A stretch of DNA of 13,675 bases from Chthonomonadales bacterium (lineage in GTDB: Bacteria > Armatimonadota > Chthonomonadetes > Chthonomonadales > Chthonomonadaceae): contig JBBQPO010000164.1 in the NCBI GenBank assembly GCA_038217285.1, positions 1 through 13,675 of the forward strand. Direction: 5' to 3'. The notes beneath the pieces are model-generated. The model had not been told where the DNA came from. It searched no databases and saw nothing but the letters and a program-made list of their open reading frames with translations. Shown piece after piece: positions 1 to 13,675 of the stretch; the first letter of the stretch is position 1; every line of letters begins with the position of its first letter. A program made the position numbers and the translations under genes.

Positions 1-215
1 CCCTTTACCTTTGCAAGGGCGGCATCCGAGACGCGCCCCCAGGTGTAGTGAGGCAGAGTCTCGCCATAACCGACGATTCCCGGCGCGTCCGTCACGACAC
101 GTATGACCTCGGAGATACGCCACTGCCAGACCTCCCGTGCATTCCACTCCTGGCAGCGCGGAGTAAACGGCACATCGACCGTGATCCGCTCGACATCCGT
201 GATTCGAAGCGACAT
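1..215 (-). CDS. Mandelate racemase/muconate lactonizing enzyme (enolase superfamily) protein, N-terminal part, runs off the left edge
   Basis: Translated by hand from ATG at 215: MSLRITDVERITVDVPF...IRVVTDAPGIVGYGETLPHY. The 'ITDV' and 'VVTDxxGIVGYGE' segments are typical of the MR/MLE N-terminal domain. GGAAAG lies at 226-231 on the minus strand, and the start is 7 bp after the stop of the upstream gene. Confidence 0.75.
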   Translation of the reverse strand, partial: MSLRITDVERITVDVPFTPRCQEWNAREVWQWRISEVIRVVTDAPGIVGYGETLPHYTWGRVSDAALAKVK

Positions 216-222
216 GGCGTGG

Positions 223-1110
223 TTACTTTCCTATCAGGGTAAAGTTGTTGATGGTGTCCAGACTGTCCCGCACTCTCTTCAAACACTCCTCGACATAGGG
301 CATGGGATCGTCCGCATGCTCTTCATACTCCAACGACAACAGGCCGCGCTTCGGATAACCGAACTTGATGAGTTCCTTGAGGAAGATATTGACATCCAGA
401 GCGCCTTTGCCAAGTTCCGTAAAGGACTTCTTATCGCCGGGTCCGACCTTTACGTCCTTGAGGTGGACACCGTAGACGCGGGTGCCGAACTGCGCCGCCG
501 CGACTTCAGGCCGCTCATCGGAGAGCAGATAGTGCCCGGTATCGATGCAGGCCCCGATGCGCTCGTTGTGTCCCTTCAGCGCATCGACCTCTTTCTGAAT
601 CTTGTCGTACAGGTTGTCGCCGGGGCCGTGGTTGTGGATAGCGAGGTTGATCTTATATTCGTCCACCAGTTTATCCAGAAGCGGGAACGAGTCCAACGAA
701 GGATAGGCCGACATCGTTCGGATCCCCATCGCCTTTGCGAAGGTGAACTTTTTGCGGGCGTCTGCTTCGTTATTGGAGAAACCCACCACACCGTAAGTCG
801 GCATGGTGATGCCGTTCGCGGCCAGCTTCTCTTTGTAGAGCGCGATCTGTTTAGGGTCGTCCGTGATGGGCAGATGGCCGTCCCAGCCTTCCCAGTGCGT
901 CAGTCCGGCCGCCTTCGTCTTGGCCAGCGCCTCGTCCAGCTTGAAGCCACGCAGTGTGTAAGACTGGATCGCCATTTTGAACGGTTTGTAGGCGTTTTTG
1001 GCGCGGCCGGCATGAGCGACAGTGGGCAGCAGCGCCAGCCCTGCCGCGCCGAGGGCGGCGTTGCGCAGCAACTCACGCCGTGAAAGATTCTCGTTGGATT
1101 CGTGTGTCAT
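223..1110 (-). CDS. Tat-exported sugar phosphate isomerase/epimerase (xylose isomerase-like TIM barrel)
   Basis: Start reassigned to ATG 1110 (MTHES...), with GAAGGGAG at 1121-1128. It has a twin-arginine signal (SRRELL...AHA) and the motifs AIHNH, CIDTGH, HLKD and LSLEYE of the AP-endonuclease-2/IolE-like fold. Confidence 0.85.
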   Translation of the reverse strand: MTHESNENLSRRELLRNAALGAAGLALLPTVAHAGRAKNAYKPFKMAIQSYTLRGFKLDEALAKTKAAGLTHWEGWDGHLPITDDPKQIALYKEKLAANGITMPTYGVVGFSNNEADARKKFTFAKAMGIRTMSAYPSLDSFPLLDKLVDEYKINLAIHNHGPGDNLYDKIQKEVDALKGHNERIGACIDTGHYLLSDERPEVAAAQFGTRVYGVHLKDVKVGPGDKKSFTELGKGALDVNIFLKELIKFGYPKRGLLSLEYEEHADDPMPYVEECLKRVRDSLDTINNFTLIGK

Positions 1111-1147
1111 CCTGGAAACACTCCCTTCGCTCAAACGATGCGCCGCG

Positions 1148-2341
1148 TTATACACGACGGGCGCGTTTGGAAACACTCTTCTGCGTCTGTGAGGCGCTCT
1201 GTCCGGAGGTGACGAACATACGCTCCAGGAGCTGGAAGAAGGCGTCTTTCTCCGCATTGCGCACAATGGCCTGCTCATGCGCTTCTGCCAGCGCGACCGG
1301 ATATCCGAAGCCCTTCCGGGCTTGATCGACGCATAACGTCTGCACCGCATTCATGAGGTCGATATCCTCTGCGACCCACTGCGGTATTTCACAGCGCGCG
1401 ATCTCCGTGCCGACATGCAGGTAGAAGAAACAGACCCGGTGCTGTGATCGGTAGGAATCGAGAATGTTCGACTCCGACCCGAAGACCGCCGAACGCTCGC
1501 CTTCACACAGGATCTCCGCGAACAGGTCGGCATCACGGACGCCTTCGGTCCCCGCGCAGTCTGGAGCGACAAAGTGCGGCCTGGGCCGGCTGCGATTCGG
1601 GCAGTGTCTGTCGCAGTTGGCTTCCGTGTGTGGGCAGTGCGCCACGCGAAGCGAGTTCACGACGTCCCGGCTCGCCGGTCGGCTGATGTAGCCGACGAGC
1701 GGTACGGAGATCTGCTCTAGCCGGTCGAAATGCTGATGCATCTGTTCCAGCGCCTCGCTCCGAAAACCGTCCGGCTCGGTTTCCAGCGTCCATAGAATGA
1801 GGCTGCCATCGAACAGGGCCAGAGCGGGACCAGCAGGCCGTGGCGCGGAAACCATGTCGGCCAGAGCGGCGAACTCGGCAAGTTGGCGGCGGACTCCGAG
1901 CCGTTTGCCGGCTATCGCGGTCAGTTCGCCTAGCGCCTCCGCTTCGGCGTCCTCCTCTGGAGGCGAAAGCACGGCGGACGAAGAGAGTTCCGCCCAGGCG
2001 TTGTCACCGTAATTCAGCACGATTCGGCTCACATTGAGCAGATAACAGAGCGCGATGTCATGCCGGTCCGAAACGATCTGAGAACCGTCCGACGCGAACA
2101 CCGTGTATTCCGACGGGCAAACGGAGGGGGAGACGACAGCATCGGGCCTCGCCTTCCAGTCGGCGACCAGCCACGAGGTTTTGCTGCCCTGAAGGCGCGG
2201 GCTCACGTCCTCCCAAATCGGGGCTGTCGTACGCAGTCGCCGCCCTGCTTCGGCAAGCGCAGTCAGCAGACGTTCCCGACCGCTCGCGCGTTCCACCGAA
2301 AAACTCTCGATCTGTGTGACAACCTGACTGAAATCGAGCAT
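1148..2341 (-). CDS. nurA: NurA-family DNA double-strand break repair nuclease
   Basis: Motifs ASDGSQ, LFDGSL, GYISRP and C-terminal GYPVALAEAHEQA are characteristic of NurA. RBS AAAGGA lies upstream. Confidence 0.85.
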   Translation of the reverse strand: MLDFSQVVTQIESFSVERASGRERLLTALAEAGRRLRTTAPIWEDVSPRLQGSKTSWLVADWKARPDAVVSPSVCPSEYTVFASDGSQIVSDRHDIALCYLLNVSRIVLNYGDNAWAELSSSAVLSPPEEDAEAEALGELTAIAGKRLGVRRQLAEFAALADMVSAPRPAGPALALFDGSLILWTLETEPDGFRSEALEQMHQHFDRLEQISVPLVGYISRPASRDVVNSLRVAHCPHTEANCDRHCPNRSRPRPHFVAPDCAGTEGVRDADLFAEILCEGERSAVFGSESNILDSYRSQHRVCFFYLHVGTEIARCEIPQWVAEDIDLMNAVQTLCVDQARKGFGYPVALAEAHEQAIVRNAEKDAFFQLLERMFVTSGQSASQTQKSVSKRARRV

Positions 2342-2374
2342 AGGTTCCTTTGACGACCGCGTGTTCCTGACTTC

Positions 2375-2403
2375 ATTTTAACACGCCGCCCGAACCGTGT
2401 CAA
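2375..2403 (-). promoter_or_regulatory. Sigma70-type promoter for nurA
   Basis: Minus strand reads TTGACA (2403-2398), 17 bp, TAAAAT (2380-2375), with an extended -10 TG. The -35 overlaps the pth stop codon. Confidence 0.7.
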
Positions 2404-2990
2404 CCAGGCGCGGCCTTCGGATCCGGTTTGTCCGAGAGGTTAAAACGGTTCATCGCCCTCTCGAATCCCTCGGCCAGAGCGCACTCGACGGCATCCGCCG
2501 ACCGCACATAGGCCTCTTCGATGAGAGGAATCTCCTCCTTCCGAAATCGACCCAGAACATGCCCGACCATTGCACCCGGTCGGGCCGCTCCGACTCCGAT
2601 CCGGATGCGCGGCACCTCCTGCGTGTGCAGGGTGGTGAGTATGCTGGTAAGGCCGTTGTGGCCCCCGGCAGAGCCTTGGAAGCGCAGTCTGATTCGTCCC
2701 GGCGCGAGCGCCACTTCATCCAGGATGACCCAGACGTCGGCGGGTTCGATTTTGTAGAAGCGCGTCATGGCCCCCACCGCCTCGCCAGACAGGTTCATAT
2801 ACGTCATCGGGCGCATCAGCATCACCTTCTCGCCACAAACGCTGCCTTCGCCATAGACCCCTTTGAAGTTTCTTTTACTGACGGCGATGTTATGTCGCCG
2901 CGCGAGCAGATCGATCACCTCGAATCCGACGTTGTGCCGTGTTCCCTCGTACTCCGAGCCGGGATTGCCGAGCCCCACGATCAGTTTCAT
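2400..2990 (-). CDS. pth: Peptidyl-tRNA hydrolase
   Basis: Start reassigned to ATG 2990: MKLIVGLGNPG...TRHNVGF...PMTYMNLSG...GSAGGHNGL...RIRIGVG. Confidence 0.97.
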   Translation of the reverse strand: MKLIVGLGNPGSEYEGTRHNVGFEVIDLLARRHNIAVSKRNFKGVYGEGSVCGEKVMLMRPMTYMNLSGEAVGAMTRFYKIEPADVWVILDEVALAPGRIRLRFQGSAGGHNGLTSILTTLHTQEVPRIRIGVGAARPGAMVGHVLGRFRKEEIPLIEEAYVRSADAVECALAEGFERAMNRFNLSDKPDPKAAPG

Positions 2991-3000
2991 TCCCCGTACC

Positions 3001-4212
3001 CTATTTCTTTGCCCGTACCCGCTTTTTCGGGGCGACAGGCGCGTTGCCGAGCAGTTTCCGGATCGGCTCCCGCAGCGTATCGAGAACGATGTATTCGCCT
3101 GTCTGAGTGTCACGGTAGTACCAGTGTTCCCAGCCGTTGCAGGAGGGTTTCCCGAGGCACTGCGCTGCGACCTTGTGAATGGAGCCGCGCAGGCTGCCAC
3201 AGACCACCGTCGCATCCTCCTGAACGTGGGCAAAATGCTCCGTACGGTCCAGGCGCAGTTCCGTGCCATACGCGATCAGGCCATGCTCCAGCAGCATTCC
3301 GAACGGCACCTTGATTTTGGGTGTGTCCAGCGGTGGTGGCAAGAGCTCGTCGGGAATCAGCGGCGGCACGACATGGCCGATGCGGTCCGCGGCCAGACGC
3401 GCGTAGTGCTCTTCGCGCTCGATCCCCACCCAGTTGCGGCCCAGCTTTTTTGCGACCGCTCCTGTCGTCCCAGTTCCAAAGAACGGGTCGAGCACGACAT
3501 CGCCCTTATTGGTGCAGGCGCGGATAATCCGGTGCAGCAGCGCTTCGGGTTTCTGGGTGTTATGGGCCTTCTCACCGTTATGTTTCAGGCGTTCGCCCCC
3601 CGTGCAGAGCGGAATATGCCAGTCGCTGCGCATCTGAAGGTCGTCGTTGCCCGCTTTCAACGTCTTGTAGTTGAAGGTATAGCCCGTCTGTTTTTCCGCC
3701 TTCGATACCCAGAGCAACGTCTCGTGCGCGTTGCAAAAACGCGTTCCGCGGAAATTCGGCATCGGATTGGTCTTCGTCCAGACGATGTCGTTCAGGATCC
3801 AGTAGCCGAGATCCTGAAGGATGGACCCGACGCGGTAGATATTATGATAGGATCCGATCACCCAGAGTGTGCCGTTGTCTTTCAGCACGGTGCGGCAGGC
3901 CGCCAGCCATTCCCTGGTGAAATGGTCGTACTCTTCCAGACTCAGAAACTTGTCCCAATCGTCATCGACGGCATCGACGTGCGTCATGTTCGGACGCCAT
4001 AACTCATGGCGCAACTGGAGATTGTAGGGCGGGTCCGCAAAGATGAGATCGACCGAGCCTGCTGGCAGGGTCTTCAACAGATCACGGCAGTCGCCTACGA
4101 GAACGGTGTTCAAGGGCAGATCGTCGAGGTTTTTTTCTCCGGACATAGTTCGTCTATTTGGCTCTTTCAAGGGGATTGTTTGGCGCGGTTTCGCGGTCAC
4201 GCCCTCCGACAT
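3001..4212 (-). CDS. ccrM: CcrM/M.HinfI-like beta-class N6-adenine DNA methyltransferase, predicted target GANTC, orphan
   Basis: DLIFADPPYNLQL precedes the SAM motif LDPFFGTGTT (beta order). It has the CcrM-typical blocks VDAVDDDWD, WVIGSYHNI, NPMPNFRGTRF.NAHETL, QMRSDW.IPLCTG.ER and TQKPEALL, plus the C-terminal domain GSIH...CNGW..W. RBS GAGGAG at 4229-4224; alternative start at 4146. Confidence 0.9.
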   Translation of the reverse strand: MSEGVTAKPRQTIPLKEPNRRTMSGEKNLDDLPLNTVLVGDCRDLLKTLPAGSVDLIFADPPYNLQLRHELWRPNMTHVDAVDDDWDKFLSLEEYDHFTREWLAACRTVLKDNGTLWVIGSYHNIYRVGSILQDLGYWILNDIVWTKTNPMPNFRGTRFCNAHETLLWVSKAEKQTGYTFNYKTLKAGNDDLQMRSDWHIPLCTGGERLKHNGEKAHNTQKPEALLHRIIRACTNKGDVVLDPFFGTGTTGAVAKKLGRNWVGIEREEHYARLAADRIGHVVPPLIPDELLPPPLDTPKIKVPFGMLLEHGLIAYGTELRLDRTEHFAHVQEDATVVCGSLRGSIHKVAAQCLGKPSCNGWEHWYYRDTQTGEYIVLDTLREPIRKLLGNAPVAPKKRVRAKK

Positions 4213-4278
4213 TCGCCAGGAATCTCCTCGTTTCCTCCCTTCTCCTGCGTCTTTAACTCTGTTTAATTGTCAGGGACT

Positions 4279-4354
4279 GAGTCCGAGTGAGTCTGGTTGA
4301 TTCCAACTGATTCTTACTGTGAGTCGTTCACACTCGCTGCGCGTTGCAGGAATC
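4279..4354. promoter_or_regulatory. Cluster of GANTC methylation sites
   Basis: GAGTC 4279, GAGTC 4289, GATTC 4299, GATTC 4309, GAGTC 4321, GAATC 4350. A further GAATC sits at 4220. Confidence 0.8.
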
Positions 4355-4495
4355 CAAAATATTTTTTTTCGTACCGGGGTAAACTTAAGGCGTCGCGAGC
4401 GTCGCAAACGACGTCGCCAAAAATATTCTACCCAAGACGACACTTTTTCGATGCCTGTCTCGTCGTCATGGGAGAAGGACATCACGGAATAGGCC

Positions 4496-5083
4496 ATGCC
4501 CACCGCTCCGATAGAGACGCATTGTGAGACACCGTACGAAAAACGTCTGGTCGCGCGCCTTCAGGCGGGCGAGGCCGAGGCGCTGAGCGCATTGTTCGAC
4601 CTGCATGTGGATCGCGTGTTCGCCTTTGCGCGTCACCTTATGGGCAGTCGCGAAGATGCCGAAGAAGTCGTTTCAGAAGCGTTCCTGAGAGCCTTTCAGC
4701 GTGCCGCCGCCTTTCGGGGCGAATGTCCTTTTCGGGGCTGGCTGTTCGGCATTACGCGCAACCTGTGCGTGGATCGGCTGCGACAGCCGCGCCTGATGCT
4801 GCTGGAGCCAGAGGCGTTCGAACGCCATACCGATGGAGGGCAGGCCGCCGCGCAGATGGAGACGGGTCTGGTGGTGCGCCAGGCTCTCGACCAACTGTCG
4901 GAAGAGCATCGACTGGTGCTGACCCTGTGCGATGTCGAAGAGTGGGATGCGCATGAAGTCGCGGCCATGCTCGAAAAGTCGCTGCCTGCTACCAAGTCAC
5001 TGCTGTACCGGGCGCGGCGCGCCCTGCGAACGCAGTTGACCACCCTGTGGGACGAAGAAGAGGAGATGCACGATGCGCTGTGA
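4496..5083 (+). CDS. ECF-type RNA polymerase sigma-70 factor (1)
   Basis: Region 2 (DAEEVVSEAFLRAF...FRGWLFGITRNLCVDRLR) and region 4 (LSEEHRLVL...EVAAML...TKSLLYRARRALR); 195 aa. Confidence 0.92.
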   Translation: MPTAPIETHCETPYEKRLVARLQAGEAEALSALFDLHVDRVFAFARHLMGSREDAEEVVSEAFLRAFQRAAAFRGECPFRGWLFGITRNLCVDRLRQPRLMLLEPEAFERHTDGGQAAAQMETGLVVRQALDQLSEEHRLVLTLCDVEEWDAHEVAAMLEKSLPATKSLLYRARRALRTQLTTLWDEEEEMHDAL

Positions 5084-5369
5084 AGAGATACGCTCGCTGC
5101 TCGACGCACATCTGGAGAATGAGCTGCCGGAGGAGTTGAATCGTCGGGTCGAGCGCCACCTCCTGCGGTGCCCCTCCTGCTCCTACGAGGCCCGGACTCT
5201 CGAACAGACCCGCGCCATGCTCCGCGAAGCCGTTCCGCCTGCCGTCACGACACCGGGCTTCCGAGAACGTGCGGTCGCGCGCCTCCTCGATGCCCTCCCC
5301 GAGCTGCACCCTGTACGCGACAGCGCTGCTGCCAGGCAGTGGTCCCTTCCGTTCTCGCGCGAGGAATAA
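5073..5369 (+). CDS. Soluble zf-HC2 (ZAS) anti-sigma factor
   Basis: MRCEEIRSLLDAHLENEL...HLLRCPSC contains HxxxCxxC. It overlaps the sigma stop by 11 nt, has RBS GAGGAG and shows no transmembrane segment. Confidence 0.88.
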   Translation: MRCEEIRSLLDAHLENELPEELNRRVERHLLRCPSCSYEARTLEQTRAMLREAVPPAVTTPGFRERAVARLLDALPELHPVRDSAAARQWSLPFSREE

Positions 5370-5449
5370 GCTGTTTCTAATGGTCTCCGTGAACCGTCCG
5401 CGTCCCTGCTGGCTCCATAACAGTGAACCGTTGAGGAAAGGGAACGCCT

Positions 5450-6055
5450 GTGAGAGAAAGCTGGCTGATATGGCGCATACGGCGAGGCGATAAGCGAGCC
5501 GGGGAGGAGTTTGTCGCTGCAAACTATCCTCGTATCTTTCGGCTGCTGCGCTTCCTGACGGGTCGAACGGACATTGCCGAGGATCTCACCCAGCAGACGT
5601 TCGTTCGGGCCTGGCAGGCTCTCCCCAACTTCCGGCATCAGTCGAGCCTTTCGACATGGCTGCACCGTATCGCCTACCATGAGTACACGCACTGGCTGCG
5701 TGACCGCCACGAACACGCCTCCCTCGACGCCGCCGTTCACCTTGCCGCTCCTCTGGCCTGCCACGAGTGGGAAACGCTCGTTTTGCCCCGGGCCCTTGCC
5801 CAGCTCACGCCGGAACACCGGGAGGCTTTTCTCCTCTATCATGTTCAGGAGTTCTCCATAGGGGAGGTCGCGGCTATCCTGGAGGTGCCGGGAGGCACTG
5901 TCAAGTCCCGACTTTTTACCGCCCGCCAGCGCCTCCGCGAACTCCTGGAAACGGAATCCGCGTCGGTCGAACTCGCTCTCCCCGCCCCGCGTCCTGCCAC
6001 CCTCGCGGTCGCGCCACCGCAGAAGGAGATTCTCCATGAACTGTCATCACATTAA
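5450..6055 (+). CDS. ECF-type RNA polymerase sigma-70 factor (2)
   Basis: GTG start with GAGGAAAGGG upstream. Region 2 (AEDLTQQTFVRAW...STWLHRIA) and region 4 (EVAAILEVPGGTVKSRLFTARQRLR). Confidence 0.92.
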   Translation: MRESWLIWRIRRGDKRAGEEFVAANYPRIFRLLRFLTGRTDIAEDLTQQTFVRAWQALPNFRHQSSLSTWLHRIAYHEYTHWLRDRHEHASLDAAVHLAAPLACHEWETLVLPRALAQLTPEHREAFLLYHVQEFSIGEVAAILEVPGGTVKSRLFTARQRLRELLETESASVELALPAPRPATLAVAPPQKEILHELSSH

Positions 6056-7670
6056 ACAGAGCGGCAAACCTGCCAGTTGGCTGCACTCCCTCGTCTGCCG
6101 CGATTGCCGAATGTCCCAGCGCACCGACGATCTCCTTGCCTTCGGCATTGTTCAACTGCGAAACCAGTCATTTACGCATTCTGCTCTCAATCGCACACTG
6201 GCCGCTCTGGAACTTTCTTCCATCAGGGAGGACTACGCCCGCCGGCAGCGTTTGCGCCAGCGAGCGCTCAGGCGTCTCACTGCCGCTGCGACCGTAATCG
6301 TGGGTATTATCGGTTGGCTGCATTATATGGATTGGATGCCTGCCGAACTGCCCAGTTCTGCTCCGCAACAAGAGACGAGTCGCTACACTGCGTTAGCGGC
6401 GCGAGTTGAAGGGCGAAACCGCAATTTCGGTCCGATCTTTAAGGCGATCCAGGTCCTGGAAGATCCCCCTAAATCGCACCCGGCTCTGCAAACCGATACG
6501 CTCGGTCGATTCGTCGCCGATAATGCGCCGTCGCTGCGTATACTGTGCGCAGACCTTACGACGCCGTATCACGAGAGAATCCTGCGCAGAAGTCAGGATC
6601 AAACCTTGGGTGTTTTCCGTGTCCAGCCTCTCTTCGCGCTGCTTCAGGCGGACGCCGTCTGGAAGGCCTCGCAGGGAGACCGCTCCGGGGGGATCGAAGC
6701 GGCGCTGAAACTGGTTGCGTTCAGCCAGAACATAGCGGGTGGAGGCTCTTACCTCACGCATCGGGTGGGAACAGAGTGGCAAAATCGAGGCCGGCGACTG
6801 GTGTGGCGCCTTCTGCCGGACATGTCGGCCGAAGAGGCGCTTCAGGCTTGTAAGCAGATGGAAGCAATACGGGAGCGCCATGCTCCCCTCCTCGCCATGT
6901 TAAGATGGGAGCGCGATTCGGGTGTGTCTGTACGACGGAACCTGCTTCTCACACCGGACTGGAGATGGAATATCGCGAATGATTTTGTACGGCGGGATTC
7001 GGTGCTGCCGGGGGTTGAACGTCTCCTGACGGCGGCCAGTCTCTACACGCTCAGCAACCGACGTATCCTACAGAACTACTACGCTGAAATGGACAAAGTC
7101 GAGACGGATTGGAGCAGACCTTATACTTCCGGTGATGCACTGCCGAGTGCCGAACCACGGGACCGAATCAATCAAATGCTTGAGTACGGCGGTGAGAACG
7201 CTGATCCTTCCAGCCCTGCCTTTCCAGGGCCCCGCTTCAGAGACGCCCAGAACGAAACGCAGAATGCACTGCTGGCTGCCGCCCTCGCGCTCCACGCCTA
7301 TCGCCTGGAGCACGGCGCTTATCCTCCCACCCTGCAGGCACTGTGCCCGAAGTATCTTTCCGAGGTTCCGGCAGACCCCTTCAAGCCAGAGACAGTTCTC
7401 CGCTATGTCCAGGCTCACGCCAAGTTCTTCTCCCAGGACGAAGCGACGCGGGTTGATGCGGGATCGAAATCGTTCGATGGGACCGTTACGTTCCCGCCGT
7501 ATCTGCTCTACTCAGTCGGGCCCGACGGTGTAGACCAGCACGGCGCCATCATCGTCCGAAAACCGCAGCCTTACAATCCGAAAGCTTCTTCGCAACCGAT
7601 GTCGTTCTCCGAAGCCTGCAGAGTTATGGCCGACAGCAAGGGTGATATCATAGCGGGAGTCAACTTCTGA
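6036..7670 (+). CDS. Putative membrane-anchored anti-sigma factor with N-terminal zinc motif and C-terminal GspG-like motif
   Basis: N-terminus MNC...HSLVCRDC contains HxxxCxxC, followed by one hydrophobic helix (LTAAATVIVGIIGWL) after an Arg-rich stretch. The C-terminus reads ALHAYRLEHGAYPPTLQAL.P.YL...PADPF...LYSVGPDGVD. It overlaps sigma 2 by 20 nt and has RBS AAGGAG. Confidence 0.7.
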   Translation: MNCHHIKQSGKPASWLHSLVCRDCRMSQRTDDLLAFGIVQLRNQSFTHSALNRTLAALELSSIREDYARRQRLRQRALRRLTAAATVIVGIIGWLHYMDWMPAELPSSAPQQETSRYTALAARVEGRNRNFGPIFKAIQVLEDPPKSHPALQTDTLGRFVADNAPSLRILCADLTTPYHERILRRSQDQTLGVFRVQPLFALLQADAVWKASQGDRSGGIEAALKLVAFSQNIAGGGSYLTHRVGTEWQNRGRRLVWRLLPDMSAEEALQACKQMEAIRERHAPLLAMLRWERDSGVSVRRNLLLTPDWRWNIANDFVRRDSVLPGVERLLTAASLYTLSNRRILQNYYAEMDKVETDWSRPYTSGDALPSAEPRDRINQMLEYGGENADPSSPAFPGPRFRDAQNETQNALLAAALALHAYRLEHGAYPPTLQALCPKYLSEVPADPFKPETVLRYVQAHAKFFSQDEATRVDAGSKSFDGTVTFPPYLLYSVGPDGVDQHGAIIVRKPQPYNPKASSQPMSFSEACRVMADSKGDIIAGVNF

Positions 7671-7687
7671 CCCCGCCCACGATGGTC

Positions 7688-7727
7688 AAACGCGCCCTCT
7701 TCCACAATCGGAAGAGGGCGCGTTTTT
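7688..7727. terminator. Probable bidirectional intrinsic terminator, copy 1
   Basis: AAACGCGCCCTCTTCC-acaatc-GGAAGAGGGCGCGTTT forms a 16-bp stem with T tracts on both strands. It lies between the convergent ECF and TA operons. Confidence 0.85.
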
Positions 7728-7750
7728 GTCTGTGCGTTGGGCAGACGGGA

Positions 7751-7798
7751 CTACATGTCGTAGTCCATGCCGCCGCCGCCGTGTCCGCCGCCTGCGGG
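7751..7798 (-). pseudogene. groEL 3' fragment ([15 protein letters not shown])
   Basis: Identical to the last 48 nt of groEL (8736-8783) and has no evident start of its own. Confidence 0.85.
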
Positions 7799-7878
7799 AG
7801 GAGGAGACTTCCGCAACAACTGTCGCAGCAATGCAAATCCGCTCGGGAGGAACACGCCAATGCAGGGAACGAGGCCCT

Positions 7879-8286
7879 TCAGCGTAAGACCTCCAGCATA
7901 GATCCATCGGAAAGGCGGTAGATGTAGAAGTCGCTGTCGGTCGTGAAGACGCGTCGGAAACCGCGAATATCGGCCACAGCGACCAGGGAGGAATCGGCAA
8001 AATCCATCGGAACGTTCTGGTATTGTTGCATCAGGGAGTCCATCCGCTCGGTTTCCAGGGCTGTGATGTCCAGAACGATAAGTCTTCCAGCTTTATAAGT
8101 TCGCCACAGCCTATTCTGATATCGATAACCTCCGAGCCCGTGCAAGAGGTACATAGCTTCGGTCATGCACGGCCATGTCGTGACAAGCGGTCCATACGGT
8201 AGGTTGCGGAGAATGGCGGTACAGTTCGCATGATGCTTATCGTCCTCATCGAACAGCGCAATGAGCGGTCCCGTATCCGTCAGCAC
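7879..8286 (-). CDS. vapC: PIN-domain (VapC-family) toxin
   Basis: GTG start; MLTDTGPLIAL..., TTWPCMTEA, MDFADSSLVAVA and VFTTDSDF supply the PIN acidic residues; 135 aa. It overlaps the antitoxin stop (GTGCTGA). Confidence 0.9.
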   Translation of the reverse strand: MLTDTGPLIALFDEDDKHHANCTAILRNLPYGPLVTTWPCMTEAMYLLHGLGGYRYQNRLWRTYKAGRLIVLDITALETERMDSLMQQYQNVPMDFADSSLVAVADIRGFRRVFTTDSDFYIYRLSDGSMLEVLR

Positions 8287-8567
8287 CCCTCCTGCTCCTC
8301 ACGATATTTTTGAAGCAGACGCTCCTCAAACTTATGGCTGGTTTCTACCGAGAGATTGGCACCACCAGAAACAAACTCACTACTATGGAGTCCACCTATA
8401 TAGCCAGCAAAGAAATCCGCCATCGACACGGTTTCATTCGCAGGTATTGGAGGCAACAGCAGGCTGCGCAGTTTTTCCAGCGTCAGAAGTTCCGGCGTGG
8501 TACCTTGCTGTTGCGCCTGCTCCCTAACGACCTGTTCCAGTTCCGGCGGAAGGGTAATAGTGACCAT
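8280..8567 (-). CDS. Putative antitoxin of the PIN toxin
   Basis: ATG 8567 with RBS GAGGAG (8580-8575). The N-terminus MVTITLPPELEQVVREQAQQQGTTPE is ribbon-helix-helix-like; 95 aa; coupled to the toxin gene. Confidence 0.75.
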   Translation of the reverse strand: MVTITLPPELEQVVREQAQQQGTTPELLTLEKLRSLLLPPIPANETVSMADFFAGYIGGLHSSEFVSGGANLSVETSHKFEERLLQKYREEQEGC

Positions 8568-8612
8568 CCGGCAACTCCTCTCGTAAGTAAAATGCAAGCA
8601 TGGTTGGCTCTC

Positions 8613-8627
8613 TTCATTATACATGAA
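8613..8627 (-). promoter_or_regulatory. TA promoter -10 with overlapping palindrome
   Basis: TATAAT on the minus strand (8621-8616) overlaps TTCAT-N5-ATGAA; no good -35 is visible. Confidence 0.5.
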
Positions 8628-8669
8628 ATTCTGATAGAGAGCTATGCTTCATCGTGGCTGCTCCGATAA

Positions 8670-10373
<1,704 letters not shown>

Positions 10374-10456
10374 TTAGAATTCTCCTTCGATAAACCGTTG
10401 CGTCCAGGAGGGTCCACACCCGACACCGGGCGAGGCCGCAGGACGCGAATTCGTAG

Positions 10457-10750
10457 TTACTCGTTCACGACGAGCGCATAAATCTGGTCTTCGTCCAGCA
10501 GAACGAGGTCTTCGCCTTCCAGCTTGACTTCCGTCCCGCCGTACTTGGAGTAGAGTACCGTATCGCCGACCTTGACGGCCAGTTCGCGCACGGTGCCGTC
10601 TTCGAGGAGGCGACCCGTCCCAACCGCGATCACTTTGCCCTCTTGCGGCTTCTTCTTCGCCGTATCCGGGAGAAAGATTCCGCCCGAAGACTTCTCTTCA
10701 CCCTCGCTGGGCTTAACGACGACCTTGTCACGCAGCGGTCGCAATGCCAT
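10457..10750 (-). CDS. groES: Co-chaperonin GroES
   Basis: ATG 10750 with RBS GGAGG; LRPLRDKVVV...GGIFLPDTAKKKPQEG...VKVGDTVLYSKYGGTEV; 97 aa. Confidence 0.98.
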   Translation of the reverse strand: MALRPLRDKVVVKPSEGEEKSSGGIFLPDTAKKKPQEGKVIAVGTGRLLEDGTVRELAVKVGDTVLYSKYGGTEVKLEGEDLVLLDEDQIYALVVNE

Positions 10751-10779
10751 GTTGCTTCCTCCGATCAAAAATTGGCCTT

Positions 10780-10806
10780 TTGGCACTCACACCTTGCGAG
10801 TGCTAA
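10780..10806. promoter_or_regulatory. CIRCE element (HrcA operator)
   Basis: Minus strand TTAGCACTC-N9-GAGTGCCAA, one mismatch from the consensus. Confidence 0.95.
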
Positions 10807-10809
10807 AAT

Positions 10810-10839
10810 AGAATACTTCTTATCGGTTGGACTTGTCAA
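10810..10839 (-). promoter_or_regulatory. Sigma70-type promoter of groESL
   Basis: TTGACA (10839-10834), 18 bp, TATTCT (10815-10810), immediately upstream of CIRCE. Confidence 0.7.
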
Positions 10840-11033
10840 GGGAGAGGCCAAGATTTTACCGGAAAACAGATCCCGGCAATCCATTACCGGGATGGGAAAC
10901 CTGGTGTGCCAGTCCTCCGCAAGGAATTCGTATCCTGGGAGGTGAACAGAGGGTCAGGCTTCCTGGGCATCCTCCCCGTCGAAATCCCCTTCGCGGTCAG
11001 CGTGACCCCGTAGGAAGTCAGGAGAGGAGTGCC

Positions 11034-12245
11034 ATGCAGTTCGCTGCCGCGATAACACGCTGTGAAGAGGTTCCGGATGCCGTCGCCCATCTTGTGGATT
11101 CGATTCGTCGTCAGTTGGCCGGCGACATCGATCTATTGGTCCTGTTTCTCACGCCGGAATATCAGGACAACGCGCCGCAGTTGGTCCGCTCCTTGCGCCT
11201 CGCTCTCTCGCCGCGTGTGCTGCTCGGATGCACCTGCGAAGGGGTCATAGGGAGGGATCGCGAGATCGAGCGCGAACCAGCGATCAGCATCCTGGCCGGG
11301 TGTCTGCCTGGCGTCACACTCGCCCCATTTCATATCGGTATGGAAGAGTGGGAGAGCCTGCTCGACGAGAACGATCCGTCGAAATTGAAACGTATTTTGG
11401 CCGTAGAACCCGGCGACATCGCCCCCACCCGCGCCTATATCGTGCTCGCAGACCCGTTCACCACGCCGATCTCCGAACTCATGCGGTCGCTCGACGATCT
11501 CACGCCCCACGCCCCCACCCTCGGGGGAATGTGTAGCGGGGCGCAGCAGGCCGGGCAGAACCTGCTCTTCCTCAACGGCATGATCTTGGAAGACGGCGCG
11601 GTCGGCGTGCGAATCGCCGGTCCCGTGCAGGTGGATACCATCGTCAGTCAGGGATGCCGGCCTATCGGCGAAACCCTTCTCGTCACCAAAGCCGATGGAA
11701 ACCGGATTGCCGCGCTGTCCGGGCAGAACGCGCTCGAAAAGACGCGTGAGCTGCTGGAGGATCTACCGGAAGAGGACAAGGAGCTGCTGTCGAACGGCCT
11801 CTTTCTGGGGGTCGTCGTCAACGAATATCAGTCGGACTTCGGGCGAGGCGATTTTCTGATACGTCCCGTCTTCGGCGCTGACAAAGAGACGGGAGCCATC
11901 GCCATCGGAGACACGATCCGCGCCGGACAGACGGTCCAGTACCATGTGCGCGATGCCCAGACAGCGGACGAAGATCTCCGCGAACTGATGAAACAGGCCG
12001 CAAAGAACGAAGTCGCTCCGGCGGGCGGACTGCTCTTCTCCTGCAACGGCCGCGGTGTGCGCCTCTTCGACATGCCCAACCACGATGTACGCGGCGTACT
12101 CGAAGCCGTCCCCGAAACCCCTCTCGCTGGTTTCTTCGCGCAGGGCGAACTCGGCCCCATCGGAGGCCGCAGCTTCATCCACGGCCACACCCTCAGCGTC
12201 GCCCTCTTCCGCCCCATCCGACAGGACGAAAGCACCGTTCCCTGA
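11034..12245 (+). CDS. FIST N/C domain sensory protein
   Basis: ATG 11034 with RBS GAGGAG. Motifs LLGCTCEGVIG, LADPF, VSQGCRPIG, HVRD, LLFSCNGRG and GFFAQGELGP; 403 aa. Confidence 0.9.
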   Translation: MQFAAAITRCEEVPDAVAHLVDSIRRQLAGDIDLLVLFLTPEYQDNAPQLVRSLRLALSPRVLLGCTCEGVIGRDREIEREPAISILAGCLPGVTLAPFHIGMEEWESLLDENDPSKLKRILAVEPGDIAPTRAYIVLADPFTTPISELMRSLDDLTPHAPTLGGMCSGAQQAGQNLLFLNGMILEDGAVGVRIAGPVQVDTIVSQGCRPIGETLLVTKADGNRIAALSGQNALEKTRELLEDLPEEDKELLSNGLFLGVVVNEYQSDFGRGDFLIRPVFGADKETGAIAIGDTIRAGQTVQYHVRDAQTADEDLRELMKQAAKNEVAPAGGLLFSCNGRGVRLFDMPNHDVRGVLEAVPETPLAGFFAQGELGPIGGRSFIHGHTLSVALFRPIRQDESTVP

Positions 12246-12295
12246 GGATCTTGAGTTTGTCGCGTCTGCGGTTGCAGAAAAGGACTGGACATTTT

Positions 12296-13384
12296 ATGAC
12301 ACACACACACGCACTCCTTACCGCCCTAATGCTGCTGCCACTGGCCGCAATCCACGTTGCAGAGGCGCAAGTGGCGACAAGTTTCGATATCCGCGACTAT
12401 GGCGCCGTGGGTGATGATGCGACCGACAACACCAAAGCGTTTTCCCGGTGCCTCAAGGCAGTCGTAGATGCGGGAGGCGGGCGCGTGACCATTCCAAACG
12501 GCGTGTTTCGCGGACGCATGATCATCCCGCCTGTATCGCAGCCCAGTCCCAGTTGGATTACCGTGGAAATTATTGGAGAGCGCGAACCCACTCATGTCTT
12601 CGGCACCATCGGCTCCTTCCCCTTGCAAAACCACGGCTCGATTGTTAAATGCTTGGCTGAATCAGGCCCGGCGGTCATCTCCGCCGCCCAATCCGTCAAG
12701 CCTCTTTACGGCACTTTTTCCGCAGTCAACATTGTCTTAAAAAACCTCGATGTGCGCACCTATGACAACCCCGGCATCGGCGGCATCGATCTCAAGCACG
12801 CTATGCAGTGCAAACTGGAGAACGTGTTCATCAACACCGGCGTTTACAACGTCATAGCCTCCCGTCCAACGCACGGAACCAGCGGCTTAATCACCCCCGC
12901 CGCGAACAACGCCGCGTGGACTGTCCTGCGAAATATCACTGTTACCGGCTATCACGATGGCATCGTGGTCAACGAGCACACGGACGGCGACAACATCGTC
13001 GTTGGCAGCAATATCAACGGCTTGAATTTCGCGTTCGCCCATCACGCCTCCCGGTTCGCGCGTGTCTGCTCGTGCCGCAACGTGAACACCGTGACGGTCA
13101 GCGGAGCCCACGGATTTTCCATTGAACAACTGGACATCGAACAGCCCGGCCCCGCGCAGACGGATAAACAAAACGAGTGGCAGGCGACTGCTAACGATGT
13201 GAACGACTCTAACAATCTCGGCGTGGCCGACATCAACTACTGGGTCGTCATCGGAAATGTGGGCGCGCGCGATGTGTTCACTAAGAAGGGAGGCGCAACC
13301 ATCCAGTGCCGCCGCATCGGATCTCCGCGAAATTTCGAAACCAAAAATCCTGGTGTCCCGGCTGAACGACCCTCACCCAAGTAA
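12296..13384 (+). CDS. Secreted pectate-lyase-3/GH55-like right-handed beta-helix protein
   Basis: ATG 12296 with a signal peptide ending AEA. FDIRDYGAVGDDATDNTKAF...GGGRVTIPNG is the family N-terminal motif, followed by Asn/Gly-rich beta coils. Confidence 0.75.
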   Translation: MTHTHALLTALMLLPLAAIHVAEAQVATSFDIRDYGAVGDDATDNTKAFSRCLKAVVDAGGGRVTIPNGVFRGRMIIPPVSQPSPSWITVEIIGEREPTHVFGTIGSFPLQNHGSIVKCLAESGPAVISAAQSVKPLYGTFSAVNIVLKNLDVRTYDNPGIGGIDLKHAMQCKLENVFINTGVYNVIASRPTHGTSGLITPAANNAAWTVLRNITVTGYHDGIVVNEHTDGDNIVVGSNINGLNFAFAHHASRFARVCSCRNVNTVTVSGAHGFSIEQLDIEQPGPAQTDKQNEWQATANDVNDSNNLGVADINYWVVIGNVGARDVFTKKGGATIQCRRIGSPRNFETKNPGVPAERPSPK

Positions 13385-13539
13385 CTGGTAAAGTTTTTTC
13401 GTCATTCCCGCTCGCATTTGTGCGATGTGCAACTGGTTTGCCTATGAGCAATTGAAAGTTACCCGATGGGCAGCCGAAGATTATCCTCGGCTGCTAAATA
13501 GTCTAAACGTCAACTACATACAGTGGGGAGATACAGATA

Positions 13540-13675
13540 ATGCAGTACACGAACTTGGGGCGAACCGCCTTGAAGGTCAGCCGCCTCTGCTTCGGCACCA
13601 TGAACTTCGGGTGGCACGAGAGCGAGGACGAGGCTGTCGGCCTCATGGACCGGGCGCTAGAGCTGGGCATCAACT
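13540..13675 (+). CDS. Aldo/keto reductase, N-terminal part, runs off the right edge
   Basis: Hand translation MQYTNLGRTALKVSRLCFGTMNFG...MDRALELGIN; RBS GGGGAG at 13525-13530. Confidence 0.9.
   Translation, partial: MQYTNLGRTALKVSRLCFGTMNFGWHESEDEAVGLMDRALELGIN

Follow-up and report, generated by a model that had tools for sequence, protein, structure and literature searches.

A row of targets predicted for a CcrM-like DNA methyltransferase, one per turn of the helix, stands upstream of the gene encoding that enzyme in a Chthonomonadales bacterium of the family Chthonomonadaceae and, judged from the DNA, probably enables the cell to sense its state of methylation and to adapt the amount of enzyme that it makes. 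The anatomy of this array, its conservation, its orientation, its linkage to the methyltransferase gene and the family of the enzyme are matters of direct observation, made in the window, i.e., the whole 13,675-nucleotide stretch of contig JBBQPO010000164.1 that was analysed, and in related loci.

The methyltransferase gene and the array upstream of it

The gene (3001..4146, minus strand) encodes an N6-adenine DNA methyltransferase of 381 aa, orthologous to CcrM and with predicted GANTC specificity, as identified by Pfam and by a match to the CcrM structure 6PBD. The Pfam domain PF01555 (N6_N4_Mtase, 1.8e-70) spans profile positions 1–220 of 221, and PF18755 (RAMA, 5.5e-13) marks the C-terminal non-specific DNA-binding domain. 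The match to 6PBD (E = 5.7e-133) covers residues 35–385 of a 403-aa ORF and its alignment extends to chain residue 362 of 366, with the DPPY motif aligned to the DPPY of CcrM. In native CcrM numbering, which we derived as the chain index minus 8, the residues reading the target bases G1, A2, T4 and C5 are identical to those of CcrM (R44, P45, Y93, H94, K118, M122, P123, R129, R179, K187, T191 and K193), as are, by eye, H134, E135, S315, W332 and R350 in the same alignment. The list of catalytic and base-contacting residues follows PMC6787082. In CcrM, the C-terminal (RAMA or SAND-like) domain is required for activity. On sequence comparison the protein is a full-length CcrM orthologue, for which GANTC is a sound prediction; with this match and the full CcrM domain architecture, the family assignment made in the first-pass annotation, and hence its GANTC prediction, is upheld.

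The ATG at 4146 is the most likely start, as a 94%-identical relative is 381 aa long; a longer ORF from the ATG at 4212 was rejected, its in-frame upstream stretch containing stop codons in six of the seven relatives examined. With the start codon at 4146, the phased units lie 133–179 bp upstream of it. The methyltransferase is an orphan, no restriction enzyme gene being found beside it in the window, where its neighbours are pth and the genes of a NurA-domain protein and an ECF sigma factor. Synteny with pth is kept in 12 of 15 related Chthonomonadaceae loci. At one related locus (L004) a gene of the Uma2 'putative restriction endonuclease' family lies upstream; it is not a known HinfI-type partner.

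The intergenic stretch contains seven GANTC sites, starting at 4220 (GAATC), 4279 (GAGTC), 4289 (GAGTC), 4299 (GATTC), 4309 (GATTC), 4321 (GAGTC) and 4350 (GAATC). The five from 4279 to 4321 all carry T on the 5' side, giving TGANTC at 4278, 4288, 4298, 4308 and 4320. The core of the array (4278..4313, minus strand) consists of four exactly phased units, TGAKTC-N4 on the plus strand or GAMTCA-N4 in the orientation of the methyltransferase gene, with GANTC at 4279, 4289, 4299 and 4309, and the same register is repeated in 12 related loci. The distal fifth unit, TGAGTC with GANTC at 4321 (4318..4332), is placed 12 bp from the fourth and forms the centre of a TGTGA-N5-TCACA inverted repeat. The two remaining sites are lone GAATC sequences: one (4220..4224) lies in what is presumably the leader or the promoter-proximal region, 74 bp before the start codon, and the other (4350..4354), read directly from the sequence, is an outlier on the far side of the array that does not have the unit form.

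GANTC occurs 51 times in the whole window (once per 268 bp), against 75.9 ± 7.9 in dinucleotide shuffles (n = 200), every one of which reached at least 51. GANTC is therefore depleted across the window yet concentrated upstream of the methyltransferase. Out of 2000 shuffles, which contain more GANTC than the real sequence, 2 packed five sites into 47 bp and 6 packed seven into 135 bp. From base composition, with both strands counted, a run of four TGANTC spaced by exactly 10 bp has an expectation of 8e-9 in the window; one such run is present, at 4278. Tandem Repeats Finder returned no row at the array, even with a minimum score of 30, because the spacers differ between units; the array is not a simple tandem repeat, whose copies are alike over their whole length. 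The first-pass annotation had pointed out the seven GANTC sites, the five TGANTC and the exact 10-bp period, all of which were found in place, and its remark that the bases between units vary agrees with the empty Tandem Repeats Finder result. Its view that the array exceeds chance was, if anything, understated, given the expectation for four-unit phasing and the depletion of GANTC elsewhere in the window.

The 10-bp slot that follows the proximal unit holds a −35-like hexamer, cTGACA (4263..4268, minus strand), with an A-rich stretch after it (about 4245..4262). In relatives this hexamer reads TTGACA or TTGATA, and (C/T)TGAYA was found in 12 of 13 array-bearing sequences and also in L013. A consistent −10 element, sought by eye 16–18 bp downstream of TTGAYA in every locus, was not found, and a sigma-70 consensus scan of 4050..4600 gave 0 promoters. 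Some loci have sigma-70-like pairs further downstream, e.g., TTGCAG-N18-CATAAT in L007 (by eye), which, if used, would place the array roughly between −65 and −120. Several other features of the region were considered and set aside. An IHF-like reading of TTGATA plus the A-rich tract fails for the TTGACA variants, including that of the window; a terminator-like match at 4140..4152 overlaps the start codon; and candidate ECF-type promoter elements of the sigma gene (GGAATC or GTAAAC, then a CGTC-like element) are not jointly conserved in L001, L002, L003 and L015. The region upstream of groEL, tried as a local promoter guide, appears to be coding and was uninformative. A non-coding RNA reading was dropped, as 3900..4700 had 0 matches in Rfam under permissive settings (up to E = 1).

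Conservation and linkage to the methyltransferase gene

The comparison set comprised 80 related loci, 15 from Chthonomonadaceae or Chthonomonas-type genomes and 65 more distant. The Chthonomonadaceae (Armatimonadota) are a little-studied family of soil and hot springs. Absence of the array from orthologous loci would have told against the first-pass proposal, but the module precedes the methyltransferase gene in all 15 Chthonomonadaceae loci fetched, while being absent from 65 of 65 more distant ones. Twelve loci (L001–L011 and L015) have three to six phased units 110–215 bp before the start codon, the six units being perfect in L005, a MAG assigned to Chthonomonas calidirosea; L013, L014 and L012, with three, two and one units, respectively, have them 320–390 bp upstream. 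The distal unit is likewise offset by 12 bp in L001, L002, L003, L015, L006, L008 and L009, and the TGTGA-N5-TCACA inverted repeat is found again in the first four of these and, by eye, nearly so in L006. The outlying sites lie outside the phased module and are conserved in the closest relatives only: site 4220 is kept as GANTC with a changed N (GATTC/GAATC in methyltransferase orientation) solely in L001, L002, L003 and L015, and site 4350 is present in L001 and L015 and replaced or absent in L002 and L003.

When seven lineage representatives were compared, the fixed motif positions (n = 5) were 73% identical and the spacer positions 38%, with 47–64% for the 100-bp leader between lineages, which is about noise under the scoring used. 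Information content was 0.85–1.41 bits at motif positions and 0.10–0.64 bits at spacer positions. The motif was thus kept across about eight lineages while spacers and flanks diverged to noise. GANTC fills 28 and GAMTCA 25 of the 35 slots of the register profile. Individual units have lost GANTC in four loci (L003, L004, L009 and L010), so no one unit is essential. Another danger to the proposal, that similar clusters might be common elsewhere, did not materialize in the 1.29 Mb examined: on both strands of this sequence, GAMTCA-N4-GAMTCA occurs only upstream of the methyltransferase genes and invariably in their orientation, except for two single pairs, at −1435 in L008 and −8046 in L019. In the 300 bp before the gene, L012, L013 and L014 have six, eight and five GANTC against 0.45–0.53 expected, with N being G/T in 12 of these 19 sites and A/C in 7 (counted by eye), i.e., unrestricted; across the clade GANTC is depleted (O/E 0.72). 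The enrichment with unrestricted N in these three loci is a sign of selection on GANTC itself.

The divergent ECF sigma factor gene (4496..5083, plus strand; Pfam Sigma70_r2 and r4) lies outside the module. As the array sits mid-way in the 349-bp intergenic region shared by the two genes, 171–217 bp from the sigma gene start, it might be thought to regulate the ECF sigma/anti-sigma operon instead of the methyltransferase. We hold this to be highly improbable, as it is contradicted by synteny: of the 13 array-bearing sequences, 7 have the ECF neighbour and the other six (L004, L005, L007, L008, L010 and L011) do not, and in these six, five kinds of upstream gene take its place (fabF and Uma2 in L004, a nucleoside symporter in L005, an IS110 transposase in L007, a glycosyl hydrolase in L008, fabF in L010 and PhyH in L011) and the distance and orientation of the array to the methyltransferase stay the same. 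Persisting despite diverged flanks and a changed neighbour, the array belongs to the methyltransferase gene. A functionless array, left by neutral tandem duplication or by chance, deserves practically no credence. Slippage can create short-period repeats and unit number does range from 1 to 6 between genomes, but the chance expectation of 8e-9 and the differing spacers, to which Tandem Repeats Finder was blind, speak against such an origin, and retention of the motif amid diverged spacers and flanks in about eight lineages contradicts it.

The oriented unit and its putative reader

The first-pass annotation took GANTC for the repeated unit. GANTC does lie inside the units; the conserved unit, however, is an oriented hexamer with a fixed 5' T, TGAKTC on the plus strand of the window, separated by N4, in one orientation throughout and in phase with the −35-like TTGAYA. 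Read in gene orientation, the array sites have A/C at N in 66 of 71 cases, compared with A160 C91 G82 T150 in 483 background sites, and A as the base after GANTC in 62 of 71 compared with 98 of 483. On the strand opposite to the gene, 64 of 66 array sites conform to YGAKTCN and 40 of 66 to the full YGAKTCK, compared with 240 and 135, respectively, of 978 background strand-readings. To our knowledge, GcrA is the sole known reader of methylated GANTC. It is reported to prefer YGAKTCK (PMC4647560). By our own estimate the unit would match the GcrA motif by chance in roughly 1 in 4 to 1 in 8 cases. For CcrM itself, variation at N is described as only 'close to the experimental fluctuations' (PMC3287173). 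Restricted N and fixed orientation, combined with an enzyme that has no preference at N, point to a putative reader distinct from the enzyme. No regulator gene linked to the locus was found in the 16 sequences examined.

We think it somewhat likely, from these sequence features, that the CcrM-like methyltransferase gene is regulated in cis by the array, through which a putative oligomeric reader senses methylation and feeds back on transcription of the gene. The three to six head-to-tail oriented hexamers, exactly 10 bp apart, end one slot before the −35-like TTGAYA, and each, holding one predicted target, would present two N6-methyl groups in the major groove, set by the gene product. A putative sequence-specific protein may occupy the units cooperatively, on more or less the same helical face, with an affinity that would depend on whether they are unmethylated, hemimethylated or fully methylated, and transcription of the methyltransferase gene would thereby track the methylation state of the chromosome. 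In the homeostatic version, which we favour, the bound protein would activate when the array is under-methylated, e.g., just after replication, and full methylation would release it. The first-pass annotation had suggested negative autoregulation or a hemimethylation timer coupled to replication as ways in which such a sensor might work. Methylation itself, the existence of a reader, the promoter position and the sign of the feedback are parts that we infer, the last by analogy and from the upstream position of the array. A further-reaching idea, which we regard as rather unlikely, is that a GcrA-independent N6-methyladenine reader, oligomerizing head to tail on the phased TGAKTC repeats, forms with the CcrM orthologue a self-contained epigenetic circuit. 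Such a circuit might be a replication-coupled timer with one firing of the methyltransferase gene per cycle or, given a reader that preferred methylated DNA and activated, a bistable switch that would turn genome-wide GANTC methylation on or off.

The fixed extra positions of the unit, the 5' T and K at N, are also what would be expected of a site for a methylation-blind transcription factor. An ordinary factor, e.g., a winged-helix response regulator, might read the TGAKTC direct repeats, with GANTC being incidental; we consider this unlikely. The specificity of the unit exceeds GANTC, its orientation is fixed, some units have lost GANTC, and hexamer direct repeats at 10–11 bp immediately upstream of a −35 are the classic OmpR/PhoB-type layout. 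Against it, the four invariant positions of the hexamer are the exact target of the downstream gene's product, the phased repeat is essentially confined to the methyltransferase gene in 1.29 Mb, L012–L014 are enriched in GANTC with unrestricted N, and GANTC is avoided elsewhere. Moreover, an active enzyme would put methyl groups on both adenines of each unit, in the groove where the factor has to make its contacts. For TraM of pED208, a hydrogen bond from a Gln to the adenine face of GANTC is reported (PMC3159463), and we would expect N6-methylation to disturb a contact of this kind. Alternatively, the methyltransferase alone might recognize the array, the substrate cluster holding or occluding the enzyme or RNA polymerase until methylated. 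Each unit is a predicted substrate, and methyltransferases that bind DNA to regulate their own genes are known, as reported for M.SsoII (PMC6100179). Such self-titration nevertheless seems quite improbable, as an enzyme methylating both strands of a symmetric site explains neither the restricted N nor the co-orientation of the units, and the domains of the protein are those of CcrM, with no additional one for DNA binding. According to PMC6787082, a CcrM dimer contacts the two DNA strands at a single site; in our judgement, neighbours 10 bp apart could not be co-occupied by CcrM dimers.

Comparison with known systems and significance

The putative methylation-sensing array resembles the alphaproteobacterial ccrM promoter in that an orthologous orphan GANTC methyltransferase gene has its own targets in its control region. 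The alphaproteobacterial promoter is activated by CtrA and has GANTC sites near the transcript start. The CtrA box consensus is TTAA-N7-TTAA, which has 0 matches in the whole window. In the Hyphomicrobiales loci fetched, one or two GANTC lie near −76 to −79 and −69; unlike in the window, these one or two sites are unphased, have no common oriented form and stand beside a TTAACCAT element, which we take to be a CtrA half-site. The array described here differs in having three to six co-oriented units at exact 10-bp spacing and in belonging to another phylum. The GANTC site in the Caulobacter ccrM promoter region is credited with a 'minor influence' on ccrM expression (bioRxiv 10.1101/2024.03.01.583015). 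The array shares with the GcrA motif an asymmetric extension of GANTC in which N is K and a pyrimidine, T in the array, precedes the G. GcrA is a protein known from Alphaproteobacteria. Its effect is reported to depend on GANTC methylation and, unlike in the array, its sites are single, around −20 or +2 to +30 of the target promoters (PMC4647560).

The Dam/GATC clusters read by SeqA, OxyR or Lrp (oriC, dnaA promoter, agn43, pap) likewise place several methylation sites in a control region, and the likeness extends to an oligomeric methylation-dependent reader, documented there and putative here. The motif, the enzyme family and the readers all differ, however, and GATC is symmetric and not arranged in oriented direct repeats; we know of no Dam/GATC cluster that forms a phased array in front of dam itself. 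SeqA spacing follows helical turns, and the first-pass annotation had drawn an analogy to SeqA. The analogy is a poor fit: the repeated motif is not GATC but an oriented TGAKTC containing GANTC, which requires a sequence-specific head-to-tail reader, whereas the target of SeqA is symmetric GATC. OxyR and Lrp are cited as methylation-dependent readers in PMC4647560. The likeness to OmpR/PhoB-type arrays (ompF F1–F3, tor boxes, PHO boxes) is one of layout only, i.e., head-to-tail hexamers near −35 in fixed orientation. In those arrays, hexamers with a period of 10–11 bp abut or overlap the −35, their orientation is fixed relative to the gene and, unlike here, no methylation motif is involved; we know of no consensus that the array hexamer matches. 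For Streptomyces PhoP, 11-nt direct repeats are reported (PMC2275107). Closely spaced GANTC elements read cooperatively are also found in the ribbon-helix-helix system of pED208/R1 TraM on sbmA, which, unlike the array, is a conjugation origin unconnected with methylation. According to PMC3159463, TraM contacts the adenine face and the G of each of four closely spaced GANTC; the reading is symmetric and staggered, with every tetramer spanning motifs that are 12 bp apart, and 10-bp spacing abolished binding. The first-pass annotation knew of no such array in the CcrM family, and our literature searches likewise turned up no description of one.

Our understanding of regulation by CcrM methylation is almost confined to Alphaproteobacteria, with their single GANTC sites working together with CtrA and GcrA, and here the gene of the same enzyme in another phylum has a more elaborate, clearly selected element with up to six oriented copies of the target. 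Multiple cooperative sites predict a switch-like response, in contrast to the weak effect of the Caulobacter site. The array offers a concrete bait sequence for fishing a new methylation-state reader, and swapping K to M in the units, which keeps GANTC and breaks the oriented motif, would separate 'methylation only' from 'reader plus methylation'. As Chthonomonas calidirosea is cultured and the MAG assigned to it has six perfect units, such experiments look feasible. If the self-contained circuit were true, it would mean that CcrM-type control of the cell cycle or of phase arose outside Alphaproteobacteria with different parts.

The methyltransferase gene and its upstream array

The methyltransferase ORF on the minus strand ends at 3001 and its start is placed at 4146; the product combines an N6_N4_Mtase domain (1.8e-70) with a RAMA domain (5.5e-13) at the C-terminus. 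The longest-ORF start at 4212 was rejected in favour of 4146, as a relative with 94% identity is 381 aa long and in-frame stops occur upstream in six of seven relatives. The protein aligns over nearly its full length with CcrM, the GANTC N6-adenine methyltransferase of Caulobacter (6PBD; E 5.7e-133). The CcrM residues compared in the alignment, those named in the structure paper (PMC6787082), are all identical: DPPY, R44, P45, Y93, H94, K118, M122, P123, R129, H134, E135, R179, K187, T191, K193, S315, W332 and R350. Given this identity, GANTC specificity is strongly predicted, in agreement with the assignment made in the first-pass annotation.

Directly downstream, on the same strand, lie pth and a NurA-domain gene (1148-2984), in an order kept in L001-L003, three of the close relatives; a NurA nuclease beside an orphan methyltransferase is unusual. 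No restriction enzyme gene adjoins the methyltransferase in the window. The divergent cluster consists of an ECF sigma gene (4496-5083), a zf-HC2 anti-sigma gene (5073-5369), a second ECF sigma gene (5450-6055) and a 544-aa ORF without a Pfam match (6036-7670). This cluster (4496-7670) is syntenic in L001, L002 and L003, while the L015 sequence ends before the 544-aa ORF. Further on, a PIN-domain ORF (7879-8286, minus strand) is overlapped and preceded by a 114-aa ORF without a Pfam match (8280-8624, minus strand), a layout as in VapBC-type toxin-antitoxin pairs.

The seven GANTC starts reported in the first-pass annotation are exact (4220, 4279, 4289, 4299, 4309, 4321 and 4350), and a T directly precedes all five sites from 4279 to 4321. 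GANTC is scarce in the window taken whole: it occurs 51 times (1 per 268 bp), where 200 dinucleotide-preserving shuffles average 75.9 +/- 7.9 and never fall below 51. Five sites within 47 bp were found in 2 of 2000 shuffles and seven within 135 bp in 6 of 2000, and four TGANTC at exact 10-bp spacing, observed once, are expected ~8e-9 times in the window. Tandem Repeats Finder called no repeat at the array because just six of every ten bases recur, in line with the earlier remark that the bases between units vary. A permissive Rfam search of 3900..4700 gave no match.

A TGTGA-N5-TCACA inverted repeat (4318-4332), centred on the distal GAGTC (4321), is kept in L001, L002, L003 and L015 and nearly so in L006. 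The repeat, which overlaps one methylation site, may be bound by a dimeric factor in its own right. A run of eight T occupies 4362-4369. Most related loci, some lacking the ECF neighbour among them, have a T6-T9 run (gene orientation) 25-35 bp upstream of the array.

Conservation and linkage of the array

The relatives named in the protein search belong to Chthonomonadaceae, Armatimonadia and Chloroflexia. A genome scan returned 80 loci, of which L001-L015 (73-95% identity) come from Chthonomonadaceae, Chthonomonadales, Chthonomonas or Armatimonadota assemblies and the other 65 (53-62%) from Chloroflexota, Bacteroidota, other Armatimonadota, Alphaproteobacteria and others. CcrM-like proteins outside Alphaproteobacteria have been described in 'sporadic species and clades', some Chloroflexi included (PMC3973325).

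The comparison of orthologous loci, named in the first-pass annotation as a check, bore the array out. Of the 15 close loci, twelve (L001-L011 and L015) have it as 3-6 GANTC at 10-bp spacing in gene orientation, 110-215 bp before the start codon, with six perfectly phased units each in L005, L007 and L011. The other three have shorter and more distant arrays, of three units at -394 (L013), two at -329 (L014) and one at about -324 (L012), each followed by TTGATA or TTACCA, an A-rich stretch and a long leader; in L014, but not in L012 or L013, the leader stays open in the reading frame of the methyltransferase. No comparable array was found in the 65 distant loci. GANTC is enriched in the 300 bp upstream of the gene (Poisson p < 1e-3) in 16 of 81 sequences, 14 of them Chthonomonadaceae, window included (L005 and L010 fall below the threshold). 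The remaining two, L024 and L025, are Rhodospirillaceae-like assemblies; they and L040, of the same kind, have 3-5 GANTC within the last 90 bp before the methyltransferase, preceded by T at every site in L024 and L025 and at two of three in L040, without phasing or common orientation. Here, too, target sites are clustered at a ccrM orthologue, independently of the array.

The methyltransferase cores form about eight lineages with 75-88% mutual identity, grouped from the comparison of core and leader identity rather than from a tree, and between lineages the 100-bp leaders share 47-64%, about noise for the scoring used. When ten-base register slots were counted back from the promoter-proximal unit in seven lineage representatives, GANTC not being required, 28 of 35 slots held GANTC and 25 held GAMTCA. 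The six motif positions carry 0.85-1.41 bits each and the four spacer positions 0.10-0.64; between-lineage identity is 73% at the fixed motif positions and 38% in spacers. Judged from these alignments, the conservation of the array is due to selection, not shared descent, and the array is a real, strongly selected cis element.

It belongs to the methyltransferase gene. Seven sequences, the window, L001, L002, L003, L006, L009 and L015, have the divergent ECF sigma gene and six lack it: L004 (fabF and a Uma2-family gene instead), L005 (nucleoside symporter), L007 (IS110 transposase), L008 (glycosyl hydrolase), L010 (fabF) and L011 (PhyH-family gene). With or without it, the array keeps its distance and orientation relative to the methyltransferase, the proximal unit lying 119-150 bp before the start codon. 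In L007 the IS110-family transposase gene (296-1624) stands in place of the usual neighbour and the six units are intact. Across 1.29 Mb, both strands, GAMTCA-N4-GAMTCA is confined to the upstream regions of these genes, in gene orientation, except for single pairs at -1435 in L008 and at -8046 in L019.

Unit sequence, candidate reader and promoter

The first-pass annotation read the array as GANTC sites, five of them within TGANTC; this core stands, but the unit is more specific, GAMTCA-N4 in gene orientation and TGAKTC on the window's plus strand, with a restricted N and a single orientation. Of 71 array sites, 66 have A or C at N (A160, C91, G82, T150 among 483 background sites of the same sequences), and the base 3' of GANTC is A in 62 of 71 versus 98 of 483. 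At equivalent slots N alternates between A and C from genome to genome and is almost never G or T. Since CcrM is near-indifferent at N, with rate differences at the four central bases 'close to the experimental fluctuations' (PMC3287173), and methylates both strands, the restricted N is not its doing, which implies a separate, orientation-sensitive reader. GcrA, the only methyl-GANTC reader yet characterised, has YGAKTCK as its preferred motif, consensus TGATTCG (PMC4647560). Read on the window's plus-strand sense, 64 of 66 array sites match YGAKTCN (240 of 978 background strand-readings) and 40 of 66 the full YGAKTCK (135 of 978); the seven lineage representatives alone give 35 and 21 of 37. 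The agreement is a lead; by our estimate the shared asymmetry could arise by chance roughly one time in four to one in eight.

In L012-L014, 6, 8 and 5 GANTC fall within 300 bp before the gene, with 0.45-0.53 expected. A manual count of these 19 sites gives N as G or T at 12 and as A or C at 7, so N is unrestricted there, unlike in the array; this enrichment is an independent sign that GANTC itself may matter. In 217 kb of Chthonomonadaceae sequence (window and L001-L015) GANTC has an O/E of 0.72, third lowest of 16 motifs of the same form. CTNAG (0.48) and GGNCC (0.50) are avoided more, which suggests other restriction-modification pressures in the family. In CcrM-bearing Alphaproteobacteria GANTC is under-represented genome-wide and over-represented in intergenic DNA (PMC3973325).

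Twelve of 13 array-bearing sequences, and L013 as well, have (C/T)TGAYA in the slot after the proximal unit, with an A-rich stretch next. The hexamer resembles a -35 and keeps the phase of the array. By eye, no consistent -10 occurs across loci at 16-18 bp from it, and a promoter consensus scan of the window found none. Plausible sigma-70 pairs, also picked by eye, lie 35-60 bp further on in some loci: TTGCAG-N18-CATAAT (L007), TTGCGG-N18-CATAAT (L011), TGGAGA-N17-GAAAAT (L004) and TAGGCA-N17-GAAAAT (L010). In both cases the array would lie upstream of the predicted core promoter, spanning roughly -45 to -100 or -65 to -120. Activators and architectural proteins usually sit at such distances.

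Proposed regulation of the methyltransferase and known systems

The array very probably binds protein and regulates the methyltransferase gene. An oligomeric, sequence-specific protein would occupy the TGAKTC units head to tail. The alignment on one helical face proposed earlier holds roughly, as the 10.0-bp period drifts from the ~10.5-bp helical repeat by ~2.5 bp over five units. Each unit carries both adenines of the gene product's predicted target, and binding should therefore depend on methylation state and couple transcription of the methyltransferase to the completeness of genome methylation. We consider such methylation sensitivity somewhat favoured. Negative feedback, with an activator on the under-methylated array released by full methylation, was chosen because the array lies upstream of the predicted promoter and because an orphan maintenance enzyme needs homeostasis; it is a tentative choice, held as less likely than not. 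With several sites bound cooperatively, a steep response would be expected. Positive feedback or a bistable switch is unlikely.

A methylation-blind operator would fit the extra specific positions of the unit, but it leaves three things to coincidence: the invariant core is the gene product's predicted target, the repeat is confined to the methyltransferase gene, and unrestricted GANTC is enriched at the same place in sister genomes. We hold this operator to be rather improbable. Self-titration by the methyltransferase alone, which leaves the restricted N and single orientation unexplained, is very unlikely. Control of the ECF sigma operon is contradicted by synteny and has hardly any likelihood, and a neutral repeat or chance, at odds with both the statistics and the pattern of conservation, has next to none.

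In alphaproteobacterial ccrM promoters a CtrA element is accompanied by one or two GANTC. Among the fetched relatives, Hyphomicrobiales loci have TTAACCAT plus GANTC at -76 to -79; a scan of the window for the CtrA-type TTAA-N7-TTAA found none. The GANTC site of the Caulobacter ccrM promoter is reported to have a minor effect on ccrM expression (bioRxiv 10.1101/2024.03.01.583015). The proposed logic is also that of the Dam-dependent switches under SeqA, OxyR or Lrp, which differ from the array in motif, enzyme and symmetry. OmpR/PhoB-type operators share the array's layout, not methylation. TraM of pED208 shows that a protein can read GANTC arrays via adenine-face contacts; its sites are symmetric and staggered and 10-bp spacing abolished binding, unlike the array here. 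The one paper found to mention both GANTC and Armatimonadota gives GANTC methylation for the class Fimbriimonadia and not for the phylum's other classes. The literature searched, mostly outside subscription journals, contained no description of a phased GANTC/TGAKTC array or of CcrM regulation in Armatimonadota. Within that literature the array is a cis element not described before, a variant of an already known kind, the clusters of methylation sites in control regions.
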